Shown: positions 1 through 64,000 of the stretch, in pieces
How positions within the stretch are numbered: the stretch's first letter is position 1
Layout: each line of letters opens with the position of its first letter
Assembly (NCBI GenBank): GCA_041497195.1
Contig: JBGQGB010000001.1
Span: 279,376 to 343,375 of the forward strand
Reading direction: 5' to 3'
DNA: 64,000 nt
DNA from: Candidatus Doudnabacteria bacterium
GTDB lineage: Bacteria; Patescibacteriota; Doudnabacteria; UBA920; 2-01-FULL-46-14
The notes under the pieces: generated by a model
The model's database searches: none
Seen by the model: the letters and a program-made list of their open reading frames with translations, nothing else
Told to the model about the DNA's origin: nothing
Position numbers and translations under genes: made by a program

Positions 1-528
1 AAAGAATCCGCTCCAGACAAACCCCCTTTCCTCCTCCCAAGCCTTCACGAAAAATAGCAGACCAAGCAGAGCAAAAAAAATAAACACGCCTTCCAGCAGA
101 CCCAGTCGGCCGGTCCAAACAAAATAATTATTCAGAACCAGCGCCACTGCCGAAAAAAAAGCGATTCTCTCGTTGCCCAAACGCTTGCCGATAAAAAATA
201 CCACCAATATGCTGCCGAGTGCGGCCAAAGCCGAGGGTAGACGCGACACAACTGCCGAGACGCCCAAAACTTTGAAAAAAATATGTTGAATCAAAAAAAA
301 CAACGGCGGGTGATCATGAAACGAGAGAAAAGACCAAGCTGGTCTGTGCCCAAACCATTGCACCGGCGTAGTTTGAACGAGCGAGCCTAAATAATCAAAA
401 TAACCGACAGAACGGAACGCATAGTGCCCGTCATCGCTGAGCATATCGTGTCGGCCCAGGCGGAAAAAAATTAAAAACGCGGCCAGCACCACCAAACCAG
501 TCAAAACCTTGTTCCAGCTGAATTTCAT
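1..528 (-). CDS. Partial (N-terminal part; continues past window start) polytopic membrane glycosyltransferase, GT39/ArnT/PMT-like
   Basis: Minus-strand ORF starting ATG at 526-528 (ATGA overlap with upstream GT4 stop); translation MKFSWNKVLTGLVVLAAFLIFFRLGRHDMLSDDGHYAFRSV...IGKRLGNERIAFFSAVALVLNNYFVWTGR typical of ArnT/PMT-family N-termini; not in ORF track because it runs off the window. Confidence 0.5.
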   Translation of the reverse strand, partial: MKFSWNKVLTGLVVLAAFLIFFRLGRHDMLSDDGHYAFRSVGYFDYLGSLVQTTPVQWFGHRPAWSFLSFHDHPPLFFLIQHIFFKVLGVSAVVSRLPSALAALGSILVVFFIGKRLGNERIAFFSAVALVLNNYFVWTGRLGLLEGVFIFFALLGLLFFVKAWEEERGFVWSGFF

Positions 529-1664
529 ATAGTTTGGAAAATATGCTCCATCTGGGAGGCAATTTTGTCCCAATTATATTTCTGTTCGACCAACTCCCGA
601 CCCGCCCGAGCCAAATTTTCCCGAGAAGCGACGTTATGCAAAAGCCAATCTAATTTTTGCGCCAAATCGCGCGGGTCTTCGGGCTTACAAACCAGACCGG
701 TTACCCGGTCAGTCAAAAAATCAGGAATTCCGCCAACTTCGGTACCAACCACGGGCAAACCCGCTGCCATCGCTTCGAGAAAAGCACTACCCAAGCCTTC
801 CGAGCGGGAAGAACGGGCAAAAATAGTGGCCTGGTGCAAATACTCAGGGACTTTGTCCGGGGCAATTTCGCCAAAAAATTTTATTCGATTTTCCAGATGC
901 AAACCGTTTGCCAAAGCTCTCAAGGTCGACTCTTGCGGTCCCTTGCCCAAAATCCAAAGCTCAACGCGCTTGTCTTGCTGTTGCGCCAGAGCTTCTATCA
1001 AAATATCAACCCCGTTTTTCGGCACCAACCGCGAGACGGTAATAATTCTTACTGGATCACTTGTAATGGCCCTAGCATCACCTGGAGCGAATAATTTCAA
1101 ATCCACTCCATTTGGAACAATATGGACTGGCCCCGCCGCTCCTTCTTTCCTGGCCCAATCGGCCAGGAAAGTGCTGATTGCTTGCACAGCATCCGCGCGC
1201 CGAAACACGCCTTGCCACAGCCGTCTGAATCCGCGGACTTTACCGTGAATGTGTTCGATAGCATCCCCTTCTTGCAAAGTCAACAAAAATTTCAGGCGCG
1301 GGTAGCGCGCTAAAAATAAAGACGCGCCAGCCGCCCCGTAAGCGGCCATGATCGCCCAAACTAATTGAAACGGCTTTTGCTGATGGAGTTTTTTGGCCAA
1401 GCGTGCTGCGAAAAATGGATAAAGATACCGCCCCACGCGACCTCCAAACCCGACTCGATAGACCATCACGTTCCCAATCTGCTCGCGGGCTTTGTGACTG
1501 CGGTCAAAACGACAAGTAATAAGATGAAACTCATAAGACGGCAAACGGTCAGTGATATTCCTGACCGCCAGTTCCGCCCCGCCCACCAAGGGTTCGTAGG
1601 CCACGCTAAAAATTACGGCGCGCAATTTTACCCCGTCGGCAATTTTTGTCGCAGGAAATGCCAT
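525..1664 (-). CDS. Glycosyltransferase family 4 (group 1 GT)
   Basis: 379 aa; C-terminal EX7E-type motif region ...SRSEGLGSAFLEAMAAGLPVVGTEVGGIPDF... Confidence 0.8.
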   Translation of the reverse strand: MAFPATKIADGVKLRAVIFSVAYEPLVGGAELAVRNITDRLPSYEFHLITCRFDRSHKAREQIGNVMVYRVGFGGRVGRYLYPFFAARLAKKLHQQKPFQLVWAIMAAYGAAGASLFLARYPRLKFLLTLQEGDAIEHIHGKVRGFRRLWQGVFRRADAVQAISTFLADWARKEGAAGPVHIVPNGVDLKLFAPGDARAITSDPVRIITVSRLVPKNGVDILIEALAQQQDKRVELWILGKGPQESTLRALANGLHLENRIKFFGEIAPDKVPEYLHQATIFARSSRSEGLGSAFLEAMAAGLPVVGTEVGGIPDFLTDRVTGLVCKPEDPRDLAQKLDWLLHNVASRENLARAGRELVEQKYNWDKIASQMEHIFQTI

Positions 1665-1710
1665 AACTGTTTATAATCAATTTCAAATGAAAGTACAGCT
1701 TTTACAAGGT

Positions 1711-2619
1711 TCATAAATCGTAGGCCTTTTTCAATTCAGCAACGGCCTGGAGGAGGTCCATCTTTGGCTGCCAACCCAGTAGCTGGCGAGCTTTTGTATT
1801 ATCCGCCAGCGTGACTGGGTATTCTCCGAGCCGCTCCTGGATATGAACAACTGGCCCACCGATGAAATGGGCAATTTCATTAATGCTATAGTTGTGGCCG
1901 GAACCGATGTTGATGACTTCTCCGCCGGAAATTTCTTTTTGCCAGGCTAAGACATTCGCTTCAACCACGTCATGGACGTGGGTAAAATCTCGTCTTTGCT
2001 CTCCGTCCCCCACTATCGTCATCGGCTGCTCTTGCTGTCGCTGCTCCAAAAAAATTCCGACTACGGCAGCGTAAGCACCTTCCGTTATCTGCCGTGGCCC
2101 ATAAACATTAAAGTAACGCAGCACGACAGTCGGCAAACCATAAAGCTGGCTGAACAGCTGACAATACATCTCACCGACCAGTTTCTGCAAAGCGTAGGGG
2201 CTGCCGGGATGATTTGATAAATGTTCTTTCAAAGGATAAGCTTTCGGATCTTGTTCGCCATAAGCTGAGGAGGAGGCCGAATAAATCACCTTCTTCACTC
2301 CGGCTTTATGCGCCGCCCACAAAACATTGAGCGTTCCGGTGATGTTGACCTTATGAGTCCTCAAGGGATCGACAATGGAAGGTTGAATCCGGGCGAGTGC
2401 CGCGCAGTGAAATACTGCCTCCACTCCGGTGAAATGGTGCGCGATTGTCTCGAAATCAGAGATATCGGCTTGGATAAACACAGCTTTGGGATTAAGATTT
2501 TCTCGTTTTCCGGTCGAGAGGTCGTCCAAAATTAAAACTTCATTGCCGTCTTGAATGAAGCGGTCAACGATGTTAGACCCGATAAACCCCGCTCCTCCTG
2601 TTACTAAGACTTTGCTCAT
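1711..2619 (-). CDS. NAD-dependent nucleotide-sugar epimerase/dehydratase (GalE-like SDR)
   Basis: 302 aa; N-terminal VLVTGGAGFIGSNIVDR Rossmann motif, YxxxK region (SSSAYG...); 4-nt overlap with upstream gene. Confidence 0.8.
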   Translation of the reverse strand: MSKVLVTGGAGFIGSNIVDRFIQDGNEVLILDDLSTGKRENLNPKAVFIQADISDFETIAHHFTGVEAVFHCAALARIQPSIVDPLRTHKVNITGTLNVLWAAHKAGVKKVIYSASSSAYGEQDPKAYPLKEHLSNHPGSPYALQKLVGEMYCQLFSQLYGLPTVVLRYFNVYGPRQITEGAYAAVVGIFLEQRQQEQPMTIVGDGEQRRDFTHVHDVVEANVLAWQKEISGGEVINIGSGHNYSINEIAHFIGGPVVHIQERLGEYPVTLADNTKARQLLGWQPKMDLLQAVAELKKAYDL

Positions 2620-3419
2620 ATATCTTTTTTTAATAATCCTTGAGAACGCAATTTTTCGTTGAGGGAAATAATCGTCTCAATGAATTTAGCCGGGCTTCCT
2701 TTTTGCTGAGCATACCAAGCAAAAGTTTTGACGTCTTTGGGCAAACACTTTCCGCCGTAACCGCGGTAACCGCCGTGAAGCACGTCAAAGTGTGAATCAA
2801 CTATGCGCGGATCATGGGTCAGGCCTTCTTTTACTTGATCATAATTTGCCCCGATTTTTTGAGCGTAGTCATAAATTGTGTTAGCGAAAATAACTTTGAA
2901 AGCATAGTAACTATTGATTGTGTACTTCACCATTTCCGCAGCCTTTGCTGGAAGAATTTTTTCATAGGGCACCCTTGGTAACATTTGGAGGACCTCATCG
3001 GCGAGTCCCTGGGTCTTACCAGTAAAACCAACCAGTTGTTTGTCAGGATGGGCAAAATCTTCAACCGCTGTCTTTTCCGTGAGAAACTCGGGGCTGAAAA
3101 TTAAATTTAAATCCGGATACATTTCTTGGTACCTGTCTGTCGTGCCCGGAACCACGGTCGATTTAATTATAACGGTATGGTTTTGCGGATCGGAAATGGT
3201 TTTGCTCAAAATCGCCATGGCATCATCCATTTCTTTGAGGTCCGGGCCGTCATGGTATGGCGTGGGGACAGCCACAAAAATAAATTTTGCGCGCATCACT
3301 TCCTCTATCGGGTCAACTGGCTTGTATTTATCATAAATTTTTACCTGACTATAGTGCGCGGCCACGGCCTTGCCCACTGCCCCACCTCCGATCACGCCGA
3401 CGTCAAATTTATTGGTCAT
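2616..3419 (-). CDS. Short-form UDP-glucose/GDP-mannose dehydrogenase-family protein (paralog 1)
   Basis: 267 aa; GVIGGGAVGKAV NAD-binding, STVVPGTT, SPEFL, catalytic GGKCLPKD motif; lacks the usual C-terminal UDP-binding domain. Confidence 0.65.
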   Translation of the reverse strand: MTNKFDVGVIGGGAVGKAVAAHYSQVKIYDKYKPVDPIEEVMRAKFIFVAVPTPYHDGPDLKEMDDAMAILSKTISDPQNHTVIIKSTVVPGTTDRYQEMYPDLNLIFSPEFLTEKTAVEDFAHPDKQLVGFTGKTQGLADEVLQMLPRVPYEKILPAKAAEMVKYTINSYYAFKVIFANTIYDYAQKIGANYDQVKEGLTHDPRIVDSHFDVLHGGYRGYGGKCLPKDVKTFAWYAQQKGSPAKFIETIISLNEKLRSQGLLKKDI

Positions 3420-4236
3420 ATTTTCCTCCGTTCAGCTGCAGATTGGCGGCGCGTCCAGACTCAAATAAAGACATATCGACACCCAGTTTGTTTCCTTCAA
3501 AAATCAGGGAATTTATATCTTTGGGGAAACATTTGCCGCCATAGCCACGGTATTTCTCCGCCACAGTACTTTGGAGGCTTGATTCGGTATGAAAAATCTC
3601 CCAGTGGGTTTTACCGACGCGTTTATCGGATTTGACCGCTTCCTTGACCAATTCATAATCAACACCCGCCGCTTCGCACATATCATAGATCTCATTGGCG
3701 AAAATCACTTGCAAAGCCAAAAAAGTATTCCCCGCGTATTTGATAAGCTCCGCGTCCTGCGATGGTACGATTTTTTGATAAGGAGCCGGGGGCAAAATGC
3801 TCATCAACTCTTCGACCAAGGGATTATTTTTGGTTTTGCTCGTGCAACCCATAATTTGCCGATCGTTTTTAATAAAATCCTCATTCGCGGTTTTATCACG
3901 CAAAAATTCCGGACTGAAAACAAAATTGGCGTGTGGATATCGGTCCTGGTAAGCTTGGGTGCTTCCGGGCAAAACGGTCGATTTTATTACAATTAGCTGG
4001 TTTTCGGCCTTGGTCAGGTGCGAAACTACATTAGCCACCGCATCATCGACCATAGACAAATCAAGTCTGTCGGTAAATGGGGTCGGCACGGTGACAAAAA
4101 TAAACCTGGCAGCACCGGCTTCTTCAATGGTGTCGAATTTTTTGAATTTATCGTAGACTTTGGCGCTGCGGAAAAAATTTTTGACTGCTCCGCCCACCAC
4201 CCCGCCGCCGATAATTCCGATTGTAATTTCTCTCAT
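3409..4236 (-). CDS. Short-form UDP-glucose/GDP-mannose dehydrogenase-family protein (paralog 2)
   Basis: 275 aa; IGIIGGGVVGGAV, STVLPGST, SPEFL, GGKCFPKD; tandem paralog of 2616-3419. Confidence 0.65.
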   Translation of the reverse strand: MREITIGIIGGGVVGGAVKNFFRSAKVYDKFKKFDTIEEAGAARFIFVTVPTPFTDRLDLSMVDDAVANVVSHLTKAENQLIVIKSTVLPGSTQAYQDRYPHANFVFSPEFLRDKTANEDFIKNDRQIMGCTSKTKNNPLVEELMSILPPAPYQKIVPSQDAELIKYAGNTFLALQVIFANEIYDMCEAAGVDYELVKEAVKSDKRVGKTHWEIFHTESSLQSTVAEKYRGYGGKCFPKDINSLIFEGNKLGVDMSLFESGRAANLQLNGGKYDQ

Positions 4237-4289
4237 ATGCTATACTTCATTATGCAGAAAAATCACTGTTTCGTCAACCGTTACCATAA

Positions 4290-5384
4290 ATGAAAATTCT
4301 CTACATAGTAACCCAAGGAGAGATGGGCGGCGCGCAACGCTATGTTTTTGATTTGGCCGCAAATTTAAATAAAAAGGGTATGGAAACGATCGTTGCGTCA
4401 GGCACAGAAAAAACCGAACTGCAAAAACTCCTGACTCTAGCACAAATTCCGGTCCAGACTGTTTCCCACTTGCGCCGCAACATCCATCCCCTTGCGGACC
4501 TCAAGGCGATCCGGGAACTGGCAGGCTTGTATGACAGACTCCGCCCCGACATCGTGCACCTCAACAGCAGCAAGGCCGGAGTTTTGGGGAGCCTGGCGGC
4601 CTGTCTGGCTGGATATCAGAACGTAATTTTTACTGCCCACGGCTTTGCGTTTCTGGAACCGGGCGGGTGGTTAAAAAAACGCTTTTATTTTTGGGCGGAA
4701 AAATTGGCCACCAAATTTCGGGCCCGCATCATCACTGTCTCCGAGTGGGATCGAAACGCCGCTGTCCACGCCAATCTATGCGCCACGGAAAAAATCATTA
4801 CCATTCACAACGGCCTGCGCAGTCCGACTTTTTTGGACCGTGGTGCGGCCAGAAAAAAACTCGGGGCGTTGGCGGGAGAAACCTTTGCCGATTCGGATTT
4901 AATCTTAGGCTCAATTGCTCACGACTACCCGACCAAGGATTTGCCAACCTTGAAGCAAGCCTTCTTGATACTCAACAAAGGTTTCCCCAGACTCAAACTG
5001 GTTATTATCGGCCGCGGCTCACGCATTGGCCCGATCCCGGAAGCATCCCGACTACTGGCAGGTTTTGATGTCTTCGCCTTATCCTCAGCCAAGGAGGGTT
5101 TCCCCTACACTATACTGGAAGCCATGGCCGCTGGCTTGCCGATCGCAGCCACAGCCGTCGGCGGGATTCCCGAAGCGATCACGTCGGGTCGGGAGGGCTT
5201 ACTCGTACCGCCCCACAATCCCCAAGCTCTGGCTCAGGCCATCAAAAAAATTATCGCAGACCCTCAGCTTGCAAAAACTCTCGGAACCAATGCCCGAGAG
5301 CGAGTAAAAAAGTTCGGCGAGGAAAAAATGCTTGCTCAAACAACTGCCTTGTACCAGGAGCTCATTTCCCGCCCTGCTGCTTGA
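4290..5384 (+). CDS. Glycosyltransferase family 4
   Basis: 364 aa; SSAKEGFPYTILEAMAAGLPIAATAVGGIPE motif region. Confidence 0.8.
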   Translation: MKILYIVTQGEMGGAQRYVFDLAANLNKKGMETIVASGTEKTELQKLLTLAQIPVQTVSHLRRNIHPLADLKAIRELAGLYDRLRPDIVHLNSSKAGVLGSLAACLAGYQNVIFTAHGFAFLEPGGWLKKRFYFWAEKLATKFRARIITVSEWDRNAAVHANLCATEKIITIHNGLRSPTFLDRGAARKKLGALAGETFADSDLILGSIAHDYPTKDLPTLKQAFLILNKGFPRLKLVIIGRGSRIGPIPEASRLLAGFDVFALSSAKEGFPYTILEAMAAGLPIAATAVGGIPEAITSGREGLLVPPHNPQALAQAIKKIIADPQLAKTLGTNARERVKKFGEEKMLAQTTALYQELISRPAA

Positions 5385-6066
5385 GCCGATTGAGTTCTTG
5401 CTGGATGCTGGCATTGTTGGGGGTGATGCTCAAAACTTTTTGAAAGGCGGTGATGGCCTGCTGCGTCTTGCCGGCCTCAGCATAAAAACTACCTAAAAGC
5501 GCGTAGAGATCGGCTGATTGCGGATTATTTTTTATCGAATCCAGCAGCAACCCTTCAGCTTTGTCGTCTGCTTTGAGATCCTGGTGGTAGAGATCGAACA
5601 AATTACGGATGGTCGGAATATCTTTGGGGTCGTTCGCCACGGAAATCAAATAATTCTGTTCGGCCTTGTCGAACTCATGCAAATCAAACTGATACAAAGC
5701 TCCCAAATTGGAAAAGGACAATGAATTTTTAGGCCGAATGATATTGGCATAAAGCCAGGCGGTTTCCGCTCCCTGTAAATCACCCAGGTGCTGCTTGGCG
5801 AGGGCGACCTGATTGAGTCCATCCAGGGTATCGTAGTTGGACTGAATGACCACATTCTTGCCGGTTTTAAACTGTTCGAGAAACACGGTTTTCTGCGCGT
5901 CAGTCAATTGCGGCGCATTGACTTTGGGGTCAGCAACAATGCTTTGCTTCATGGCATCCACATCCGGCAGGGCGGATTGTGGGGCTTTACGGAATTCCCG
6001 ATACAAAAAAAACCCAGTCCCAGCCACTAGGACGACCGCCAGCAAGATTTTAATCATTTTAGACAT
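5362..6066 (-). CDS. TPR-repeat protein with N-terminal membrane anchor
   Basis: 234 aa; N-terminal hydrophobic segment ILLAVVLVAGTGFFLY then repeated TPR-like A/Y/L patterning (AWLYANII..., LGALYQF..., LLGSFYAEAG...). Confidence 0.55.
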   Translation of the reverse strand: MSKMIKILLAVVLVAGTGFFLYREFRKAPQSALPDVDAMKQSIVADPKVNAPQLTDAQKTVFLEQFKTGKNVVIQSNYDTLDGLNQVALAKQHLGDLQGAETAWLYANIIRPKNSLSFSNLGALYQFDLHEFDKAEQNYLISVANDPKDIPTIRNLFDLYHQDLKADDKAEGLLLDSIKNNPQSADLYALLGSFYAEAGKTQQAITAFQKVLSITPNNASIQQELNRLKQQGGK

Positions 6067-6095
6067 AGACTCAATTTAGCAAATTTGGCCCAAAC

Positions 6096-6130
6096 AAACA
6101 ACCCCCGCTTTTTATTAGCGGGGGTTGTTT
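6096..6130 (-). terminator. Rho-independent terminator downstream of the large surface-protein gene
   Basis: Perfect 13-bp stem aaacaacccccgc/gcgggggttgttt with T-rich flanks on both strands. Confidence 0.6.
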
Positions 6131-6193
6131 GGTCTTCTACTCTGGCAAGATTTCTTAGGAAATCATATCAGAGCAAGGACTGAAGACTTACTA

Positions 6194-9100
6194 CTATCTG
6201 GACACCGTCACAGATGCAGAAGTCGGGTTCATGCCGCTGACGCGGAAACCATTGAACCACTCTTGAGTGTCGGTAGCAGTTGAAGAACTGTTACCGTAAG
6301 CAAGATCAGACCAGATGAAGTTGTTGGTGGTTGCGCTCTGACCGGAGATACCTGTTGAGGTATTGTTTCCGGTAGTCGCTCCACCAGCAGCATTAGGATA
6401 GACTGCAGTGAATGCGCTGTCGCCAAGCTGGACCGTGGATACGCTGGATCCGCTGACCGAGCCGGAAACGGTTGCTTGCAACTGGTAGGTATTGGACGTA
6501 CCAGCTGGGACGAATCGGAACTGACCGCCGTTAGTGGTGGTCTGAGCCGATGTCGAGAAGAGCAATTTCACATTCGCTACGCTATCTGAGGCCATTGTCG
6601 TGAAGGCGCGCGCGCCATCAGTCGTCAGGTCGACCTGGTTAGAGGTCCCTGGGTTCTCATAGAACTTGTACGAACCGATAGTCAACGTGCCGCTTGGCGT
6701 CGAGGTTGTCACCTGGAAGCTGGCTTTGTAGAAGCCGAGGTCACCCTTCGGATCAGCAGTAACCTTGAACTGATACAGAGTCAAGCCGCTTTGGTTAGCC
6801 AAAGTCGTGCTCGACAAGGAGACTACGCTCCAAGTCGGGACGCTCTTGAAGTCCTGGAACTGTTGACCGGTGAAGGTCCCGGACTTGTTCGCAGCTGACA
6901 ATAAGCTACCTGACGATACGCCCTTGGCGTTGTAATCGTCCTCGGCGACCGTGAAGATAATACCTTGGCCTGAGACCGCGACATTACCGTCGCCGTTGTT
7001 GTTGGTCACCAGGTTGGTATCCACCTTGATACCCAGTTTCTTGCTGCCGCCTTTCGGAATCACGAACTTGCCTTGCAAGCCCTGGAAAGTCACAGCAGTG
7101 GTACTGGTCGGGACAACGGAGGCGATCTGCGTCGAGCCGTCGAACAGGTAGACTGTGGCCACTTGCGTGGTCAGAGTGCCGCCGGTCGAGGCTGTATTAA
7201 CTACGAAGTTAATGTTTTGCAGATCGAGGTCTTCGTTGTTCGACGTAATCAAGAGGTCACCGACATCGACTTTGCTCTGACCACCGGAGAGGAGCTGGCC
7301 TTGAGACGGACTCGAGGCGTCAGCTGCCACCGTCATGGTTCCAGAGGCGACAATCGTCATGACCGCACCGTCGTTGTTGGTCACGCCGGCAGTAACTGAA
7401 GATGCTGTAACAGCACCTGTTGCCACCACTGCGGCGGAACCGTTCAAACCAAACGAGATGGTCTGAGGGTTGGAGCCAGTGACAAAATCACCCTTGAGGG
7501 TCAAAGTCACTTGGGAATTCTTGGCGACTATCACCGGATTCGTCAACGAGATGGTTGACGTAGCCGTTGTCGCGGCAGCGGCGACTGGCTGGACAATCGG
7601 CAACAATTGCGTGCTGCCATTGTACAGAGTCAAGTTTGCCACGTTGGTTTGAATGCTATTGGCCGAGGTTTTGATAACCACGTTGAATTGGGTCACGCGT
7701 ACATCTTCACCCGAGTTAGCCGCATCCAAGATAAAGTTCGCCAAAGTGAATCCGCTCGCACCGACAATCACGGATTGGGCTCCAGGAGTCGCTGAGGTCG
7801 AAACCTTCAACGCAGCAGCCTGGACACTTGCTGTATCCAAACTCACGTCAGAGGTTGGACCAGCAGTGATGCTTTGGTTGGTGACCGTACCCTTTGATGT
7901 CGCCAACGAGCTGGGAGTGCTCAACCGCATCTGGATGGTTGAGGCAGAAGTCACCGAGCTGTTGAGGTTGGCGTTGATCGTGTAGGTATTGGTCCCGACC
8001 GGGAAGATGATCGTGTCAGTGTCAGTCGCGGTATTGGTTGTCGTACTCGCGCTGACCGGACCGCCGATTACATATCCCGCAGGATCAACAATCGTGAAAT
8101 TGGTGATATTGGTCGCGTTCGCACCAGTACCAGAGAAGGTCGCTCCCAAAATCAATTGGGTGACCTGGACCGGTTCCCCTTGGACCGTGGTCTTGAAAGC
8201 ACCGATCGGCTGGTTGTTGACACCAGAGGCGATGTTCAAGTTAGCCAAGACACCTTTCGAGAAGGTGATTGATCCCTTGGAGATGGTCGTGATGTTGCTG
8301 GCATTGGAGAAGAACGGACTGGTCGTGTTCGGATAGGTCGGCAAGATATAGAAGTTGTAAGTCATATCCTGCACCACGATATCCGCCTGCTTATCAACAT
8401 CCAACTCGATATTCCGGCCAGAGCCAGAAACGATATCAAGCGAGAGGTTGAAGTCTTTGTTCGAACCGCGCGCAATCAGAATTGGGGAAGAAAGATTAAA
8501 CACTGCTTCCTTGTTCGTGAGCTGCGAAGCCGTAGCGACGACATTGCCATCGACATAGAGCTTGAGGTTCGCGACATCATTGTCAGCCGAAGTGCCGTTG
8601 TTGTAGAAACGGATGTGGCTGACCTGGACATCATCGGTGCCGCTATTGTTAGTCATCTTGAATGAGGTGACGACATAAGCGGAGGTGCCGACGTTTTGCG
8701 TGGTGGCAGACGGATTTTGGCCGCCTGAGGCCACGGTCACAGTCGCGATTGCCACGTTGCTGTTCATCGTCATGGTGTTGCCCATGATCGGGAACGAAGC
8801 GGACAGGGTCGCGCTGCCAGAGAGGGTCATACCGACGACAGCCAATTGAACCTGATCAGAAGCGTTCAAGGCGGTCGCCATATTGCCAGCCAACATGATG
8901 CTCTTGGTCGTCCCACTAAAGACCGTAATCGCATCATTGAAGGCAGCTTGGTGATTGGTGTTGAGAGATTTCTCATTGCCAATCTGATTGGCCATCCCGA
9001 CTGATGTGTTGGCCGAAACATCCAGCAAGATAACACTGCTGAAGTTGGCGTCAGTCGAAATGCCCATTCTCTGAAGGAGCAACTGACTAACCACGACGTT

Positions 9101-10087
9101 GCCACCGCTAGCAGTCAGGTTCACTTTCGTGAACGGAACGCGAGCCGCGTTCTTGACTACGGTCGCAGCGGCCGGGGTGTCAGAAGCTAGAGACACCGAC
9201 AAGTTTCCGGTCGAGCTGGTGCTCGGGGTCGGAGTTGGAGTCGGCGTTGGGGTCGTGCTGCTTGAGCAAAGATTTGCTACAGCAGTCAGACCCGAGGTGC
9301 TGCCGGATACTGGCATGGAGAAATTAAATCCAAAACCAGTGAAACAGCTAGCAGACGGGAAACCGGCTTTGGTCGTGGCAGTGACATCATAAATGGTGCC
9401 GCTGTCATTAACCAAAGTGCCGGTGCGATAAGTGGCATTGCCTTCGTTGGCAAGGGCCAAATCCGCAGCGTTCGCCGGAACGACGTCAGCAAAGGTCGCG
9501 CCCCAAGACCATAAAACGCCCGGGGAGGGAACACCCATGCGGCCAGTGGCATCGATGTACCACACGGTTCCGCCAGAAACTACGAAAGTTCCTGCCAAGT
9601 GCGCGCTAGAGGTGTCGCCAATGACGCCACCTGCTGGTACGCTGGATAGATTTCCAGAAACGACATTGGCAAAGCTGAAGCCGTTGCCAGTGAAATTAGA
9701 GGCTGAGGTAAAGCCGTGCTTCATTCCGCCAGAAACTTGGTAGACAGTGCCGCCATCATTGAACAGCACGCCGTCGCCCCAGGACTGAAGTCCCTGATCG
9801 GGCAAAGCCAAGTCCGCGGCGTTGGCTGGCACGATATTGGACCAGCTGAATCTGTTGGATTCAAACTTTTCCATTGAATCAATGCCGTTGCGTCCGCTCG
9901 CACTATCATTAATGCGCCAGACGGTTCCGCCAGAAAGCACCAATGTCCCCGCCGGATGAGCTGAGTCAGCGGCTACTGGTAGAACCAGAAACGCGCCGGC
10001 AGCCCACATCACGGTGGAGATTGCTAAACCCGCAGCAAAGACCTTTTTTGCAAAAGATCTATTAGGTTTTTGCATTTTGTGCTCCAT
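6194..10087 (-). CDS. Large secreted/cell-surface protein (S-layer or adhesin-like), Thr/Ser-rich, with (TP)n linker
   Basis: 1297 aa; signal-peptide-like N-terminus; N-terminal alternating ~55-aa repeats (GTLV.SGGTVW...VVPANAADLAL x2; GTLVNDSGTIYDV...GF.FS x2); TPTPTPTPTPS linker; >900 aa of T/S/N/V-rich beta-type sequence; 400-nt AT-rich upstream region. Confidence 0.6.
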   Translation of the reverse strand: MEHKMQKPNRSFAKKVFAAGLAISTVMWAAGAFLVLPVAADSAHPAGTLVLSGGTVWRINDSASGRNGIDSMEKFESNRFSWSNIVPANAADLALPDQGLQSWGDGVLFNDGGTVYQVSGGMKHGFTSASNFTGNGFSFANVVSGNLSSVPAGGVIGDTSSAHLAGTFVVSGGTVWYIDATGRMGVPSPGVLWSWGATFADVVPANAADLALANEGNATYRTGTLVNDSGTIYDVTATTKAGFPSASCFTGFGFNFSMPVSGSTSGLTAVANLCSSSTTPTPTPTPTPSTSSTGNLSVSLASDTPAAATVVKNAARVPFTKVNLTASGGNVVVSQLLLQRMGISTDANFSSVILLDVSANTSVGMANQIGNEKSLNTNHQAAFNDAITVFSGTTKSIMLAGNMATALNASDQVQLAVVGMTLSGSATLSASFPIMGNTMTMNSNVAIATVTVASGGQNPSATTQNVGTSAYVVTSFKMTNNSGTDDVQVSHIRFYNNGTSADNDVANLKLYVDGNVVATASQLTNKEAVFNLSSPILIARGSNKDFNLSLDIVSGSGRNIELDVDKQADIVVQDMTYNFYILPTYPNTTSPFFSNASNITTISKGSITFSKGVLANLNIASGVNNQPIGAFKTTVQGEPVQVTQLILGATFSGTGANATNITNFTIVDPAGYVIGGPVSASTTTNTATDTDTIIFPVGTNTYTINANLNSSVTSASTIQMRLSTPSSLATSKGTVTNQSITAGPTSDVSLDTASVQAAALKVSTSATPGAQSVIVGASGFTLANFILDAANSGEDVRVTQFNVVIKTSANSIQTNVANLTLYNGSTQLLPIVQPVAAAATTATSTISLTNPVIVAKNSQVTLTLKGDFVTGSNPQTISFGLNGSAAVVATGAVTASSVTAGVTNNDGAVMTIVASGTMTVAADASSPSQGQLLSGGQSKVDVGDLLITSNNEDLDLQNINFVVNTASTGGTLTTQVATVYLFDGSTQIASVVPTSTTAVTFQGLQGKFVIPKGGSKKLGIKVDTNLVTNNNGDGNVAVSGQGIIFTVAEDDYNAKGVSSGSLLSAANKSGTFTGQQFQDFKSVPTWSVVSLSSTTLANQSGLTLYQFKVTADPKGDLGFYKASFQVTTSTPSGTLTIGSYKFYENPGTSNQVDLTTDGARAFTTMASDSVANVKLLFSTSAQTTTNGGQFRFVPAGTSNTYQLQATVSGSVSGSSVSTVQLGDSAFTAVYPNAAGGATTGNNTSTGISGQSATTNNFIWSDLAYGNSSSTATDTQEWFNGFRVSGMNPTSASVTVSR

Positions 10088-10505
10088 TGCAAAGATATTG
10101 ATTTAATTGTTCAATTGATACAATCAAATCCAAACCTATTGCAAATTAACTTGATAATTACTCATTTTTAATTCTCGCCCTCGGAAAGATGAGGCTGTCC
10201 TTGACTGGGGTTTTTTAGATTATCGACCTAAAATCTAAAATCCATGCCAAGAAAGGCCTTTTCACAAAGGCTCCCAAATTCAAAAAAATATTGATTTCTC
10301 TTCTCGCTTCATCTGTGCTTTATCAGACGGAGGATTGATAGAAACCGTTACAATATTACGCCACAATCAAACCTTTGGCGCAAGTGAAATTAACCTGCAG
10401 TCATTATATGGGGAAACACAAAAACCAGTCAAATAAGCCAAGTTTATTCAGGCGGAGTTTTTCCTCACCCCACATACGACTTTAGCTAGTGTGGACAAAA
10501 TCCAA

Positions 10506-10531
10506 TGAAAAAAGGCTTATGAAAAGCCTTC
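10506..10531 (-). terminator. Terminator downstream of tRNA-Gly
   Basis: aaaaaaggctt-atgaa-aagcctt hairpin with T-run on minus strand. Confidence 0.45.
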
Positions 10532-10642
10532 TATGGCAGCTAGGCTAATTTTCCCCAAAACTTCTGTCGCGCTATAGTCGTCAGCTAGAGCCAAAAATGA
10601 AAATCTGTTTTGGTCCTTCCATACATAATCTGAGATTGCCTC

Positions 10643-10713
10643 AGCGGGTAGGGAGAATCGAACTCCCCGCATCAGCTTGGAAAGCTGAGGTATTACCACT
10701 ATACGATACCCGC
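10643..10713 (-). tRNA. tRNA-Gly (anticodon UCC)
   Basis: Manually folded cloverleaf: acceptor GCGGGTA/TACCCGC, D-arm GTAT-AGTGGTA-ATAC, anticodon stem TCAGC/GCTGA with loop TTTCCAA, T-arm GGGAG-TTCGATT-CTCCC; CCA not encoded. Confidence 0.8.
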
Positions 10714-10769
10714 TCAGGCAATCACAGAATAACGACTGGGCTTGCCTTGGATTTTTTAGGCAAAAATTC

Positions 10770-11135
10770 CTACCGCCAAAACCGCTCTTTTGGCACCCAA
10801 TAATTTCCGTTTTTCAATTTTACCTTGATCCCCTCTGCTTGTAAACGCCTGGCTTGTTCCTGTTTGGGCACACTCAAGTTCTCAATACTAATCATCCCGG
10901 CCGCATTGACCACCCGATGCCAGGGAATCTTAGTCTTGTCTCCTAACCGGCTAAGCGCAATACCCACCAGCCGGGCGGCGCGCGGACTGCCGGCCAGAGC
11001 CGCGATTTGCGAATAACTCGCAACGCGTCCTCTGGGAATTTTTATAACTGCCGAATAGATTTTCTCAAAAAAATTCATTTGCGCGCGCTGTTTGGCTTTA
11101 CTAAAAGCTAGATTTGGTTGTTTTAAAAAAATCAT
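10770..11135 (-). CDS. Alkyltransferase-like protein (ATL; MGMT DNA-binding domain with Trp in place of the active-site Cys)
   Basis: 121 aa; IPRGRVASYSQIA...KIPWHRVVNAAG: canonical PCHRV of O6-alkylguanine transferases reads PWHRV, the hallmark of ATL proteins; start may be the internal Met (MNFFEKI). Confidence 0.65.
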   Translation of the reverse strand: MIFLKQPNLAFSKAKQRAQMNFFEKIYSAVIKIPRGRVASYSQIAALAGSPRAARLVGIALSRLGDKTKIPWHRVVNAAGMISIENLSVPKQEQARRLQAEGIKVKLKNGNYWVPKERFWR

Positions 11136-11184
11136 TTGTTGGACACTTCAAAGCTTAAAGGATCAGGCCAACCCAATCCTAGGG

Positions 11185-11820
11185 TTACTTGACCAACCAC
11201 TCCACCAAACGGCCGGAGACAAAAACTTCCACTACGGCCGCCAGGAAAAAAAAGACGGCCAGCAGCGGCAGTATCTGCAAATTTTCCTTGAGACTTTGCT
11301 TCAGATTCCCCCAAACACTTTGGGAGCGATCAGGCTTGAACCAAAAGGAGCCCAATTTCAGACCAAAAGCCGCAGCGATCAAAAACGCCGGCAACTCAAT
11401 GATGCCGTGCGGAAAAATCGACAGGAAAAATATCCCGACCCGCCCAATAGTACCGGTACCGATAAACGCGGCCGCCAGAAATCCGACAATGAAAAAATTG
11501 AGGCTGAGGCTCAGCAGCGGCAGCAGTCCGAAAAAAATGCCCAGAAACATTATCAAGCTTCCCACAGTGAGATTGTTCTCGAAAATCCGCAGAGTGGTGG
11601 GAAAATCGAGACTGAAGCTACTGCTGCCTAAGATGTTCTGGAAAATCCCTTCCAAAAACTCCAAAAACTTCGGCAACAGACCTGGGTCAACCGCATAAGT
11701 AAAAATGCCGATGCCTGCAGACAACAAGGCCCAAGCTGCCGCGCGTTTGAGCCAGATCGCATTTTGGTTCAATAATTTTTGGTAGAAATACCAGAGGACC
11801 ATCATAAAGAGGCCAAGCAA
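11185..11820 (-). CDS. Polytopic membrane protein (possibly DUF95/SpoIIM-like)
   Basis: 211 aa, 5-6 predicted TM helices; family label is a weak guess. Confidence 0.35.
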   Translation of the reverse strand: MLGLFMMVLWYFYQKLLNQNAIWLKRAAAWALLSAGIGIFTYAVDPGLLPKFLEFLEGIFQNILGSSSFSLDFPTTLRIFENNLTVGSLIMFLGIFFGLLPLLSLSLNFFIVGFLAAAFIGTGTIGRVGIFFLSIFPHGIIELPAFLIAAAFGLKLGSFWFKPDRSQSVWGNLKQSLKENLQILPLLAVFFFLAAVVEVFVSGRLVEWLVK

Positions 11821-11902
11821 AACCCCATTTGGAAAATGGGGTTCTCACTCATAAACTGCGATGAAACAATCACTCGCATCCGCTCAGTTGACGAAAAAAC
11901 AT

Positions 11903-12568
11903 TTAGCCGCTGGCACAAACCCCGTTGACGCAAGTATCGGGGAAAATGCAATCAAGATTAGTCGTGCAAACCGGCAGAGGCGGTGCCCCGGTATTGCCGC
12001 AACTCCCCTGACCAGTCCCAGCCACACAAGTGCAAGAAGCGGATGAGGCAATCGTGACATTGCACACAAGTCCAGTGGCGCAGCTCCCTGCTGCTGGTGT
12101 GCAAGCTGCCCCCGCGCCGCCCCCGCCGCCGGGACTAGTACTGGTCGCGGTGCTGACTGGCTGAGCCGGAATCGGAGGTATCGGCAAATCCGAAAACGAG
12201 GTCAGGTCAGGATTGATGAGAAAAAGCAAAATGAACGCCACAAAAATAATAATCAGTCCGATAAACGCGCTGGTGAAAGAATCTTTGGCGTTTTCGACTT
12301 GCTGGGAATTGCCCTGGGCGGTCATATACCGGTACCCGGCCAGGACAATCATCAAAAGCGCCAAAAGCGCGCCCAGGCCCAGAGAAAGGGTGTAGATGCC
12401 TTTGATACAGGCGGCTAAACTAGCAGTACCGGTCGTACTAGCCGAACAAGCGGTAATAAAACCAGTGGGTGTCAAGGTGACAGCAGCCGCGACCGTTGGG
12501 TGGAGGGACAAGATTCCAACAACAATCAACAGTAAAATAGCACTGAAATACGACTTTTTGTTTCGCAT
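11903..12568 (-). CDS. Secreted 2-TM membrane protein with Gly-rich spacer and Cys-rich (8 Cys) C-terminal tail; VirB2/TrbC pilin-like topology
   Basis: Start placed at internal Met (MRNKKSYFSAILLLIVVGILSL... signal-like); two hydrophobic helices; GGGGGAGAAC...CTCVAGTGQGSCGNTG...CTTNLDCIFPDTCVNGVCASG tail; ORF-track version extends to 12655. Confidence 0.4.
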   Translation of the reverse strand: MRNKKSYFSAILLLIVVGILSLHPTVAAAVTLTPTGFITACSASTTGTASLAACIKGIYTLSLGLGALLALLMIVLAGYRYMTAQGNSQQVENAKDSFTSAFIGLIIIFVAFILLFLINPDLTSFSDLPIPPIPAQPVSTATSTSPGGGGGAGAACTPAAGSCATGLVCNVTIASSASCTCVAGTGQGSCGNTGAPPLPVCTTNLDCIFPDTCVNGVCASG

Positions 12569-12815
12569 AATCTCGGTTTTGCTTGGGCTGAATTCGGACG
12601 TGTTCAGTATAGTATATTTCCGCTGTTCTAGCCAAACCTGCGACTTCCCTATCAACCGGGGCCAAACTCCGGAAAAAATTCATATCCTAACTGGTCGGGC
12701 TGTCCTTCGACTTCGCTCAGGACTAGCCAATACTTGCAGATATAACCGCCAATTTTGACTACGCTCTGCGGTGAGCTTTTGGCTTCGACCGGGGTCAACT
12801 GAAGTCTCGAGTTAT

Positions 12816-12889
12816 TGGTCGGGCTGCTGGGAATTGAACCCAGTCTACCTGCTCCCAAAGCAGGCGTACTACCGGTATACGACAGCCCG
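12816..12889 (-). tRNA. tRNA-Pro (anticodon UGG), CCA encoded
   Basis: Acceptor CGGGCTG/CAGCCCG, anticodon stem CCTGC/GCAGG loop TTTGGGA, T-arm CTGGG-TTCAATT-CCCAG, 3' ACCA; overlaps and invalidates ORF 12652..12960. Confidence 0.8.
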
Positions 12890-13001
12890 AGGAAACTCAA
12901 CAAGCAGAAATTAAAACTCCTAAACCATTCCTGCAAAAAGCGATAAACCCCCAAGTTCATGGGGGTTTATCGAAAAAGTCATTGCAAAATTCACTGCAAG
13001 A

Positions 13002-13283
13002 TTATGAGCCGCGGACTGCATCCTTGAGGCCTTTGCCAGCTTTGAACTTCGGCACCTTGGTGGCTGCAATCTGGATTTTCTGGGTTGGGTTCTGCGGGTT
13101 CACGCCAGTTCTGGCGGCCCGGTTGGACACTGAAAAACTGCCGAAACCGGTGAGGGTGACCTCACCGCCCTTTTTGAGCTCTTCGGTGACAATATCAATC
13201 ACAGCGCCGACAATCTTTTCGGCTTCGGCTTTGCCCATTGCCGTCTTGGTTGCGACTGTTTCTATAAGTTCCATTTTATTCAT
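13002..13283 (-). CDS. hup: HU-family DNA-binding protein
   Basis: 93 aa; MNKMELIETVA...LTGFGSFSVSNRAARTGVNPQNPTQKIQIAATKVPKFKAGK classic HU signature. Confidence 0.9.
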   Translation of the reverse strand: MNKMELIETVATKTAMGKAEAEKIVGAVIDIVTEELKKGGEVTLTGFGSFSVSNRAARTGVNPQNPTQKIQIAATKVPKFKAGKGLKDAVRGS

Positions 13284-13444
13284 GTAGCTATCCTTTCTTT
13301 TTGAATTAATACTTATTTTGGCTTAATTATAGCATTTTCCTTTTCGCTGGCAAGTATTTTGGCTTTTTTATGAGCAAAAACCTGCCGGAGGGGGCTGGTT
13401 AACGTATAAAAAGCGCTAAGGTAAGGCAAAAAAATACTGGGGCC

Positions 13445-13915
13445 CTAAGTTGCCTGGATTGGGGCATTTTCCGAATTGGGGCTTTCTTTTGCGACTTTTC
13501 CGGCTTCTTCCATTTGCCGGTAAAGAGTGCCCAAAACCCCGTTGACAAACTTGCCGGAAGACTCGCCGCCAAAAGTTTTACCCAATTCCACCGCCTCGTT
13601 GATCGCCACCTTCGGGGGCACTTCTTTGCTGAATTGCATTTCGCAAATCCCGATGCGTAAAATATTCCGATCAGTCACGGTGATCTGATCCAGGGGCCAC
13701 TCCGGCGCGGTTTTCTCTATGAGCGCATCGATTTCTACTTGGTTTTGCTTGACCCCATTGACCAAATCATAGATAAATTTCGGATCGCCGATACCGGGGG
13801 CGAAATTGGCGATATTGCGCTCCGTAATTTTTTCGAGGTCTCCCCTGCCGCCGTTAAAGTCCCATTCGTATAGGGACTGCATGGCAACGGTTCGGCTGAG
13901 GTGACGATTAGCCAT
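13445..13915 (-). CDS. nusB: Transcription antitermination factor NusB
   Basis: 156 aa; N-terminal [13 protein letters not shown] and helical NusB-like pattern; adjacent to rpmF. Confidence 0.7.
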
Positions 13916-13916
13916 G

Positions 13917-14114
13917 TTATTTCGCGGCCTTCGCGGCTACCGCGGTGCCAATGACTGGCCGGCCGCGGTAGTAGCCGCAGGTCGGGCAGACGTCATGCGG
14001 CCGCACCGGACTGCCGCAATTTTTGCATTTGGCCAACTGAATTTTGGCAAGACTGTGATGCGACCGGCGCTGATTGCGTTCGCTCTTGGTTTTGCGTTGT
14101 CTGGGGACGCCCAT
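13917..14114 (-). CDS. rpmF: 50S ribosomal protein L32
   Basis: Start at internal Met: [49 protein letters not shown] matches L32 (MAVPKRRTSKS...CxxCG...H.VCxxCGYY). Confidence 0.85.
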
Positions 14115-14164
14115 ATTTAGGATGAAAAAATCTAATGATACTTCGTGTATTATATCCAAAAGCC

Positions 14165-14200
14165 AAAAAAAAGCAAGCCGGCAAAGGCTTACTTTTTTTG
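14165..14200 (-). terminator. Bidirectional hairpin terminator
   Basis: aaaaaaaagcaagccggcaaaggcttactttttttg: stem flanked by A-run and T-run. Confidence 0.45.
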
Positions 14201-14398
14201 TTTACCACTTCAGCTGCCAAGGAACCTCGTACAGGAGAATCCCGAAATTGCTTTCGGGAAACGAGTAATGAATTACCTTAGCGGACAGTTCTTGCGAACG
14301 ATTACGCTGGGATAATCTATCCTTGACAGCTGAAGTGGGGGAACCGAAAGACAGTGTTGAGCTGTACATATCGGTTCCCGATTGGGGTGCTGAGGGGG

Positions 14399-14848
14399 TC
14401 AGGAGTGAAAAAAACTCGATTTGCCGTGGCTGGGAGTCAGCTCCTCGAGTCGCCGCGCAACGAGGCGGGCGTTCCGGCGGGCGGGAGAAAAATATCGAAT
14501 TACGTCAACCACCACGCCAACGACCCCTCCCACCAGAACTGCGAGCAATAGCGAGCGCCCCGGCCCGTGCGGCCACTGGCGACGAAACACCAACTCACCG
14601 ATTGCATAGAGCAGTGGAACCGCCAGGGTAAACGCGAACCCGCGGATCAGAGTTTTGAGATACGTGCCGAACATCCGGACAAAATCAATGGCAAGGCCGA
14701 TTACAGCGCCGGCCGCAGCCATCAGGCAGAGCCTTACCCATTTTTCCGCTCCCTGGCCAAAATCGCCAAAGAGTCCGACGGCCGCGAAGCACACCGGCAA
14801 TAAAATCGCAAAGGTTAAAACCTTCATGACTTCCCTCAGTTTGAGCAT
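14399..14848 (-). CDS. Hypothetical small membrane protein (4 TM)
   Basis: Start at internal Met MLKLREVMKVLTF..., preceded by AAGGAGG 7 nt upstream; hydrophobic helices throughout. Confidence 0.55.
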   Translation of the reverse strand: MLKLREVMKVLTFAILLPVCFAAVGLFGDFGQGAEKWVRLCLMAAAGAVIGLAIDFVRMFGTYLKTLIRGFAFTLAVPLLYAIGELVFRRQWPHGPGRSLLLAVLVGGVVGVVVDVIRYFSPARRNARLVARRLEELTPSHGKSSFFHS

Positions 14849-14880
14849 TTGATCTCCTCCTTGGAGATTGTGACAACATA

Positions 14881-15039
14881 GGAACCTTATCATTCTAGGT
14901 TCCCACCATTCTGGGTGCAATCCCTCCGGAAGATATGGGCGCTAATAAAAAATATTAACCCTCTCCGGTAAGGTACTTTGATTAGCACCCAGAATGGTGG
15001 GGGCAAGGACGTCGCTCATTTTTGAGTGATGTCCTTGCC
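14881..15039 (-). repeat. Stem-loop-rich intercistronic spacer: 17-bp perfect inverted repeat (14902-14918 / 14985-15001) flanked by two further strong hairpins
   Basis: cccaccattctgggtgc ... gcacccagaatggtggg; ggaacc-N11-ggttcc (14881-14903); ggcaaggac-N20-gtccttgcc (15002-15039) enclosing the stop codon of ORF 15016..15276. Confidence 0.6.
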
Positions 15040-15276
15040 GGTAAAAAGTGAACGTTGACGCGGACCCCGCCTGGCAATACTTTCCCAGATGTGATTCTCT
15101 TTATCCGGAGCTCCTTTGAGCTCCTCAAAAAATTGAATCGCATCTGCCGGGCTGAGCTGCGCTGGAAAAAAAAGAAGTGCAAGCTGGCATCTAACGGACA
15201 ACTCCTTTTCCCTATTCTTTCTCAATGAAGCCTCCTTCATGTTCCGAACTCCGAAATTCACAAATCTAAGATTCAC
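15016..15276 (-). CDS. Hypothetical small protein (weak)
   Basis: 86-aa ORF; internal ATG followed by AAGGAGG; lies between putative rnpB and the IR spacer in a GC-elevated region; coding status uncertain. Confidence 0.25.
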   Translation of the reverse strand: MNLRFVNFGVRNMKEASLRKNREKELSVRCQLALLFFPAQLSPADAIQFFEELKGAPDKENHIWESIARRGPRQRSLFTGKDITQK

Positions 15277-15324
15277 AAACTCTGGAGTGCGGGCGGGAGA
15301 TGAGAAAAAATTTCTTTCACTCCC

Positions 15325-15895
15325 GCCTTATAAATTCTACCCTGAATCGTCCGGGTTATGAAGTATGAGCGGACGATTCTCTCAGTATCATTCACTGAGC
15401 CGCTAGGATTTTAGCGGATCAAGAAATCACATCACGAAGGGCCTGGCATCACCTCGCAGGAAACGCCCATAATTCCTGTGGTATTGTGCCGAAGTCGTGC
15501 CCATCGACGCCCAATCGCGAACCATTCTCTTCAGGGGATCGCGGGATCGCGGGATCGGGCTTGTCCGTGCTCTCCCGCTTGCCAGGAAAAATTTGACGAG
15601 GCGAGGGGCCTGCCGACGTTGCTCGCTCTCTTCGAGGTTGGAAAAAAAGGTAGTCAGCAGCTCCATTGCCTGGGGATTGAAGCTTGCTGGATCGAGGTTG
15701 AGGTTACCGCGCGAGGTATGAATCTTGCGCGGACGTGTGCTTTGCGCATTCCACCGATTGTAACTCGAAATGCTCACCATCAGGACCCCCTTAGTCAATT
15801 TGACTCCATGGCCCGAACTTCCGAAAACAATCCTGGGTACTACACAATTGACTGGATGCAAGGATGAGAGTCTATAGGTTTGAAGGCCAAAAAAT
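15325..15895 (-). ncRNA. rnpB: RNase P RNA (bacterial type) with a large (~200 nt) expansion between the P11/P12 region and P18
   Basis: Minus-strand motifs in canonical order: GGAAGUUCGGGCCAUGGAG (vs P4 GGAAAGUCCGGGCUCCAUAG), GUCCGCGCAAG (P9-like), GGUAACCUCAACC...AGCAAGC (vs GGUAAACUCCACC...AGCAAGG), AUAACCCGGAC (vs ACAGAACCCGGCUUA P4 3' strand); GC-rich; ends approximate. Confidence 0.6.
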
Positions 15896-16239
15896 AAATT
15901 TAAGTGCCTCTCCTGTTATAGGCTCTCAACTCTGCATCCTGGTAGCAGCCAAAATTGTTTCCGGAAGTTATATGGGTCATCCTCCTTCGCTAAAGCCATG
16001 GAAGGATGCCGCTTCGCGGCAAAAAACAAAGACCCACAAGAAATTTTGGAAAGAACAAGTTTATCAAAACTCTGCGGGTCTTGGTTCTGACAGCAAAAAT
16101 CTCCTGTAAACCTTTGCCATCAAGAAATATGCAATTTTTCAAAGAAATCCATTACAACCAATAACCACACAGACTAGCAAAAAAGAGCCTTTTTGTCAAG
16201 ACTCTCGTGAACAATTTGGTCAAATTAAAAACCGCCCTT

Positions 16240-17430
16240 TCAGGCGATTTTGGCCAATTTCTTGATTTCTTTGACTTTATCCAGCCGCTCCCAGGGAAGA
16301 TTCAAATCATTGCGGCCGAAATGCCCGTAGGCGGCGACTTGGCGATAAATCGGGCGGCGCAAATTGAGATTTTTGATAATCATGCCCGGCCTCAGATCAA
16401 ACACTTGATTGATGATTCCAACAATTGCGTCCTCGGCAATTTTGCCAGTCCCGTAAGTATCCACGCGCACGGACAGAGGCTCAGGCACGCCAATGGCGTA
16501 GGCAATCTGCACTTCCAACCGTTTCGCCACCCCGGCGGCGACCAAATTTTTCGCCACATACCGGGCCATGTAGCTGCCGGAGCGGTCGACCTTGGATGGA
16601 TCTTTACCGGAAAAACAGCCGCCGCCGTGCCGGCCCCAGCCGCCGTACGTGTCGACGATAATTTTCCGGCCAGTCAATCCGGTATCTGCTTGGGGGCCGC
16701 CTCTGACGAACCGGCCCGTGGAATTGACCAGGATTTTTGTGTTTTTGTCCAGCAAGTTTTTGGGTATGACTTTTTGGATGACGTGCTTGATGATTTCACT
16801 CTTCAGTCTATCCGGATCAATCTCGGGATCGTGCTGGGCCGCGATCAAGACGGTGTGGACTCGTTTCGGCCTGTCCCCATTGTACTCGACTGTGACTTGA
16901 GATTTTCCGTCCGGGCGGAGACCTTTGACAGTACCGGTCTTGCGGGCAAGTGCTAGGCGGTGGACGAGCTTGTGCGCCAGGATAATCGGCAGCGGCATGT
17001 ATTCTTTGGTCTCATTAGTAGCATAACCAAACATCAAACCCTGGTCGCCAGCACCAAGTTTACTCAAATCCTCTTTGATAATCTCCCCGCCTTTGCTTTT
17101 CTCGTAGGAATCCACCCCGCGGGCAATGTCTCCAGATTGTTCCTGAATCGCTACCATCACGCCCGAAGTTTCCCATTGAAACCCATACTCGGCATTGGTG
17201 TAGCCGATGTCTTTGACCACCTGCCGCACGATTTTCGGGATATCAACATAAGTTTTGGTGGTAATCTCCCCGGCCACCACGCAAATCCCGTTGGTCACCA
17301 GCGCCTCCACGGCCACGCGGCCGCGCGGGTCGGCTGTGAGGACTGCATCCAAAATCGCGTCGGAAATTTGATCGCAGACCTTATCCGGATGTCCCTCCGT
17401 CACTGACTCGGAAGTAAAAAGTTTTTTCAT
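16240..17430 (-). CDS. metK: S-adenosylmethionine synthetase
   Basis: [24 protein letters not shown]..., GGGAFSGKD-like and [16 protein letters not shown] motifs; start set at conserved MKKLF (ORF-track start 17469 overlaps the groEL terminator stem). Confidence 0.9.
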
Positions 17431-17465
17431 AAACCTAATGATATCAGGAGCCCCCTGAGATGTAA

Positions 17466-17490
17466 ACAACCCCCTTGACCGGGGGCTGTT
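17466..17490 (-). terminator. Terminator after groEL
   Basis: cccccggtcaaggggg stem followed by T-rich tract on minus strand. Confidence 0.5.
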
Positions 17491-17519
17491 TTGAATTCGT
17501 ACTTTTGAATTGGAAAATT

Positions 17520-19172
17520 TTAGTAGTCCACTGGGGGCATACCGCCACCGCCGGTTTCTTTCTTGTCTTCAGGCAGATCGACAATCACCGCCTCAGTAGT
17601 GAGAAGCGTGCCAGCCACTGACGCCGCGTTTTCCAGAGCCAAACGGGCCACCTTCAACGGGTCAATAATTCCCGCGCCAAACATATCCACCATCTCCTGT
17701 TTACGGCCCAGAACTTGGGAAAAATCAAAGCCGCGCGGTCCGGAGTCGTTTTTGACTTGTTCCACCAGGGACCGCGGATCCTCTATCCCGGCATTTTGCG
17801 CCATCACTGTCATCGGCGCTAGGAGAGCTTTGCGGACGATCTCGTAAGCAGCTTTGTCTTCTCCCTCCAGATGCTCTAGCTTTTCCTCCAAAACGTTCAC
17901 AGCTTTGACCAAAGCCGCGCCCCCGCCCGGAATAATCCCTTCTTCCACAGCCGCGCGCGTCGCACTGAGGGCGTCTTCGATCTTGGATTTACGATTCTTC
18001 ATTTCCGTCTCGGTCGGCGCGCCGACTTTGATGACGCCGACGCCACCCGCTAATTTCGCCAGCCGCTCTTGCAGCTTTTCCTTGTCAAACTCCGAAGTCG
18101 TCACTTCGAGCTCTTTGCGGATTTGCGCGATCCGAGCGGCAATCGCCTGCTTGTCGCCATTGCCTTGGACAATGGTGGTATGTTCCTTGGTGGCAATGAT
18201 TTTGCGGGCGCGGCCCAAATGCTCCGCCTTGGCACTCTCCAGCTTCAGCCCCAAATCCTGAGAAACGACCTGACCGCCGGTGAGAGTGGCAATATCCTGC
18301 AAGAGATCCTTGCGCCGGTCGCCAAACCCGGGCGCTTTGACGGCCAGGACGTTGAAGGTACCGCGAATTTTATTGACGATGAAAGTGGCGAGCGCTTCAC
18401 CCTCGATCTCGTCCGCGATGACGACCAAGTCCTTCTTGCCGCTTTGGGCCAGACTCTCCAGCAAGGGTAAAATCTCCGAAACCGAAGAAATTTTCTGATC
18501 TGTGACCAAAATCGCCGGATCTTCCCAAACCGCTTCCATGCGGTCGGGATTCGTAATCATATAATGCGACACAAAACCCTTGTCGAAACGCATGCCTTTC
18601 ACAACTTCTTTTTCGATCCCGATGGTCTGCCCTTCTTCGACGGTAATGACGCCATCGTGGCCGACCTCGTGGATGGCTTCGGAAATGAGTTTGCCGACCT
18701 CGGGATCCAGCGAAGCAATGGTGGCGACCTGGGCGACTTCGTCCCGGGTCTTGATGTCTTTTTTCATGCGCTTGAGCGCCCCGACCACGTCTTTGACTGC
18801 TTCCCCGATGGCATGCCGTAACCGCACCGGATTGTGATTGGCTCGACTGTCAGTGAGCATCCGCATCCCCTCATCAATCATGCTTTGAGCCAGCACGGTG
18901 GCAGTAGTGGTGCCATCGCCAGCTTCGTCGTTGGTCTTGTTGGCCACTTCCTGAATGAGGGAAGCGCCGACGTTTTCAAATTTATTTTTGAGTTCAAATT
19001 CTTTCGCCACGGTGACGCCGTCATCAGTGATGATCGGCGAACCGAAACCGCGGTCAATCACCACAGCGCGGCCTTTGGGACCGAGGGTGACTTTGACTGC
19101 GGCGGCGATTTTGTCGACACCAGCCTGGATGGCTGCCCGCGCTTCGGCGCTATATTTGATATCTTTGGCCAT
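17520..19172 (-). CDS. groL: Chaperonin GroEL
   Basis: 550 aa; [12 protein letters not shown]...[11 protein letters not shown]..., C-terminal GGGGMPP. Confidence 0.95.
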
Positions 19173-19194
19173 GATAAACTCCTCTGCTGATTAA

Positions 19195-19473
19195 TTATTT
19201 CTCGACAATCCCCAGGACATCTTCATCCTTGAGGAATTTGTATTGAACTTTGTCAATTTCGATTTCTTCCCCGCCGTATTTGCCAAACACTACGGTCTGG
19301 CCGACTTTCAGATGGAGCTTTTTAATCTTATCACCCGCCCCCAGGGCGATGACTTCACCCTGCTCTTTTTGCTCTTTCTCCGCGCTCTCCGGCAAGACAA
19401 TCCCGGATTTGGTGACTTCTTCGCCGACGTATGGTTTGACCAGAATGCGGTCTCCCAATGGTTTGATTTTCAT
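19195..19473 (-). CDS. groS: Co-chaperonin GroES
   Basis: 92 aa; MKIKPLGDRILVKP... Confidence 0.95.
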   Translation of the reverse strand: MKIKPLGDRILVKPYVGEEVTKSGIVLPESAEKEQKEQGEVIALGAGDKIKKLHLKVGQTVVFGKYGGEEIEIDKVQYKFLKDEDVLGIVEK

Positions 19474-19652
19474 AGGTTTCTCTTTGAAAAAATTAAGAAT
19501 AATTTTTTGGTTTACCCTGCTCCAATCCTAACTATGAATATGCTATGTACCAGTCGTAGCGGCAGCGATGTCCGCGCTTCGCGCTAATTTTACTCAAGCA
19601 AAACGTAACTGGGATTGGGGCGGGGTGAAAAAAAGCACCCAAACGCTTCAGT

Positions 19653-19679
19653 GCTTTCATCCCTCTTGAAATTAAATTA
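19653..19679. promoter_or_regulatory. Degenerate CIRCE-like inverted repeat upstream of groES
   Basis: aaAGCACcC-aaacgcttc-AGTGCTttc: 6/9 matches in each arm to TTAGCACTC-N9-GAGTGCTAA with exact 9-nt spacer, ~175 nt upstream of groES start. Confidence 0.35.
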
Positions 19680-19699
19680 TAGGTGAATTGGCCGGCCTG

Positions 19700-20590
19700 T
19701 CAAGAGCGGGAAAACCCCTGCAACCGGTTTTGAAACCTGGCCAAAACCTTCTGGCCGCGGCTGCCGGGGTGAAACGACAGCTGCATGTCGGAAACAATAA
19801 TGTAATCCTGGAGCTTGATGCGCCGCTTTTGATAAACCCCGGCAATCCAGTTCAGGAGCGGTCCGATGGTAAAATCGAGGACCAATTCCAAAGGCCGCTG
19901 CAGCCGGCTAAACTTGAATTCAAAAAATGGGACCTGCTTTTGCAAAACCGGCTCGTGTAAAAACTCCCGCAACCACTCGTTCGTCTGCCAAAATTGCTGC
20001 ACGACTTCCTGCCCGAGCACTGGCAGCAGACTGGCGTACTCAATCGCGGTATAAAGATTTTTGTCCTGAGTAATGGTGGTGCCAGCGCATAAATAATGGT
20101 TTAGACAAAATCGATTCTGAATGTGCAAACTGTAGCGGCGCTGCCCCAAAACCTGAAAATAAAACGAAACGAGCAAACGCGCCAGCCAAATCCGGTTCTT
20201 TTGGGTAATCACAAACAAATCAATATCCGATTGGGTATTGCTATTCAGTAGCGCCTGCGAGCCGGACAAACTCACGGCCCGTAAATAGGGAAAAAAACGC
20301 AGCCAGTACAAAAATCGGCGGGCTTTGCGGAACCGGCGCAGGGAAATTTTGTAGCGCTCCTGGCGAATGCGCAATAGCTCCTGCCGACCACGCAAAAAAT
20401 AAAACCCGCTCTGCGAATCCACCATGTCCTTTAGCTCAGTCTCGAAAACGGACAGCAAAGTAGAGAAGGAAATGTCCTGGGGTAAATTTTTTGCCACCAG
20501 ATAGGCCCGGACCTCGGTCAAAGTGAGGGGAATGTCCTGGGCGTCAAAAAAGCTCAAAGTTTCGCGCGCACTCTCGGCCAACGGGGTCAT
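19700..20590 (-). CDS. Nucleotidyltransferase-domain protein (Pol-beta superfamily)
   Basis: 296 aa; GSQALLNSNTQSDIDLFVI = GS-x9-SDxD NTase signature after a ~100-aa N-terminal region. Confidence 0.5.
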   Translation of the reverse strand: MTPLAESARETLSFFDAQDIPLTLTEVRAYLVAKNLPQDISFSTLLSVFETELKDMVDSQSGFYFLRGRQELLRIRQERYKISLRRFRKARRFLYWLRFFPYLRAVSLSGSQALLNSNTQSDIDLFVITQKNRIWLARLLVSFYFQVLGQRRYSLHIQNRFCLNHYLCAGTTITQDKNLYTAIEYASLLPVLGQEVVQQFWQTNEWLREFLHEPVLQKQVPFFEFKFSRLQRPLELVLDFTIGPLLNWIAGVYQKRRIKLQDYIIVSDMQLSFHPGSRGQKVLARFQNRLQGFSRS

Positions 20591-20604
20591 GTCTGAAAAA
20601 AAAG

Positions 20605-20955
20605 TTAAGAACCTTGAAAACTACTGGCATCGATTTCTCTCCAATCATCTTCTGCCTCGTTCCACTGGTAGGCTTTGAGGGTGTAGACCAGATCAGTGTC
20701 GGAAAATTTGTATTCCACCCGGGCCGAGTCCCCTTGCCGGTGACTGAAATGAAATTTCTTCTCCTCCATCCGCGGTTTTTTCTGGAATTGCAGCTTGGTC
20801 CGGCCCAACGGGCTTTGAAAAATCAAATACTCTGCCTCGCCTTGCTTGACCTGACCGTCAGCAGTATCAACAATCAAATCCTCAACCCCCTGTTCTTCCG
20901 GAGCAAAATTGCGCTTTATCGTGGTTTTGATTTCTCCCCAACGCTCTAACGTCAT
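20605..20955 (-). CDS. Hypothetical acidic protein, co-operonic with the nucleotidyltransferase
   Basis: 116 aa, 14-nt gap to downstream NTase gene; no recognised motifs. Confidence 0.4.
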   Translation of the reverse strand: MTLERWGEIKTTIKRNFAPEEQGVEDLIVDTADGQVKQGEAEYLIFQSPLGRTKLQFQKKPRMEEKKFHFSHRQGDSARVEYKFSDTDLVYTLKAYQWNEAEDDWREIDASSFQGS

Positions 20956-20965
20956 AAATTTTTAT

Positions 20966-21880
20966 TTACTTCTGGCAGACCGGACAATACGACGAGGTCC
21001 GGCCGCCGAGCTTAATTTTTTCGATTTCACTGCCACAGACATAACAATACTCCCCATAGCGGCCGTAGACCATATGCTTCTTGCCAAAGGTCCCCTCCTG
21101 CCCGTCGATTTGGAAAAAATCCCCCACAGACGAACCACCACGCTTGATTGCTTCCTTCAAAACCTTGGGGATGTTTCTAAAAATTGCTTGCCAATCAGGA
21201 ATACTCAGAGACCGGACCCGGCGGTTCGGACGGATCTTGGCATAATACAAAATCTCATCTGAATAAATATTGCCGATGCCGGCGATCACCCGCGGCTCCA
21301 TCAAAAACTGCTTGATCGAAATACCTGGCCGCCTTTTGGCCTGAGTCTTCAGGTATTGCAGAGTAAAATCTTTGCCTAAAGGCTCAGGGCCATATTCGCG
21401 CAGCTCCCGCACTGAGGGCAGATCACTATCGCGCACCAGCCGCAAGTAGCCAAACTGCCGCATATCATTGAAGTAGAGTTGCGAGCCGTCCGTGAAAGCA
21501 AAAATCACGTGCGTGTATTTATGCGGCAGGCTCAGGCGCGCTGAGCTGTCTGTATTAAAGAGCTTGACCTGTTTCCGCTCGCCTGACGCGGCGAAAATCA
21601 GCTGGCCAGTCATTTTCAGATGTGCCAACAGAGTGTACGGCCCGGCCAAATCAATGATAAACATTTTCGCCCGCCGCTTGATGCTCTTGATCTTTTGCCC
21701 CTTCAGAAGCTTCTGAAAAAGCCCGAGTTTTTTTGTTCCACCACTTCTGATATTGCTCACCACGCCCGGCCCGATCGAAACCATTTTGGGCAGGCGCACT
21801 TGCACTGATCTGATAGTTTTTCCCAAGATAGTTCGCTCCAACCCTCGCTTCAAAGTTTCGACTTCTGGTAACTCCGGCAT
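20966..21880 (-). CDS. mutM: Formamidopyrimidine-DNA glycosylase / endonuclease VIII family
   Basis: Start at MPELPEVE (N-terminal Pro nucleophile motif); C-terminal zinc finger CYVCGSEIEKIKLGGRTSSYCPVCQ; ORF-track start further upstream is an extension. Confidence 0.85.
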   Translation of the reverse strand: MPELPEVETLKRGLERTILGKTIRSVQVRLPKMVSIGPGVVSNIRSGGTKKLGLFQKLLKGQKIKSIKRRAKMFIIDLAGPYTLLAHLKMTGQLIFAASGERKQVKLFNTDSSARLSLPHKYTHVIFAFTDGSQLYFNDMRQFGYLRLVRDSDLPSVRELREYGPEPLGKDFTLQYLKTQAKRRPGISIKQFLMEPRVIAGIGNIYSDEILYYAKIRPNRRVRSLSIPDWQAIFRNIPKVLKEAIKRGGSSVGDFFQIDGQEGTFGKKHMVYGRYGEYCYVCGSEIEKIKLGGRTSSYCPVCQK

Positions 21881-21976
21881 GTTTATCGTGGATAAGGGTA
21901 GTGAGTCGGCAAATCTTATGGTAAAATAATTATACCTTACTCTGCACATTATAAGCTACCTGCTCCCAACTAGTTT

Positions 21977-23485
21977 ATGGAATACCAAACCGTTTACGAC
22001 AATTTGAAACTTCACTATAAAAGCGAGCAGTTGAAGCTGTTTGAACGGGCGTATGAATTTGCCGCCAAAGCGCATGCCGGCCAGACCCGCAAATCCGGCG
22101 AGCCGTATATCACCCACTGCCTGGCAGTGGCCGACTACCTCGGCAACCACCTTCATATGGATGTCAATACTGTGGCGGCCGGACTGTTGCACGACATCAC
22201 CGAGGATACCTCCATAACTTTGATAGAAGTGCGGCGCAACTTTGGGGACCAAATCGCGTTCATGGTCGAGGGGATCAGCAAATTGGGGCAAATCAAACTG
22301 CGCAACCAGAAAGACGAAAACTACATCGAAACCTTACGCAAAATGTTTCTGGCCATGGCCGCGGACATCCGCGTAGTGCTCATCAAACTCGCCGACCGGC
22401 GCCACAACATGCTGACTCTGCAATACCTGCCGGCGGAGAAACAGGACCGGATTGCCCGGGAAACCATGGAAGTCTACGCCCCAATCGCGGACCGCCTCGG
22501 CATGGGCGAACTGAAAGGCGAACTCGAGGACCTGTCCTTTCCCATCATTTACCCAAAAGAGTTTGCCTGGCTGACGGACCAAGTCAAAGAGCGCTATGAG
22601 GAAATGAAAGCCTACGTCCAGCGGGTCCGGGAAATCATCATCAAAGATTTGCAGGAAACCCGGGTGCAATTTTTGGATATTAGCGGGCGCATAAAACATC
22701 TCTACAGCCTTTACCAAAAATTGCTACGGCCGAAATACGACCGGGATTTGAACAAAATCTACGATTTGGTGGCCTTGCGCATCATCACCAAGACCCTGGA
22801 AGATTGCTATACCTGCCTGGGCGCCCTGCACTCGAAATACCGCCCGCTCCCGGGACGGATCAAAGACTACATCGCCTTTCCCAAACCAAATGGGTACCGC
22901 AGCATCCATACCACCGTGTTCGGTCCGGAAAAACGCATCCTGGAGGTGCAAATTCGGACCAACGAAATGCACCAGGAAGCCGAATACGGGATCGCCGCCC
23001 ACTGGGCCTATTCGGAAAAAGGCAAACCCCGCCGCGGGGTGAAGGTCCAGCACGAGCAACTCGACTGGGTCAATCAGCTGCGCGACTGGCAAAAAGAAAT
23101 GGGCACGGATTCGGAAGAATTCTTTGAATCCCTCAAAATCGACTTTTTCAAAAACCGCATCTTCATCTTCACCCCCAAAGGCGATGTCAAAGACTTGCCA
23201 GAGGGAGCCACGCCTCTGGACTTTGCCTTTCTGGTCCACACCAATCTCGGCCTCAATGCCATGGGCGCGCGCGTGAACGACAAAATAGCCAAGCTCTCGG
23301 ACGAGCTGCAAAACGGCGATTTGGTGGAAATCATTACGGGCAAAGAACCGCGCGTGACGCGCGACTGGCTGCGGTTCGTCAAAACCTCCAATGCCCGTGG
23401 CAAAATCCGCGGCTATCTCAACAAACACCAAAAAGGCTGGCTCACCGGCCTGCTGCCGAAGATCCCGTTCATCAATAAGAAATAA
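21977..23485 (+). CDS. rel: Small bifunctional RelA/SpoT-homolog (p)ppGpp synthetase/hydrolase
   Basis: 502 aa; HD hydrolase motifs (HCLAVADYL, LHD), synthetase-domain motifs (ALHSKYRP..DYIAFPKPNGYRSIHT), TGS-like IFIFTPKGDV; lacks long C-terminal regulatory region. Confidence 0.85.
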   Translation: MEYQTVYDNLKLHYKSEQLKLFERAYEFAAKAHAGQTRKSGEPYITHCLAVADYLGNHLHMDVNTVAAGLLHDITEDTSITLIEVRRNFGDQIAFMVEGISKLGQIKLRNQKDENYIETLRKMFLAMAADIRVVLIKLADRRHNMLTLQYLPAEKQDRIARETMEVYAPIADRLGMGELKGELEDLSFPIIYPKEFAWLTDQVKERYEEMKAYVQRVREIIIKDLQETRVQFLDISGRIKHLYSLYQKLLRPKYDRDLNKIYDLVALRIITKTLEDCYTCLGALHSKYRPLPGRIKDYIAFPKPNGYRSIHTTVFGPEKRILEVQIRTNEMHQEAEYGIAAHWAYSEKGKPRRGVKVQHEQLDWVNQLRDWQKEMGTDSEEFFESLKIDFFKNRIFIFTPKGDVKDLPEGATPLDFAFLVHTNLGLNAMGARVNDKIAKLSDELQNGDLVEIITGKEPRVTRDWLRFVKTSNARGKIRGYLNKHQKGWLTGLLPKIPFINKK

Positions 23486-23513
23486 AAAACCGCCCCGTGA
23501 GGGCGGTTTTTTT
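23485..23513 (+). terminator. Rho-independent terminator of rel
   Basis: aaaaaaccgccccgtgagggcggttttttt. Confidence 0.75.
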
Positions 23514-23700
23514 CTGGGCTCTTTCTTGGAGCAGGAAGTTTCAAGGAGGAGATCACTCGTTTGGAGTGAAACTTGAATTTTCCTGCCCCGAGAAAGAGGA
23601 GGAAGAGTAGCGCTTGATGCGTCACTCTTCCTCGGAACACAATTACCTTGAGCCATCCGTCAGGACAGCTCCAGCCGATTTGCATCGGCTCAGCCAGGAT

Positions 23701-23943
23701 TTAGGCGCTAATGCAACCTCGCGCTATTCTCGCTGCGCAAAACAGGCAACTGCCTCTTTTGCCACCGTTGGCCTCCACCCAGGCCCACACTTCGTCATCG
23801 GTGGCTGGGCGACCATCAATTGCCCAGCGCTGTTCTGGCCTCGGACGGCGCGCTTCAAAAACTTGATATTGCACTGGGTGCTCTCGGCGGACTCGCAGCA
23901 TCGACTCATCGGAATCCAGCACGAATTGCTGTCGTACGTCCAT
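23701..23943 (-). CDS. Hypothetical small soluble protein preceded by conserved leader copy 1
   Basis: 80 aa; ATG preceded by GAGGAGGAAAAA; followed by hairpin terminator (ggaagagt-N15-actcttcc). Confidence 0.45.
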   Translation of the reverse strand: MDVRQQFVLDSDESMLRVRREHPVQYQVFEARRPRPEQRWAIDGRPATDDEVWAWVEANGGKRGSCLFCAARIARGCISA

Positions 23944-24040
23944 TTTTTCCTCCTCAAACTTTTGTCCCTGCCTTCCCTGTACGGATAAGGACTTACAAGG
24001 ACTCGCTGCAATCCCCTAAGGGCCTTTTGAAACTTTTTTC
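23944..24040 (-). promoter_or_regulatory. Conserved ~90-nt 5' leader, copy 1 (candidate cis-regulatory RNA)
   Basis: Near-identical to 24431-24530; ends in SD GAGGAGG; predicted hairpin GUCCUU-GUAAG-UCCUU-AUCCGUAC-AGGGA-AGGC-AGGGAC. Confidence 0.55.
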
Positions 24041-24086
24041 AAAGAACCAATTTTCAGACCGCGAATGATTCACGATCTGGAAAAAG

Positions 24087-24128
24087 GTGAGGAAGGCAGT
24101 CGCGAAGTGCATGCGACTGACCTTCCTC
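24087..24128 (-). terminator. Hairpin terminator after small membrane-protein gene
   Basis: gaggaaggcagtcgc-gaagtgcat-gcgactgaccttcctc (15-bp stem, one bulge) followed by T-rich run on minus strand. Confidence 0.55.
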
Positions 24129-24136
24129 ATTGATCT

Positions 24137-24430
24137 CTACAGCCTGCTGTGTACCAGCAGGAGCAAAATCCCGATGACATGGGCGACGAGGTACCCCCCC
24201 GCCATCCTATCTACCCTTGGATATCTTGTCCCGAAGTCCGAAAACCCAAAGGATTGTGACTGAGCCCAAACTCCGATGAGCCGGAACCCCGAAACCAGGG
24301 TGATAAAAGCCCACACACCGAAAAGTACACTCCCAAAGTCTCCGGTGTGGGCGTGGCAAAACAACCAAGCCCAGGCCACAAAAACTCCCACTCCAGCAAA
24401 ATAATAAGCAACTCGACTCTTCGGATTCAT
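24137..24430 (-). CDS. Hypothetical small membrane protein (3 TM) preceded by conserved leader copy 2
   Basis: 97 aa; MNPKSRVAYYFAGVGVFVAWAWLF...; ATG preceded by GAGGAGGAAGG. Confidence 0.5.
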   Translation of the reverse strand: MNPKSRVAYYFAGVGVFVAWAWLFCHAHTGDFGSVLFGVWAFITLVSGFRLIGVWAQSQSFGFSDFGTRYPRVDRMAGGYLVAHVIGILLLLVHSRL

Positions 24431-24530
24431 CCTTCCTCCTCAAACTTTTGTCCCTGCCTTCCCTGTACGGGTAAGGACTTAACAGGACGTGCTGCAATCC
24501 CCTAAGGGCCTTTCGAAACTTTTTCTTGCG
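24431..24530 (-). promoter_or_regulatory. Conserved ~90-nt 5' leader, copy 2
   Basis: ~90% identical to copy 1 over ~90 nt including region upstream of the SD. Confidence 0.55.
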
Positions 24531-25004
24531 GAAAGCGAACTGGATACTTTCTCTTTCGTGCAGCTGTTTCTAAATCAGCTTCCATGCATGGGATTCCGAA
24601 TTTGATCCGGAACGACTATAAATTGAAAATAACCAGATGGCTTTCCGCAAACACTGTCTATTCAGTTGTCAAAGTGCGCTCCTTATCGAAACTCCTCACT
24701 TTCGTTTCGGAGAAAATTGTATAGAGGATGCAAGTCAGCTCTGGAATGCAAAGGGCTAAAACTCCTGTTTTATAAATCCCTGATCCCCGAGCGGCCCTCC
24801 TCTACACAACTCTCTCCTCCAACTTCGCCTGCCTGTGGCAGGCTTCGCTGGACTATGAAAGAAACAAAAACCTCTCCTTGAGGAGAGGCAAAAAAACACT
24901 CTTGAACTACCCCCTACAGCCTTTCTCCTCAGAAAGCCTTGGGCACCAAATTTTCGTCTGCAAAAAAACAATCATTAGCTTAACGACCGAGTATATACCA
25001 AACA

Positions 25005-25031
25005 AAAAAGGCTCATTTTTGAGCCTTTTTT
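25005..25031 (-). terminator. Bidirectional terminator after ndk
   Basis: aaaaaaggctc-attttt-gagcctttttt. Confidence 0.7.
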
Positions 25032-25049
25032 AAGTAATTGTGCTAGTTT

Positions 25050-25646
25050 CTATTTCGGAAAAACTTCATCGTCAGTGCGCTGATAGTCATGCACGGTTTC
25101 GCGGCCAAACCAGTGCTCGATCTCATGCTGGGCTTCTTCTTCTGTTTCCGACGCATGGACCAGGTTGTAGACCGCGCGTTTCTCCCGGTTCGCGACCGCG
25201 GCTGAGTCCACGCTGAAATCTCCGCGAATCGTGCCAAGCATTGCTTCCGACGGCATGGTGTGGCCAGCCAATTTCCGGACCATGGCGACTGCATGCACTC
25301 CTCTGATCACCACTACCACCACTGGGCCGGACGTCATGAATTCCAAAAGCCATTTGCGCACTTGGGGGCCGATTTTTTCCGCTTTGTCCGTGCCCAGCTC
25401 TTTGATGGCGTCATAACCGTACTTCTGGTAAGTCGACAAAGTTTTTTCGCCCAGACGCGTAATCCATGCTTTGTCCTTGGGGTAATGATCGTCCACCTGC
25501 TTGAGTGATGGTTTCATCATCTTGAGGCCCACGACTTTGAGGCCGACCTGCTCAATCCGGCGGACAATCTCGCCGGTGAGCCCGCGGCGGACGCCATCTG
25601 GCTTGATCATCAAAAAAGTTGTTTCTTCGCGCGGATGCGTGGCCAT
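25050..25646 (-). CDS. ndk: Nucleoside diphosphate kinase with ~50-aa C-terminal extension
   Basis: 198 aa; TFLMIKPDGVRRGLTGEI..., active-site NLVHASE. Confidence 0.85.
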   Translation of the reverse strand: MATHPREETTFLMIKPDGVRRGLTGEIVRRIEQVGLKVVGLKMMKPSLKQVDDHYPKDKAWITRLGEKTLSTYQKYGYDAIKELGTDKAEKIGPQVRKWLLEFMTSGPVVVVVIRGVHAVAMVRKLAGHTMPSEAMLGTIRGDFSVDSAAVANREKRAVYNLVHASETEEEAQHEIEHWFGRETVHDYQRTDDEVFPK

Positions 25647-25650
25647 GGAT

Positions 25651-26325
25651 TTATTGTTGGAGAGTCGCTTTTTTAATTATCACTGGCTGCAAAGGTTTGT
25701 CTGTAGCCGGGTCGGTTTTGACCGCGGCAATCTGGTCCACGACGTCCATCCCCTCAGTGACTTGGCCGAACACCGTGTACTGATTGTCCAGTTGCGGCAG
25801 GTCCTGCAAGGCGACGTAGAACTGGCTGCCGGACGAATCGCGGTTGGGATTGACCTGATCAGAGAGCCTGGCCATGGCCACGGAGCCGCGCTTGTGCGGC
25901 AGCTTGATTTCCGCCGGGACCGTGTAGCCAGGCCCGCCGGTGCCGTCGCCTTTGGGATCGCCGCCCTGAATCACAAAACCGGGAACAATCCGGTGAAAAG
26001 TCAGACCATCATAAAATTTTTGGCCGACGAGTTTCTCAAAATTCGCCACTGTTCTCGGGGCGGCAGAGGCGTCGAGGGAAATCTTGATTTGGCCGAGACT
26101 GGTATCGAGGACCACGATGGATGAGTTGGAATTGTTGGCTGGCGTTGAACTAGCCGGTGACTGCTGGGTCAGTGATGCTGGCTGTAGTGATGCTAGCTGT
26201 CCGGTATCAGTGCTATAGGGATTTGTGTTGGCCGGGGCATGGCTCTTGAACATCCCGGAAAAAAATATGCCCCAGACCAGAGCGCCGGCTAACAAAACGA
26301 TTAAAACGATAACCCAATACTTCAT
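25651..26325 (-). CDS. Cyclophilin-type peptidyl-prolyl cis-trans isomerase, membrane-anchored
   Basis: 224 aa; N-terminal TM helix; [31 protein letters not shown] cyclophilin core. Confidence 0.85.
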
Positions 26326-26347
26326 AGATTAAACCTATTATTGCATA

Positions 26348-27238
26348 TTAGCGGGGCCCTTGCAACCCTCCTGACCGCGGCAAAAGCTCGACCCGTTCCG
26401 GAAAAAGCGCAAATGCAACATCGCCGTCCTGGTCTGTGCGCAGAACATGGGCTGGGTGGCGCCCCAAAACGTCGAGTGTTTCTGGAGCTGGCTCACTGGC
26501 AGAATTTTTGCCCACGGAAATCACACTGTAGTCCGGGTGGACCGCGGCCACAAAATCCTCGCCACTGGCGTGACTGGAGCCGTGCTGGGCCACTTTCAAA
26601 ATCTGCGCATCCACAGGCACCTGCCATTGCAGCAATTGGGTTTCCCCGTCCTTGTCCATATTGCTGGCAAACAGCACGTGCTGGTGACCAAAAGATACGC
26701 GACCGACTACTGACACACTGTTGACGTCAGCGGCGGGATCAGCGAAATTGGCAAACAGCGGAGCATATACGTCAAACGTCGTGGAATCGTCCAAATAAAT
26801 TCTCTGCCCCAAGCGCGGGGTGATGATGGGGATATGTTTTTTTGCCAGCAGCCGACGAAATTCATAATAGACGCTGGCACTGGAGCCTACGTCAGACAGC
26901 AACACCTGTTTGACCTCATAACGATTGAGGATGTCCACCAGGCCAGTGACATAGTCTGCCGAGGCGTGGGTCAAAACCAACAGTTCGATGCTGCGGTCTA
27001 AAAGCGGCATGGCCTGACCCAATTTTTCCACCACGGTTTTGTCAGGGCCGCCATCAATCAAGATATCGCTGCCGTGGATAGTGCGCAGATAAATAGCGTC
27101 TCCCTGCCCGACATTGAAAAAATACAAGCGGGCAAACCCCAACGGCCGCATTTGCCAGACGCCAAACCAAATCGCCAGGTTGGCCAAAAGCAAAAGTACC
27201 ACCACGTACCACACTCGGCTAAACTTTGATCCGGGCAT
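26348..27238 (-). CDS. ComEC C-terminal-type metallo-beta-lactamase-fold protein (separate ORF, own TM anchor)
   Basis: 296 aa; N-terminal TM VWYVVVLLLLANLAIWFGVW; FFNVGQGDAIYLRT...ILIDGG typical ComEC MBL start; metal motif reads LTHASADY (degenerate HxHxDH). Confidence 0.6.
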   Translation of the reverse strand: MPGSKFSRVWYVVVLLLLANLAIWFGVWQMRPLGFARLYFFNVGQGDAIYLRTIHGSDILIDGGPDKTVVEKLGQAMPLLDRSIELLVLTHASADYVTGLVDILNRYEVKQVLLSDVGSSASVYYEFRRLLAKKHIPIITPRLGQRIYLDDSTTFDVYAPLFANFADPAADVNSVSVVGRVSFGHQHVLFASNMDKDGETQLLQWQVPVDAQILKVAQHGSSHASGEDFVAAVHPDYSVISVGKNSASEPAPETLDVLGRHPAHVLRTDQDGDVAFALFPERVELLPRSGGLQGPR

Positions 27239-28721
27239 ACTCGAGATAATAGTGAAAATTCTTGTAATACCGATAAAGCCAAACGCCCAGCAGTATTAGC
27301 AGATAATAGATGGGCAGCGCCCACCAATGCATTTGCAGGGATAAAGCCGCAAACGGCAGGTGCGCGAAAAATTGGATAACGCGAATTTGAAACTCGAGAA
27401 ACACCCACGGCAAACTCGCCACCAGATGTCCCAAAGGCAAATAAACTATGCCGGCCAGTCCGGCCACAAAGGCCAAAAGCATGGTATAAGGAATGGTCCA
27501 GAGGATGAGAACATTCACCACAGGTGCGACGATGGAAATCCGATCAAAATAATAAATCAAAATGGGCAGGGTGAAAATCTGAGCCGCCAACGTAGAAGAA
27601 AGGTTGGTACGAAAGCCCAGGACATCAGGGACACGGGCAAACCATTTCTCAAACATCGGCGATAAATAAATGAGCCCCAGCGTCGCCAGAAAGGACAGTT
27701 GAAAACCGATGTCATGGCTCAAAATTTTAGGATTAGCCAGGACCATTATGGCAGCCACAAAAATCAAAGCATTCAGGGACTGGTAAAGCCTACCAAGATT
27801 GAGTGCGAGCACCACCAGCATACCCATGACCGCCGCGCGCACCACTGACGCATCCGCGCCGGTGAGGATGACAAAAGCCAACACCGTGGCCAGGGACAGC
27901 CAAAAGGCGACCCGCTTGCCCCACCACGCTCGGGTTTTCAAAAGATTTCTGGTGATGACCGAGATATTGTAACCGGAGATGACGACGATATGAGAGACCC
28001 CGGCCAAAACCAGGGCGGCTTGGAAATCCTGAGGCAGTGCTCGCTTGAGCCCCAGGATCAAGCCCAAAGCGAGAGCGCTATGCGGTTCGGGCAGGCTGGC
28101 GGACAAAACCTCGACAAATTTGCGCTTGATCGAAAGCAGAAAGGCTTTGACCGGATTGCCCTGTTTTACGGCCAATTTTTCAATCTTGGGAAATCGCACC
28201 ACAGCATAAGTATCAAACCGCGCCAAATAATTTTTGTAGGAAAAATCCGGGGTCTCAAACGGCTCTTCCAGTTTACCGGTAAATTGCAATTTGTCCCCGT
28301 ATTGATACTCCGGATATTTGGAGACATTCAAAAGCACGGCTCCCGTGTAACCCTCGACTCGCATGGTCAGATTGGTCTGCTTGTCGCGCACATCCGGCTC
28401 TTTCACCACGACCCCGGTCAACTCGACCTTTTGCCCAAACAGCCGGCCGACGAAATCGGGCCGATTCACAGGCGAGCTGGTTTTGAGGCGCACTGCCCCA
28501 GCTAGCAAGGTCAAGACCAGGCACGCGATGAGTAAAACTCTTTTGTTTTGCCAGGCCAGGGTCAACAAAATAATAAAAATCATGGCTGTTGCAGCCATGA
28601 CGTAATAATTCAGATATGGCCCCGAGAACACGCCGAGGAGAAAACTGAGACAAAACAAAAGGAATATTTTCGACTTGCCCAATTGCATACTGCCCTTCCC
28701 TTCAGAACAAAAGTCTTGCAA
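27219..28721 (-). CDS. comEC: ComEC/Rec2 competence channel membrane domain
   Basis: 500 aa polytopic; DUF4131-like N-terminal region then Competence-domain-like helices; overlaps downstream MBL ORF by 20 nt in another frame. Confidence 0.6.
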   Translation of the reverse strand: MQDFCSEGKGSMQLGKSKIFLLFCLSFLLGVFSGPYLNYYVMAATAMIFIILLTLAWQNKRVLLIACLVLTLLAGAVRLKTSSPVNRPDFVGRLFGQKVELTGVVVKEPDVRDKQTNLTMRVEGYTGAVLLNVSKYPEYQYGDKLQFTGKLEEPFETPDFSYKNYLARFDTYAVVRFPKIEKLAVKQGNPVKAFLLSIKRKFVEVLSASLPEPHSALALGLILGLKRALPQDFQAALVLAGVSHIVVISGYNISVITRNLLKTRAWWGKRVAFWLSLATVLAFVILTGADASVVRAAVMGMLVVLALNLGRLYQSLNALIFVAAIMVLANPKILSHDIGFQLSFLATLGLIYLSPMFEKWFARVPDVLGFRTNLSSTLAAQIFTLPILIYYFDRISIVAPVVNVLILWTIPYTMLLAFVAGLAGIVYLPLGHLVASLPWVFLEFQIRVIQFFAHLPFAALSLQMHWWALPIYYLLILLGVWLYRYYKNFHYYLEYARIKV

Positions 28722-28726
28722 AATTG

Positions 28727-30007
28727 CTACATTTTCAAAACCCTTCCCAGCTCTTTCTGCTTCACCACCTCCTGCTTGCCCGTGCTCAAATTTTTCACGG
28801 TCGCTTCCTCTTTGGCCGCCTCATTCTGGCCGATCAACACCACAAACTTGATATTCTTCTTGTCCGCGTATTTGAGCTGCTTATCCAATTTCACCGATTC
28901 ATAATAAAACTCAGTCCTGATCCCTGCCAGGCGCAGCTGCCGCGTGACCGCAAGATACCGCTCTTCCAGCGCCTCGTCCAAATTGCAAACCAACACTTCA
29001 GAAGCAGCCCCTGCGCCGACCAGCTCCAACTCTTCGAGTACCGTCATGACGCGGTCAATCCCGAGCGAGCCGCCGACTGCCGGGATTTGTTTGCCGGCAA
29101 ACATGCCGATGAGCTGGTCGTAGCGGCCGCCACCAGCAATGCTCCCGAGCTCGGCCGCATCTGGTGCTGTGATCTCAAAAATCGTCCCTGTATAATAATC
29201 CAGGCCGCGGGCGAGGGTCAGGTCAACTTCATAATTTTTCACTTCCATATCCAGGAGAATTTCCACCAGCTCGGCCAATTCCCCGGCTCCCTTCACCTCT
29301 TCCAGTTTTTCTTCAATGTCAGAAGCATCCTCGAGACCTTGCCCCAGAAACTCAAACAATTTGTCAGCTTGTTTTTTTTGAACCCCGGCTGCAGCGAGTT
29401 CCCCGCGCACGCCGTCCTCGCCAATTTTTTGCAGTTTATCCAAGCTGCGGATGGCGGCCATGGTTTTTTTCGCCTCGATTCCTGAGGCTTTCATCAACCC
29501 GTCCAGCACTTTCCGATTGTTGACGCGGATGATGACATCTCGCAGGCCCAATTCGCTGAGCGCGGCATTGAGGCAAGCGATCACTTCCGCATCAGCAAAC
29601 AGCGACTCAGTCCCAACAATATCAATATCGCACTGGGTAATCTCGCGGTAGCGTCCCTTCTGGGGCCGGTCCGCCCGCCACACTGGCGCGATCTGGTAGC
29701 GTTTGAACGGCATGGCCAACTCATTTTGGTACTGCGCCACCACGCGCGCCAAAGGCACGGTGAGATCATATCTCATGGCCACATCTCGCTCCCCCTGGTC
29801 TTTGAACTGGTACATCAGCTTGTCCCCCTCATCCCCATACTTGCCGGCCAAAATTTCGCCATACTCCAGGGCCGGGGTTTCCAACGGCAAAAACCCGTAG
29901 CGTGCAAACACGCTGCGGACTCTGGCAAATACGTCGGCCCGGGCCGCTGCCTCCTCTGGCAAAAAATCCCGGAAACCTTTGAGGGGTTGGATATTGTCTT
30001 TGTTCAT
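28727..30007 (-). CDS. hisS: Histidyl-tRNA synthetase
   Basis: 426 aa; KGFRDFLPEE, class II motifs, GGGRYD (IAGGGRYDQLIGMFAG), C-terminal anticodon-binding domain. Confidence 0.9.
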   Translation of the reverse strand: MNKDNIQPLKGFRDFLPEEAAARADVFARVRSVFARYGFLPLETPALEYGEILAGKYGDEGDKLMYQFKDQGERDVAMRYDLTVPLARVVAQYQNELAMPFKRYQIAPVWRADRPQKGRYREITQCDIDIVGTESLFADAEVIACLNAALSELGLRDVIIRVNNRKVLDGLMKASGIEAKKTMAAIRSLDKLQKIGEDGVRGELAAAGVQKKQADKLFEFLGQGLEDASDIEEKLEEVKGAGELAELVEILLDMEVKNYEVDLTLARGLDYYTGTIFEITAPDAAELGSIAGGGRYDQLIGMFAGKQIPAVGGSLGIDRVMTVLEELELVGAGAASEVLVCNLDEALEERYLAVTRQLRLAGIRTEFYYESVKLDKQLKYADKKNIKFVVLIGQNEAAKEEATVKNLSTGKQEVVKQKELGRVLKM

Positions 30008-30082
30008 AGATTTAGAATAACATTTTTAATGATTTCGTTCGAATTAAGTAGGGCAAGACTCGGTAGAGTCTTGCCCTCAAGC

Positions 30083-31252
30083 TTACTTACACCCCCCTCT
30101 CGTCATGTCGCACATCCCGCACTCTGCGCACCCTGCTTGGTCAGTGCTCACGACATTATTGCGCAGCATGCATTCCCGTGCAAAATCGGTTATGGCCAAA
30201 AAGTCTTTCCAACCGTAAGACGCGCGGAACGAATAATTGGGCACGTCTTCAAAAAAACGACCAGCGATCGGGTTGACCACGACTCCAAGCTTGGTAATGA
30301 TTTCGATCCCCTGCTTTAGCGTGTTCAGCGGCTCCAAACCGCAAACAAAACAGGAACTGATCTTACCTTCACCAAAAATCTGGAGAGCTTTTTCGAAAGC
30401 CTGTAAGTACAGGTCTCGTGGGCATGCTTCATCTTTGCCTGGGATATATTTTTTACGAGCTGTTTCATCCCATGCTTCAAGATTCATCATAAGCGAATTA
30501 CAGCCCGACCCCTTTAGCATGTGGAGCCAAGACAAATCAGTGGGAGGGGTTATTTCTACAGCTACTCCAGCTGCATTTCCGAATCTTCCTCGAATGGCTG
30601 CCACGACAGGGCTAAGAATCTCCATTCCCCGGCCGGGATGAAACGTCATTCCCCCATTTAAAAGCACTTTCTGCCTCTGCTTCTCGGGAATCAGAGATAA
30701 AGCCTCGAGGATTTGGGTTTCTTTTTTGAGACGCAGCTCTTTTTTATCTGTGCTAAAACGCATGACGCAGAATTGACAGGCGTTTCCGGTATTAAAAAGT
30801 GCACAGTCTTCATATACTGAAGCGGCCACCTCCTCTCCATGAGCAACGAAAACTCTTTCAATGGGGGTCCCGTCGCGTAGAGTTTGCCCATACCATTCAG
30901 GGGTCGGCAAAAGAAGTCCCGAACCGATTATTTTTCCATTTTCAGAAAAATGGATCAGGGAATCTTCGTGCAAACTTAGGGAAATGGGCCGACTAACCAA
31001 TCCATAGATTGGAAAATTAACCGTCGTTCCCCCAACAAGGAGCTTAGCCTTGACGCCCGAGCTTAATCCACCGCGTTTTACCCGATACGGATTTTGCAGT
31101 TGCGCGATCCTGATCGAGGTTTGATTGGTGGCAACTGCTCCCTCACTCAGCAATCTCGCTTTCAAAATATGCTCTTCGGCTTTTGGGTCAAAAATTGGGA
31201 GTGAACTCATTTTTTCCTCCATTTGAAAAAAAATCGCCGACCTCTTGGGCAA
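30083..31252 (-). CDS. Hypothetical Cys-rich enzyme, possibly non-canonical radical-SAM-like
   Basis: 389 aa; CX8CX2C (DCALFNTGNACQFC), NGGM, C-terminal CAECGMCD; no confident family assignment. Confidence 0.25.
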   Translation of the reverse strand: MPKRSAIFFQMEEKMSSLPIFDPKAEEHILKARLLSEGAVATNQTSIRIAQLQNPYRVKRGGLSSGVKAKLLVGGTTVNFPIYGLVSRPISLSLHEDSLIHFSENGKIIGSGLLLPTPEWYGQTLRDGTPIERVFVAHGEEVAASVYEDCALFNTGNACQFCVMRFSTDKKELRLKKETQILEALSLIPEKQRQKVLLNGGMTFHPGRGMEILSPVVAAIRGRFGNAAGVAVEITPPTDLSWLHMLKGSGCNSLMMNLEAWDETARKKYIPGKDEACPRDLYLQAFEKALQIFGEGKISSCFVCGLEPLNTLKQGIEIITKLGVVVNPIAGRFFEDVPNYSFRASYGWKDFLAITDFARECMLRNNVVSTDQAGCAECGMCDMTRGGCK

Positions 31253-31425
31253 ACGAAAAACCCCTGCGCTTGCAGAGGTTCAGAAGATTCAGTATTAACT
31301 CAAAATACCAAACCTAATCAACCTCTCCAAGCGAGGGACTGATATGATGATGATATGTTTTTGCAAACAAATTCTGTATTGTCATGTTAACACGCTAATA
31401 TCAGCTCGTAAAAAAACTTCGTTAC

Positions 31426-31725
31426 TCATCTTCCGGCACGGTCCAGAGCGAGACGGTATCCCCCACGCCCGTGCTTGAGCCAATGCGCTACCCGAGTCAC
31501 CGTCGTGGTGCTCGCTTTGGCTTTGTCCGCCACTTCGAGATAAGATAGACCGCGATCAAGCATTTTGGCTATCTGAAAACGTTCTGCCATCTCTTCTATT
31601 TCGTGAAGGGTCAACACATCACGGAAAAAATCCTCGCAATCTTTTACAGTTTTGAGCTTCAAAACCGCTTGAAAAAGCTCTTTGGTGCTTTCATTTTCCC
31701 AGCCAGAAAGAGTGTCCTGTTGCAT
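31426..31725 (-). CDS. TrpR-like YerC/YecD-family DNA-binding protein
   Basis: 99 aa; ...HEIEEMAERFQIAKMLDRGLSYLEVADKAKASTTTVTRVAHWLKHG matches YerC/YecD signature. Confidence 0.7.
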   Translation of the reverse strand: MQQDTLSGWENESTKELFQAVLKLKTVKDCEDFFRDVLTLHEIEEMAERFQIAKMLDRGLSYLEVADKAKASTTTVTRVAHWLKHGRGGYRLALDRAGR

Positions 31726-31942
31726 ATAAAAGACGTTTATATTTTAGTACCATGTTACTATGTTAACACGCTACTTAACAATTGTCAAGACCAATTTGAC
31801 AGAATCCTCCGGCTTTGCTAATTTGCCCTTAGAAGCAAAAATATGCAGGGAAATCCGAAGACAACCGCAAAATTGCTACCCTAACGGGAAACCGCCAAAA
31901 GGCGGTATTTTTTTAAGCCCTTTTCAATCCTTAGGAGGACTG

Positions 31943-33139
31943 ATGAGTACTCAAGCAATTGCTCGTGGTGTCAACTCTATCGCTGAGCGAAACTTTGATG
32001 GGCCACAACAGCCTACTACTCCAGCAGAACTGAAAAAACCTGCGGCGGAAAAACTGAAGCACCTCATCTCTGCTGATCAATTTACGATCCCGCTCCTGGA
32101 AGAGCTGCACTTGCTCTCCAAAGCAATGGAAGAATTTTTGATGGACCTCCAGGCAGAACGAAACCAGCGAAAACCGGAGACTCGACTCGCCAAAGATCTC
32201 AAAACTCATCGCCAAATCAATATAGGCGGCTTTTTGGAAGAGCGTGGCGTCCGAGGCAAGGTGATGTACTCCTTTTTCTACGAGGAGTCTCTGCGCACTC
32301 GCATGGGATTCGAAACAGGCTGGGAGGATCTCGGCGGAAAGGTTTCTTTCAAAACGACTCAGTCAGGAAAAATCTCCAGCGTTTCGGAAAAAGGGGAAAG
32401 CCTGGAAGACGCTATTCAGGTGCTCTCCTGCAAATCGCCAAATGTCATTGTCTTACGCCATCCCGACGACGACTCAGCTGAACGAGCAGTCCGCGCGCTC
32501 GATGGGGGATCAACATGGGGGTCAACATCAATCATCAACGCTGGAAGTGGCAAAAACGAACACCCCACCCAAGCCTTCGGCGACTGGGATACTCTACGTA
32601 GACTTCTCGGGGAAGTAGACAAAATCAGAATCGGTTTTATGGGCGATCTCAAAAGAGGGCGCACTGTCACCTCGCTTAGTCTGCTACTCAGCCAATACCC
32701 AGGCGTTGAGATGTACTTCATCGCCCCGGAAGTCAATCAAATCTCCCCTGCTTTGCGACAAAAGCTCTGCCAACGAAATATCAAGATTCACGAAATTGAC
32801 ACTGGCTGGCGGCAGCTCCTCGAGAACAAATCTATCGACGTACTTTACCAGACTCGACTCCAGAAAGAAAGATTTGACCCAAACAACAAGCAAGAGCTCG
32901 AAGAAGCCATTCGCTTCCAAGCCCCCTTCACTATTACCCCGGAGATAGGCGAATTGATGAACGAAAACCACATTCTCCTGATGCACCCGCGTCCTATCTC
33001 TGACCTCAAGGAAATCCATCCGGCTTGCGATAAATACCGAATCGCCGCGTACAAAGTCACGCAGATCCAAGCCTGCATACTGGGCAGAATGGCTCTCTAC
33101 TCTAAAATGTTGGGCCCCAAAGGCACAGCCCTCGCTTGA
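31943..33139 (+). CDS. Aspartate/ornithine carbamoyltransferase-family protein with N-terminal extension
   Basis: Start at MSTQAI preceded by TTAGGAGGA; motifs ESLRTRMGFE (STRTR), INAGSGKNEHPTQAFGD (HPxQ), GDLKRGRTV, LLMHPRP (HCLP-like). Confidence 0.7.
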   Translation: MSTQAIARGVNSIAERNFDGPQQPTTPAELKKPAAEKLKHLISADQFTIPLLEELHLLSKAMEEFLMDLQAERNQRKPETRLAKDLKTHRQINIGGFLEERGVRGKVMYSFFYEESLRTRMGFETGWEDLGGKVSFKTTQSGKISSVSEKGESLEDAIQVLSCKSPNVIVLRHPDDDSAERAVRALDGGSTWGSTSIINAGSGKNEHPTQAFGDWDTLRRLLGEVDKIRIGFMGDLKRGRTVTSLSLLLSQYPGVEMYFIAPEVNQISPALRQKLCQRNIKIHEIDTGWRQLLENKSIDVLYQTRLQKERFDPNNKQELEEAIRFQAPFTITPEIGELMNENHILLMHPRPISDLKEIHPACDKYRIAAYKVTQIQACILGRMALYSKMLGPKGTALA

Positions 33140-33296
33140 GCAATTAGGCAACCCTTCGCCCCCGGCGACATCCACTGACTTTTCCCCAAAAAGTCAGCAT
33201 GTCTCCGGGGCTGTTTTTTTTGCAGACAAAATAAATAGGGCCGACTGTGCAGCGCACTGTCGACCCTTGTGAAAAACTGAGTGGATTGTCAGAGAG

Positions 33297-33845
33297 TTAT
33301 CTGTCTTTGATGTTATCGATAGCCTCTCGGAGTCGTGGCCGCTTGATAAGAATCAAGGCCACTGCGGCAACGACAGCGCAAATCAGTGCGTAAAAGAAAA
33401 TATCTGTATACGGTCGATAGAAGGCATTGTAACCATAAATCGCCACGATGCCGGCTCCAGCACTGACCCCGCAAAACGGAAAGACGCCTTCTGCAATTCG
33501 GGACACTCTCCGCGGCCCTAGGTGTATCAGGAGCGTGAATGCCAGCCCGATGCCTCCTGCTGTAAACAGAATCCAAAGTGGCAGTTTTTTCGTTTGCACG
33601 AGGGCGAACATCGCGCCCAGGATCAGCGCTCCGTCGCTCCCGGGATCAAAGAAATACTTGCCGACCTTGGAACGGGCATTAAGCCAGCCGGCGACTAGCC
33701 CGTCCAACGCGTCCGTGATACCGCCAGCCAGCAGCAGCCAAAACGCTACCCCCCATGAATGGTGAAGGGTGAAATAATACAGCGCTGGGGCAATCACTAT
33801 TCCGCGCGTAGTCGAAATCAAATTCGGAATCCACTTTTTTATCAT
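33297..33845 (-). CDS. CDP-alcohol phosphatidyltransferase family protein
   Basis: 182 aa; DALDGLVAGWLNARSKVGKYFFDPGSDGALI = D-x2-DG-x2-AR...G-x3-D-x3-D motif. Confidence 0.8.
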   Translation of the reverse strand: MIKKWIPNLISTTRGIVIAPALYYFTLHHSWGVAFWLLLAGGITDALDGLVAGWLNARSKVGKYFFDPGSDGALILGAMFALVQTKKLPLWILFTAGGIGLAFTLLIHLGPRRVSRIAEGVFPFCGVSAGAGIVAIYGYNAFYRPYTDIFFYALICAVVAAVALILIKRPRLREAIDNIKDR

Positions 33846-33989
33846 TTGTCTCCCCCTTCTATTTCAAACACCCAATCTTACCATGCTTCGGCGGCCGAGT
33901 CAATCACCCGTATTCGTGCATTAAAAAACCTGTTTCGACGAATCGGAACTGGTTTTAAAATGGCTGATCAATTCGTTTCAAATTTCAGT

Positions 33990-34496
33990 CTATGACACTT
34001 TTGCAAAAATTCCTCTCTTTAGCCACAGACTGACAAGTTCATAAGTGCCAAAGAGGACGCCAGAGTAAAATAGATCCCCCAAGAAAGTCCCGCGGAAAAA
34101 CGGCAAGCCGTTGAAGTATGACTCCAGCAGTCCCGCGGCCGTGTGCTGGTACATGGTCCCAAAGGCCCAGACCGCCGCGTTGGTCACCAAAAAAAACAGA
34201 ACCGAACCAAGCATAGTGGCCCCGACAACGCGGCCGAAACTTTTGTCCCTGCGCAGCCACAGTCCCAATAGGCCGGAGACGACAAAACTCAGATACACTG
34301 ACGCCATGACCGCCGGGCTATAAAATCCGATAAAGTAATCGGAAATAAACATGGCCACCAGCGGAATGATGACCGCCCACTTTTTGCCCAAGTACGTGCC
34401 GCCAAAAAGCGCCATCGCAGTGACGGGCGCGAAATTAGGCACGTGCGGCAGCAGACGCAGGAGCACTGCTGCCAAAATCAGAAACCAGGCAAGCAT
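33990..34496 (-). CDS. Polytopic membrane protein, possibly ECF-type S component for cobalamin (context-based)
   Basis: 168 aa, 5-6 TM; first gene of the B12 salvage/nrdJ cluster. Confidence 0.3.
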   Translation of the reverse strand: MLAWFLILAAVLLRLLPHVPNFAPVTAMALFGGTYLGKKWAVIIPLVAMFISDYFIGFYSPAVMASVYLSFVVSGLLGLWLRRDKSFGRVVGATMLGSVLFFLVTNAAVWAFGTMYQHTAAGLLESYFNGLPFFRGTFLGDLFYSGVLFGTYELVSLWLKRGIFAKVS

Positions 34497-34503
34497 TGGC
34501 TAT

Positions 34504-34953
34504 TCATTTGTTAATTTTGTCTATTTTCCATTCTACCACGTCGCCATCATGGAGCTGCAACTGATCAGCACCCACCTGCGAGGCTTGGCCATTGAGGTAG
34601 AGTTTCCAAAAATGCTGATTATCCGGCGTCACTCCGCCGATGCTCTCCACCAGCACGCCGAAACTGTATTGTTTGTAGCCGACCGACGGGTCCAAGGCTT
34701 TGAGAAGTTCAAATGCGTTGCGGCCGTCATGGCCATAGTATTTGACGTAGTCCGCGCTCAGGACCGGGGTACCGTCCGCGTTCTGGATCGTGGGAGTGCG
34801 GCCCAGCACCGGCGGCGGTGTGGATGATGCAGGCGCAGGCGATGGGCTCGGGGTGACTTTCAAAGTTTGGTAAGTGGCGCGGATGTAGAAACCGCCGAGG
34901 ACCAAAACCAAAACAATGAAGAGTAAAATAATGCCTTGGGTAAATCGCTTCAT
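34504..34953 (-). CDS. DUF4430-domain secreted protein (cobalamin-binding-associated family)
   Basis: 149 aa; signal anchor, PS-rich linker, C-terminal ...WKLYLNGQASQVGADQLQLHDGDVVEWK pattern typical of DUF4430. Confidence 0.5.
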   Translation of the reverse strand: MKRFTQGIILLFIVLVLVLGGFYIRATYQTLKVTPSPSPAPASSTPPPVLGRTPTIQNADGTPVLSADYVKYYGHDGRNAFELLKALDPSVGYKQYSFGVLVESIGGVTPDNQHFWKLYLNGQASQVGADQLQLHDGDVVEWKIDKINK

Positions 34954-34968
34954 ATGATAAGTTATTAA

Positions 34969-35484
34969 TTAAAAATCAATGCCCCGCTGGGCCAAAATGC
35001 CTTTGTAATATGGGTGCTTGATCATGTTCATTTCCGTCACCAGGTCGGCGGCGTCAATCAATTTTTTGATGCGTTTGTGCCCAGTCAGGCAGAGATGCAC
35101 TTTTTCCGGTTTGTCGCTGATGAGTTTCAGCAGATCGTCAGCAGTTATCAATTTCGCCTCAATCGCGGAGATGGCTTCGTCCAGAATGACCAAATTGTAC
35201 TTTTTTGATTGCAATGCTTGCCGGGAAAATTCGAGAGCCTTATGTGCGGCGTCTTTGTGTTCACTCAAAGCCTTTCTATCCCCCAAAATGCCCACAAACC
35301 CTTTGCCCATGATCTTGACTTCGACATTGGGTAGACTCTGCAAGATCTTGGTCTCTCCTGACGCCCACTCGCCTTTCACGAACTGCAGAAACAACACCTT
35401 AAATCCTGTCCCTGCTGCCCTGACTGCCAACCCGACTGCGGCCGAAGTCTTTCCCTTCCCATTGCCGATATAAATAATGGTCAT
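34969..35484 (-). CDS. btuR: ATP:cob(I)alamin adenosyltransferase (CobA/CobO/BtuR family)
   Basis: 171 aa; IIYIGNGKGKTSAAVGLAVRAAG P-loop, LVILDE, CLTGH motifs. Confidence 0.8.
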   Translation of the reverse strand: MTIIYIGNGKGKTSAAVGLAVRAAGTGFKVLFLQFVKGEWASGETKILQSLPNVEVKIMGKGFVGILGDRKALSEHKDAAHKALEFSRQALQSKKYNLVILDEAISAIEAKLITADDLLKLISDKPEKVHLCLTGHKRIKKLIDAADLVTEMNMIKHPYYKGILAQRGIDF

Positions 35485-35495
35485 GCCTGTAGTCC

Positions 35496-35966
35496 TTATA
35501 GAATCTGTAAAAGTTCTTTCAGTTCCCGAATAATATATTTCGGCTGGCCAGTCTCATCATTGGGCATCTCACTGGAAAATTTGCCTTTTTGGAGCCAAAT
35601 CGTTACGGAACCATTTCGGTTTCCCCATTTAATTCCTCTGATCACTCTGTCATCAATGATTGCGATTTTATTCGCAGGAACTTTAAAAGTTGAAACAATC
35701 TCCTCAAATAGCTCATCTTTATTTGTGTCCGTTACCATAGCTAGGTCAAATAACTCCCGGAGCGGTGATTTCTCAACCTGATTTTTTCTCTCTTCCAAAC
35801 CTGCATTCGCATGCTCTGTGACAAGCGACAAGGTTGCCAGTTTGTATCCTTTAGCCTTACAGTACTTTAAAACTTCCTCAGATTCGGGAAATTCTTTTTT
35901 AGCATCCGAATCAAAAAGCGTACGACCCCAATCAAAGATAATGGCTTTGATGTTCATAGCCAACAA
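35496..35966 (-). CDS. HAD-superfamily hydrolase
   Basis: 156 aa; N-terminal IIFDWGRTLFD (DxD motif I). Confidence 0.6.
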   Translation of the reverse strand: MLAMNIKAIIFDWGRTLFDSDAKKEFPESEEVLKYCKAKGYKLATLSLVTEHANAGLEERKNQVEKSPLRELFDLAMVTDTNKDELFEEIVSTFKVPANKIAIIDDRVIRGIKWGNRNGSVTIWLQKGKFSSEMPNDETGQPKYIIRELKELLQIL

Positions 35967-35994
35967 GCTACAAGCTAAAACCTACAGCCTGTCC

Positions 35995-38589
35995 CTACCC
36001 GCACTTACTAAACCCGCACATATCGCAAGTCATGCAGCCTTCTTTGAGAGTGAGGCTGGAGCCGCAGTCCGGACACGCTGGCGCGTAGCCGAGATTGGCA
36101 ATAGAGGGCTGTTTGGCTGCCACATATCCATTTGTCGTTTCACCAGAAGTTTCCGGCACTGCGCTATACAAAGTCTCAGCACTGGTGGCGATAATTTTTG
36201 GCGTCGGTCCGGCTCCTTTGGCCGCTGGCAGATTGAGCTCGGTTTGCCCCCGTTTGATATGGTTTTCCAAAACTTGGCCGATGGCGTCGGGCAGCGAATG
36301 AATCGTGCCGCCATTGCTAAACATTATATCAGGGCCTCTAATGCCTTTTAGCTGATCAATGATGTCTGGCAACGACACTCCGGAACGCAGCGCCAGGGAA
36401 ATCAGGCGGCAAATCGCCTCGGTCTGAGCTTGGAAAAATCCGCCCGCCTTGCCCAGCTGGGAAAAGACTTCAAACGCACCATGCTCGTCCTCATTGATGG
36501 TCACAAACAAATTGCCATACGAAGTCCGCACCCGATACGTGAGGCCGCGCATTACGTCTGGCCGTTCCCGCACAATGGCCTTGCGTGTGGCAGCATCGCT
36601 TGCTTGCAAATGGCCATTCATCACTTGAGCAGTCAAGACTTTGGCTGCCGCGTCTGCCACGGTTTCTACCAATTCTGCCTTGCCCTCGCTGGGGGGGGTA
36701 GTGTTCATCGCAGACATGGAGACATGCTCCATGCCTGGAGCGAGGCTTTTGGCTTTGTCCAAATTTTTGTTGAGATTGAGGACCTGCACCTCCCGGCTGC
36801 CGTCGCGGTAGAGAGTGCAGCCTTTGCACCCAAGCTTCCAAGCCAGGATATAACCGTTTTCAATGTCCTGAATAGTGGCTTCATTGGGAAAATTAATGGT
36901 TTTGGAAATGGAATTTTCCACGTACTTTTGGAAAGCGGCTTGGGCCCGGATATGATCAGGGGCCGCAATATCCATGGACACGCGGAACGTGTCTTTGAGA
37001 TCCTGCGGGATACCAGGAATATTTTGCAGGGAGCCTTCGAGGATGATCTTGTCCATCAGTTCCGTACTATAAATCCCGCGGTCGCGCAAGGCTTTCTCCA
37101 AATGTTGATTGACGTAGCGATAAGTATGGCCATCCTTGTCCTGCTTGGTAAACGACAAGGCAAAATTTGGCTCAATGCCCGAGGAAGTATCAAAGAACAT
37201 GGAAATCGAACCAGTCGGCGCCACGGTCGTGACCATGGTATTGCGCCGCTTCACCCCCTGGTCGTGCCAGGTCGACTCGGCCCACAAAGGAAACTCGCCC
37301 TTCTCCGCGGCCAAGGCTACCGACGTGTTGTGAGACTCGTCCTGAATCGTCCGCATGACCACTTCCGCGGTCGCAAATCCTTCCGCCGAATCATACCGAA
37401 TCCCCAGTTGATAGAGCATATCCGCGTAGCCCATCACGCCAAGACCCAAACGCCGGCTGTTTTTGGACATTTCCTGAACCTCTCTGACTGGGTAGTCAAA
37501 CAAATCAATCACATTGTCCAAGAACCGGGTCGACACCATGCTGGTGTGCTGGAGGGCAGCGAGATCCAACTGGCCGTTTTTCACGAAAGCGGCCAGGTTA
37601 ATGGAACCCAAATTGCAAACATCATACGGCGGCAAGCCCTGCTCGCCACATGGATTGGTCGCCTCAATAGGGGTCTTCGGCATCGTATTGTAGCGGTTGA
37701 AGGTGTCAAGGAAGATCACGCCTGGTTCGCCGTTGTGCCAAGCGTTTTGGACGATCTCGTTATAGAGCTCCTGGGCCGTCATATCAAGCTCTTCGATACT
37801 CACCACCACGCCGTGCCGATCCCTGGTAATCCGCCGCGGTTTCATCTTCTCGCCCTTGTACTGGCACAGCCACGGCTCGTTCGGGTGTTCGGTGACAGCG
37901 CGCATAAACTCATCAGTCATGCCCACGGAAATATTGAAATTGCGGATGTCCCCTTCCACCCGTTTGCAGTGGACGAAATCCAAAATATCCGGGTGATCAA
38001 CGGGCAAAATCGCCATGTTTGCCCCATGCCGACCCTGCTGTTTGATGACCCCGAAAGCCTGGTTGTAAACTTGCAAAAAGGAGACCGGGCCCGAGGCCAT
38101 GCCAGCCGAGGCTTTGACATACGTGCCGGCCGGGCGCAGCCGGCCAAAGGAAAATCCCAAACCAGAACCGGCTTTTTGCAAGAGAGCGGCGTCTTTGAGG
38201 GTCTTGAAAATTCCTTCCATGCTGTCCTCTACCGGCAAGACGATGCAGTTGGCCACCACTGGCGAGGGCGCGCCAGCATTGGTGATAGTGCGGCCGGCCG
38301 GAGTAAACTGTTTTTTGGCCAAAAGGTCAAAAAATTCCCGCTCCCATTTTTCTACTTCTCCTTCGGATTTGCCGTAATTTTTTTCCATTCCGGCCACCGC
38401 GTGGGCAATCCGGTGAATCATTTCCGCTGGCGTTTCCTGCGTCCCGTCGTCGCGTTTCACCAGATAACGCTTTTTCATCATCTTCAGAGCGTTTTCCGAA
38501 AATGACTGATTCACTCGCAGTGCTTCTTCGGGAGAAATAAATTTATGCGCTTGGATTTCGACCAATTGGGATTTCTTGCTTGCCCTCAT
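35995..38589 (-). CDS. nrdJ: Adenosylcobalamin-dependent (class II) ribonucleotide reductase
   Basis: 864 aa; active-site NPCGEQGLPPYDVCNLGS, C-terminal zinc ribbon CPDCGSS...CMTCDMCGFSKCG; co-localised with B12 adenosyltransferase and nrdR. Confidence 0.8.
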   Translation of the reverse strand: MRASKKSQLVEIQAHKFISPEEALRVNQSFSENALKMMKKRYLVKRDDGTQETPAEMIHRIAHAVAGMEKNYGKSEGEVEKWEREFFDLLAKKQFTPAGRTITNAGAPSPVVANCIVLPVEDSMEGIFKTLKDAALLQKAGSGLGFSFGRLRPAGTYVKASAGMASGPVSFLQVYNQAFGVIKQQGRHGANMAILPVDHPDILDFVHCKRVEGDIRNFNISVGMTDEFMRAVTEHPNEPWLCQYKGEKMKPRRITRDRHGVVVSIEELDMTAQELYNEIVQNAWHNGEPGVIFLDTFNRYNTMPKTPIEATNPCGEQGLPPYDVCNLGSINLAAFVKNGQLDLAALQHTSMVSTRFLDNVIDLFDYPVREVQEMSKNSRRLGLGVMGYADMLYQLGIRYDSAEGFATAEVVMRTIQDESHNTSVALAAEKGEFPLWAESTWHDQGVKRRNTMVTTVAPTGSISMFFDTSSGIEPNFALSFTKQDKDGHTYRYVNQHLEKALRDRGIYSTELMDKIILEGSLQNIPGIPQDLKDTFRVSMDIAAPDHIRAQAAFQKYVENSISKTINFPNEATIQDIENGYILAWKLGCKGCTLYRDGSREVQVLNLNKNLDKAKSLAPGMEHVSMSAMNTTPPSEGKAELVETVADAAAKVLTAQVMNGHLQASDAATRKAIVRERPDVMRGLTYRVRTSYGNLFVTINEDEHGAFEVFSQLGKAGGFFQAQTEAICRLISLALRSGVSLPDIIDQLKGIRGPDIMFSNGGTIHSLPDAIGQVLENHIKRGQTELNLPAAKGAGPTPKIIATSAETLYSAVPETSGETTNGYVAAKQPSIANLGYAPACPDCGSSLTLKEGCMTCDMCGFSKCG

Positions 38590-38673
38590 AGTGTTTTGCC
38601 TTTAATTATTTGATATTAAAGTTTTTGCAATTCTTTCTTTCCGCCGGAGGCGGATCTGCCTTGGACGGAAAAT

Positions 38674-39120
38674 TTATAACTTCTGAAGTTCTTTCTTGAA
38701 TTCCTCGATATCTTCAAACTGGCGGTAGACTGAAGCAAAACGGATATAGGCGACCGGGTCATACTTCTTGAGCTTTCTCACCACAATAGCTCCGATCTCT
38801 TTGGACTCAATCTTGTTGTCTTTCATTTTCTTCTGGATGTCCTGCTCGATTTCCGAAACCAACTGTTTGAAATCATCGCTGGTGACCGGCCGCTTTTCCA
38901 AAGCTTTGTGCAATCCCGCTTCCAATTTTTCCCGGGCGTACGCTTGCACCGAGCCGTCACGCTTGAGGACCTGCAGATCCAAAATTTCCACTTCTTCATA
39001 GGTGGAAAAACGGAACTGGCAGGATTCGCACTCTCGGCGCCGCCTGATAGACAAACCGTCCGAGGCAACTCGGGAATCAATGACTTTGGTATCATCGTGG
39101 CCGCAAGATGGACAGCGCAT
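38674..39120 (-). CDS. nrdR: Transcriptional repressor NrdR
   Basis: 148 aa; MRCPSCGHDDTKVIDSR zinc ribbon + ATP-cone. Confidence 0.9.
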   Translation of the reverse strand: MRCPSCGHDDTKVIDSRVASDGLSIRRRRECESCQFRFSTYEEVEILDLQVLKRDGSVQAYAREKLEAGLHKALEKRPVTSDDFKQLVSEIEQDIQKKMKDNKIESKEIGAIVVRKLKKYDPVAYIRFASVYRQFEDIEEFKKELQKL

Positions 39121-39282
39121 CGTCGTGGTTTTTAGGAATTAATTAGGCGGACAAAAAAACAGGCGTAGCAAGGAAACGCTTGAGGATGGACCTAATTAGG
39201 GAAAGGACAGCCTAAAAGCGTAAAAAACCGAGGGAATTTTGTTTTTGTCTCAAAGAGCTAGTGGTATGCTCTTGACCAAAAC

Positions 39283-39328
39283 CACTACATATTGTGGTTC
39301 TTAAGCTCAAGATACAACTATATGTTGT
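39283..39328. promoter_or_regulatory. Two tandem NrdR-box-like palindromes upstream of nrdR-nrdJ
   Basis: ccactacatattgtgg (39283-39298) and acaactatatgttgt (39314-39328), centres ~31 bp apart, resembling consensus acaCwAtATaTwGtgt. Confidence 0.6.
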
Positions 39329-39523
39329 TTTGTGTCAAGTTGGCAAAAAGCACTGAAAACAGGCTAAATCCCCTTTGACTCCAGCTTTTTATCCACACAA
39401 ATCCAAAAACAAAAATTGCCTGGCCAAATCAGTCAAGCAATTTATCAGTGTCAAACTATAGCTATTTCATCTTCTTTCTAATGAACGCCGGCCTGCACGC
39501 CGAAATTCCAATGGCAATAACCA

Positions 39524-40672
39524 CTACTTCATCTTTTTCCGAATGAAGGCGGGGATGTCTAGCTCCTCGTGTTCATCGTCGTCCGGTTCATCCAAGCTCT
39601 TTGTCGCAAACACCGGCTCCCTGGTCTTCTCAGTCATGTCTGGGGTGTCTCCAAAACTAAGGGAACTGGTCAAAGCGCTCTTCTGTACTGGTTTCTTGCG
39701 CACCACTTCGTCAAAACCAGTCGCAATCACAGTAATGCGAATTTCATCAGAAAGCTGCTCGTCCACCACGGCCCCAAAGATAATCTTGGCATCGGAATCG
39801 ACACTCCTGGTAATAATCTTGGCTGCTTCGTCGACTTCATACATACCCAAATCCTTGCCGCCTGTAATATTGAACAACACTCCTTTGGCCCCGTCGATTG
39901 AGACTTCTAGAAGAGGGGAATCAATCGCGGCTTTGGCGGCTTCCACGGCCCGATTCTCGCCGCTGCCTTTGCCAATGCCCATGAGGGCCGAACCAGCATC
40001 AGCCATCACGCTTTTCACGTCAGCAAAATCCACATTGATTAGTCCCGGAATGGTGACCAGATCAGCGATCCCCTGCACGCCTTGCCTCAAGACGTCATCC
40101 ACGGTCCGGAAAGCATCAAGCAGGGAGGTCTTTTTGTCGATGATCTGCAAAATCCGATCATTGGGAATCACGATGATGGTATCGACGTTTTCCTTGAGTT
40201 CTTCCAAAGCTTTCTCGGCAATCTCCCGACGCTTGGCCCCTTCGAAAGCAAAAGGCTTGGTCACCACCCCCACGGTCAGAATCCCTTCGCCTTTGGCGAT
40301 CTGGGCCACCACCGGACCTGCGCCGGAACCAGTGCCGCCACCGAGACCGCAAGTCACAAAAACCATATCAGAACCTTTGAGGGATTCCAAAATCTCTTCT
40401 TTGCTTTCTTCCGCGGCCTGCCGACCAGTATCCGGGTTCATGCCAGCGCCGAGGCCTCTGGTCGTCTGCTTGCCGATCTGAACTTTTTTGTCAGCCTTGG
40501 AATGGTGCAGGGCTTGCGCATCAGTATTGATGGCAATAAACTCCACGCCAGAAAGGCCGGCGGTAATCATACGGTGGATAGCATTGTGTCCTGACCCTCC
40601 CACGCCGATGACCTTAATCCGGGCAATTGTCTCAATTTTTGGCTTAATCTCCATATGGTTTCTGTTGGCCAT
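39524..40672 (-). CDS. ftsZ: Cell division protein FtsZ
   Basis: 382 aa; [13 protein letters not shown] tubulin signature. Confidence 0.95.
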
Positions 40673-40744
40673 AATACTTATAGAATAATACTAAAGCTCA
40701 GTACAAAGCGCAACCTGCACCCCACACCAAGCGCGCAGCACAAA

Positions 40745-41998
40745 CTAGGGTAAAAATTGTTTAAAAAACTTTCTTATCCGCTCGACACTGGCATTTTGCA
40801 AAACTTTTTTGGCAAACTGACTCATCCCGGCCATCCCAGGTCTTTTGGTCAGATATTCATCCGCCCACAAAATCAAACCCACGGCTGTGGCATAGGCCGG
40901 GTCATCCACGCGGTCAATGATGGTGGCGATATTTAAAGGAAACCCGATTTGTACGGGTAGGCGCAATTCTTTTTTGGCCAGCTCCACGAGGCCCGGAAGT
41001 TTGGTGCCCGCCCCAGTCAAAATCGCTCCCGCTGGCAACTGTCCGTCGCGGCCCACAGATTTCAACTCCTTGTTGACCATGCTAAAAATTTCCTCGAGCC
41101 GCGCCTGAATAATCTCGGCGAGATGGTGTCTGGAAATATGGCCCTCTTCGTTTTTATCAATTTTAGCCAAATTTATTTCCTCATCCTTCTTGACACTAGT
41201 AGGATTGGCCACCCCATACTCGGTTTTGATGAGTTCCGCGGCATCCACTGAAGTCCGCAGGCCAATAGCGATATCATTGGTGATATGATCCGAGCCGACT
41301 GGCAAAATTGTGGCATGTAACAACTCGGATTCTTCAAAAGCCACCACTCCGGTCGTGCCCCCGCCGAGCTCAATAAGCACCACCCCCAGCTCTTTTTGCC
41401 GCTTGGTCAGCACGGATTGAGCCGCGGCCAGGGGAGCGAGGACCAAATCGTCAATATCAATGCCGGCTTGCATGACGCACTTGGTCAAATTTTTTATAAA
41501 TGGGATAGAGGCCTCAATGATCTGGGTGTCCACTTCCAGGCGAATTCCCGTCATCCCGACCGGGTCTTTGATGCCAGCCTGTCCGTCGACAGTGAAATCT
41601 TTGGGGATGACGTGCAAAATTTCCCGATTTGTTGGAATCTGAATGGCCTGGCTGGCGTCGATCACGCGCACCACGTCGTTCTCGGTAATTTCCCCGTCCG
41701 CCCGCGCAACTGCGATGACGCCGTGACTGCCCAAACTGCTGACGTGCGCGCCCCCGACAGAAACCACCGCATGCTCCGTGGAAATACCCGTCATGCGCTC
41801 AGCCTTTTCCAAAGCAGTGGAGATGGAAGAAACAGCCTCCTCGATATCGACAATCACGCCACGCCGAATGCCGGCTGACGGGGCTTCGCCCACTCCGATA
41901 ATACTCGGCGGCGTGGATTCATTTTCCCGTTTGCCCACGACCACCCGAATCATAGTCGTCCCGACATCCAAACCCACCAAAATTTGATTTGAAGCCAT
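40745..41998 (-). CDS. ftsA: Cell division protein FtsA
   Basis: 417 aa; actin-like VGLDVGTT, GGGTTD motifs. Confidence 0.9.
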   Translation of the reverse strand: MASNQILVGLDVGTTMIRVVVGKRENESTPPSIIGVGEAPSAGIRRGVIVDIEEAVSSISTALEKAERMTGISTEHAVVSVGGAHVSSLGSHGVIAVARADGEITENDVVRVIDASQAIQIPTNREILHVIPKDFTVDGQAGIKDPVGMTGIRLEVDTQIIEASIPFIKNLTKCVMQAGIDIDDLVLAPLAAAQSVLTKRQKELGVVLIELGGGTTGVVAFEESELLHATILPVGSDHITNDIAIGLRTSVDAAELIKTEYGVANPTSVKKDEEINLAKIDKNEEGHISRHHLAEIIQARLEEIFSMVNKELKSVGRDGQLPAGAILTGAGTKLPGLVELAKKELRLPVQIGFPLNIATIIDRVDDPAYATAVGLILWADEYLTKRPGMAGMSQFAKKVLQNASVERIRKFFKQFLP

Positions 41999-42000
41999 AA

Positions 42001-42447
42001 TTAATTCAGTAAGGATTTCACTGTTTGAGACACTGCCGCTCCGTCCGCGCGGCCTTTGAGCTTGGTCATCGCAGCTTGCATGACCTTGCCAAAATCTTTC
42101 GGTCCTGCCGGCTTCAGCTCCTCAATGACTGCTTGCACAGTACTGCGAAGTTCAGTCTCCGAAACCGGTTCGGGCAAATAGGATTGAATAACCTGAACCT
42201 CTGCTTCTTCCTGTGCGACCAAATCATCCCGGGCGCCGGTTTTGAATTGAGCAATGGAATCTTTGTGCTTTTTGACTGAACCCTGCAAAACCGCCAGAAT
42301 CTGCTCATCCGAAAGCTGGCCGTGTTTGGCGATTTCTTGATTGTGAATATCAGCCAGCATCATCCGCGTCACGGAAATCTTTACTCGATCACGGCTCTTC
42401 AAGGCCTCCTTCATATCATGTTCAATTTTTTCTTTGAGTGACGTCAA
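42001..42447 (-). CDS. GatB/YqeY-domain protein
   Basis: 148 aa; helical YqeY-like pattern (KSRDRVKISVTRMMLADI...). Confidence 0.65.
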   Translation of the reverse strand: MTSLKEKIEHDMKEALKSRDRVKISVTRMMLADIHNQEIAKHGQLSDEQILAVLQGSVKKHKDSIAQFKTGARDDLVAQEEAEVQVIQSYLPEPVSETELRSTVQAVIEELKPAGPKDFGKVMQAAMTKLKGRADGAAVSQTVKSLLN

Positions 42448-42470
42448 AACCGATAAAACAATTTTTAGAA

Positions 42471-42725
42471 TTAACGACCGCCGCGACGAGATCCGCGAAA
42501 AACAGGCAATTTACCCATACGACGCAAATTTTCTCGCTCTTCTGCGAGCTCGTTGCGACGCCTGGCACTCTCCCGAATCAGATTGCGGGATTTGCGCGGC
42601 TCGAAAAATTGGATTCTCCGGGCCCGAACCAAAATTCCGCTCTGCTGAATTTTCCGATTGAAACGGCGAAGTAGGCTTTCGAAGGATTCACCATCCTTCC
42701 GCTTGACTTCGACCACAAAATTCAC
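42471..42725 (-). CDS. rpsU: 30S ribosomal protein S21
   Basis: 84 aa; basic, ...SLLRRFNRKIQQSGILVRARRIQFFEPRKSRNLIRESARRR. Confidence 0.75.
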   Translation of the reverse strand: MNFVVEVKRKDGESFESLLRRFNRKIQQSGILVRARRIQFFEPRKSRNLIRESARRRNELAEERENLRRMGKLPVFRGSRRGGR

Positions 42726-42885
42726 CCCCTCAGTTGGATTAAAATAAGTAGTCGCATTATACCACCCTTATCCGCGAACGGCAAATCCACCCCACAGCTT
42801 TGTCCTCAAACAAAAACAAGATACTTGGGATGCATTATCAATCTAGAAACCGAAGCCAACGCCGCAAGGTGGCTTCCTGGTGATT

Positions 42886-44160
42886 CTATTTACCCAAGCG
42901 CTTCTTCACTTCTTCAATAATACGATCGCGAGCAAACACCTCCTGGATGCCGCTGCGCATATCTCGCAAAATGATGGTTTCATCAAGCGCCTCTTTCTGA
43001 CCTATGATCAGCGTGATATCCGTATGCCTGTCGACGGCTTCCTTGAGTTGATTCTTAATGCTGCTGTTGCCCAAAATCGCTTCCTCGGCGCTAATCCCGG
43101 CTTGCTGCAGTGCCCGCTGCAAAAGCAGGGCGGGGCGTGCTGCCATTTCTCCCAAAGGAACCATAAACACTTCCACGTGACTGCCGATTTTTCTTGACTC
43201 CTCAGGTATCAGCTGCCAAAACTTTTCAAAAGAAGTCAAAAAACCGAGCAAGGGCACTTCGCTATCGTGACCTAAATAAACGGCAAAGCTTCCATAATTG
43301 CCGCCGGCACCCAAAATAGTTTTGCCTTCGTTAACTGTGACTCGGAAAATCATTTTTTGCTGCAAGATCTGCAAACTCAGGCTAGGCTTGAGCGTATAGA
43401 CGATTCCCAGGGAGTCGAGAGTTTCCAAAACGCCGACCAGAGTCGCCCGGCAGGACTCATCCAGAAAATCAACGATCTGGGGGGCGTTTGAGAGCAAAGC
43501 CTGGCAGGCTGGGTTTTCACAACGCCAGATCGCCATTGGGTTGGTTTCCAGATCCGAGGCTGATTCAGGACAAAGTTCGTAGTGAACTTTACGCAAATAT
43601 TCCTGCAGCATCCCTTGGTAATCTTTTTGGCACAGCTTGCAGCCCAAACAATTCACCTCCACCACAAAATCTTTGATCCCAAAAGCGTTGAATACCTGGC
43701 TAACCCCGTCAATGAGCTGGGCGTGCGCTAGTCCCGAGTCTTCGCCTAAGATAAACATCCCGAGCTCGTGGGAGCTGGCTAATTTGCCGTCGTTAATTTC
43801 TAGCACCGGAGACAGATAAAACCATTTGGCAACGTGTGGTCCGTGCAATTTGACGTTTCTGGCGTAACGCTTCAGGATGCTCAAAAAATGAGTCGGGTTC
43901 AAAACCAGATCATGTTGAAACCGCCCGTCGGAAACTTCCAAAATTTTGTCTCCAAAATGTCGCTGCAGTTCCGGGTGTTTGACAAAAACAGAACGCTCTT
44001 CGACTGGCGATGGGAGAACCTGCTGGAATCCCAAATTCTCAACTTTTTTCAAAAGATTATCCATGGCCAAATCCTGTGCCACCACTGTGGATTGGGGAAC
44101 CTCGGTCAAAACCGGCTGGCGGACAAAGGTAGCGATATTTTTTTTGCGTTTTAAATTCAT
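42886..44160 (-). CDS. Divergent class-IIa aaRS-like protein (HisRS/HisZ-like paralog) with Cys-cluster insertion
   Basis: 424 aa; catalytic-core-like N-half (LNPTHF~LRPEgT, FYLSPVLEIN~YYxGPvFRyE, GAGGNYG~GGRYD degenerate), C-terminal HGPT-type anticodon-binding domain (VFMVPLGE...LIIGQKE); insertion CLGCKLC...CPESA...CENPAC. Confidence 0.45.
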   Translation of the reverse strand: MNLKRKKNIATFVRQPVLTEVPQSTVVAQDLAMDNLLKKVENLGFQQVLPSPVEERSVFVKHPELQRHFGDKILEVSDGRFQHDLVLNPTHFLSILKRYARNVKLHGPHVAKWFYLSPVLEINDGKLASSHELGMFILGEDSGLAHAQLIDGVSQVFNAFGIKDFVVEVNCLGCKLCQKDYQGMLQEYLRKVHYELCPESASDLETNPMAIWRCENPACQALLSNAPQIVDFLDESCRATLVGVLETLDSLGIVYTLKPSLSLQILQQKMIFRVTVNEGKTILGAGGNYGSFAVYLGHDSEVPLLGFLTSFEKFWQLIPEESRKIGSHVEVFMVPLGEMAARPALLLQRALQQAGISAEEAILGNSSIKNQLKEAVDRHTDITLIIGQKEALDETIILRDMRSGIQEVFARDRIIEEVKKRLGK

Positions 44161-44184
44161 ATCTATCGTGAAGTAAACAACAAT

Positions 44185-44814
44185 CTAGTTCGCTACTGAA
44201 AGTGGTTTGTAAGCCGGTGCTGAAAATTGCCCTAGCTCATTTGTCGGAAAAAGCCGAAACAAAACGCGCCCGACAATATATTTACGATCCAGCGCTCCGA
44301 AGACTCGAGAATCCGAGGAAGACAACCGGTTGTCACCCAACACAAAAAACTCATTCGGCCCGAGCGTGCGGTCAATATTGCCGTAGGTAATATTGTTGTT
44401 AGGCAGATAGCTTTCGTCCAAGGCAATCCCGTTTGGGTTGGCAGCATTGTAGACAGTGACATGTCCATTGTCGATCACTATCCGCTCGTTCGGCAAACCG
44501 ACTATTCGCTTGATGAAGTATTGGGAGGTGTCATTGGGAAATTTCAAAACAATCACCTCGCCACGTTCCGGCTGACGCAAATGATAGGTCATTTCGTCTA
44601 TGATCAAATAATTACCGTCCTGAAAATTGGGTCGCATCGAATCGCCAGTCACTACAAACGGTTGAAACAAAAACCACCGCACTGGAATGATAATAGCGAC
44701 AGCGATGATAAAAACCTTCAAAAAATCAAAAATGAACAAGCCTACCGCCCCTAGAGTACTGCTGGGTTTATTGTGCTCGGGCATTGGGGTTTGCGGCGCG
44801 GTATTTTCTGGCAT
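44185..44814 (-). CDS. lepB: Signal peptidase I
   Basis: 209 aa; VVTGDSMRPNF (Ser box), GDNRLSSSDSRVFG (Lys box region). Confidence 0.9.
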   Translation of the reverse strand: MPENTAPQTPMPEHNKPSSTLGAVGLFIFDFLKVFIIAVAIIIPVRWFLFQPFVVTGDSMRPNFQDGNYLIIDEMTYHLRQPERGEVIVLKFPNDTSQYFIKRIVGLPNERIVIDNGHVTVYNAANPNGIALDESYLPNNNITYGNIDRTLGPNEFFVLGDNRLSSSDSRVFGALDRKYIVGRVLFRLFPTNELGQFSAPAYKPLSVAN

Positions 44815-45021
44815 AATTTTATTTGCAAGCGATGGGACTGAATCAAGCCTCTAGCTTTGCTGCCAAAGCCAAGCCATTCAATCAAGATAACGATACCTTT
44901 ATTTCAAATTTGCTACAGTAAGGTTTACTATAGCACTAAAATAGACTAACTTCAACACCAAAAAAGCGCTATGTAAAACGCGTTTTAAAAAGCTTGGACA
45001 ACAAAAATCCGTAAATTCATA

Positions 45022-45098
45022 TGGTGGACGCAGCTGGACTCGAACCAGCGACCTCTGCAATGTGAATGCAGCGCTCTAACCAGCTGAGCTATGCGTCC
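45022..45098 (-). tRNA. tRNA-Val (anticodon CAC), CCA encoded
   Basis: Acceptor GGACGCA/TGCGTCC, D-arm GCTC-AGCTGGTTA-GAGC, anticodon stem CTGCA/TGCAG loop TTCACAT, T-arm GCTGG-TTCGAGT-CCAGC, ACCA. Confidence 0.85.
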
Positions 45099-45210
45099 GC
45101 ATCTTATATGTATGCCTTTGTTCCTTTGTCCAAAAAACCGCGGTTTTTTGGAATTTTTTTGATCACAATTACTATATCAAATTATCGGAAATTTTGATAT
45201 AATAAAATTC

Positions 45211-46581
45211 ATGCTTGATTCCGTACAATCGCCGCAACACAACCCAGAACCAATCCTGCCGAAAAGGGGTAAATTTCGATTTTGGTTTGCCCTCATCATG
45301 CTGATACTCTTAGGCGGCGGGATTTTCGTGGGCAGCCGCTTGGTCATCTTCGCGCAAAAAATAATCGAAACCAAAAACGGTCCTCTCAGCTTTGGTCAGT
45401 TATTTCTCGGCTCCGACAAAAAACTCACCGGGGAAGACCAAAAGGAAGTGCATATCCTCCTGATGGGCATCGGGGGCGAGGGCCACGACGGCCCGAACCT
45501 GACGGACACGATGATTTTGGCCACTTTGAAGCTGCCGCAAAATTCCCAGGAAAAACTCCAGGTCGGGCTTTTTTCCATCCCCCGCGATCTGGTCGTAAAT
45601 ATACCGGGGCATGATTTCGTAAAAATCAATTCTGCCTTTGCCTACGGCCAACAGGATAATCAAAATCAGGGAGCGGCCCTCGCCACGCAAGCCGTAGAAA
45701 ACCTCCTTGATATCAAAATTCCCTACTACGGGGTTCTGGATTTTCAAGGCTTCAAAAAAGTCGTGGACGACGTCGGTGGGGTCACGGTGAACGTGGACCG
45801 AACTTTTACTGATCGTGAGTATCCGGATGAAAAAAACGGCTATCTCCCACCGGTCACTTTTGAAGCAGGGACACAGACCATGGACGGCGGACGGGCGCTC
45901 GAATATGTCCGCTCTCGCCACGGAGACAACGGCGAAGGCACGGATTTTGCCCGCTCCCGCAGACAGGAAAAAATATTGAAAGCTCTGAAAGACAAAATCG
46001 TCAACTTGCGCGTCCTGATAAACCTGAATCTCATGGACCAGATCCTCAACGATATTGGTGATCACGTACGGACCAATTTGCAGCCTTACGAGATGAAACG
46101 AATTTATGATCTGACTAAAAACGTCAACGATGCCGACATCGCGACCAATTCTCTCGACGTAGAGTCCGGCATCCTTTGCAACCAAATCGACCAGAATACC
46201 GGCGCCTATATTTTGGTTCCGTGCACCGGCTTGTCGGACTATAGCGGCATTCGAAATCTATTTGATAGTCAATTTGTCGCCCATTCGTTCTTGCGGGAAA
46301 ATCCGACCGTAGAAATCCAAAACGCCGGGGGCGACGGACAAATTTTGAAATCGGCCCAAGCCAAAATTTTTCACCCGGACCTCAAAACTACTGTGGGTTT
46401 CTATCGCGGCAAGGTCGCGTATACGCAAAGCATCATCTACGATAATACCGGGGGGCAAAAATTGGAAACCTTGCAATATCTCAAAGACCGTCTGGGAATA
46501 GGCGTCGCCTCTGGGCCTTTTCCTTTCGCAACTAGCACTCAAAATCCGGATTTCGTCATCATCCTGGCTAAAAATTTATAG
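45211..46581 (+). CDS. LytR-CpsA-Psr (LCP) family cell-envelope phosphotransferase
   Basis: 456 aa; N-terminal TM; HILLMGIGGEGHDGPNLTDTMILATL and FSIPRDLVV LCP motifs. Confidence 0.8.
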   Translation: MLDSVQSPQHNPEPILPKRGKFRFWFALIMLILLGGGIFVGSRLVIFAQKIIETKNGPLSFGQLFLGSDKKLTGEDQKEVHILLMGIGGEGHDGPNLTDTMILATLKLPQNSQEKLQVGLFSIPRDLVVNIPGHDFVKINSAFAYGQQDNQNQGAALATQAVENLLDIKIPYYGVLDFQGFKKVVDDVGGVTVNVDRTFTDREYPDEKNGYLPPVTFEAGTQTMDGGRALEYVRSRHGDNGEGTDFARSRRQEKILKALKDKIVNLRVLINLNLMDQILNDIGDHVRTNLQPYEMKRIYDLTKNVNDADIATNSLDVESGILCNQIDQNTGAYILVPCTGLSDYSGIRNLFDSQFVAHSFLRENPTVEIQNAGGDGQILKSAQAKIFHPDLKTTVGFYRGKVAYTQSIIYDNTGGQKLETLQYLKDRLGIGVASGPFPFATSTQNPDFVIILAKNL

Positions 46582-46591
46582 CTTGAAAAAA

Positions 46592-47146
46592 ATGAAATTG
46601 ATCGTCGGATTAGGCAATCCTGGAAAAAAATACCAACAGACTCGGCATAATGTTGGATTTCGGGTTGTCGAGCGGCTTGGCTTAGAAAAAGGGGTAAAAT
46701 TTTATTCAGAACCAAAGTTCAAGGCCAATATTGCCTTACTGACTTCCGAGCCGGAAAAAGTCAGACTGGTACAGCCGTTGACCTACATGAATGCATCCGG
46801 AGAAGCAGTGTCCGATCTCAAAAAATACTACAAATATTCGGACGAAGATATCGTCGTAGTTCATGACGATATAGATTTGCCTTTGGGAAAGATCCGGGTT
46901 TCCAAAGGGGCCGGAACGGCGGGACACCGCGGCATAGAATCAATTTTGGGACAAATGGATAAGTCAAAACTGAACCGCATAAGAATTGGTATCGAAAATA
47001 GAAAAACTCGTCGCGAGATACCCACTGAAATTTACGTCCTGCAAAAATTTACCGCAGCCGAAGAAACAATATTTGAAAATAAAATCATTCCCCTGGCTAT
47101 AGCGGAAATCAAAAAGTTCTTATCAAAAAACGAAACTCCACAATAA
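46592..47146 (+). CDS. pth: Peptidyl-tRNA hydrolase
   Basis: MKLIVGLGNPGKKYQQTRHNVGF...; ORF-track start at 46583 is a TTG, ATG at 46592 preferred. Confidence 0.85.
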   Translation: MKLIVGLGNPGKKYQQTRHNVGFRVVERLGLEKGVKFYSEPKFKANIALLTSEPEKVRLVQPLTYMNASGEAVSDLKKYYKYSDEDIVVVHDDIDLPLGKIRVSKGAGTAGHRGIESILGQMDKSKLNRIRIGIENRKTRREIPTEIYVLQKFTAAEETIFENKIIPLAIAEIKKFLSKNETPQ

Positions 47147-47352
47147 CTTGTGGAGCAGAGTCCGCCTTGAGCGGATAGTGCCCTGTTACCTACCAGCGAG
47201 CGTAAGCCCCTACTGGATAAACCAGTCCTGACTTAACTTGACGGTTACTCATCAGCTCTAGGAGGGATGAAACTGACTTTGGCCACTCGAAGGTAGGTAG
47301 TAAAGCACTATCAGAGAGATATGTTAGCAGTTTTGGGCAGGATTGTCAAGAG

Positions 47353-48441
47353 ATGAACAAAGAGCACATCTATTTTAACGCTTTCAACCAGGTCGGCCAA
47401 ATCGGTTCGGTCCGGTTTCGCAAACTCCTGAATCATTTCCCGGACATGGAAACAGCCTGGCGCGCCCCTATGGGTGAATATTTGAGAGCTGGGCTGGAGG
47501 AGCCGATAGTCCAAAAAATCCTGGAAATCAAGACGCAAATCGAGCCGGAAGCCGAATTTGAAAAATTGCTTAAAAAAGCCGTCACGCTCCTGACTTATCC
47601 GGAAGAGAGCTACCCGAAACTGCTCAAAGAAATCCCCAATCCGCCGATGATTTTGTATATCTTAGGGACGATTCAGGCCAAAGACGAGATGGCAGTCGCG
47701 GTAGTCGGGAGCCGCAAATTCAGCCAGTACGGCCAACAGGTGACGCAGGACATCGTGCGCGACCTGGTGCGCGCCAACATTACTGTTGTTTCCGGTTTAG
47801 CTCTCGGCATTGACGCACTCGCTCACCGCACTGCCGTCGAGTTTGATGGGCGGACCGTGGCAGTGCTGGCCTGCGGCATTGACTCGATCTACCCGGCCAA
47901 CAACCGCGTGATTGCCGACAAAATTTTGCAAGGCCACGGCGCCATCATCTCCGAGTTTCCTCTCGGCACCCCCCCGCTCAAACACCATTTCCCCCACCGC
48001 AACCGGATCATCTCCGGCCTGTCTCTGGGCACGGTGGTGATCGAAGCCGCGCTTGATTCCGGCGCGCTGATCACCGCCCAGCATGCCCTGGAACAAAATC
48101 GCCAGGTATTTGCTGTCCCAGGGTCAATCTACAATCCCGCTTCCGCTGGGCCGAATAACCTCCTCAAAATGGGGGCTAAACCAGTGACGGCGGCAACAGA
48201 CATTCTTGAGGATTTGAATCTGGGACATTTACAACAGGAATTGCTCACTGAAGAAATAGTCGGCGACAATGAAGACGAGCAAAAAATCCTCGCCATCCTC
48301 ACCCGCGTACCCCAACATTTTGACCAAATCACCCAACTAGTGAGCTTGCCCGCTGCCACAGTCGCCGCTAGTTTGACCATCATGGAAATGAAAGGCAAGG
48401 TCCGCAACCTCGGTGCCAATCAATATATCAAGCCTAGATAA
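47353..48441 (+). CDS. dprA: DNA processing protein DprA/Smf
   Basis: 362 aa; Rossmann-like VVSGLALGIDALAHRTA, C-terminal winged-helix-like tail. Confidence 0.85.
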   Translation: MNKEHIYFNAFNQVGQIGSVRFRKLLNHFPDMETAWRAPMGEYLRAGLEEPIVQKILEIKTQIEPEAEFEKLLKKAVTLLTYPEESYPKLLKEIPNPPMILYILGTIQAKDEMAVAVVGSRKFSQYGQQVTQDIVRDLVRANITVVSGLALGIDALAHRTAVEFDGRTVAVLACGIDSIYPANNRVIADKILQGHGAIISEFPLGTPPLKHHFPHRNRIISGLSLGTVVIEAALDSGALITAQHALEQNRQVFAVPGSIYNPASAGPNNLLKMGAKPVTAATDILEDLNLGHLQQELLTEEIVGDNEDEQKILAILTRVPQHFDQITQLVSLPAATVAASLTIMEMKGKVRNLGANQYIKPR

Positions 48442-49468
48442 AAAAACGGTTTTGTTTTTGCTGGCCCTCTTTGGCGCCGGCATTTTTTGGTTCAACCAAG
48501 CCTCCGCGCCGGCTGCGCGACCTTCCTCAAATTTACCACTGGCTGCTGAAACGCCGCGCCGTACCACAGTGCTCTTGACTGGCGATATTATGCTGTCGCG
48601 GAACGTGGGTGCCAAAATAGATGCCGCAAACAATCCCAGTCTGCCATTTCAAAATCTGCAGGATAACTTACAAATTGCTAGCCTGACTTTTGGCAATCTG
48701 GAGTGCCCGCTCTCGGAAAACCCCAATCCTTTGGGTGAAGGGCTGGTATTTCGCTGCCTCGCACGATTTGTTACAGGCCTCGTCACTGCGGGATTTGATG
48801 TCCTCTCGACTGCCAACAATCACGCCCTCGATCAGGGAGAAAAAAATGTAGACTACACCATCGACTATCTCGCTTCCCAAAATATTTTGCCAGTAGGCAC
48901 TGGCCATGACTTTGCCGAAGCGCATGCCGGACAAATCCTGCCGCGCAATGGAATCAAGTTTGGCTTTCTGTCCTATAGCTACACAGCGCTCAATGATGGC
49001 GGCAAAAGCACTAACCCAAAAATCGCTGACTTCAATGACACCCCACAAATGCAAAAAGACGTGGCTGCCCTGAGGGAGCGCACCGACATTGTCATCGTGA
49101 ATATGCATGCCGGGATTGAGTACACCAGACTCCCAACGCCAACGCAGATTAAATTCGCCCATGCCGCGATTGATGCTGGCGCTGACGTAGTGGTGGGCGA
49201 ACACTCGCACTGGATCCAAAATATCGACACTTACCAAGGCAAACCGGTTTTCTACGGCCTAGGGAATTTTGTGTTTGACCAGTCCTGGAGTGAGGAGACT
49301 AAAGAAGGCCTGACCGTGAAACTGAATTTCCAGGGCAAGCAACTCCAGTCCGCTGACTTGCTGCCAGTGATAATCGAAAATAATTTTCAACCACGGCCAG
49401 CGACTGCAAAAGAAACGCAGGCGATTTTACAGAAAATCAGCGCGACTTCGACCATAATCAATTTCTGA
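48413..49468 (+). CDS. capA: CapA/PgsA-family metallophosphatase (poly-gamma-glutamate/capsule synthesis protein)
   Basis: 351 aa (GTG start, overlaps dprA); signal anchor; GDIMLSR, ANNHALD, VNMHAGIEY, GEHSHW, GLGNFVFDQ motifs. Confidence 0.75.
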   Translation: MPINISSLDKKTVLFLLALFGAGIFWFNQASAPAARPSSNLPLAAETPRRTTVLLTGDIMLSRNVGAKIDAANNPSLPFQNLQDNLQIASLTFGNLECPLSENPNPLGEGLVFRCLARFVTGLVTAGFDVLSTANNHALDQGEKNVDYTIDYLASQNILPVGTGHDFAEAHAGQILPRNGIKFGFLSYSYTALNDGGKSTNPKIADFNDTPQMQKDVAALRERTDIVIVNMHAGIEYTRLPTPTQIKFAHAAIDAGADVVVGEHSHWIQNIDTYQGKPVFYGLGNFVFDQSWSEETKEGLTVKLNFQGKQLQSADLLPVIIENNFQPRPATAKETQAILQKISATSTIINF

Positions 49469-49598
49469 TTTGCAAACTTGCTGGTTTGGAATTATTATCA
49501 AAGTGTCCACTTAGCAAAGCTATGATTCACGTCAACAACGCCAATTTAATTTTTACCATCTCCTACAGTACGGGTCGGGCAAATCGTTTGCTTTGCTG

Positions 49599-49645
49599 AA
49601 GTCGGTTTCTTGAACTTGGGGCCGACTTCGGTCGGCTTTTTTTTA
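49599..49645 (+). promoter_or_regulatory. Putative transcription-attenuator: mutually exclusive hairpins ending in a U-tract terminator immediately upstream of 49668 gene
   Basis: gaagtcgg-N16-ccgacttc (49599-49629) overlaps terminator gccgac-ttcg-gtcggc-TTTTTTTT (49621-49645). Confidence 0.45.
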
Positions 49646-49667
49646 TTAGCTTTAATTTTCCAACAAA

Positions 49668-50303
49668 ATGAACAAAATACTCAATCATAATCTAATTTGG
49701 CCTGCTGTATTCATAGCTGCCTCAATCGCCGCCTCCTTCATCCGCTTCACGCCATTCCTAGTTGGCAAACTCAATTTCACGATGTTTGATCTCTACGCGC
49801 CGATCGCGGGCGGATTATTTGGCTCAACACTCGGGGCACTGACAGTATTTTCCACAGCACTTATGAACCTCATAATCCAACACGCTTACAACCCTGCTGC
49901 GTTCTTGCATCTGATTCCCGTCATCTTCGGTGCCTGGTATTTTGGCACGAACAAAAAATTGATAGCCCTAGTTCCCCTGCTGGCAATCCTGGCTTTTTGG
50001 GTCCATCCCATCGGCCGCGCAGCCTGGTATTACCCCCTGTTGTGGATTATTCCTGTGCTATGTGTGTTCTTCAAAGACCGCTCCGTGATAGCCAATGCTT
50101 TGGGAGCAACCCTCACCTCACACGCGGTGGGCGGGGTTTTATGGTTGTTTTTCTTCTCGCCGCCGCCTGCATTCTGGGTGAGTTTGATCCCGGTAGTGAT
50201 AATAGAGAGACTGATATTCACGGCGGTTTCCGTCATAATGTATGCACTAGTCAAAAAAGGCATTCAAATTCTGAAATTATATAAATTATCAACGATCAAG
50301 TAA
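49668..50303 (+). CDS. Polytopic membrane protein (ECF S-component-like?)
   Basis: 211 aa, 6 TM; upstream of CofE-like gene. Confidence 0.35.
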   Translation: MNKILNHNLIWPAVFIAASIAASFIRFTPFLVGKLNFTMFDLYAPIAGGLFGSTLGALTVFSTALMNLIIQHAYNPAAFLHLIPVIFGAWYFGTNKKLIALVPLLAILAFWVHPIGRAAWYYPLLWIIPVLCVFFKDRSVIANALGATLTSHAVGGVLWLFFFSPPPAFWVSLIPVVIIERLIFTAVSVIMYALVKKGIQILKLYKLSTIK

Positions 50304-50314
50304 GATAAACTCAT

Positions 50315-51076
50315 ATGAAATTCATCAAGGTTAAAACCCGGGTGATGCGGCCGCCGAAAGATGACATCTATCAAGTGATTGATCAGTCTCTCCCAAAGCT
50401 GCGCGAGGGTGATATCTTGGTCATCACTTCCAAAGTCTTGGCCATTCACCAGGGCCGCTGCGTAAAAATCCGAGACGGCTCGGACCAAGAAAAAAACCGC
50501 CTCATCATGACAGAGGCGGAGCGGTTCATTCCGTCGAAAAAAACCGCTTATGGTCACGTCCACCTCACCATCAAAAACCACACATTCATAGCTGATGCCG
50601 GCATAGACAAAAGCAATGGCAACGGGTATTACATCCTGTGGCCGCGGAACTTGCAAAAACTCATCCGGGAAATCAGGCAGTATCTCAAAAAACGATTCAA
50701 ACTCAAAAAATTGGGAGTTATCGTCGTAGACAGCCATCTTATCCCGATGCGGGCAGGCATAGTCGGCATAGCCGTTGGTTTTTACGGGCTACATCCACTC
50801 ATCGACTATCGGGGCCAGCCGGATATTTTCGGCCGTAAACTCGAGGTCACACGCTCGAATATTGTCGATTCTTTGGCAGCAATCAGCGTGCTCCTGATGG
50901 GCGAGGGCAACGAACAAACGCCCATACTCATTATCCGTAGCGCTAATTTCATCCGTTTCACTGACAAAAACACTTATAAACAGCTCATCTTCCCCCTGGC
51001 TGAAGACATCTTTTACCCGATCCTCAAAGCCTATCGGCGCAACAAAAGATTTGACAAAAAAACAAAACTGCAGTAA
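50315..51076 (+). CDS. F420-0:gamma-glutamyl ligase (CofE)-family protein, likely folate/other gamma-glutamyl ligase
   Basis: 253 aa; ILVITSKVLAIHQGR, FIADAGIDKSN, ILWP, VVDSH, LLMGEGNEQTP motifs characteristic of PF01996. Confidence 0.65.
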   Translation: MKFIKVKTRVMRPPKDDIYQVIDQSLPKLREGDILVITSKVLAIHQGRCVKIRDGSDQEKNRLIMTEAERFIPSKKTAYGHVHLTIKNHTFIADAGIDKSNGNGYYILWPRNLQKLIREIRQYLKKRFKLKKLGVIVVDSHLIPMRAGIVGIAVGFYGLHPLIDYRGQPDIFGRKLEVTRSNIVDSLAAISVLLMGEGNEQTPILIIRSANFIRFTDKNTYKQLIFPLAEDIFYPILKAYRRNKRFDKKTKLQ

Positions 51077-51087
51077 AACTTAGGCTT

Positions 51088-53262
51088 ATGAGTAAACTTG
51101 TTATAGTAGAAAGTCCAACCAAAGCTAAAACCATTAGCAAATTTTTGGGCAAGGAGTACAAAGTAGAATCCTCCTACGGTCATATTCGCGATTTACCCAA
51201 AAGCAAGATGGGGATTGATATCAAAAACGATTTTGCGCCGGAATACGTCATCCCGAAAGAAGCGCAAAAACGCGTGACCGCCCTCAAAAAACTGGCCAAG
51301 GCCGCTCCGGAGGTCATCCTCGCCACTGACGAAGACCGCGAAGGCGAAGCGATTGCCTGGCACTTGCGCCAAGCTTTGGATTTGTCAGAACAGAAATCCC
51401 ATAGGATCGTGTTCCACGAGATCACGAAATCCGCCATTGAAGAAGCGCTCAAAAATCCCCGCCAAATTGACGAAAAGTTGGTGGATGCGCAGCAGGCTAG
51501 GCGCATCCTGGACCGGTTGGTCGGCTACGAACTTTCCCCTTTCCTCTGGAAAAAGGTCAAACGCGGCCTCTCGGCTGGCCGCGTGCAATCTGTAGCTTTG
51601 CGTCTTGTCGTTGAGCGGGAAAGAGAAATCGAAAAATTCAAATCCCAGGAATACTGGAGCATCGAGGCCAAACTCAAAAAAGAGGATGATCCGGAAACGC
51701 AGGCCTTTGTGGCAAAACTCTCTCAAATTGACGGCAAGGGTGTGAAAAAATTTGATATTGGCACCGCGACTGAGGCGCAAAAAATCGTAAACGCTTTGGC
51801 AGATGCCGCTTATCGAATCACTGACATCACGGAAAAAGAAGCGCGGCGCTTTCCCGCTGCTCCATTTACGACCTCAACGTTGCAGCAGGAAGCTGGGCGC
51901 AAGCTCGGCTTTTCCGCTAAACAAACCATGATGGTAGCCCAGCAGCTTTATGAAACTGGCTACATTACTTATATGCGCACTGACTCGGTCAATCTCGCCG
52001 AACAAGCTTTGCGGCAAGCGCAAGAAGTCATTGTCAAAAAATTCGGTCGAAACTACGCCCTCGCCTCACCGCGCCGCTACAAAACGAAAAGCAAAGGCGC
52101 CCAGGAAGCGCACGAAGCCATCCGCCCCACTGACCTGGCGCAAGAACCAGAAATTTTGGAAGGCGGCCTTGAACCAAAACAAGCCAGACTCTACGACCTT
52201 ATCTGGAAACGCACACTCGCCAGCCAAATGGCTGAAGCGGTTTTTGATCAAACCGCAGTTGATATCGCTGCCCTGCCTGCCGGCAGGCAGGTGGACGCAA
52301 AATATCTTTTCCGCGCCACTGGCCAAGTCGTCAAATTTGAGGGATTCATAAAAGTCTACACCGAGGGCCGCGATGAAGAAGAAACAGATGAACTGCCAGA
52401 AGGCCAACTGCCCAAACTGGAAAAAAATGAGACTTTGGAAAAATTGACTCTCGACCCCAAACAACATTTTACCGAACCGCCCCCGCGCTACACGGACGCT
52501 ACCTTGGTAAAAACGCTCGAAGAATACGGCATTGGCCGCCCGTCCACCTACGCCCCGACCATCTCGACCATCATCGAACGCGGCTATGTGAACCGGCAGG
52601 AACGAAAATTTTATCCTACTGATATCGGTCTGGTGGTCAATGACATGCTGGTGGAAAATTTCCCGGAAATTGTCGATTACCAGTTCACGGCCCAAATGGA
52701 AAAAGAGCTTGATGATATTGCTGAAGGGCAGCTCAAGTGGCAACCAGTTATCAAAAAATTCTACACCCCTTTCAAATCACATCTCGAAGAAAAACAAGAG
52801 ACAGTTGAGAAACATGTGGAAATGACTGACATCCCCTGCCCCATCTGCGGCAAACCCATGGTCAAAAAATTTGGCCGGTTCGGCGCTTTCCTAGCCTGCT
52901 CTGATTACCCGAATTGCAAAGGCACCAAACCGTTGCCGGCTGACGAAGCGATCCAGAAAAAACTCGAAGCAGAAAATGCTGGCAAAACTTGCCCGGAGTG
53001 TGGGCAGGGCCAGCTGGTGGTCAAACGCGGCAAATTCGGCTATTTCCTCGGCTGCAACCGATATCCCGAATGCAAATACATCGGCAAGATCGAAAAAAAG
53101 ACTGGCGTGACTTGTCCGAAATGCAATCAGGGCGAGATCGTGGAAAAACGGACCCGCAAGGCGCGCACATTCTGGGGTTGCAACCGATATCCCGAATGCG
53201 ATTACGCAACCTGGAAATACCCGGTAGCTGAGAATAAAGAAATAAAAACGGAAGAGAAATAA
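51088..53262 (+). CDS. topA: DNA topoisomerase I with C-terminal zinc ribbons
   Basis: 724 aa; TOPRIM LVIVESPTKAKTI, catalytic-Tyr region GYITYMRTDS, three C4 zinc ribbons. Confidence 0.9.
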   Translation: MSKLVIVESPTKAKTISKFLGKEYKVESSYGHIRDLPKSKMGIDIKNDFAPEYVIPKEAQKRVTALKKLAKAAPEVILATDEDREGEAIAWHLRQALDLSEQKSHRIVFHEITKSAIEEALKNPRQIDEKLVDAQQARRILDRLVGYELSPFLWKKVKRGLSAGRVQSVALRLVVEREREIEKFKSQEYWSIEAKLKKEDDPETQAFVAKLSQIDGKGVKKFDIGTATEAQKIVNALADAAYRITDITEKEARRFPAAPFTTSTLQQEAGRKLGFSAKQTMMVAQQLYETGYITYMRTDSVNLAEQALRQAQEVIVKKFGRNYALASPRRYKTKSKGAQEAHEAIRPTDLAQEPEILEGGLEPKQARLYDLIWKRTLASQMAEAVFDQTAVDIAALPAGRQVDAKYLFRATGQVVKFEGFIKVYTEGRDEEETDELPEGQLPKLEKNETLEKLTLDPKQHFTEPPPRYTDATLVKTLEEYGIGRPSTYAPTISTIIERGYVNRQERKFYPTDIGLVVNDMLVENFPEIVDYQFTAQMEKELDDIAEGQLKWQPVIKKFYTPFKSHLEEKQETVEKHVEMTDIPCPICGKPMVKKFGRFGAFLACSDYPNCKGTKPLPADEAIQKKLEAENAGKTCPECGQGQLVVKRGKFGYFLGCNRYPECKYIGKIEKKTGVTCPKCNQGEIVEKRTRKARTFWGCNRYPECDYATWKYPVAENKEIKTEEK

Positions 53263-53303
53263 AAAATTGGGGTGGCGAGGCCAGAGGCTTCGCCACCCGT
53301 TTG

Positions 53304-54683
53304 TCACTGAATTTGTGTGAGTTGTTCGACCGGATAGGCCGTCGGACAAATTCCAGTAAAACAACTGGTACAAAATTCTTGGGGTTTACTTGCTAGGGCT
53401 TTCAACATTCCTTGGAGACTGAGGTAACCTAAGGTGTTAGCCTGGATATATTTCCGCACCGCCTCCGGCGTCGGCTTACTGTAGGCAATCAGCTCCTCGC
53501 TCGTGGGGGTATCAATCCCCCAAAAGCAAGGACTGATGATCGGCGGAGAGCTGACTCGGAAGTGAACCTCGGTGGCTCCAAACTGCCGAACTAGTCGGAC
53601 GATTTGCCGGCTGGTCGCCCCCCGGACAATCGAATCGTCAACCAAGACTACTCGCTTACCTTTGATTGCGTAACGCAACGGATTGAGTTTCAACCGAATG
53701 GTTTCGTCTCGCTCAGCGTCGTCAGGATTAATGAAGGTCCTGCCGACGTAATGGTTACGCACCAGACCTTGCGGAACGAAGCGAATTCCCAACTGTTGAG
53801 CATACCCGTCTGCTGCCGGAACTCCTCCGTCGGGAACCGGTATGACCACATCTGCGCTCGCGGGTTGCTCCCGGGCGAGCTCGCGACCAAGCTGCTCCCG
53901 AGACTCGTAAACCTGACGACCAAAAACCAAACTATCTGGTCTGGAAAAATATACGTGCTCGAAAATACAACGCGCCAGGTGTGGGGCTTTGGCCAAATAC
54001 TTGGATTGGGGAACGCCTGGACCAATTTCCAAAATTTCTCCTGGTTCCAGTTCCCGAACCCGTTCTGCGCCAATCAGGTCGAGCGCGCAGTCTTCGGAAG
54101 ACAGCACGTACGAGCCTTCATACCGCCCCAGCCACAATGGTCGGAAATGGTAGGGATCACAAACCCCGTAGATTGAATCTCCGTGCATGATGACTAGAGC
54201 AAATGCACCCTCCACCGTGGTCAGCGCATAGTAAAGTGCTTCCGAAAAACTCGAGCAGCCAGAGTGGGCAATTAGCTGGAGTATAACTTCGGAGTCACTC
54301 TCGGTTACAAAGGCAGCTCCTTTTTCTCGCTCCAATTTTTGCCGCAGAAATCCGGCATTAGTCAAGTTTCCGTTGTGGGCAAGTGAGACTTCGCCGTAGA
54401 CTGTATGTGTAGTCAAAGGCTGAGCGTTTTTTTTGCAACTGCTTCCGGCAGTAGAATAGCGCGTGTGGCAGATGCAAAACATGCCATCAAGTCCGTGCAG
54501 CACCTCAGTGGTAAAAACGTCGGCCACAAGACCGGTACCTTTAATTTCACAAAAACCCTTGCCCGCTCCGAAGCCAAAGGTTTGACCAGCGCTTTCCTGG
54601 CCTCTGTGTTGAAGACCAAATAACAACCGTTCGCCGAGTCGCGCAGCACGCGGATGATTGTGCACCCCTGCAATTCCGCACAT
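53304..54683 (-). CDS. purF: Amidophosphoribosyltransferase (Fe-S type)
   Basis: Start at MCGIAGV (N-terminal nucleophile Cys); PRTase motif VVLVDDSIVRGAT; C-terminal Cys cluster; ORF-track N-terminal extension rejected. Confidence 0.9.
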   Translation of the reverse strand: MCGIAGVHNHPRAARLGERLLFGLQHRGQESAGQTFGFGAGKGFCEIKGTGLVADVFTTEVLHGLDGMFCICHTRYSTAGSSCKKNAQPLTTHTVYGEVSLAHNGNLTNAGFLRQKLEREKGAAFVTESDSEVILQLIAHSGCSSFSEALYYALTTVEGAFALVIMHGDSIYGVCDPYHFRPLWLGRYEGSYVLSSEDCALDLIGAERVRELEPGEILEIGPGVPQSKYLAKAPHLARCIFEHVYFSRPDSLVFGRQVYESREQLGRELAREQPASADVVIPVPDGGVPAADGYAQQLGIRFVPQGLVRNHYVGRTFINPDDAERDETIRLKLNPLRYAIKGKRVVLVDDSIVRGATSRQIVRLVRQFGATEVHFRVSSPPIISPCFWGIDTPTSEELIAYSKPTPEAVRKYIQANTLGYLSLQGMLKALASKPQEFCTSCFTGICPTAYPVEQLTQIQ

Positions 54684-55026
54684 TTTTATATTATCCCCCT
54701 TTGAGTTGTCAAGCATTTCATTATAACAGATATAAAAAGAAGGGCGAGAACTACAGTAGTTCCCGCCCAGACACAACACACCAGATATCCGTTAATACCA
54801 AGGGATGACTGCCGCCTCTCCGGGAGAAGGTCAATTGGGTAAAGGGTAAATATCCTGGCTTTTCCACCTTTCGCCGCAGCAGCAAACATATATTCCGCTG
54901 CCGCAGTCTCGGACGGGATGTGTGTCAATCCCGACCTTATGGACAAGCAGATGGCCCCGGCCGCAAGGATTGTTCAGGACAAAAACCTCTGGATGTCTAG
55001 TTGGCCGCAACTCTGGATTCACGGTT

Positions 55027-55266
55027 TCACCTCCTCTCAGGCGAGTCGGGCATCCCGGCCGTGGGTACAAAATAGATACTTCTCTCACGGCGCACGGGAG
55101 GCGCGGCGCCCAGTCTGGGTTTGTCGGCAGGGTTGACCGGGTCGGAAACACGGGACTTCTGTGGTAGTTCAAACTCTACAGGCTCGAATTCTACTCCGGG
55201 CCAAAGTGGACTGACCTCACGCACTCGTGAATTCGGTCCTTTCGGCTGGTAAAATCCTCCGCACAT
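55027..55266 (-). CDS. Hypothetical small ORF with strong SD in GC-rich segment (uncertain)
   Basis: AAGGAGG-N7-ATG; 79 aa MCGGFYQPKG...; its TGA overlaps SD (GAGGAGGTGA) and GTG start of an in-line 64-aa Cys-rich ORF (54831-55022); segment also has ORFs in all three frames, so could equally be noncoding/pseudogenic. Confidence 0.25.
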   Translation of the reverse strand: MCGGFYQPKGPNSRVREVSPLWPGVEFEPVEFELPQKSRVSDPVNPADKPRLGAAPPVRRERSIYFVPTAGMPDSPERR

Positions 55267-55358
55267 ATAGAATCCTCCTTAAGGATTTTTTAGGTTCAAT
55301 CCGGAATCAACTCTTGCTGTCAATTCCAGAACAAAACCCAAAAACGCTTACATAAAAA

Positions 55359-55395
55359 AACCTGACCCTTGCGGGCCAGGTTTTCGTTTTTGATT
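55359..55395. terminator. Bidirectional hairpin terminator
   Basis: aaaaaaacctgacccttgcgggccaggttttcgttttt. Confidence 0.5.
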
Positions 55396-55626
55396 TTTGC
55401 TAATAGGCTATCCCCTTAGGCAAAACAAAATTCACCTGAACCCGTGTCAGAGTCTCGGAAATAGAACCAAAAAGAATTGTTCAGATGTATGTTCATGATA
55501 AAAGGATTATATAAGCACTTTATAAATATGTCAAGAAAACCCGGGCTTTTATTATCGGCTCAAGTCTGATATCCTTTTAAATCAGGGTTTTTCCAGCGAA
55601 GCACGCCTCAAACTGCGACCCAAGCC

Positions 55627-56014
55627 ATGAGAGAGGAGATAACGGCTATCTCTCAAAAACTCCAACGCCTTCTTAACGCATATCTTGACCAAGATATTGA
55701 GCAAGAAAACTACCGCTCCGAGAAGGCAGAGCTTCTCTCCCGTAAGAAGTCGTTGGAGGAGAAAATCGCCAATCTCAAGAGAGGCTCTATCGCTTGGCTC
55801 GAACCAATGCGAGAGTGGATAAAAGATGCCTCATTGCTTACCGAAACGGCAACCAATGACGACCTAAGTCATAAAAAGGTATCCCTCCAAAAAATCTTCG
55901 GCTCGAACCTCTTTCTTAAAAACCGTCTTATTGAATTTATCCCCACGCCACCTTACGCCGCGCTCCGCGCGGCACGCAAAAATTTCTCTGAAAATGAGTT
56001 AAGTTCTTTGTTTG
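55627..56014 (+). pseudogene. C-terminal remnant of a large serine recombinase-like gene abutting tRNA-Lys
   Basis: Heptad coiled-coil sequence ISQKLQRLLNAYLDQDIEQENYRSEKAELLSRKKSLEEKIANLK... resembling the C-terminal coiled coil/tail of large serine recombinases; no catalytic N-terminal domain; no SD; ORF reads antisense through the tRNA. Confidence 0.35.
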
Positions 56015-56087
56015 TGGGTCGGGTGGGAATCGAACCCACGACCGTTGGCTTAAAAGGCCACTGCTCTACCGACTGAGCTACCGACCC
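56015..56087 (-). tRNA. tRNA-Lys (anticodon UUU)
   Basis: Acceptor GGGTCGG/CCGACCC, D-arm GCTC-AGTCGGTA-GAGC, anticodon loop CTTTTAA, T-arm GTGGG-TTCGATT-CCCAC. Confidence 0.8.
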
Positions 56088-56243
56088 ACGCGTGATTTAC
56101 GAGCTGCGATTTGTAAAAACCGCTTTAGCAGTTTTCTTCAATCTCTACTCGAATCCCGCTTTCCCCAAAAAATCTTTTACTTTTCGGGGACCCAATAAAC
56201 ACCTGCTTATTATAAAGGGCTTGCTTAAAAACTTCAATCCTTG

Positions 56244-56780
56244 CTATCCCACTTCCTGATTCGCCTTGCGCCCCAGTATCAAAAGCAACGCCACTGGCGC
56301 CAACGCCCAATAAAATAGAGCATTAGCGCCGGCAAAGAGTTGGTTGGTAACGACAGCAAAATGTCTAGTGACTTGGTGCGGTAGGAAGGAAACAATCACT
56401 GCTGTCAAAAAACCGCTTTGCGACAGGGCCAAAAAAATCGAAGGGATAATCCCAAAAGTCTCTGACCCCACTGGGGATTGAAAAATTACTCGCGATAGCA
56501 CCCAAAAAATCAGCACAAACAGAATGCTGAAAACCAGCAGCTTGAACGTATAGATTTCCTGAAACCCAAATCGTTGGGCCAAAGCCAGGGAAAGAAACGG
56601 GGCATATTGTACCAAAACCCAAGCCATGTAGGTCCCTACCAGCATGGGAATGAGCTTGCCCCGAGTCACGAACAGCAGGGTATAGACAATGGTAGCAATC
56701 AACAGAAACAACAAAATCAGCAGGTCTCCTGAGCCTAGTCCCAAATACAGGAAATTTCCCACGCCATCCAAAATTTTCAT
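56244..56780 (-). CDS. CvpA-like membrane protein
   Basis: 178 aa, 4-5 TM; N-terminal ILDGVGNFLYLGL...LLFVTRG resembles CvpA family start. Confidence 0.35.
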   Translation of the reverse strand: MKILDGVGNFLYLGLGSGDLLILLFLLIATIVYTLLFVTRGKLIPMLVGTYMAWVLVQYAPFLSLALAQRFGFQEIYTFKLLVFSILFVLIFWVLSRVIFQSPVGSETFGIIPSIFLALSQSGFLTAVIVSFLPHQVTRHFAVVTNQLFAGANALFYWALAPVALLLILGRKANQEVG

Positions 56781-56802
56781 GAAATTTCAGCTACTGCGGC
56801 GA

Positions 56803-57966
56803 TTATAAATTGTCTTTGACTCGTTTCCAAAAGCTTTGCTCGATTTGCACACTCTCCCCCCCCTCTTCCGCAAGTTTCTGCAAAAGCTCTTTTTCTTTGC
56901 GGGTCAGCTTGGTGGGTGTGACCACGCGCACGGTCACCAGATGATCGCCGCGTTTGTTGCTCTCAAGATACGGCACACCTTTGTCCTTTAAGCGTAAGAT
57001 TTTGCCGGTCTGGGTTCCAGGGGGAATTTTCAAATCAACCTGACCGTCGACAGTATTCACTTCGACTTTGCCGCCCAACGCGGCCTGATAAAAACTGACG
57101 GGGATGTCCGAGCGAATATCAAAACCTTCTCTGCTAAACTCGGGATGCGACCGGACTTTTATCAAAAGATACAGATCGCCGGGCTTACTGCCTCGATACC
57201 CGGCTTCGCCTTCGCCCGTGAGCTTGATGCGCTGATCGTCGTCGATGCCGGGAGGGATGACGACATCCACTTGCTTGTTCATTCTTTTGACGCCCCGCCC
57301 GTGACAATTGCTGCATGTTCGTTCCGGCATCTTGCCAGTTCCTTCGCACTGATCGCAGACCCGGGCTTGCTGAAAACTGCCCAAAACCGTACGCCTATGT
57401 TCTATGATTTGCCCGCTGCCGTGGCACTTCGGGCAAGTAATAATCTTGCTGCCGACTTCTGCCCCGCTGCCGTTGCAGACCGGACAAGTGTCCAGCTTTT
57501 CCAGAGTTAACTGTTTTTCCGCGCCAAACACGCTGTCCAAAAAATCAATAGTGAGCGTCATTTCCAAATCTATGCCTTGGCGGCGGCGGGGTTGCCGGGG
57601 GGTGCCGAAAATATCCGAAAAAATGTCCCCGAAATCAAATTCTATGTTCGAAAAAGGCCCACGCGAATAATTCTGGCCGGGACCGCGCATAAAATCAGAA
57701 AAATCGTTGAACCCGCTGAAACCGCCGAACCCGGGCTGGCCTTGGGCGCGGGCCTGTTCAAAAGTCTGACCGTACTGATCATACTGGCCGCGCTTGGTAT
57801 CGTCGGAGAGAACTTCGTAAGCTTCATTGATTTCTTTGAATTTCTCCGCCTCGCCGCCGCCTTTGTCCGGATGATGCTGCTGCGCCAAACGGCGATACGC
57901 CCTTCTGATTTCGTCTTTGGACGCGCTCTTGCCGACTCCTAAAACATCGTAATAATTTTGGGCCAT
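56803..57966 (-). CDS. dnaJ: Chaperone DnaJ
   Basis: 387 aa; J-domain with HPD, G/F region, four CxxCxGxG zinc repeats. Confidence 0.95.
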
Positions 57967-57994
57967 ACTATTTATCCTGACTTCTCAGGAGCGG

Positions 57995-58744
57995 TCAACT
58001 TTGCACCTGTTGTTTAATCAAATTTTTCTCCAAATCGCAAAAATCCGTGATCACATCCGGAGGGCGCTGGTGCTTGACGTCACCCAGCTCGACGAACTCG
58101 TTCATAAGGCAGCCGGTTTGGATATTATGCTGCAATCCTAATTGATGGCCAAATTCGTGTAGAGAAGTGGACTCTTCATAACTAGACAAAAGATTTGAAT
58201 TTTCGTCAGTCAAATCCCGCAAGGCGTCGCCGAACAAAACAATTCCATACTCCTGATAAGTCAGCCCCAACAAACTGGGATGATCTTTGTCACGGCTCAA
58301 ATACATCAGATAAACTACGGCAGTATCCCCTGAGGTAAAAAAAGTTTGGTACTGCCTCGGGATGGCTTGAATCTGCTCATCAGTCAGAGTCCGCTCATAA
58401 GAAATATCGCGATCAGAGATAATATACGACGTCGGTTTTCCGGTGACTTCCTGGATATGTTTGGCGAGATTATCCAATGCGTCCAGACGAGTGTCCAGAG
58501 CGGTCATTAGGTCAACCTCAATCAAAATTTTCTTGTAATGCCGGCCGAGATAATCTGTCTGGCCGTCACCGTCATAATGGAGACTCAAAATCTGCCGCAG
58601 CGGCTGATATTTATCAAACCAGGCCCGCAAATGCTGGTTGAAATAATCAGTTTGCGGGCCGCGGGCTTCATTTTTGAGCCAAACAAATCCGAACGACAGA
58701 ACGATCACCGACAACAAAAAGACAATTACTAGCGTCCTTTTCAT
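57995..58744 (-). CDS. Membrane-anchored metzincin-type zinc metalloprotease
   Basis: 249 aa; N-terminal TM; [12 protein letters not shown] = HExxHxxGxxH metzincin motif; between dnaK and dnaJ, 4-nt overlap with dnaK. Confidence 0.6.
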
Positions 58745-60579
58745 TTCTTCTCCTCAAACTGGGCGTCCTCTGGCTTTTCGTCCGACTTTTTCTCCTGCTT
58801 GCCCTGATCGGCGGCCTTGCCCGTCTGGGCCTGATTCTGATACATAGCAGCTCCCACCTTTTGAATTTCCTGACTGATAGCGTCCATCTGCTTTTTGATA
58901 ACATCGACATCGCTCCCGTCTTTGGCCTTTTTTAGTTCGGCCACTTTGCCTTCCAAACCAGTCTTGGTGGCAGCGTCGACTTTGTCGCCAGCATCCTTCA
59001 GGGTCTTTTCCACCACGTGAATGAGCTGATCAGCTTGGTTTCTCGCTTCAATCAGTTCCCGGCGCTTCCGGTCTTCCACGGCATGCGCCTCGGCTTCCTT
59101 GCGCATCCGTTCGATTTCCTCTTTCGAAAGATTGGAAGAACCGGAAATGGTAATGTTTTGCACTTTACTCGTGGCTTTGTCTTTGGCCGTGACTGTCAAA
59201 ATCCCATTGGCGTCAATCTCAAAGGTCACCTCGACTTGCGGCACGCCTCTGGGCGCGGACGGAATGCCGTCGAGAATAAACCGCCCCAAAGATTTATTGT
59301 CAGTCGAAAGCGGCCGCTCACCTTGCAAAATATGAATCTCGACCGAAGTCTGGTTATCCGCGGCGGTGGAAAATACCTGCGACTTTGAAGTCGGAATTGT
59401 CGTATTGCGCTCAATCAGCGGCGTGGCCACCCCGCCCATGGTCTCTATCCCCAGGGTCAAGGGAGTCACATCCAAAAGCAAAACATCCTTGACCTCACCG
59501 CCAAGCACGCCGGCTTGCACTGCCGCCCCCTTGGCCACGGCTTCCATCGGGTCCACGCCGCGTTCCACTTTTTTGCCCAAAAAATCCTCGACGAATTTCT
59601 GGACGATCGGCATGCGTGTGGGACCGCCGACCATCAGGACTTTGTCGATGTCTGTGGGGGAAAGCTTCGCATCCGCCAAAGCTTGCTGCACCGAGCTCCG
59701 GCAACGCTCCACGATCGGCTTGACCAATTCTTCGAGCTTGGCGCGGGTAATTTTCATGGTTAAGTGTTTCGGCCCCGACGCGTCAGCGGTAATGAACGGC
59801 AGATTTATCTCCGTTTCCAGAGTGGTAGACAGCTCAATCTTGGCTTTTTCCGCCGCTTCCTTGAGCCGGTTGAAAGCGATTTTGTCCGCACGGACATCAA
59901 TGCCGGATTGTTTTTTGAATTCGGCCGCAATGTAATCCATCAAGACACTGTCCATGTCAGTGCCTCCCAGATGAGTGTCGCCCGAAGTGGAAATGACTTC
60001 AAAAACGCCCTGACCAAAATCCATGATAGTGACATCCAAAGTGCCACCGCCAAAATCAAAAACCAAAATCTTTTGTTCGCCTTGGGCTTTATCCAAGCCG
60101 TAGGCGAGAGCGGCGGCCGTCGGCTCGTTGATAATGCGGATGACCTCCAGCCCGGCAATTTCGCCGGCGTTCTTGGTGGCTTGGCGCTGGGCGTCGTCGA
60201 AATAAGCAGGCACGGTGATGACTGCTTTTTGAATCGGCTCCCCCAGATAAGCCTCGGAGTCTTTTTTGATTTTTTGCAAGATGAATGCGGAAATTTGCTC
60301 GGGCGTATATTCTTTATCAGCTAGTTTGATTTTCTCTTTGGTGCCCATCTTCCGTTTGACCGCATAGGCCGTGCCTTCGGGATTGGTCACAGCCTGCCGA
60401 CGGGCCGGCTCACCGACCAGAAGCTCTCCGTCACGCGTGAGCGCCACGTAAGACGGAAACGCTTTGCCGCCCCCGACAGTCGTACCTTCCGCGGACGGAA
60501 TGATGACTGGCTTGCCACCTTCGAGCACCGCTGCTGCGCTATTGCTGGTTCCGAGATCAATACCAATGATTTTTGCCAT
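58741..60579 (-). CDS. dnaK: Chaperone DnaK (Hsp70)
   Basis: 612 aa; [18 protein letters not shown] motifs. Confidence 0.95.
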
Positions 60580-60584
60580 ATAAG

Positions 60585-61067
60585 TTACTCCTTTCCTTTG
60601 GCCACTTTGACTTTGCTGGGCCTGATTACTTTATCATTTAATTTATAACCACTTTGGATTTCTTCAATGATGATCCCCGCTTCCTGATCCGCTTCCAGAT
60701 GCTCGACCGCTTCATGAAACCGGGGGTCGAATTTTTCTCCCACACTTTTGATTTTCTCCACTCCCATCTCCAGCAAGACTTTCTCCAGCTGCTGGACGAT
60801 CTTGACCACACCTTCGGACCACAGCTGATAGCGTTCATCTTTGGGGGAATGAAATAGAGCTTGCTCCAGGCTTTCCAGAGTTGGGAGGATCTTGACGACC
60901 GTGACTTCCTGAGCAAATTGCAAAAGCTCCTGATCCTCTTTTTCCCGGCGTTTCTTGTAATTTTCAAAGTCTGCAGCCGTGCGTTTCCAGGAATTCAAAT
61001 ACTCCTCGGCCTTGCGCTTGTATTCAGCTAATTCTGCCTCCACGGATTTGTTTTGTTCTCCGGTCAT
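60585..61067 (-). CDS. grpE: Nucleotide exchange factor GrpE
   Basis: 160 aa; coiled-coil N-term, GrpE C-terminal pattern. Confidence 0.85.
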
Positions 61068-61813
61068 ACCTTCAAATTATGCAAATGAACCAAAAAATAT
61101 ACCCCGAGCCCGCTGGATAACAATTTGGAAATATATTCCAAGAGACTGATATTTCTGGCGTATTTCATCCGTTTCGGCCCGACTATGCCGATCACCCCAT
61201 GCTGCCCGCCAGGTAAATTGACTTTGGTCACCACTAGGCTGAAATCCGAAGCCAACGGGATAGGAGCTTCCTTGCCAATAAAGGTTTCGACTTTCTGGAA
61301 ATCCTTTTTTATCAAAGTCTTGCTGTGAGTATCCAATTCTTCGAGAAACCGAGCCAACTCCTTGAGCTCATCCCGTTGCACGTCTTGTTCCATGACTTTA
61401 GCCAGGCCACTGGTAGAAACGCTCTCCGGCAAAAGGGCAAAAGCCGCGCCCTGGGCTTGGTCTGACAAAAGTTTGCTGATACTGTGCCCCAGCTCCAGGT
61501 ACTGACCTTTGAGACGAACCAATTCTTGACGCAACCGCTGCTGTTCGAGGGTGCTCAACTCCAAATGGCGCATGAGCTTGTTCACAAAATACCGATAGCC
61601 CTGGTCAGTCGGCACGCGGCCGGCCGAGGTGTGCGGCTGGGTAATAAATCCGACTTTTTCCAAAGCTTTCATTTCATTGCGTACTGTCGCTGAACTGACA
61701 TCCAGGCGGTATTTTTCCGCCAGGTCTTCTGACCCGACTGGCTCGCCTTTTTGACTGTATTCTTTGACAATGGCGGCCAAAATTTGCCCTTGTCTGCTGG
61801 TAATTTTTTCCAT
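61064..61813 (-). CDS. hrcA: Heat-inducible transcription repressor HrcA (short form)
   Basis: 249 aa; N-terminal winged-helix RQGQILAAIVKEYSQKGEPVGSEDLAEK...; shorter than typical ~340 aa. Confidence 0.8.
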   Translation of the reverse strand: MEKITSRQGQILAAIVKEYSQKGEPVGSEDLAEKYRLDVSSATVRNEMKALEKVGFITQPHTSAGRVPTDQGYRYFVNKLMRHLELSTLEQQRLRQELVRLKGQYLELGHSISKLLSDQAQGAAFALLPESVSTSGLAKVMEQDVQRDELKELARFLEELDTHSKTLIKKDFQKVETFIGKEAPIPLASDFSLVVTKVNLPGGQHGVIGIVGPKRMKYARNISLLEYISKLLSSGLGVYFLVHLHNLKV

Positions 61814-61833
61814 ATCTATCCCTAATTATACTT

Positions 61834-61860
61834 TTAGCACTCAAGTGTGTCAAGTGCTAA
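61834..61860. promoter_or_regulatory. CIRCE operator upstream of hrcA-grpE-dnaK-dnaJ
   Basis: TTAGCACTC-aagtgtgtc-AAGTGCTAA (consensus TTAGCACTC-N9-GAGTGCTAA). Confidence 0.85.
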
Positions 61861-61936
61861 AAATCCCGTTTACAAACGGCTCGGACTTTGCTACAATCGG
61901 TTGTCAGACATGTTGCGCCATAAGGAGGAACATCAT

Positions 61937-62191
61937 ATGTTCAAGTGGCTAGTTGGAGCTGGGACGTTGACTCTGGGTCTGGTGCTCACAGCATGCTGGC
62001 TCCAAATTCGTATCAACCAGCTGAACCGCAAGGTGGGACAAAGCCTCACTGGGGCTGATCCAGCACTAACTGAACGCAGCCTTTCTCTCGAGAAAAAACG
62101 CCGATTTTCTTTCTGGTTAGCTCTGGGCGTTGCGGCTATTACCGCAATTGTGTTTGTGGTGATGACTCTGCACGATCAGCATTTCTTTTGA
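61937..62191 (+). CDS. Small 2-TM membrane protein (paralog A)
   Basis: 84 aa; ATAAGGAGGAACATCAT-ATG; TM1-charged linker-TM2; followed by hairpin terminator (aggcagc...gctgcct + T7). Confidence 0.5.
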   Translation: MFKWLVGAGTLTLGLVLTACWLQIRINQLNRKVGQSLTGADPALTERSLSLEKKRRFSFWLALGVAAITAIVFVVMTLHDQHFF

Positions 62192-62281
62192 ATTCTGTTC
62201 GGACAACGGCCAATCGGGCACGAAAAGGCAGCTTCCCGCATTCAAGGAGGCTGCCTAATTTTTTTATCTAGGCTCCTAGGC

Positions 62282-62343
62282 TCTACAAAATCTTTTTCAA
62301 ATACTGACCAGTATAGGACTTTTTGACCGATGTCATTTCCTCC
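62282..62343 (-). pseudogene. Duplicated 3'-end fragment of uvrA (pseudo-C-terminus)
   Basis: ~60 nt ~75% identical to uvrA 3' end at 62746-62806; translates [19 protein letters not shown] vs uvrA ...[19 protein letters not shown]. Confidence 0.6.
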
Positions 62344-62419
62344 CATCTACATGATAATTGACTTTGCCCCGGAGTTATGATATCTTTATTCTCGAACTAA
62401 ATAAGGAGGAACACATACC

Positions 62420-62668
62420 ATGTTGAATCTATTTCAGCTTCGGTATCTGCTGGTAGATCTGGGGGCTCCATTGCTGGCCATAGCTGTCGTACTATTTATT
62501 ATTGCACAACGTGTTCACAAAGAGCTCTACAAACCGGCTCTCACTCGCGACCAACTTGGCCAGAACTTGAAGCGTTATCAATCCTACGTTCGTGCGTCGC
62601 TGCTTTTCTTCCTGGCTGGCGCATTCTGCCTAACTGTGGAGTTCGCCCTTCTTAAAGGATTGAGGTAG
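62420..62668 (+). CDS. Small 2-TM membrane protein (paralog B)
   Basis: 82 aa; AATAAGGAGGAACACATACC-ATG (13-nt SD-region identity with paralog A); TTGACT/TATGAT-like promoter upstream. Confidence 0.5.
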   Translation: MLNLFQLRYLLVDLGAPLLAIAVVLFIIAQRVHKELYKPALTRDQLGQNLKRYQSYVRASLLFFLAGAFCLTVEFALLKGLR

Positions 62669-62745
62669 ACTCCTTCAGCACCGCCTAAGATGCAAACCAC
62701 CGCGTTCCCAGAATAGGATCGCGGTGGTCATTTTTTTTCGAAATG

Positions 62746-64000
62746 TTATAAAATCTTTTTCAAGTACTGACCAGTATAAGATTGTTTCACGCGGGCGACT
62801 TCCTCGGGCGTGCCCTGAGCGAGCAGTTTGCCCCCTTTGTCCCCGCCTTCCGGCCCGAGATCAATAATCCAGTCCGCATATTTGATCACGTGCAAATTGT
62901 GCTCGATCACCACTACGGTATTGCCTTTATCAACAAGCTTGGTGAGCACGTCGAGTAATCGCTTCACGTCATCAAAATGCAAACCAGTAGTCGGCTCGTC
63001 CAGAATATAAAGCGTCTTGCCGGTTTGGGTGCGCGACAGTTCAGTGGCGAGTTTGATCCGCTGCGCCTCCCCCCCGGACAGGGTCGTGGCAGACTGGCCC
63101 AAGTGCATATAGCCCAGACCGACCAGGGACAACACCTCGAGTTTGCGAAAAATCACCGGCACGTTGCGGAAAAATATTCGCGCTTCGTCCACGGTCATCT
63201 CCAGAACATCGGCAATGGTTTTGCCTTTGTAATGGATGTCGAGGGCTTCTTTATTGTAACGCTTGCCTTTGCATTCTTCGCAGACCACATAAACATCGGG
63301 TAAAAAATGCATTTCGATTTGGATCACGCCATCCCCGGAACAGACCTCGCACCGCCCGCCTTTGACGTTGAAGGAAAACCGACCCGACTGGTAGCCGCGA
63401 ATCTTGGCTTCCTGCGTGGAGGCAAACAAATCCCGAATGTAAGTAAACACGCCCGTATAAGTGGCCGGGTTAGACCGGGGCGTCCGGCCGATAGGGCTCT
63501 GGTCGATATTGATGACTTTATCGATGTTATCCAGTCCCAAAATTTTCTTGTGCTCGCCGGGTGAATCTTTGGCATTATAAAAGTACGAGGACAGGGCTTT
63601 GGCCAAAATATCATTGAGCAAAGTCGATTTGCCCGAGCCCGACACGCCGGTTAGGCAAATAAACTTGCCCAAAGGAATTTCCACGTCCACATTCTGCAAA
63701 TTGTGCTCAGCAGCCCCAATAATGCTCAATTTGCGGCCGTTTCCCGGCCGCCGTCGCAGCGGCACAGGAATCGTCTCCAATCCTGCCAGATAACGGCCAG
63801 TCAGGGAAGTGTGGTTTTTTTTGAGATCAGCCGGCGTCCCAGCTGCCACCACCTCGCCTCCGTGTTTACCCGCCCCCGGACCAATATCCACGACCCAATC
63901 AGCCGCCAAAATGGTTTCCTCGTCATGTTCCACCACAATCACGGTATTGCCCAGATCCCGCAGACTCTTGAGAGTCTCCAAAAGTCTGGCGTTGTCGCGC
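62746..64000 (-). CDS. uvrA: Excinuclease ABC subunit A, C-terminal portion (continues beyond window end)
   Basis: ABC ATPase motifs ([34 protein letters not shown]), C4 zinc finger; ORF-track Met at 63981 is internal to a ~940-aa protein. Confidence 0.9.

Follow-up and report, generated by a model that had tools for sequence, protein, structure and literature searches.

A Shine-Dalgarno-linked RNA hairpin before unrelated small genes in a Doudnabacteria chromosome and in uncultivated phages

Why should two adjacent genes that encode unrelated small proteins begin with the same untranslated leader? The question is raised by a locus of a Candidatus Doudnabacteria genome, which we analysed within a 64-kb stretch of DNA (hereafter the window). 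A sequence-only reading had described a ~90-nt leader duplicated in front of a Shine-Dalgarno sequence (SD), an ATG and two unrelated small genes, and had taken it for a candidate riboswitch or RNA regulator with its own regulon.

Two unrelated small genes share a 92-nt leader

The duplication was confirmed. The leader is a 92-nt direct repeat (family D1) on the minus strand, the two copies sharing 86 of 92 nt (93%) and starting 486 nt apart, and the ORFs behind them are unrelated:

24433..24524, minus strand: leader repeat copy A, 92 nt, the 5' UTR of ORF97; direct repeat family D1, sharp edges
24435..24441, minus strand: SD GAGGAGG of ORF97 (ATG 24430-24428), read directly from the sequence
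24137..24430, minus strand: ORF97, an orphan with three hydrophobic segments; atypical codon usage, self-match only
23947..24038, minus strand: leader repeat copy B, 92 nt, the 5' UTR of ORF80; direct repeat family D1
23949..23955, minus strand: SD GAGGAGG of ORF80 (ATG 23943-23941), read directly from the sequence
23701..23943, minus strand: ORF80, a soluble orphan; atypical codon usage, self-match only

Each copy terminates in GAGGAGG, with the ATG of ORF97 or ORF80 4-5 nt further. These are the only two copies in the window, and shuffled sequences gave none. Outside the 92 nt, similarity between the two units does not exceed that of shuffles, so the repeat edges are sharp, and a longer tandem duplication was rejected because nothing else is common to both units. 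The GC-elevated island in which the locus had been placed is absent; GC is 0.45-0.55 here, equal to the flanks.

As read from the sequence, ORF97 contains three hydrophobic segments and ORF80 is soluble, and the two are unrelated. The suggestion that the membrane protein is exporter-like did not hold, since ORF97 resembles no exporter. Homologues of ORF97 were sought among 5.8e9 proteins and 1.84e9 representatives, which returned ORF97 alone; the search for homologues of ORF80 likewise returned only itself.

The leaders lie in an island of conserved non-coding modules

The locus is a 1.56-kb island between the convergent genes ndk and relA, which are spaced by 32-111 nt in four relatives (L059, L061, L064, and L065). 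L058 and L063 carry islands at the same ndk-relA site, with the same non-coding modules and different orphan ORFs; no array was found in the relatives L068, L069, and L070. Besides leaders and ORFs, the island of the window contains the following modules:

24651..25002, minus strand: remaining conserved non-coding block with a -10 TATACT (24990-24995), a conserved hairpin and an intrinsic terminator (24870-24889), from terminator scan and consensus fold
24526..24650, minus strand: S element, a structured non-coding block directly 5' of leader A; inverted repeat I1
24081..24128, minus strand: T1, after ORF97, a 3' hairpin GAGGAAGG..CCUUCCUC (24089-24128) and then ACCUUUUU; direct reading
24044..24057, minus strand: junction motif CTGAAAATTGGTTC between cassettes, found identical between L063 units, twice
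23597..23703, minus strand: 3' module of cassette 2, consisting of AAAUCCUGG, two small hairpins, CAAGGUAAUUGUGU and hairpin T2; comparison with L063
23518..23606, minus strand: long hairpin H at the island end beside the relA terminator; hairpin detected, 78% identical to L063

T1 is 94% identical to the hairpin after an unrelated ORF of L058, and its tail motif is common with L063. The 3' module of cassette 2 has counterparts of 84-87% identity in two L063 cassettes, and different ORFs enter it in different frames. Each unit had been credited with its own hairpin terminator. A hairpin does follow each ORF, T2 lying at 23599-23633 after ORF80, but an offset or weak U-tract keeps both T1 and T2 from passing a strict terminator scan. 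RNAalifold of the S element (window, L058, and L063; identity 81-83%) gave 44 pairs, 5 of them with compensatory changes. The block at 24651..25002 has 76% column identity to L058, and pieces of hairpin H also occur in L058, L060, and L069. A junction-like motif at window position 44620 was dismissed as chance, as it lies inside a gene. The promoter scan of 23400-25100 returned no promoter-like site on either strand.

Homology among the window, L058, and L063 breaks exactly at the module edges. In the CPR islands, the leader hairpin described below forms the 5' boundary of the cassettes; the orphan ORFs differ, and the 5' and 3' non-coding modules are kept. Among the relatives, this hairpin occurs only in L063, and L058 has the island without it. 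The six cargo ORFs of the CPR islands are mutually unrelated, half of them are soluble, and none matches Pfam, PHROG or PADLOC. A type I toxin-antitoxin system was rejected on these grounds (unrelated, half-soluble cargo, no promoter-like site in 23400-25100, and no PADLOC match). An integron, transposon or retroelement was also rejected, since no integrase, transposase or reverse transcriptase was found within +/-6 kb (hisS, comEC, MBL, PPIase, ndk, relA, fpg, groES, and groEL) and no recombinase among 30 other window ORFs. The cargo ORFs score poorly on codon usage and might not all be translated.

The core of the leader is a hairpin kept by compensatory changes

Folding of the whole ~100-nt leader was no better than that of shuffles, and the entire 92-nt or ~100-nt leader was therefore rejected as a single structure. 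A hairpin of ~45 nt alone stands out in each copy:

24446..24490, minus strand: RBS-linked hairpin W_A; MFE fold z -1.8, covariance-model match 55-71 bits, pair counts
23960..24004, minus strand: RBS-linked hairpin W_B; MFE fold z -2.9, covariance-model match 55-70 bits

In W_A, an outer stem GUCCU/GGGAC is followed by the internal loop GUUAAGU/CA, an inner stem CCUU/AAGG, a bulged A and an apical CCC-GUACA-GGG. The hairpin proposed from the sequence was thus recovered by independent refolding of both copies, though the internal loop, described there as symmetric, proved asymmetric (7 nt / 2 nt). The four CPR copies, from two genomes (window and L063), independently fold alike with compensatory changes. 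The general layout of the family, which includes the phage copies described below, is a covarying 5-6-bp outer stem leading to an asymmetric internal loop with near-invariant UAAG(U/A), then an inner CCUG/CAGG stem, which in the window reads CCUU/AAGG, and above it a bulged A, CC/GG pairs and an apical loop that varies.

Covariation in 18 aligned copies supported the structure. The core UAAG(U/A)CCUGACC...GGCAGGC is nearly invariant and 96.1% of cells are paired, compared with 78.3% in shuffles (0/500 reach the observed value), both the apparent invariance and the percent pairing being inflated because most viral copies were seeded by a core-fixing pattern and the alignments were fitted to the model. 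Double changes occur at 7 of the 12 pairs (31 cells), and the covariation score is 0.379 versus 0.091; slid controls gave 28-48%. The G.U pairs of the stems are standard pairs on the mRNA-sense strand only. The structure is kept by compensatory changes on the mRNA-sense strand.

Between the CPR genomes, the hairpin and SD have an identity of 0.83-0.87, whereas 4-fold sites have 0.34-0.47; the hairpin is far more conserved than silent sites. The conserved part of the repeat is its 3' ~55 nt, and the 5' 33 nt are window-specific. The claim that conservation reaches beyond the RBS therefore stands for the hairpin plus SD and falls for the whole 92 nt. An alternative TTG-start frame, singled out earlier as a possible conserved peptide, meets a stop after 5 codons in L063_B and a frame shift in L063_A and has the worst codon scores. 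A leader peptide or upstream ORF was rejected for these reasons.

In native-context ensemble folding, the hairpin forms with P 0.46-0.90 and UAAGU is unpaired at 0.69-0.80. SD accessibility relative to shuffled-hairpin controls shifted in both directions (fractions 0.33, 0.14, 0.90, and 0.78). As the hairpin does not alter it consistently, an SD-sequestering switch or insulator lacks computational support.

The hairpin recurs before other genes in uncultivated phages

Recurrence outside this genome had been named as a further check, and the hairpin was indeed found before other genes in L063 and on viral contigs. A covariance model (R2), built from three confident CPR copies alone, retrieved it from ~20 IMG/VR phage contigs that span 28-60% GC, carry up to 4 copies per 5 kb, and are otherwise unrelated. 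The viral copies scored 20-37 bits, and additional unseeded copies on those contigs provided cross-validation. An exact-core search of 2.9 million viral contigs gave 21 matches (13 already found and 8 new), all of which scored as the full structured motif.

An SD and a start codon follow the hairpin in 28 of 31 copies, at a median of 10 nt past the model end, and the distance to a strong SD is 0-8 nt. Copies lie both after promoters and 0-27 nt after upstream ORFs, and a strong -10 within 35 nt accompanies 6 of 26 viral copies (2.7 expected). The hairpin keeps its place relative to the SD and start codon and not relative to the transcription start. No two copies stand before the same gene, and the phage genes behind them comprise a RecE-like exonuclease, assorted PHROGs of unknown function, and ORFans. 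No shared protein that could be a candidate partner was found among the sampled phage loci, and a search for GenBank relatives of the motif-bearing contigs, for host assignment, returned none.

The CCUU/AAGG copies of the window are a divergent variant absent from the viral collection. Ten pattern matches to this variant in phages were rejected, none being scored by the model, and window-specific 18-21-mers had no match in viral collections. Window-specific 18-mers gave 30 matches in species genomes and 0, then 23, in metagenomes, all by chance; the seeds of these genome and metagenome scans derive from the divergent variant and are blind to the family consensus. For the island as a whole, BLAST returned no match indicating phage or plasmid origin, the hairpin alone being common to viral contigs. 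Among the other modules sought in phages, matches to a 17-mer of the S arm were chance and the 3' tail gave none. No further leader hairpin was found in the other 62 kb of the window or in ~100 kb of the relatives' loci.

Comparison with known systems

Searches of Rfam 15, by gathering score and by E-value, returned no match for either window leader at E<=10, for L058 and L063 at E<=0.1, or, at E<=1, for six phage loci with the motif (36 kb in all); the sequence-only reading had likewise matched the leader to no riboswitch class. The hairpin family is previously undescribed, with no match in Rfam or the searchable literature. The hairpin-ribozyme substrate (AGUCCUG), the type I-F CRISPR repeat stem (CUGCC/GGCAG), the 16S rRNA ~1090 region (UUAAGUCC), K-turns, and the 11-nt tetraloop receptor bear some likeness to it, but each likeness would cover no more than 5-7 nt or lack the defining geometry, and none is claimed.

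Translational operator hairpins are known beside the RBS, as in the T4 gene 43 and gene 32 operators and Mu com/mom. They share with our family a hairpin directly 5' of or overlapping the SD, sequence-specific loop nucleotides, and the cis action on initiation that we propose. Each of those operators belongs to a single gene, is specific to its phage and has a known, encoded protein partner, whereas the present family is multi-copy and stands before many unrelated genes, in phages without a common protein in the sampled loci.

Integron attC sites and CALIN arrays are also similar in several respects, namely co-oriented small orphan cassettes, conserved imperfect palindromes between them that carry a bulged base and end in a loop of variable sequence, and array content that varies among relatives. 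In contrast, IntI (an integrase next to the array is not required for CALIN) and R''/R' core sites are absent here, the hairpin is tied to the sense-strand SD, and the islands have only 1-3 cassettes, with a separate conserved 3' module and terminators. The basal stems (GUCCU/GGGAC, CCUUCG/CGAAGG, GCCG/CGGC, and others) show no AAC/GTT conservation.

A close parallel in layout is found in the promoter-early stem-loops (PeSL), mobile regulatory cassettes of T4-like phages that are also, by its title, a subject of PMC2839356. PeSL are described as composite terminator/promoter sequences (PMC4122927). In them, a short conserved regulatory motif with a stem-loop is repeated beside unrelated, mostly ORFan small genes in hyperplastic regions, and it marks the points at which close relatives exchange, duplicate or lose otherwise unrelated sequences. 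Here too, a repeated motif flanks unrelated ORFans and marks replacement boundaries (window, L058, and L063). Unlike PeSL, the present unit consists of hairpin and SD with no consistent promoter, and the hairpin is followed by an SD and no U-tract; a sigma70 early promoter with a terminator-like stem-loop was not seen, given the 6 of 26 viral copies with a strong -10 against 2.7 expected. The near-invariant core in unrelated phages of 28-60% GC, and the presence of the hairpin on a Patescibacteria chromosome, where a conserved 3' module of its own kind accompanies it, are further differences.

Like REP/BIME elements, the island is pieced together from short palindromes, and hairpin P2 of the S element recurs as a dispersed REP-like palindrome in the relatives. 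Unlike them, the leader hairpin is confined to the island within the 64 kb and not dispersed.

Proposed role and alternative explanations

We lean, with moderate confidence, towards reading the 92-nt repeat as a 5'-UTR module of small-gene cassettes, its core being an RBS-coupled, cis-acting RNA hairpin that bounds shuffled ORFan cassettes. The functional core would be the ~40-45-nt hairpin directly upstream of a strong SD, working as a cis-acting operator or enhancer when translation of the mRNA starts. Its reader may be a conserved host factor, possibly the ribosome itself, as suggested by phages that have no common protein and span 28-60% GC. Because conserved sequence adjoins unrelated ORFs, the hairpin could double as portable homology for cassette duplication and exchange, as PeSL do in T4-like phages; the organism encodes ComEC and DprA. 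The hairpin has the look of a portable unit for gene expression and not that of a riboswitch sensing a metabolite.

Some copies lie near promoters and others in intergenic positions, 0-27 nt after an upstream ORF, which would also suit an RNA processing or stability element. The hairpin would then be a site cut by a conserved endoribonuclease, or a protector of the 5' end, and would not act on ribosome binding directly. The RNase III sites between phage T7 genes offer a model, and such an element would cut polycistronic transcripts just 5' of each RBS or stabilise the downstream mRNA. Two stems with an internal loop and an exposed invariant loop would fit it, as would the host machinery implied by phages without a common protein, and in the window leader B follows hairpin T1, where read-through transcripts would need separating. 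It is a possible though unlikely explanation, since ~12 bp is short for canonical RNase III substrates and a processing site does not require tight SD spacing. The sharp cargo boundaries, the co-oriented small ORFan cargo that differs between close relatives, and the attC-like build (stem, internal loop, stem with an extrahelical base, and variable terminal loop) could alternatively reflect an element acting as DNA: an ssDNA or cruciform site, an attC-like recombination site of non-integron cassettes, or a hairpin promoter for a phage RNA polymerase. Cassette boundaries would then record site-specific recombination. We consider this very unlikely, because the surrounding +/-6 kb and the 30 other window ORFs encode no integrase, transposase or reverse transcriptase, the RYYYAAC/GTTRRRY core is lacking and the outer-stem sequence varies freely, the G.U pairs suit the sense strand only, the position follows the SD and start codon, and the CPR island persists without any phage polymerase.

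The riboswitch proposed by the sequence-only reading, sensing a metabolite or ion and controlling a regulon, would account for a conserved covarying 5'-UTR structure that adjoins the SD, as in riboswitches and other Rfam leaders, for its near-invariant loop nucleotides, and for the lack of a match to any known family. Such covariation shows structure, not ligand binding. The regulon does not bear scrutiny, because the genes after the hairpin are diverse and functionally incoherent, mostly orphans (six unrelated ones in CPR; RecE-like, PHROGs, and ORFans in phages). The hairpin is moreover very small and simple, several copies occur per phage contig, and no expression platform was detected, with no alternative pairing or terminator, no U-tract after the hairpin, and no consistent modulation of SD accessibility in silico; this explanation is highly improbable. 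A recent local duplication of a promoter/UTR segment, neutral and functionless in itself, would agree with the 93% identity of the window copies, the identity of the three assemblies that carry them, and the absence of window-specific 18-mers from genome, metagenome, and viral collections. It has next to no probability and is refuted for the hairpin plus SD, which is 83-87% conserved where silent sites are 34-47% identical and keeps the same structure with compensatory changes on ~20 unrelated phage contigs, so the objection of a merely local repeat, raised with the sequence-only reading, falls away in view of L063 and the phages. It may still describe the window-specific 5' 33 nt.

An extension of the translation-linked module deserves mention as speculation, to which we assign little probability. 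The hairpin might be the recognition signal of a dedicated system of Patescibacteria or related hosts, for example a ribosome-associated factor or the ribosome platform itself, that selectively licenses translation of phage and accessory 'moron-like' genes, and might at the same time delimit a non-integron cassette system whose expression-ready scaffolds (hairpin plus SD at the 5' end, structured module at the 3' end) capture orphan ORFs and swap them between phages and CPR chromosomes.

An RNA motif that covaries this strongly and has a near-invariant core nearly always has a molecular partner specific to it. The hairpin links a Patescibacteria chromosome with otherwise unrelated uncultivated phages; it could help to assign phages to hosts and reveal how expression is controlled in a phylum where experimental genetics hardly exists. 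With it, the PeSL idea of T4-like phages is carried over to a module at the level of translation and to the chromosome of a bacterium. The 5' hairpin boundary with its separate 3' module is a testable example of how expression-ready scaffolds may promote the gain, loss, and exchange of small genes, and a compact hairpin-plus-SD unit that stands before arbitrary ORFs is a candidate expression part for Patescibacteria genetic tools.

The two window copies, at 93% identity compared with 83-87% between species, may have arisen by intra-array duplication or gene conversion.

A duplicated leader precedes two unrelated small genes

The sequence-only reading had described a duplicated leader in front of two unrelated small genes, and this description holds. 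A 92-nt repeat is present in two copies, 486 nt apart and identical at 86/92 positions, each ending in GAGGAGG with an ATG 4-5 nt further. The features are as follows.

23486-25049, 1.56 kb: island bearing the repeats, between convergent ndk and relA
24433-24524, minus strand: 92-nt repeat, leader A, preceding ORF97
24137-24430, minus strand: ORF97, three hydrophobic segments
23947-24038, minus strand: 92-nt repeat, leader B, preceding ORF80
23701-23943, minus strand: ORF80, soluble

No third copy occurs in the 64-kb window, shuffles yield none, and similarity of the two units beyond the 92 nt does not exceed the shuffle level. ORF97 and ORF80 are unrelated to each other, and codon usage is atypical in both. 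Searches of both against 5.8e9 proteins returned self-matches only, and an exhaustive search of ORF97 against 1.84e9 representatives added one weak partial match. A hairpin lies 3' of each ORF; neither passes a strict terminator scan. GC is not elevated at the repeats, contrary to the GC-elevated island proposed earlier. The window copies are 93% identical to each other, above the between-species value for the leader, which would fit intra-array duplication or gene conversion. As direct repeats, they could also mediate duplication or deletion.

The repeats lie in a cassette island between ndk and relA

The named RelA relatives come from Ca. Lloydbacteria and Doudnabacteria, and the source organism belongs to the Patescibacteria (CPR). 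GCA_041492065.1 and a JGI metagenome contig are each 100% identical to the window. In four relatives with 75-82% RelA identity (L059, L061, L064, L065), the ndk-relA gap measures just 32-111 nt, indicating that the 1.56-kb stretch is an insertion. Islands at the same site were found in two further relatives, L058 (83% RelA identity) and L063 (79%). The L058 island contains a ~480-nt non-coding block at 71% identity to the window, a hairpin after its first ORF that is 94% identical to the window's, and a 111-aa ORF unrelated to the window ORFs. It lacks the 92-nt repeat, and its homology to the window stops precisely at repeat A's 5' edge. In the L063 island, the modules of the window island recur in at least three tandem units, each comprising a structured block (S), the leader hairpin with SD, a differing ORF, a 3' module that is conserved, and the junction CTGAAAATTGGTTC. 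No two of the six cargo ORFs of the CPR islands are related, and none matches Pfam, PHROGs, or PADLOC. The 3' module is entered by different ORFs in different frames, which argues that it is conserved as nucleic acid, not protein.

Across this clade, small accessory genes that are unrelated recur at the ndk-relA junction, which forms a hotspot (L070 1817-2067; L069 2250-4304; L060 6489-14488; L063 6494-6900). Among them are an 84-aa ORF preceded by a TATAAT promoter (L070), a weakly ParE-toxin-like ORF (L069), and further orphan ORFs (L060, L063).

The conserved leader had been put at ~90 nt. Beyond the window genome, only the 3' ~55 nt (hairpin and SD) recurs, in L063; the 5' 33 nt are window-specific. 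Compared with L063 or L058, the window genome shows 34-47% identity at fourfold degenerate sites, a level near saturation. Far higher identity in the non-coding modules argues that these are under selection or recently exchanged, not neutral debris of local duplication.

Identity of non-coding modules between the window and relatives
Hairpin and SD: 83-87%
S: 81-83% (two relatives)
3' module: 84-87%
T1, the hairpin after ORF97: 94% (one relative)

S (window 24526-24650, minus strand; L058 10311-10433; L063 8128-8286 and 8688-8707) adjoins the 5' side of leader A. This non-coding block of ~125-160 nt has no Rfam match; its predicted fold comprises 44 pairs, 5 of them compensatory, with inner hairpins closed by a ~20-bp stem.

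The hairpin is shared with uncultivated phages

Folded independently, the four CPR copies (two from the window, two from L063) adopt one common architecture (z -1.8, -2.9, -2.3, -0.8), and the differences between them are compensatory. A 5-6-bp outer stem is followed by a 5' internal loop with UAAGU at its end, an inner stem (CCUU/AAGG or CCUG/CAGG), a bulged A, and a variable apical stem-loop. Covariance models R1 and then R2, built from the window copies and one L063 copy, found no further copies in the window or ~100 kb of relatives' loci. Scanning IMG/VR with a degenerate core pattern gave 31 loci, a number estimated to be within chance range. About half of these score 20-37 bits with R2, which was trained on CPR copies alone and also detected extra copies on the same viral contigs, unseeded by the pattern. 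In an Infernal alignment of 18 copies, whose core was fixed by the seeds and whose alignment was fitted to the model, 96.1% of 204 pair cells are standard pairs (78.3% in shuffles, 0/500), 7/12 pairs show both-sided changes (31 cells), and the covariation score is 0.379 vs 0.091 in shuffles (0/500). Covariation extends to all five outer-stem pairs (via GC, CG, UA, AU, UG), and slid controls reach just 28-48% pairing. The core UAAG(U/A)CCUGACC...GGCAGGC is near-invariant in these copies, the seeds having had a fixed core.

The final model, R3, recovers the second L063 copy (E 0.003 over 468 kb) and finds further viral copies, with a maximum of four on the 5.2-kb phage contig L095. Every exact-core match in 2.9 million viral contigs (21/21) scores as a complete structured motif. 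No CCUU/AAGG variant of the window type turned up in viral contigs, and two CPR genomes only are known to carry the hairpin. The family has no match in Rfam or the literature searched. The earlier proposal of an undescribed conserved cis-acting RNA ahead of unrelated genes is thus borne out, and recurrence in L063 and viral contigs shows more than a local duplication. The specific model proposed with it is not borne out: the element is a compact, previously undescribed RBS-linked hairpin family common to a CPR chromosome and uncultivated phages, here within an orphan-gene cassette island, and is unlikely to be a riboswitch with an exporter regulon.

An SD (typically AAGGAGG) and start codon follow the hairpin in 28/31 copies, the start lying a median 10 nt past the model end. 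Some copies sit just 3' of clear sigma70 promoters and others 0-27 nt past an upstream ORF; the hairpin's position therefore follows the ribosome-binding site and not the start of transcription. The downstream genes are diverse and mostly small (50-371 aa), including a RecE-like recombination exonuclease, four PHROG families of unknown function, and ORFans. The motif-bearing viral contigs range from 28 to 60% GC, no GenBank relatives of them were found, and the sampled phage loci have no protein family in common. Only the hairpin is common to the CPR island and viral contigs; S, the junction motif, and the 3' module are not shared. At L095 74-171 (same sequence in phage contig L098), two RBS-linked hairpins lie in tandem ~10 nt apart, with an SD and start codon after the second copy only.

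A putative cis-acting element of translation initiation

Read on the sense strand, the hairpin is compatible with an RNA structure: on the opposite strand its G.U pairs would become A.C mismatches. Its position is coupled to that of the SD, and it is under selection. Its near-invariant loop UAAGU is predicted to be exposed, being unpaired at 0.69-0.80 in native-context ensembles in which the hairpin forms at P 0.46-0.90. SD accessibility neither rises nor falls consistently against shuffled-hairpin controls, so a simple SD-sequestering switch or insulator is unsupported. With moderate confidence, we propose that the hairpin is a putative cis-acting element of translation initiation, recognised by a conserved trans factor. 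Host machinery is the likeliest candidate for this factor because the phages otherwise have nothing in common. The main rival is a processing or stability site.

The ALTERNATIVES rejected or down-weighted were a riboswitch with a regulon, an integron attC, a leader peptide, a REP-like repeat, and neutral duplication. The riboswitch, earlier envisaged with a regulon that includes a small, perhaps exporter-like membrane protein, has against it an incoherent downstream gene set, and folding gave no consistent sign of an expression platform. Against attC stand the lack of any integrase close by or in the window ORFs that were scanned, the missing R''/R' core, and G.U pairs on the sense strand. An alternative TTG-start frame had been raised, and it is not conserved among copies, which removes the leader peptide. 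The dispersed REP-like repeat applies to hairpin P2 inside S and not to the leader hairpin, of which the window has no copy outside the island. Neutral duplication is refuted by the conservation of modules relative to fourfold sites and by hairpin covariation.

Besides the proposed action on initiation, the comparative pattern of the islands suggests a second role: the hairpin with SD on the 5' side and the 3' module on the other form conserved boundaries enclosing unrelated ORFs. Two further window genes bear on exchange.

27219-28721, minus strand: ComEC
47353-48441, plus strand: DprA

Their presence makes DNA uptake with homologous recombination a plausible route for cassette exchange, a step we infer. 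The two together fit natural competence and recombination in this member of the Patescibacteria.

Other elements in and around the island

Directly past the ndk terminator lies a segment (window ~24862-24995, minus strand; L058 10645-10800) with a conserved promoter (L058 TTGACA-17-TACACT; window -10 TATACT at 24990-24995). The ~125-nt RNA behind this promoter has a hairpin that is likewise conserved (GGCUUUCU-GAGG-AGAAAGGCU) as well as an intrinsic terminator (24870-24889). Given complementarity between the hairpin's GAGGAGA and the 5' arm of the terminator, this RNA could be an attenuator or small RNA.

A long (~85-nt) hairpin at 23518-23606 (minus strand) adjoins the relA terminator and closes the island. 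It also occurs in L058, L060, L063 (78% conserved), and L069, as pieces in the relatives without a cassette array; Rfam gives weak miRNA-like hairpin matches only.

A REP-like palindrome, GTCATYCCSG..CSGGRATCCA, is dispersed through intergenic DNA of this clade (L064 4932-5022; L065 2633-2705 and 7626-7653; L058 16078-16103; L060 6506, 12357, 13630, 13702; and P2 inside S). Two inverted P2-type copies occupy the otherwise empty ndk-relA junction of L064 and L065.

Elsewhere in the window, a glycosyltransferase cluster contains two adjacent overlapping ORFs of 267 and 275 aa (2616-3419 and 3409-4236, minus strand). Both have matches to the N-terminal and central domains of UDP-glucose/GDP-mannose dehydrogenase, and they represent a tandem duplicate or else a gene that has been split or degraded.

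Follow-up and report, generated by a model that had tools for sequence, protein, structure and literature searches.

Introduction

A cluster of regulatory codons defines the amino-acid-sensing subclass of transcription attenuators, and does not define leaders that respond to drugs or other ligands. SpeFL, which responds to L-ornithine, is an arrest leader with a conserved peptide, and the ribosome stalled on it alters downstream termination. THF riboswitches typically control the folate ECF S component (folT) together with a folate glutamate ligase. In TnaC, which responds to L-Trp, the ribosome stalled on the leader alters downstream transcription termination (PMC8429421, PMC8450073). In bmrB-bmrCD of B. 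subtilis (PMC4191407) and streptococcal msrDL-msrD (bioRxiv 10.1101/2021.11.29.470318), stalling on the leader ORF keeps a Rho-independent terminator from forming before a transporter or ABC-F gene.

A literature search for leader peptides or attenuators of CPR bacteria returned nothing relevant, and to our knowledge almost nothing has been learned about how Patescibacteria (CPR) regulate their genes. These bacteria cannot be grown alone and obtain vitamins from their hosts. Here we describe a leader in a 64,000-nt stretch of DNA from a Candidatus Doudnabacteria bacterium (the window; coordinates refer to it, and features lie on the forward strand unless the reverse strand is given). We consider that this leader is probably a ribosome-mediated (leader-peptide) transcription attenuator before a putative folate-uptake operon. 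The kind of control is already known, and the present instance is undescribed. The original prediction had proposed a riboswitch or attenuator platform at this site; its terminator and antiterminator before a transporter-like gene and a CofE gene were borne out, and its riboswitch was not.

Results

Genes downstream of the leader

The first gene of the operon (49668-50303) encodes a 211-aa membrane protein with six TM helices, putatively involved in folate or pterin uptake. The AlphaFold2 model of this protein (pLDDT 89) is predicted to have the six-helix fold of ECF S components; when it was compared with the PDB by Foldseek, the top 13 matches were all S components (RibU, FolT, BioY, and PanT), with probabilities of 0.8-1.0 and target TM-scores of 0.6-0.7. 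Its match with Pfam ECF_trnsprt (PF12822) was at E=0.05, with 14 bits against a cutoff of 30.7. The second gene (50315-51076) encodes a FolC2-like gamma-glutamyl ligase of the CofE family (PF01996 F420_ligase at 8e-40). Its best NCBIfam model was TIGR04132, 'putative folate metabolism gamma-glutamate ligase', with 222.9 bits, below the cutoff of 350; this was higher than its score of 138 with CofE TIGR01916 (cutoff 180.65). In Chlamydia, a CofE homologue replaces FolC, which provides a precedent for FolC2 (PMC1971073). Among 80 distant loci, the membrane gene had a CofE-like gene as neighbour in 38 and a RibD_C/DHFR-like gene in 29, and the context of the ligase gene included an adjoining RibD_C/DHFR-like gene in 29/80 and a dCTP deaminase gene in 4/80.

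Both genes lie as they were first described, namely as a membrane protein followed by a CofE-family ligase. Their suggested role in folate salvage is backed by the best match with TIGR04132, the precedent in Chlamydia, the gene neighbours, and the S-component fold. Next in line is topA (51088-53262), which starts 11 nt past the ligase gene. No terminator or promoter-like site was found between the ligase gene and topA, and therefore topA may be co-transcribed.

Alternative hairpins before the membrane gene

Between the upstream gene and the membrane gene, the leader contains strands that can pair in alternative ways. Strand B, the 5' arm of the antiterminator (GAAGTCGGTTTC, 49598-49609), has its first bases within the TGA stop codon of a leader ORF. 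Its partner, strand C (GGGGCCGACTTC, 49618-49629), is both the 3' arm of the antiterminator and the 5' arm of a short intrinsic terminator (GCCGAC-TTCG-GTCGGC and T8, 49621-49644; -12.8 kcal/mol alone). The terminator consists of GCCGAC (49621-49626), the TTCG loop, GTCGGC (strand D, 49631-49636), and T8 (49637-49644), and the ATG of the 6-TM gene follows 23 nt past the end of the U8 tract. The antiterminator and the short terminator are mutually exclusive because 49621-49629 is common to both.

An outer 5' arm, GCT..GCT (49590-49597), overlaps the end of the leader ORF and pairs with the 3' strand of the terminator. In these pairings, GCT (49590-49592) and GCTGA (49595-49599, including the leader stop codon) are joined to the terminator 3' strand, and therefore the long form of the hairpin extends to the U tract. 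Accordingly, the leader stop codon sits within the 5' arm of the long hairpin, the 3' arm of which is the short terminator itself. The two mutually exclusive hairpins and the U8 tract directly before the 6-TM gene had been recognized in the original prediction, and all of them are present with the pairings given there, except that the long hairpin reaches farther than was described.

The segment 49588-49644 folds at -26.3 kcal/mol, compared with -12.4 +/- 2.3 kcal/mol for 200 dinucleotide shuffles (z = -6.0; none of the 200 as good), and the fold of the entire 199-nt leader is unremarkable (z = -1.6). Comparable signals of a hairpin and U tract occur at the 3' ends of other genes within the window, and intrinsic terminators serve gene ends in this genome.

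Conservation of the hairpins in relatives

The leader is carried by only four independent sequences, namely the window and the loci L005, L006, and L007. Its conservation upstream of orthologous genes, on which the first reading depended, was thus found in three diverged syntenic relatives, where the B:C and terminator pairings are both kept with compensatory changes. Strands B and C read GAAGUC/GACUUC in the window and L007, GAAGCC/GGCUUU in L005, and GAAGUC/GGCUUC in L006 (with a U.G pair), around a B-C loop that varies between 8 and 20 nt over the four loci. In L005 and L006, the short terminator is kept through a compensatory A>G / U>C change. Equivalents of the outer pairings are TTGGCT/AGCCGG in L005 and GCTGA/TCGGC in L007. 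Tested against shuffles in each sequence by itself, the B:C run reached only p = 0.01-0.15.

The long hairpin of L005 has 17 pairs and reaches the U tract. By extending so far, the long hairpin may also act as a terminator, most clearly in L005. In each of the four homologues, one of the two hairpins (the long one or the short terminator) extends to the U tract when no ribosome is present, and the free RNA of L006 and L007 folds into the terminator. The nearest other relatives are without the leader: the space before the membrane gene is a 41-nt gap in L008 and a 33-nt gap in L015, the genes overlap in L016, and L161 has no membrane gene.

Coding constraint in the leader

The region that had been taken for an aptamer (49522-49599) is an ORF of 25 codons followed by TGA, MIHVNNANLIFTISYSTGRANRLLC, which is conserved in L005, L006, and L007 with a length of 22-25 codons. 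It is intact in all four loci, where its start is conserved and its stop lies at the hairpin. The stop codon of L006 comes earlier, and therefore the geometry is not identical across the homologues. The first 18 residues (49522-49575) form a block conserved in the four homologues, M-I-H-[VL]-N-[NS]-A-N-[LF]-[IT]-[FC]-T-[IT]-[SP]-[YH]-S-T-G, and its amino acids are kept despite many synonymous changes. Over codons 1-20, the variable columns numbered 5, 6, and 16 at the three codon positions, mostly third positions (Fisher p=2e-4). The dN/dS of the ORF (0.08-0.22) is in a similar range to that of the membrane gene (0.09-0.19). The peptide tail past Gly18 varies in sequence and length (4-7 codons). 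Accordingly, a conserved small ORF stands in place of the proposed aptamer.

In the four homologues, the ORF contains no tandem run of one regulatory codon. The leader peptides matched nothing in Pfam and NCBIfam at E<=10, and they showed no likeness to known leader or arrest peptides. When a profile of the four peptides was compared with all small ORFs of the loci L005-L096, only the four known homologues matched, and a metagenome scan with a degenerate leader pattern gave 63 chance matches, none of which had the full peptide. Three look-ups through close homologues of the CofE-like protein also gave no new leader, as L160 is incomplete, the membrane gene is missing from L161, and its place is taken by a Vut_1 transporter in L163. 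We also considered that the leader may have arisen by duplication of the 5' end of the membrane gene, both having N-x-N-L-I-[WF]; this was rejected because the likeness is confined to the copy of the window and is absent in P0002-P0004.

A second conserved uORF family (MLHNYKIKTWSGYI) lies upstream of the same transporter in other Patescibacteria. The 14-aa uORF M-L-H-N-Y-K-I-K-T-W-S-G-Y-I precedes this S-component-like transporter in seven other Patescibacteria loci, as the uORF MLLTHAHTTWSGFPSVLASGS does in L020.

Promoter-like sites

By a consensus scan, a promoter-like site (TTGCAA, 17-nt spacer, TATTAT; 49470-49498) starts directly past the stop of the PGA_cap gene upstream. The homologous sites are much stronger, with TTGACT-17-TATGAT in L005 (10/12) and TTGACA-17-TATGAT in L006 (11/12). 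In these two loci, only 6 nt separate the end of the -10 box from the leader ATG, and therefore a leaderless mRNA is predicted. In none of the four loci did the consensus scan find a promoter-like site between the terminator and the main ATG. The upstream neighbour in L007 lies on the other strand and is divergent, yet the whole leader is present. Considering the promoter-like site upstream, the lack of one past the terminator, and the leader kept in L007, the operon would have to be transcribed through the terminator.

For a leaderless mRNA, folate could be sensed through formyl-Met-dependent initiation. This idea was not adopted because a hairpin reaches the U tract without a ribosome in all four homologues, the terminator in L006 and L007.

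Ribosome positions and the hisS leader

The effect of the ribosome position was computed in silico by constrained MFE and partition-function folding, with a second leader of the window as internal control and for calibration. This second leader (31385-31259, reverse strand) encodes MTIQNLFAKTYHHHISPSLGEVD with three His codons, has hairpins arranged in the same way, and lies upstream of an operon that includes hisS; by all appearances, it is a textbook-style His-codon attenuator. In the same scan, it opens only at His12-His14/Ile15.

In the folate leader, the base of the stem at the U tract is predicted to be unpaired only when the P site is on codons about 19-22 (49576-49587), which also leaves strand D unpaired. 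The open window common to the four homologues is at codons 20-21. With the ribosome at the stop codon, all four fold into the short terminator. The computed antitermination window starts directly past Gly18 of the conserved block, and its own codons are not conserved. Considering that the outer arm also pairs with the 3' strand of the terminator, readthrough would require a ribosome within a window of 2-4 codons. Readthrough would thus hang on a narrow stall window, which is purely computed.

Discussion

Proposed mechanism

Based on these results, we propose the following mechanism. Transcription would start at the promoter abutting the upstream gene, and the leader ORF would be translated while the polymerase makes three mutually complementary strands and the U tract. 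When no ribosome is near, the outer arm and strand B would pair with strands C and D, and the long hairpin up to the U tract would probably terminate transcription. When a ribosome is at or near the stop codon, it would cover the outer arm and strand B, so that C and D form the short terminator and the operon is off. When the P site is halted on codons about 19-22, only the outer arm would be covered, B would pair with C, and D would be left single-stranded. Readthrough would then allow expression of the S-component-like transporter, the FolC2-like ligase, and perhaps topA.

We think that the stall depends on the nascent peptide, as in arrest peptides, possibly with a folate-related small molecule, and not on a hungry codon. 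The nascent peptide is favoured because the stall window lies directly past a block conserved in its amino acids, while the codons of the window itself are not conserved.

Alternative explanations

The ORF could instead be an independent gene for a 25-aa small protein, followed by a constitutive leaky terminator, with the downstream genes expressed by unregulated basal readthrough. Purifying selection on the peptide is as strong as on a normal protein, a recognizable regulatory codon run is absent, and the short and long hairpins both abut the U tract, so that both could terminate. On the other hand, a plain terminator would not need strand B, which is kept with compensatory changes, and the stop codon of the ORF lies inside the 5' arm of the hairpin. 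The HHH leader before hisS has the same layout, and there regulation is the obvious reading. Also, consensus scans of the four loci showed no separate promoter for the operon, and where no space for a leader precedes the membrane gene, the peptide is missing. Accordingly, we consider this explanation unlikely.

The leader could also be a classical attenuator sensing amino-acid supply, in which the ribosome stalls at the Ser, Thr, or Gly codons of positions 14-18 or at Asn 21/22. Its architecture is that of trp-, his-, and pheST-type attenuators, and the neighbouring hisS leader appears to be of that type. Thr or Ile occupies four of the positions 10-17 in every homologue, S16-T17-G18 is invariant, and AAU (Asn) is codon 21 or 22 in 3/4 homologues. 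The interconversion of Ser and Gly is tied to folate. However, there is no tandem run of a single codon, codons 19-22 of the computed window are not conserved, and codon sensing would not need all 18 residues of the block, N-terminus included, to be conserved. With the P site at codons 15-18, the stem still extends to the U tract in L005, and largely so in the window. Sensing through Thr/Ile or Ser/Gly codons was therefore rejected, as those positions are outside the computed antitermination window. In all, amino-acid supply seems to us a rather improbable signal.

A metabolite-binding riboswitch, in which the aptamer at 49505-49597 would bind folate or another cofactor and the hairpins would serve as the expression platform, is largely refuted, and we give it very little weight. 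An expression platform is present, and a folT-like S component with a folate ligase is typical of THF riboswitch regulons. However, the Rfam search that had been proposed for the leader matched no family, THF-I and THF-II included: at the gathering score over the window and at E<=10 over 49380-49720, it gave only tRNAs and weak look-alikes of sRNA terminators, and on 20 related loci only tRNAs. RNAalifold found no conserved helix in the ORF region (none within 49522-49572), the substitutions track the reading frame, and the ORF is kept whole at all four loci.

The hairpin is also most improbable as the ordinary terminator of the upstream dprA-PGA_cap operon with strand B as an accidental extension of the stem: it does lie downstream of a co-directional gene, as at the end of many genes of this genome, but it is 150 nt past the PGA_cap stop and the interval contains a promoter-like site as well as a conserved ORF, the leader is complete in L007 although the upstream gene is on the opposite strand, and in L161 PGA_cap is followed directly by the ligase gene without such an element.

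Significance

Returning to the ribosome-mediated attenuator as the preferred explanation, the window contains two probable leader-peptide attenuators, one with the obvious logic of His codons before hisS and one before a putative folate-salvage operon, and therefore this lineage appears to use ribosome-mediated attenuation. With a conserved peptide and without a hungry-codon run, the folate leader is a candidate for a new arrest peptide that responds to a small molecule. It occupies the place where Firmicutes use the THF riboswitch. As a tentative idea, which we hold to be possible though doubtful, the 18-residue block may be a metabolite-sensing arrest peptide that halts the ribosome two to three codons past Gly18 according to folate status and thereby turns on the uptake and glutamylation of folate; together with the 14-aa uORF and MLLTHAHTTWSGFPSVLASGS, the block may also belong, as one branch, to a larger undescribed family of regulatory peptides encoded upstream. 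If so, Patescibacteria with reduced genomes would sense a vitamin by the ribosome where other bacteria use the THF riboswitch. The S-component-like family, which is unannotated (no Pfam family above cutoff) and is tied to FolC2-like and DHFR-like genes, occurs in many Patescibacteria and DPANN archaea, and it offers a concrete hypothesis of how such symbionts may acquire and retain folate.

Comparison with known systems

The leader shares with trpL, hisL, thrL, and pheM-pheST of E. coli a promoter, a short leader ORF, and strands of the terminator and antiterminator that overlap. As in the trpL/hisL type, the terminator is favoured by a ribosome that has reached the stop codon and readthrough by one stalled upstream, here in silico. 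Unlike that type, this leader has no run of codons for a single amino acid and the entire 18-residue peptide is conserved; its target is an operon for vitamin uptake and glutamylation and not an amino-acid pathway; and its alternative structure is one long hairpin, the outer arm of which also pairs with the 3' strand of the terminator.

On the one hand, this leader resembles TnaC in being short (24 aa in TnaC) and in conserving amino-acid sequence rather than codon content. On the other hand, the stall on TnaC and SpeFL occurs at the stop codon or beside it and prevents termination by Rho, whereas this leader has an intrinsic terminator, a stall predicted 3-6 codons ahead of the stop, and no sequence similarity. 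The predicted opposition between ribosome stalling on a leader ORF and an intrinsic terminator is shared with bmrB-bmrCD and msrDL-msrD. However, those leaders sense ribosome-targeting drugs and control resistance, whereas the genes here suggest folate salvage with no evident drug link. The regulatory position and the kind of target are shared with THF riboswitches, from which this leader differs in that no Rfam model matched and that its sensor region is coding and not a structured aptamer.

Putatively regulated genes and their neighborhood

The folate leader occupies the intergenic region 49469-49667. Upstream of it is a gene of the PGA_cap family (48413-49468); downstream are a gene for a 211-residue membrane protein (49668-50303) and then a CofE-family gene (PF01996, 50315-51076). 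The structure model of the membrane protein (pLDDT 89) showed an ECF S-component-like fold, and its best fold matches in the PDB were all ECF S components (RibU, FolT, BioY, and PanT), with target TM-scores of at most 0.70. Its Pfam match is below threshold, and no Pfam or NCBIfam family describes this S-component-like family above the curated cutoff. A large protein collection contained only 13 homologues of the membrane protein. Three of the closest, from the syntenic relatives L005, L006, and L007, share 61-66% identity, come from different samples, and match the window in leader size. The family, followed in loci L009-L016 and L017-L096, is widespread in Patescibacteria and also occurs in DPANN archaea, and its invariant residues include H152, E180, and R181.

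For the ligase, the top-scoring model was TIGR04132, 'putative folate metabolism gamma-glutamate ligase', at 223 bits against a cutoff of 350, and CofE proper scored lower. A Chlamydia CofE homologue (CT611, FolC2) rescues an E. coli folC mutant by complementation (PMC1971073). A search with the membrane protein retrieved 80 distant loci (35-50% identity) from Patescibacteria and some DPANN archaea; there, the neighbors of the membrane gene were CofE-like in 38/80, RibD_C/DHFR-like in 29/80, and dCTP deaminase in 4/80. The original prediction had named a membrane protein and CofE-family ligase pair and suggested cofactor salvage. The pair is present, and based on the S-component fold, the TIGR04132 score, the FolC2 precedent, and the CofE- and DHFR-like neighbors, the best reading of the regulated genes is a module for the uptake, reduction, and glutamylation of folate (or a pterin).

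Members of the clade share the order dprA, PGA_cap, (transporter), ligase, topA. In the window, topA begins 11 nt past the CofE-like gene (51077-51088), and neither a terminator nor a promoter-like site was seen between them, so this essential topoisomerase gene may be downstream of the attenuator and, judging from the sequence, may be co-transcribed with the CofE-like gene. At another related locus (L163:1542-5123), the gene for a Vut_1 transporter (PF02592, vitamin-uptake/YhhQ-type) and then topA come after a CofE-like gene. The ligase there is 64% identical, no S-component-like gene lies ahead of it, and the arrangement suggests that one transporter has been exchanged for another at this locus. 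In the Nomurabacteria-type loci L045, L047, L048, L056, L064, L080, L081, and L086, the upstream gene ends in GSARSMGIEVVD and a stop codon, 30-50 nt before the membrane gene. We take this terminus to resemble the C-terminus of ribosomal protein L11, and the membrane gene may directly follow rplK in these loci.

Alternative hairpins and the leader peptide

Strand B (49598-49609, GAAGTCGGTTTC) pairs with strand C (49618-49629, GGGGCCGACTTC). Alternatively, C pairs with strand D (49630-49636), the 3' strand of a short canonical terminator of -10 to -14 kcal/mol (49621-49636, GCCGAC-TTCG-GTCGGC), which is followed by T8 (49637-49644). The two hairpins are mutually exclusive because 49621-49629 is common to both. 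In the long hairpin, the outer arm (49590-49599, GCT..GCTGA) and B are paired with C and D, so the long form extends to the U tract, and its 5' arm includes the TGA stop codon of the leader (49597-49599). The segment 49588-49644 folds at -26.3 kcal/mol, compared with -12.4 +/- 2.3 kcal/mol in shuffles (z = -6.0, 0/200), and the fold of the entire 199-nt leader is unremarkable (z = -1.6).

Strands B, C, and D covary across the four loci: GAAGUC, GACUUC, and GUCGG in the window and L007; GAAGCC, GGCUUU, and GCCGG in L005; and GAAGUC (with a U.G pair), GGCUUC, and GCCGG in L006. B and C are separated by a loop of variable length (8-20 nt). When the B:C run was compared with shuffles in each sequence, the significance was modest (p = 0.01-0.15), and the sequence-based case for B:C is one of conservation and compensation, with no single sequence sufficing.

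In the alignment of these leaders, which are four sequences only, a conserved ATG at 49522 starts a small ORF. The encoded peptides are MIHVNNANLIFTISYSTGRANRLLC in the window, MIHLNSANLTCTISYSTGQAVNLLG in L005, MIHLNSANFIFTTSHSTGRAAN in L006, where the stop codon comes earlier, and MIHLNSANLTFTTPHSTGLVISLTC in L007, each closed by a stop codon. Of the variable columns in the first 20 codons, 5, 6, and 16 fall at codon positions 1, 2, and 3 (Fisher p = 2e-4). The dN of the ORF is 0.15-0.25 with dS saturated, and its dN/dS of 0.08-0.22 compares with 0.09-0.19 for the membrane gene. RNAalifold on the four leaders gave no conserved helix within the first 50 nt of the ORF and one only in the hairpin region. 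The Rfam search of the leader returned no riboswitch family and no match at the gathering score; at E<=10 there were only weak sRNA look-alikes aligned to the terminator. Considering the coding constraint and the lack of a conserved helix or Rfam family, we infer that the sensor part is the translated peptide and not an RNA aptamer. The hairpins and U8 of the original prediction were borne out, as was conservation of the leader ahead of the orthologues in L005, L006, and L007, and the proposed aptamer gives way to an ORF.

Promoter and transcription unit

Promoter-like sites were found at 49470-49498 in the window (TTGCAA-17-TATTAT), at L005:2206-2241 (TTGACT-17-TATGAT, 10/12 consensus matches), and at L006:2810-2845 (TTGACA-17-TATGAT, 11/12), with a strong consensus in the latter two. 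In L005 and L006 the site ends 6 nt 5' of the leader ATG, so the leader peptide is predicted to be translated from a leaderless mRNA; in the window and L007 the spacing differs, at about 17-27 nt. Between the terminator and the main ATG, none of the four loci has a promoter-like site, and L007 has the complete leader even though its upstream gene runs in the opposite direction. Therefore, the leader is assigned to the downstream operon, which must be transcribed through the terminator.

Ribosome-position scan and proposed mechanism

All structural states considered here are thermodynamic predictions. For each ribosome position, the mRNA was masked through 13, 15, or 17 nt 3' of the first P-site nucleotide, and the pairing of the four nucleotides adjoining the U tract was read out. 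A second leader, found on the minus strand (31385-31259) during a check of the terminators of the window, served as a control. Its ORF (31385-31314, minus strand) has 23 codons (MTIQNLFAKTYHHHISPSLGEVD, then a stop codon) with three consecutive CAT (His) codons, and its terminator (31280-31259, minus strand) is AACCTCTGC-AAGC-GCAGGGGTT followed by the T-rich run TTTTTCGTTT. The 5' arm of its long hairpin (-47.9 kcal/mol, z = -5.7) overlaps the ORF end, and the 3' arm includes the short terminator. This leader ends 7 nt ahead of a radical-SAM-like gene (31252-30083), and the histidyl-tRNA synthetase gene hisS comes next (30007-28727). A TrpR-like gene (31725-31426) lies just upstream. The stem base was unpaired only with the P site on His12-His14 or Ile15, as a His-sensing attenuator requires, and this calibrates the scan. 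The leader is a candidate for an attenuator that senses His and controls hisS in a CPR bacterium.

In the folate leaders, the stem base was unpaired only with the P site on R19-R22 (window), A20-V21 (L005), S16-A21 (L006), or V20-I21 (L007), ranges that all include codons 20-21. A ribosome placed on the stop codon gave the short terminator as the predicted fold in 4/4 leaders, and leaders free of ribosomes were predicted to have either the long hairpin or the short terminator directly against the U tract.

Considering the ORF, its coding constraint, the covarying pairings, and the gene context, we think it probable that the folate leader is a ribosome-mediated attenuator with three states, in which translation of the leader would decide termination. 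Transcription would terminate when the ribosome is absent or far upstream, and a ribosome on the stop codon would leave the short hairpin to terminate. A ribosome halted 3-6 codons ahead of the stop would allow only B:C to form, with D free and the polymerase reading through. Residues 1-18 form the conserved block, which closes with S-T-G, and the predicted stall window starts right behind it. The codons of this stall window vary among the four leaders (R/Q/R/L, A/A/A/V, N/V/A/I, and R/N/N/S), which speaks for a stall dependent on the nascent peptide, perhaps together with a small-molecule co-factor, and against hungry-codon sensing.

The main rival, a small gene that ends in a leaky terminator and is not regulated, seems unlikely to us; it draws on the possibility that the long hairpin also terminates. 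Because of that possibility, readthrough in the proposed attenuator depends on a narrow range of computed ribosome positions. The original prediction had allowed a riboswitch or an attenuator: the ORF, terminator, and alternative pairing speak for the attenuator, and a riboswitch is disfavored by the lack of both an Rfam class match and a conserved structured aptamer helix.

Distribution and other upstream peptides

The leader with its peptide was found only in the genome of the window and the three relatives. The next relatives (L008, L015, and L016) have no space for it, and at L161:933-2855 only 21 nt separate the PGA_cap gene from the CofE-like gene, with neither membrane gene nor leader, indicating that the leader travels with the transporter gene. 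Of 76 distant loci, only 7 have a terminator-like hairpin in the 300 nt ahead of the membrane gene.

In distant Patescibacteria, a different conserved uORF of 14 codons, the MLHNYKIKTWSGYI uORF (M[LR][HQ]N[YD][KQH][IT][KM]TWSG[YHD][IT], then a stop codon), lies 56-197 nt 5' of this S-component-like gene, starting at L027:2339, L028:113, L033:870, L049:2381, L053:2375, L055:2375, and L073:2282. The operon behind it consists of the membrane, RibD_C-like, and CofE-like genes. Its variation is third-position biased (3/4/9 of 13, p = 0.017), with far more variable flanks, and a small AU-rich hairpin has the uORF stop codon in its 5' arm. Elsewhere in six-frame translations, TWSG has just 3 occurrences. 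L058 and L062 hold apparent decayed copies of this uORF, and L044 has a deletion.

At L020:2353-2470, a leader with a 21-codon ORF (MLLTHAHTTWSGFPSVLASGS, then a stop codon) shows a layout analogous to that of the window. Past the ORF, GGGGCGGTTTTT can pair with AAAACTGCCC, and a terminator (AAACTGCCC-TTCACC-GGGCAGTTT and T7) lies 24 nt ahead of the membrane gene; the computed antitermination window is codons 17-19. TWSG is common to the L020 peptide and the 14-residue family. The window-type, 14-residue, and L020 peptides (M-[IL]-H...N...[ST]-G) may form one family.

Comparison with known systems

THF riboswitches occupy the same regulatory niche, but the folate leader has neither their aptamer helices nor a curated class. 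The trp, his, and pheST-type attenuators have the same architecture, and of their defining features only the run of regulatory codons is absent from the folate leader. Its peptide has no sequence similarity to TnaC, SpeFL, bmrB, or msrDL. It resembles TnaC and SpeFL in peptide conservation, with a stall that in the folate leader is predicted. The drug-sensing leaders bmrB and msrDL are, like the folate leader, coupled to intrinsic terminators (PMC4191407; bioRxiv 10.1101/2021.11.29.470318).

Follow-up and report, generated by a model that had tools for sequence, protein, structure and literature searches.

A serine-integrase stump at tRNA-Lys abuts a resident, purF-linked small operon with a putative transcription attenuator

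Between purF and the gene for tRNA-Lys(UUU), in a 64-kb window (the whole stretch of DNA that was analysed, 64 000 nucleotides), lies a short interval that raises a simple question: is it the scar of a single mobile element that brought cargo from a higher-GC donor, as the original prediction proposed, or does it hold parts of different origin? The interval is two unrelated things, a dead integrase tail at tRNA-Lys and a resident, conserved operon in front of purF. The best joint explanation, which is probably correct, is that (A) a serine-integrase stump with an attR-type junction at tRNA-Lys abuts (B) a resident, purF-linked small operon with a structured leader and a small reading frame, ORF2. 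The result for this locus is a correction, from a “decayed island with cargo” to resident DNA with a 410-bp integrase stump beside it. Judged from sequence, the stretch from 54742 to 55534 is best explained as a transcription unit that belongs with purF and not with the element, and the best reading of this unit, which two genomes carry, is a putatively attenuator-controlled small operon to which no function is assigned.

The purF gene (amidophosphoribosyltransferase; 53304..54683, minus strand), as placed by gene calling and by comparison with the relative L171, starts with MCGIAGV; an upstream in-frame ATG chosen by the gene caller is out of frame in L171. Among genomes, only L171 has a close purF (69% identical, with topA at 81.6%), and its gene order is the one found here: promoter, leader, small ORFs, an ORF2 homolog, terminator, purF and topA. 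Upstream of this block, L171 has a DUF11 gene and no recombinase within the ~570 bp of contig on that side. From the second terminator, T2, up to the ATG of purF, the two genomes are ~90% identical. Beyond this one close relative, the nearest purF homologs belong to Acidobacteriota, at ~55%. A synteny search with purF in GTDB genomes returned only Acidobacteriota-type purF loci (50–55%), and a six-frame comparison of their flanks with the segment gave nothing, nor did a synteny search through a 178-aa neighbour in metagenome contigs. Seven contigs carry ORF1, the reading frame preceding ORF2, and they are uninformative on strain variation because they are 100% identical over 54600-56200. The genes neighbouring the locus are purF, topA, an F420_ligase-domain gene, a gene for a membrane protein, dnaJ, dnaK, grpE and hrcA.

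Transcription of the unit would start from a sigma-70 promoter that scores 12/12 (TTGACA-17-TATAAT; 55506..55534, minus strand), with its -35 hexamer conserved in L171. The leader (~235 nt) is ~90% identical to that of L171, including the -35 hexamer, the terminator, and the Shine-Dalgarno sequence and ATG of the first downstream ORF. It contains a 26-codon leader ORF, MNIHLNNSFWFYFRDSDTGSGEFCFA (55416..55496, minus strand), whose start and stop are conserved in L171, where the counterpart, MKTHLNNWFWFYFRTAAGSGEFRFA, has 25 codons and differs by an indel of 3 nt. Each has an aromatic run, FWFYF here and WFWFYF in L171. The AUG of the leader ORF lies ~3 nt past the predicted transcription start (~5–6 nt in L171), and no Shine-Dalgarno sequence serves it in either genome. 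Its substitutions show no third-position bias, one being synonymous and the remainder not, and its conservation may be purely at the RNA level. Hairpin P1 (55433..55487, minus strand), identical in L171, pairs segment 1, CAUCUGAAC at 55487-55479, with segment 2, GGGUUCAGGUG at 55443-55433. It is followed by terminator T1 (55354..55385, minus strand), which on folding consists of segment 3, CCUGGCCCG, segment 4, GGGUCAGG, and a U7 tract; a bidirectional terminator had been noticed here from the start, and the hairpin, CCTGGCCCGCAAGGGTCAGG at 55385-55354, indeed folds, flanked by a run of A at one end and a run of T at the opposite end. Between T1 and ORF1 lie a long hairpin, P4 (55344-55287), and a small hairpin that holds the Shine-Dalgarno sequence (55285-55273), the two together spanning 55273..55344 on the minus strand; every base pair of P4 can form in either genome, one change being compensatory and five one-sided and compatible. 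The small operon is closed by the intrinsic terminator T2 (54742..54768, minus strand), also conserved in L171, where the changes in its stem are compatible with pairing, and beyond it an extended -10 element, TGTTATAAT (54720..54728, minus strand), is read from the sequence and the L171 alignment as purF's own promoter. Covariation support, from the one compensatory P4 pair and the compatible T2 changes, is thin because only two genomes contribute to it. The perfect promoter, the leader ORF, the second terminator and the extended -10 promoter of purF had all been missed at first reading.

Segment 3 can pair with segment 2 instead of segment 4, which gives a predicted antiterminator. The duplex energies are -10.6 kcal/mol for 1:2, -14.7 for 2:3 and -22.0 for 3:4; when segment 1 is masked and segment 4 left out, the sequences of both genomes fold at minimum energy into the 2:3 pairing. 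In the proposed mechanism, premature termination at T1 would be the default state, and read-through would occur when segment 1 is kept from pairing, for which the favoured cause is a ribosome that pauses at the aromatic codons in the leader ORF; ORF2 would then be translated by termination-reinitiation from the upstream ORF. This arrangement resembles the trpL, pheL, hisL and thrL attenuators, in which a short ORF with a run of one class of codons likewise overlaps segment 1 and the alternative hairpins are the same, 1:2, 2:3 and 3:4, with an intrinsic terminator at the end; attenuators of this kind, the His, Phe and Thr leaders, also head the sub-threshold Rfam matches of the leader. Unlike in these leader-peptide attenuators, the leader ORF lacks a Shine-Dalgarno sequence and would need leaderless-type initiation, and the genes downstream are ORF1 and ORF2, then a terminator and purF, with no aromatic amino-acid genes among them. 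The host differs as well, being probably a Patescibacteria-type organism; its phylum is deduced from annotations of the integrase's relatives rather than from a marker gene. Gene regulation in such ultra-small bacteria is almost unexplored, and a translation-coupled attenuator beside an acquired purF, controlling a metal-type mini-protein, would, if it holds up, provide a concrete and testable example.

The same leader could instead be a metabolite- or protein-binding RNA switch, in which a ligand would stabilise P1 and free the terminator, the 26-codon ORF being incidental. This is unlikely in our view, even though the conservation of the leader is at the nucleotide level with no codon pattern, its ORF has no Shine-Dalgarno sequence, its fold is strong (z = -5.55), and the layout of P1, antiterminator and terminator is equally typical of OFF riboswitches. 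No aptamer or riboswitch model in Rfam matches the leader and no Rfam family comes near threshold, the best sub-threshold matches (score versus gathering threshold) being His_leader (24.1 versus 49), Phe_leader (21.8 versus 55) and Thr_leader (18.7 versus 55); over the whole window, only tRNAs reach the Rfam gathering threshold. Moreover, P1 encloses a short region that varies in part, with the 3-nt indel and several substitutions, and in which the sole two-base change, UCU to UGG, adds a Trp codon. Run over 0.67 Mb of related contigs, a leader covariance model recovered only the two known copies.

We consider it quite improbable that promoter and T1 delimit a separate gene of ~145 nt, for a small RNA or a leaderless 26-aa peptide, which always ends at T1 and leaves ORF1 and ORF2 to leak-through or an unrecognised promoter. 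A perfect promoter and a strong terminator do flank a compact and highly conserved unit, but conservation continues unbroken past T1 through P4 to the Shine-Dalgarno sequence and ATG, no promoter-like site turned up between T1 and ORF1, and segment 2 is a near-duplicate of segment 4, a hallmark of antiterminators. As a separate observation, T1 could alternatively serve as a constitutive terminator, either of a small RNA or, in L171, of the upstream gene.

On the other side of the putative attenuator-controlled operon, an AT-rich spacer (55535..55605), with no homology to intact elements or to L171, runs from the leader promoter to the deletion breakpoint of a recombinase gene. What is left of this gene, identified by blastn and tblastn, is the 3′ remnant of a large serine recombinase, a pseudogene at 55606..56013 on the plus strand with coiled coil and tail only; its last ~135 codons are fused to the 3′ end of tRNA-Lys(UUU) (56014..56087, minus strand; called by ARAGORN, Rfam tRNA 75.4 bits). 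A recombinase-like ORF with no Shine-Dalgarno sequence, running 62 nt into the tRNA gene, had been described here and is present as described, the mechanical ORF of the stump (55627-56076, plus strand, 149 aa) including those 62 nt of tRNA-Lys. The likening of its 130 aa to the C-terminal tail of large serine recombinases was also borne out, with 92–95% amino-acid identity to the C-termini (residues ~352-486) of intact integrases of ~490 aa (L091, L092). At the DNA level the stump is 94.6% identical to L091 and 90.7% to L092, with blastn matches beginning at 55606-55610, and tblastn of intact recombinases on the window covers only query residues 352/354-486, starting at 55606-55612, which excludes an in-frame intact catalytic domain upstream of the stump. 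The catalytic domain had been reported missing, and in fact the catalytic, recombinase and zinc-ribbon domains are all gone: PF00239, with its nucleophilic Ser, is absent from the window and present in intact L092 and L096, and PF07508 and PF13408 (zinc beta-ribbon) are absent from the window in all frames and present in intact relatives. Because it has neither a catalytic domain nor a Shine-Dalgarno sequence, we infer from its sequence that the stump is non-functional.

The tRNA-Lys gene begins 4 nt past the projected end of the recombinase gene (d = 4), and comparison with relatives places there an attR-type junction, between the P arm of the element and the tRNA 3′ end, at 56008..56019 (TTTGTG/GGTCGG). 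The stump lies exactly at the position of the attR junction of its integrase family, at a tRNA 3′ end, and is therefore the scar of an integrated element, as the original prediction had suspected; that former element was attached at the 3′ end of tRNA-Lys. A small integrative element would once have inserted at the discriminator/CCA end of the tRNA-Lys gene, and a later deletion would have taken all of it but ~410 bp. Plasmid and phage collections contained no DNA match, and in viral contigs neither the integrase tail, nor the DNA pattern of the leader, nor ORF2 was found.

Classically, it is tyrosine and not serine integrases that target the 3′ end of a tRNA gene. In 48 of 73 loci related to the stump, an opposite-strand tRNA begins -25 to +30 nt from the projected end of the recombinase gene, mostly at 2–4 nt, and the tRNAs targeted in these 48 loci have 12 amino-acid identities and 24 anticodons. 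At least 24 different tRNA genes serve as targets of the family, which inserts at their discriminator/CCA end, and the repeats of the relatives end in TGGTG, TGGAG or TGGCT, corresponding to discriminator plus CCA in reverse complement. All three att sites are readable in single contigs: attL, internal attP and attR have a common core of TGGTG, GAG or GTG in L142, L147 and L166. The two kinds of arm differ in the spacing of an outer half-site motif: in 16 of 18 loci its distance from the core is 4 nt greater in attP than in attB. The attP of the family is inside the 3′ end of the integrase gene itself, and the elements also carry a second, inverted and complete attP copy. Intact relatives have the domains PF00239, PF07508 and PF13408 and match the solved A118 and SPbeta integrases in sequence, and the family is widespread and probably one of Patescibacteria. 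The tail of the stump has 331 homologs in a protein search; the 120 of them that were listed are all ≤226 aa, from which the idea arose that the tail is a recurrent short protein. It was rejected after tblastn found a full-length reading frame in 58 of 83 loci, and the short tail proteins stem from short contigs, gene-caller starts (L010) and real decay (L008, L009).

The intact relatives have the same domains, with a C-terminal coiled coil, as the phage-type large serine integrases (A118/LI, SPbeta, phiC31, Bxb1), and likewise only a core of 3–5 nt is common to attL, attP and attR. The 4-nt shift of the half-site motif is close to the 5-bp shift of the zinc-ribbon motif between the att arms of LI integrase (PMC3783163). 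Unlike the phage-type enzymes, the family targets the discriminator/CCA end of many tRNA genes (24 anticodons) and has its attP within its own gene, together with the inverted copy; compared with them, the copy in the window consists of the last ~135 codons only. Tycheposons and other tRNA-targeting islands are also small cargo-carrying elements at tRNA genes; a minority of tycheposons have a large serine recombinase, 910 of the 937 elements, which come from marine cyanobacteria, use tyrosine recombinases, and an inverted spare attP is not mentioned in the passages searched (10.1101/2020.12.28.424599). For the insertion of large DNA, serine integrases are the principal tools, and a family with a short, universal and defined natural target and a double attP would, if this holds up, be of practical and mechanistic interest. 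A bolder joint reading, possible but held with real doubt, is that the leader is a new aromatic-codon leader-peptide transcription attenuator in a probable Patescibacteria genome, gating mini-proteins of a new His3/Cys3 family, which accompanies a purF gained by horizontal transfer, and that the stump comes from an undescribed serine-integrase family for which essentially every tRNA gene offers an attB in its universal T-arm/CCA end, and which has attP in the 3′ end of its own gene and a spare inverted attP.

Given the stump, one may argue that the supposedly GC-rich segment, possibly with purF, was the cargo of this decayed element and came from a higher-GC donor. The segment adjoins the stump, purF looks foreign in having Acidobacteriota as the source of its nearest non-close homologs, and neither ORF1 nor ORF2 has host-like codon usage; nevertheless, we regard this origin as very improbable. 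The higher GC once attributed to 54690-55270 disappears on measurement: its GC is 0.530, against a mean of 0.502 (sd 0.036) for 581-nt windows across the whole 64-kb window (z = 0.78), and 26% of these windows equal or exceed it. ORF1 and ORF2 together have GC 0.555 (z = 1.3), a value reached by 9% of windows, and purF has 0.527 with a peak of 0.605; the contrast seen by eye arises because the AT-rich leader (0.395) adjoins. In addition, homology to the element ends at 55606, 70 nt before the promoter that is conserved in L171, and it is L171 that carries the block from leader to purF by topA, with the DUF11 gene and no recombinase upstream. The 64 kb hold no further part of an element: no inverted attP copy, XRE gene or homolog of element cargo was found, and an nhmmer search for an attL-type T sequence gave a best E of 0.19, inside the stump itself. 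Comparison with the cargo of 80 related elements likewise showed no similarity for the segment.

The resident operon encodes two small ORFs. ORF1 (79 aa; 55027..55266, minus strand) starts at a conserved AAGGAGG-N7-ATG, with AAGGAGG at 55280-55274 and ATG at 55266, and stops 4 nt before the start of ORF2, its TGA lying within GAGAGGAGGTGAaaccGTG; ORF2 (64 aa; 54831..55022, minus strand), which contains CGSGIYVCCCGERW and is conserved in L171, opens with a GTG at 55022 preceded by a GGAGG Shine-Dalgarno sequence. Both the start site and the stop/start coupling had been called before and are read directly in the DNA, and coupling into ORF2 is found in both genomes (TGA-N4-GTG here, TAATG in L171). 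The idea of a live, Cys-rich ORF pair fared less evenly: ORF2 is conserved, is predicted to fold confidently and has invariant His and Cys residues, whereas ORF1 is not conserved. The ORF1 region has no alignment with L171, and the all-frame search for a homolog found no similarity in any frame, in L171 or in databases; ORF1 has no host-like codon signal, and a word-indexed protein search with ORF1 and ORF2 matched only ORF1 itself. An exhaustive HMMER search alone brought up a relative of ORF2, P0122 (phmmer E = 1.1e-11 among 1.84 billion representatives), encoded in the same synteny, which makes the ORF2 family one of two members, with dN/dS ~0.32 between them. A second phmmer match, P0123, was discarded as a low-complexity repeat, and an N-terminal similarity between a 113-aa extension of ORF2 and P0122 was not borne out by DNA alignment or tblastn. 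The possibility of a structured-RNA gene in 54780-55270 was likewise dropped, with nothing in Rfam at gathering threshold or E ≤ 1 and fold z-scores of only -3.0 and -2.3 on the two strands.

It is also highly doubtful that ORF1 and ORF2 are a pseudogene, left by frameshifts in a single longer gene. ORFs do occur in all three minus-strand frames, as had been pointed out, ORF1 has no coding signal, and the equivalent stretch of L171 is split otherwise, into 15 aa and 54 aa. However, the conserved domain of ORF2 begins 5 residues after its own Shine-Dalgarno-served GTG and runs to a conserved C-terminus and stop, ORF2 is predicted to fold confidently alone, no frame of the ORF1 region matches L171 or databases, and both genomes retain the Shine-Dalgarno sequence with its ATG as well as the stop/start coupling. 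A locus for a RiPP-type precursor peptide, once suggested for this small Cys-rich product and its coupled pair of ORFs, deserves almost no credence, as no modifying enzyme, protease or exporter is among the called genes within ±10 kb, conservation extends across the whole ORF2 domain, and the structure predicted for the product is that of a folded beta protein, not of a leader-core peptide.

For ORF2, as a protein of the putatively attenuated operon, our best guess is a small metal-binding protein. Its invariant residues are H10, H28, H35, C40, C47 and C49, and its AF2 model (pLDDT 85.8, pTM 0.67) predicts a compact five-strand beta fold. Pfam and NCBIfam have no family for ORF1, ORF2 or P0122, and comparison of the ORF2 model with known folds gave no match. 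In its length of ~60 aa, its beta-rich character and its clustered invariant Cys and His residues, ORF2 is like the zinc-finger micro-proteins (CPxCG-related HVO_0758); unlike HVO_0758, it has no CPxCG, and its motif is HPV-x-DCG-x-GIY-x-C-x-CG.

The original prediction read 54690-55270, a neighbouring recombinase-like ORF and tRNA-Lys as one decayed mobile element with high-GC cargo. This reading stands for 55606-56013, which is an integrase stump, but fails for 54690-55270, a resident block found in the same order in a related organism. The signals described in the block are present: the 79-aa minus-strand ORF1 (55266-55027) begins at an ATG (55266) set 7 nt behind AAGGAGG (55280-55274), and its TGA lies inside GAGAGGAGGTGAaaccGTG; GTG 55022 starts the 64-aa Cys-rich ORF2, which ends at 54831; and minus-strand ORFs occur in all three frames of the segment. 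The hairpin CCTGGCCCGCAAGGGTCAGG lies between an A-run and a T-run and folds into a 13-bp stem, and the plus-strand ORF 55627-56076 (149 aa), which has no Shine-Dalgarno site, extends into tRNA-Lys(UUU) at 56014-56087. The supposed GC anomaly disappears on windowing: the segment has a GC of 0.530 against 0.502 +/- 0.036 in same-size windows (z = 0.78), a value that 26% of windows reach or exceed; ORF1 plus ORF2 has 0.555 (z = 1.3), and purF has 0.527 with a peak of 0.605. The segment looks GC-rich because its neighbour 55270-55626 is AT-rich (GC 0.395). A minus-strand promoter-like TTGAAG-17-TATAAT at 56209-56237, ~120 nt upstream of tRNA-Lys, is likely the tRNA-Lys promoter.

The recombinase-like ORF is indeed an integrase tail: a search with the 130 residues preceding the tRNA gave 331 homologs, of which some are annotated in Patescibacteria MAGs and others bear a recombinase zinc-ribbon domain. 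The "GIEP"-type C-terminal residues of many of them are the tRNA T-arm read antisense. The closest metagenome loci, L091 and L092, are both intact, with 95% and 92% amino-acid identity to the window tail, and homology to them begins at 55606-55610 and spans residues ~352-486 only. The 64-kb window holds no other part of the element (no N-terminal domains in any frame, XRE gene, cargo, inverted copy or tail sequence); thus, judging by its sequence, 55606-56013 is a 5'-truncated integrase pseudogene. ATG 55627 is a mere Met codon, common at the same position of intact proteins. At the junction, TTTGTG/GGTCGG, the tRNA begins 4 nt past the projected integrase end, which is the normal attR of this integrase family, and the stump by itself is ordinary.

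In an exhaustive HMMER search, the extended ORF2 frame had one real homolog (E = 1.1e-11): the 99-aa P0122 on metagenome contig L171, where the order is DUF11 gene, leader, small ORFs, P0122, purF, topA. The identity of topA (81.6%) and purF (69%) to the window, together with this local order, marks L171 as a related organism with a matching arrangement. Homology between the two begins at the -35 hexamer of the leader promoter, 70 nt from the end of the integrase homology, and the ~570 bp of L171 upstream of the leader contain neither a recombinase nor a tRNA. In addition, 54690-55270 resembles nothing in the cargo of 80 related elements. The GC-rich segment is not cargo of the integrase element.

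Within the block, ORF2 is very probably real. It has a significant homolog at the same position in L171; its conserved domain begins 5 residues past the GTG, which has a Shine-Dalgarno site, and reaches a conserved C-terminus (IYPLPN/IFPLPG); dN/dS is ~0.32 over 57 codons; and a two-sequence AlphaFold model (pLDDT 85.8, pTM 0.67) has five strands and a short helix. H10, H28, H35, C40, C47 and C49 are among the invariant residues. The homolog, dN/dS and fold model uphold, for ORF2, the earlier alternative of a live small-ORF locus, while its RiPP version finds no support. ORF1 is not conserved as a protein: no homolog was found, comparison with L171 in all frames gave no similarity, and a host-like codon signal is absent (margin -0.064 versus 0.148 +/- 0.072 for real 80-codon chunks). 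In L171, a 15-codon ORF starts from the same Shine-Dalgarno site and ATG, and one of 54 codons comes after it. Both genomes share a Shine-Dalgarno-led start after the leader and an upstream ORF that ends at the ORF2 start (TGA-N4-GTG in the window, TAATG in L171), which we therefore read as translational coupling; the conserved aspect would be the act of translation, through a spacer free to vary. The source annotation leaves the conserved ORF2 uncalled on long contigs and calls a third-frame ORF of 67 to 86 aa overlapping the terminator behind ORF2 (T2, 54768-54742) and the purF promoter; this call, which as the 67-aa gene at 54686-54889 also overlaps the ORF2 3' end in another frame, is probably spurious.

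The conserved unit starts with a perfect promoter, TTGACA-17-TATAAT (55534-55506), and a leader ~90% identical in the window and L171; identity at the protein level is ~50% for ORF2 and 69% for PurF. A 26-codon leader ORF, MNIHLNNSFWFYFRDSDTGSGEFCFA (MKTHLNNWFWFYFRTAAGSGEFRFA in L171), begins ~3 nt past the predicted transcription start. The leader contains segments 1 (CAUCUGAAC), 2 (GGGUUCAGGUG), 3 (CCUGGCCCG) and 4 (GGGUCAGG, then U7), with duplex energies of -10.6 (1:2), -14.7 (2:3) and -22.0 kcal/mol (3:4). If segment 1 is masked and segment 4 still untranscribed, the 2:3 pairing is the minimum-energy fold in the window and in L171 alike. All pairs of a long leader hairpin (P4, 55344-55287) are kept in both genomes, with one compensatory and five one-sided compatible changes; after it come a small hairpin that contains the conserved Shine-Dalgarno site, and then the conserved ATG. 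The ~240-nt GC-rich stretch from this ATG to ORF2 is unalignable between the genomes. Between ORF2 and purF lie T2 and an extended -10 element, TGTTATAAT; identity from T2 to the purF ATG is ~90%, and the stem changes are pairing-compatible. This block of terminator, purF promoter and 5' UTR (54686-54768; L171 1475-1560; ~90% identity, PurF 69%) is conserved beyond plain promoter need and could hold an operator or other regulatory RNA element.

The signals of the leader, their conservation and the alternative pairings are directly visible in the window and L171. Weighed on these two sequences, we tentatively prefer a classic leader-peptide attenuator: transcription from the leader promoter would usually end at the leader terminator (T1, 55385-55354), and read-through would depend on segment 2 being kept free of segment 1 and pairing with 3 instead, a state that a ribosome paused at the FWFYF codons would bring about. 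Among Rfam matches below threshold, the best are the His, Phe and Thr leaders, each of them far short of it; thus, the leader may be likened to them in function but is not a member of their families. A ligand- or protein-binding switch, which we consider unlikely, fits equally well with conservation at the nucleotide level and the lack of a Shine-Dalgarno site, and so does a stand-alone small RNA or peptide gene, which seems more doubtful still. Overall, the unit is a lineage-restricted novelty, and the attenuator mechanism is plausible but, from two genomes, unproven.

The purF gene (53304-54683; L171 1558-2940) has one close relative, the L171 copy (69%), among 5.8 billion protein clusters, and the next PurF sequences, annotated Acidobacteriota, are ~55-56% identical. 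Given this distance, purF and the upstream unit were probably gained a single time, in an ancestor shared by both organisms. The gene probably goes back to an old horizontal transfer into a lineage not expected to make purines; with its unit it is "foreign DNA" in a loose sense, older than the integrase stump and unrelated to it. In the source annotation, purF begins further upstream, at an ATG (54684-54716; 470 aa, MLDNSKGDNIK-MCGI) that is out of frame in L171; the true start is therefore MCGI, as expected for an N-terminal-Cys amidotransferase.

The most interesting by-product is the integrase family of the stump. Scanning metagenome contigs with the tail alignment yielded 80 loci, and L091-L170 and L008-L010 form a large family of ~490-aa serine integrases, probably from Patescibacteria. 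A full-length reading frame of ~486 aa is found in 58 of 83 loci; intact members carry Resolvase (PF00239), Recombinase (PF07508) and Zn_ribbon_recom (PF13408) domains and match the A118 and SPbeta integrase structures by sequence. The 120 listed protein homologs of the tail are all at most 226 aa, though most loci hold a full-length frame; at L010, the frame is open from 4411 without an obvious start codon, and the gene caller gave the last 217 aa only. The family is under-represented as full-length genes in protein databases. Where enough downstream sequence exists to judge (73 loci), an opposite-strand tRNA gene starts -25 to +30 nt from the projected integrase end in 48, mostly 2-4 nt past it, the gene end abutting the 3' discriminator/CCA end of the target tRNA. 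These targets cover 12 amino-acid identities and 24 anticodons, and a T-loop-like motif is still present in the flank of 18 of the remaining 25 loci. The right flanks of L100 (~6555-6640), L112 (~6079-6170), L120 and L138, in which ARAGORN called no tRNA, resemble tRNA 3' halves (acceptor and T-arm) and may be interrupted, intron-containing or degraded tRNA genes. The 3' ends of tRNAs are the classic target of tyrosine integrases, not serine integrases, yet this serine-integrase family also uses them; within the incomplete literature covered, we found no such family described.

In 36 of the 42 loci that have a full-length integrase gene and 1 kb or more of upstream sequence, the final 111-167 nt of the gene occur a second time, inverted and at 76-100% identity, and the inverted copy runs on into a conserved "native" tail, LY..R.YF..N-stop. 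In L142, L147 and L166, attL (host joined to tail), a complete internal attP and attR (gene end joined to tRNA) are all readable in one contig; their common core, TGGTG, GAG or GTG, corresponds in reverse complement to the final acceptor base, the discriminator and the beginning of CCA. A second, complete and inverted attP occurs in the elements at L142 2668-8387, L147 2440-8411, L166 615-8390 and L096 1350-4027; it takes in the final 111-167 nt of the gene and the native tail, together with as much as ~200 nt beyond, and creates nested inverted repeats. The two attP copies are often 99-100% identical inside one element and divergent between elements, which suggests ongoing inversion or gene conversion. 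L149 (1-3793, the entire contig) consists of two 1040-nt arms, 100% complementary and reaching both contig ends, around a 1713-nt centre that is the integrase body; its integrase has the native tail, and it may represent the free form or a flip-flop segment, or may arise from the effect of the repeat on assembly.

In the 18 loci with both flanks, the T-loop motif TCGAAC begins at position 14 of the tRNA (attB) arm and its look-alike at position 18 of the attP tail arm, an offset of +4 in 16 of them. This is close to the published shift for LI integrase, whose zinc-ribbon-domain motif sits 5 bp further out in attP than in attB (PMC3783163). The C-terminal coding sequence of the integrase also serves as the P' arm. 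Cargo content varies between elements, with examples at L096 1616-2287, L092 214-960 and 990-1196, and L147 3549-5302. One gene seen repeatedly (L008, L010, L092, L096, L100) is a small HTH gene of XRE type, divergent from the integrase; an HNH endonuclease that has homing-endonuclease repeats, a DUF3800 protein and a gene containing six tandem repeats of ~312-396 nt are also carried.
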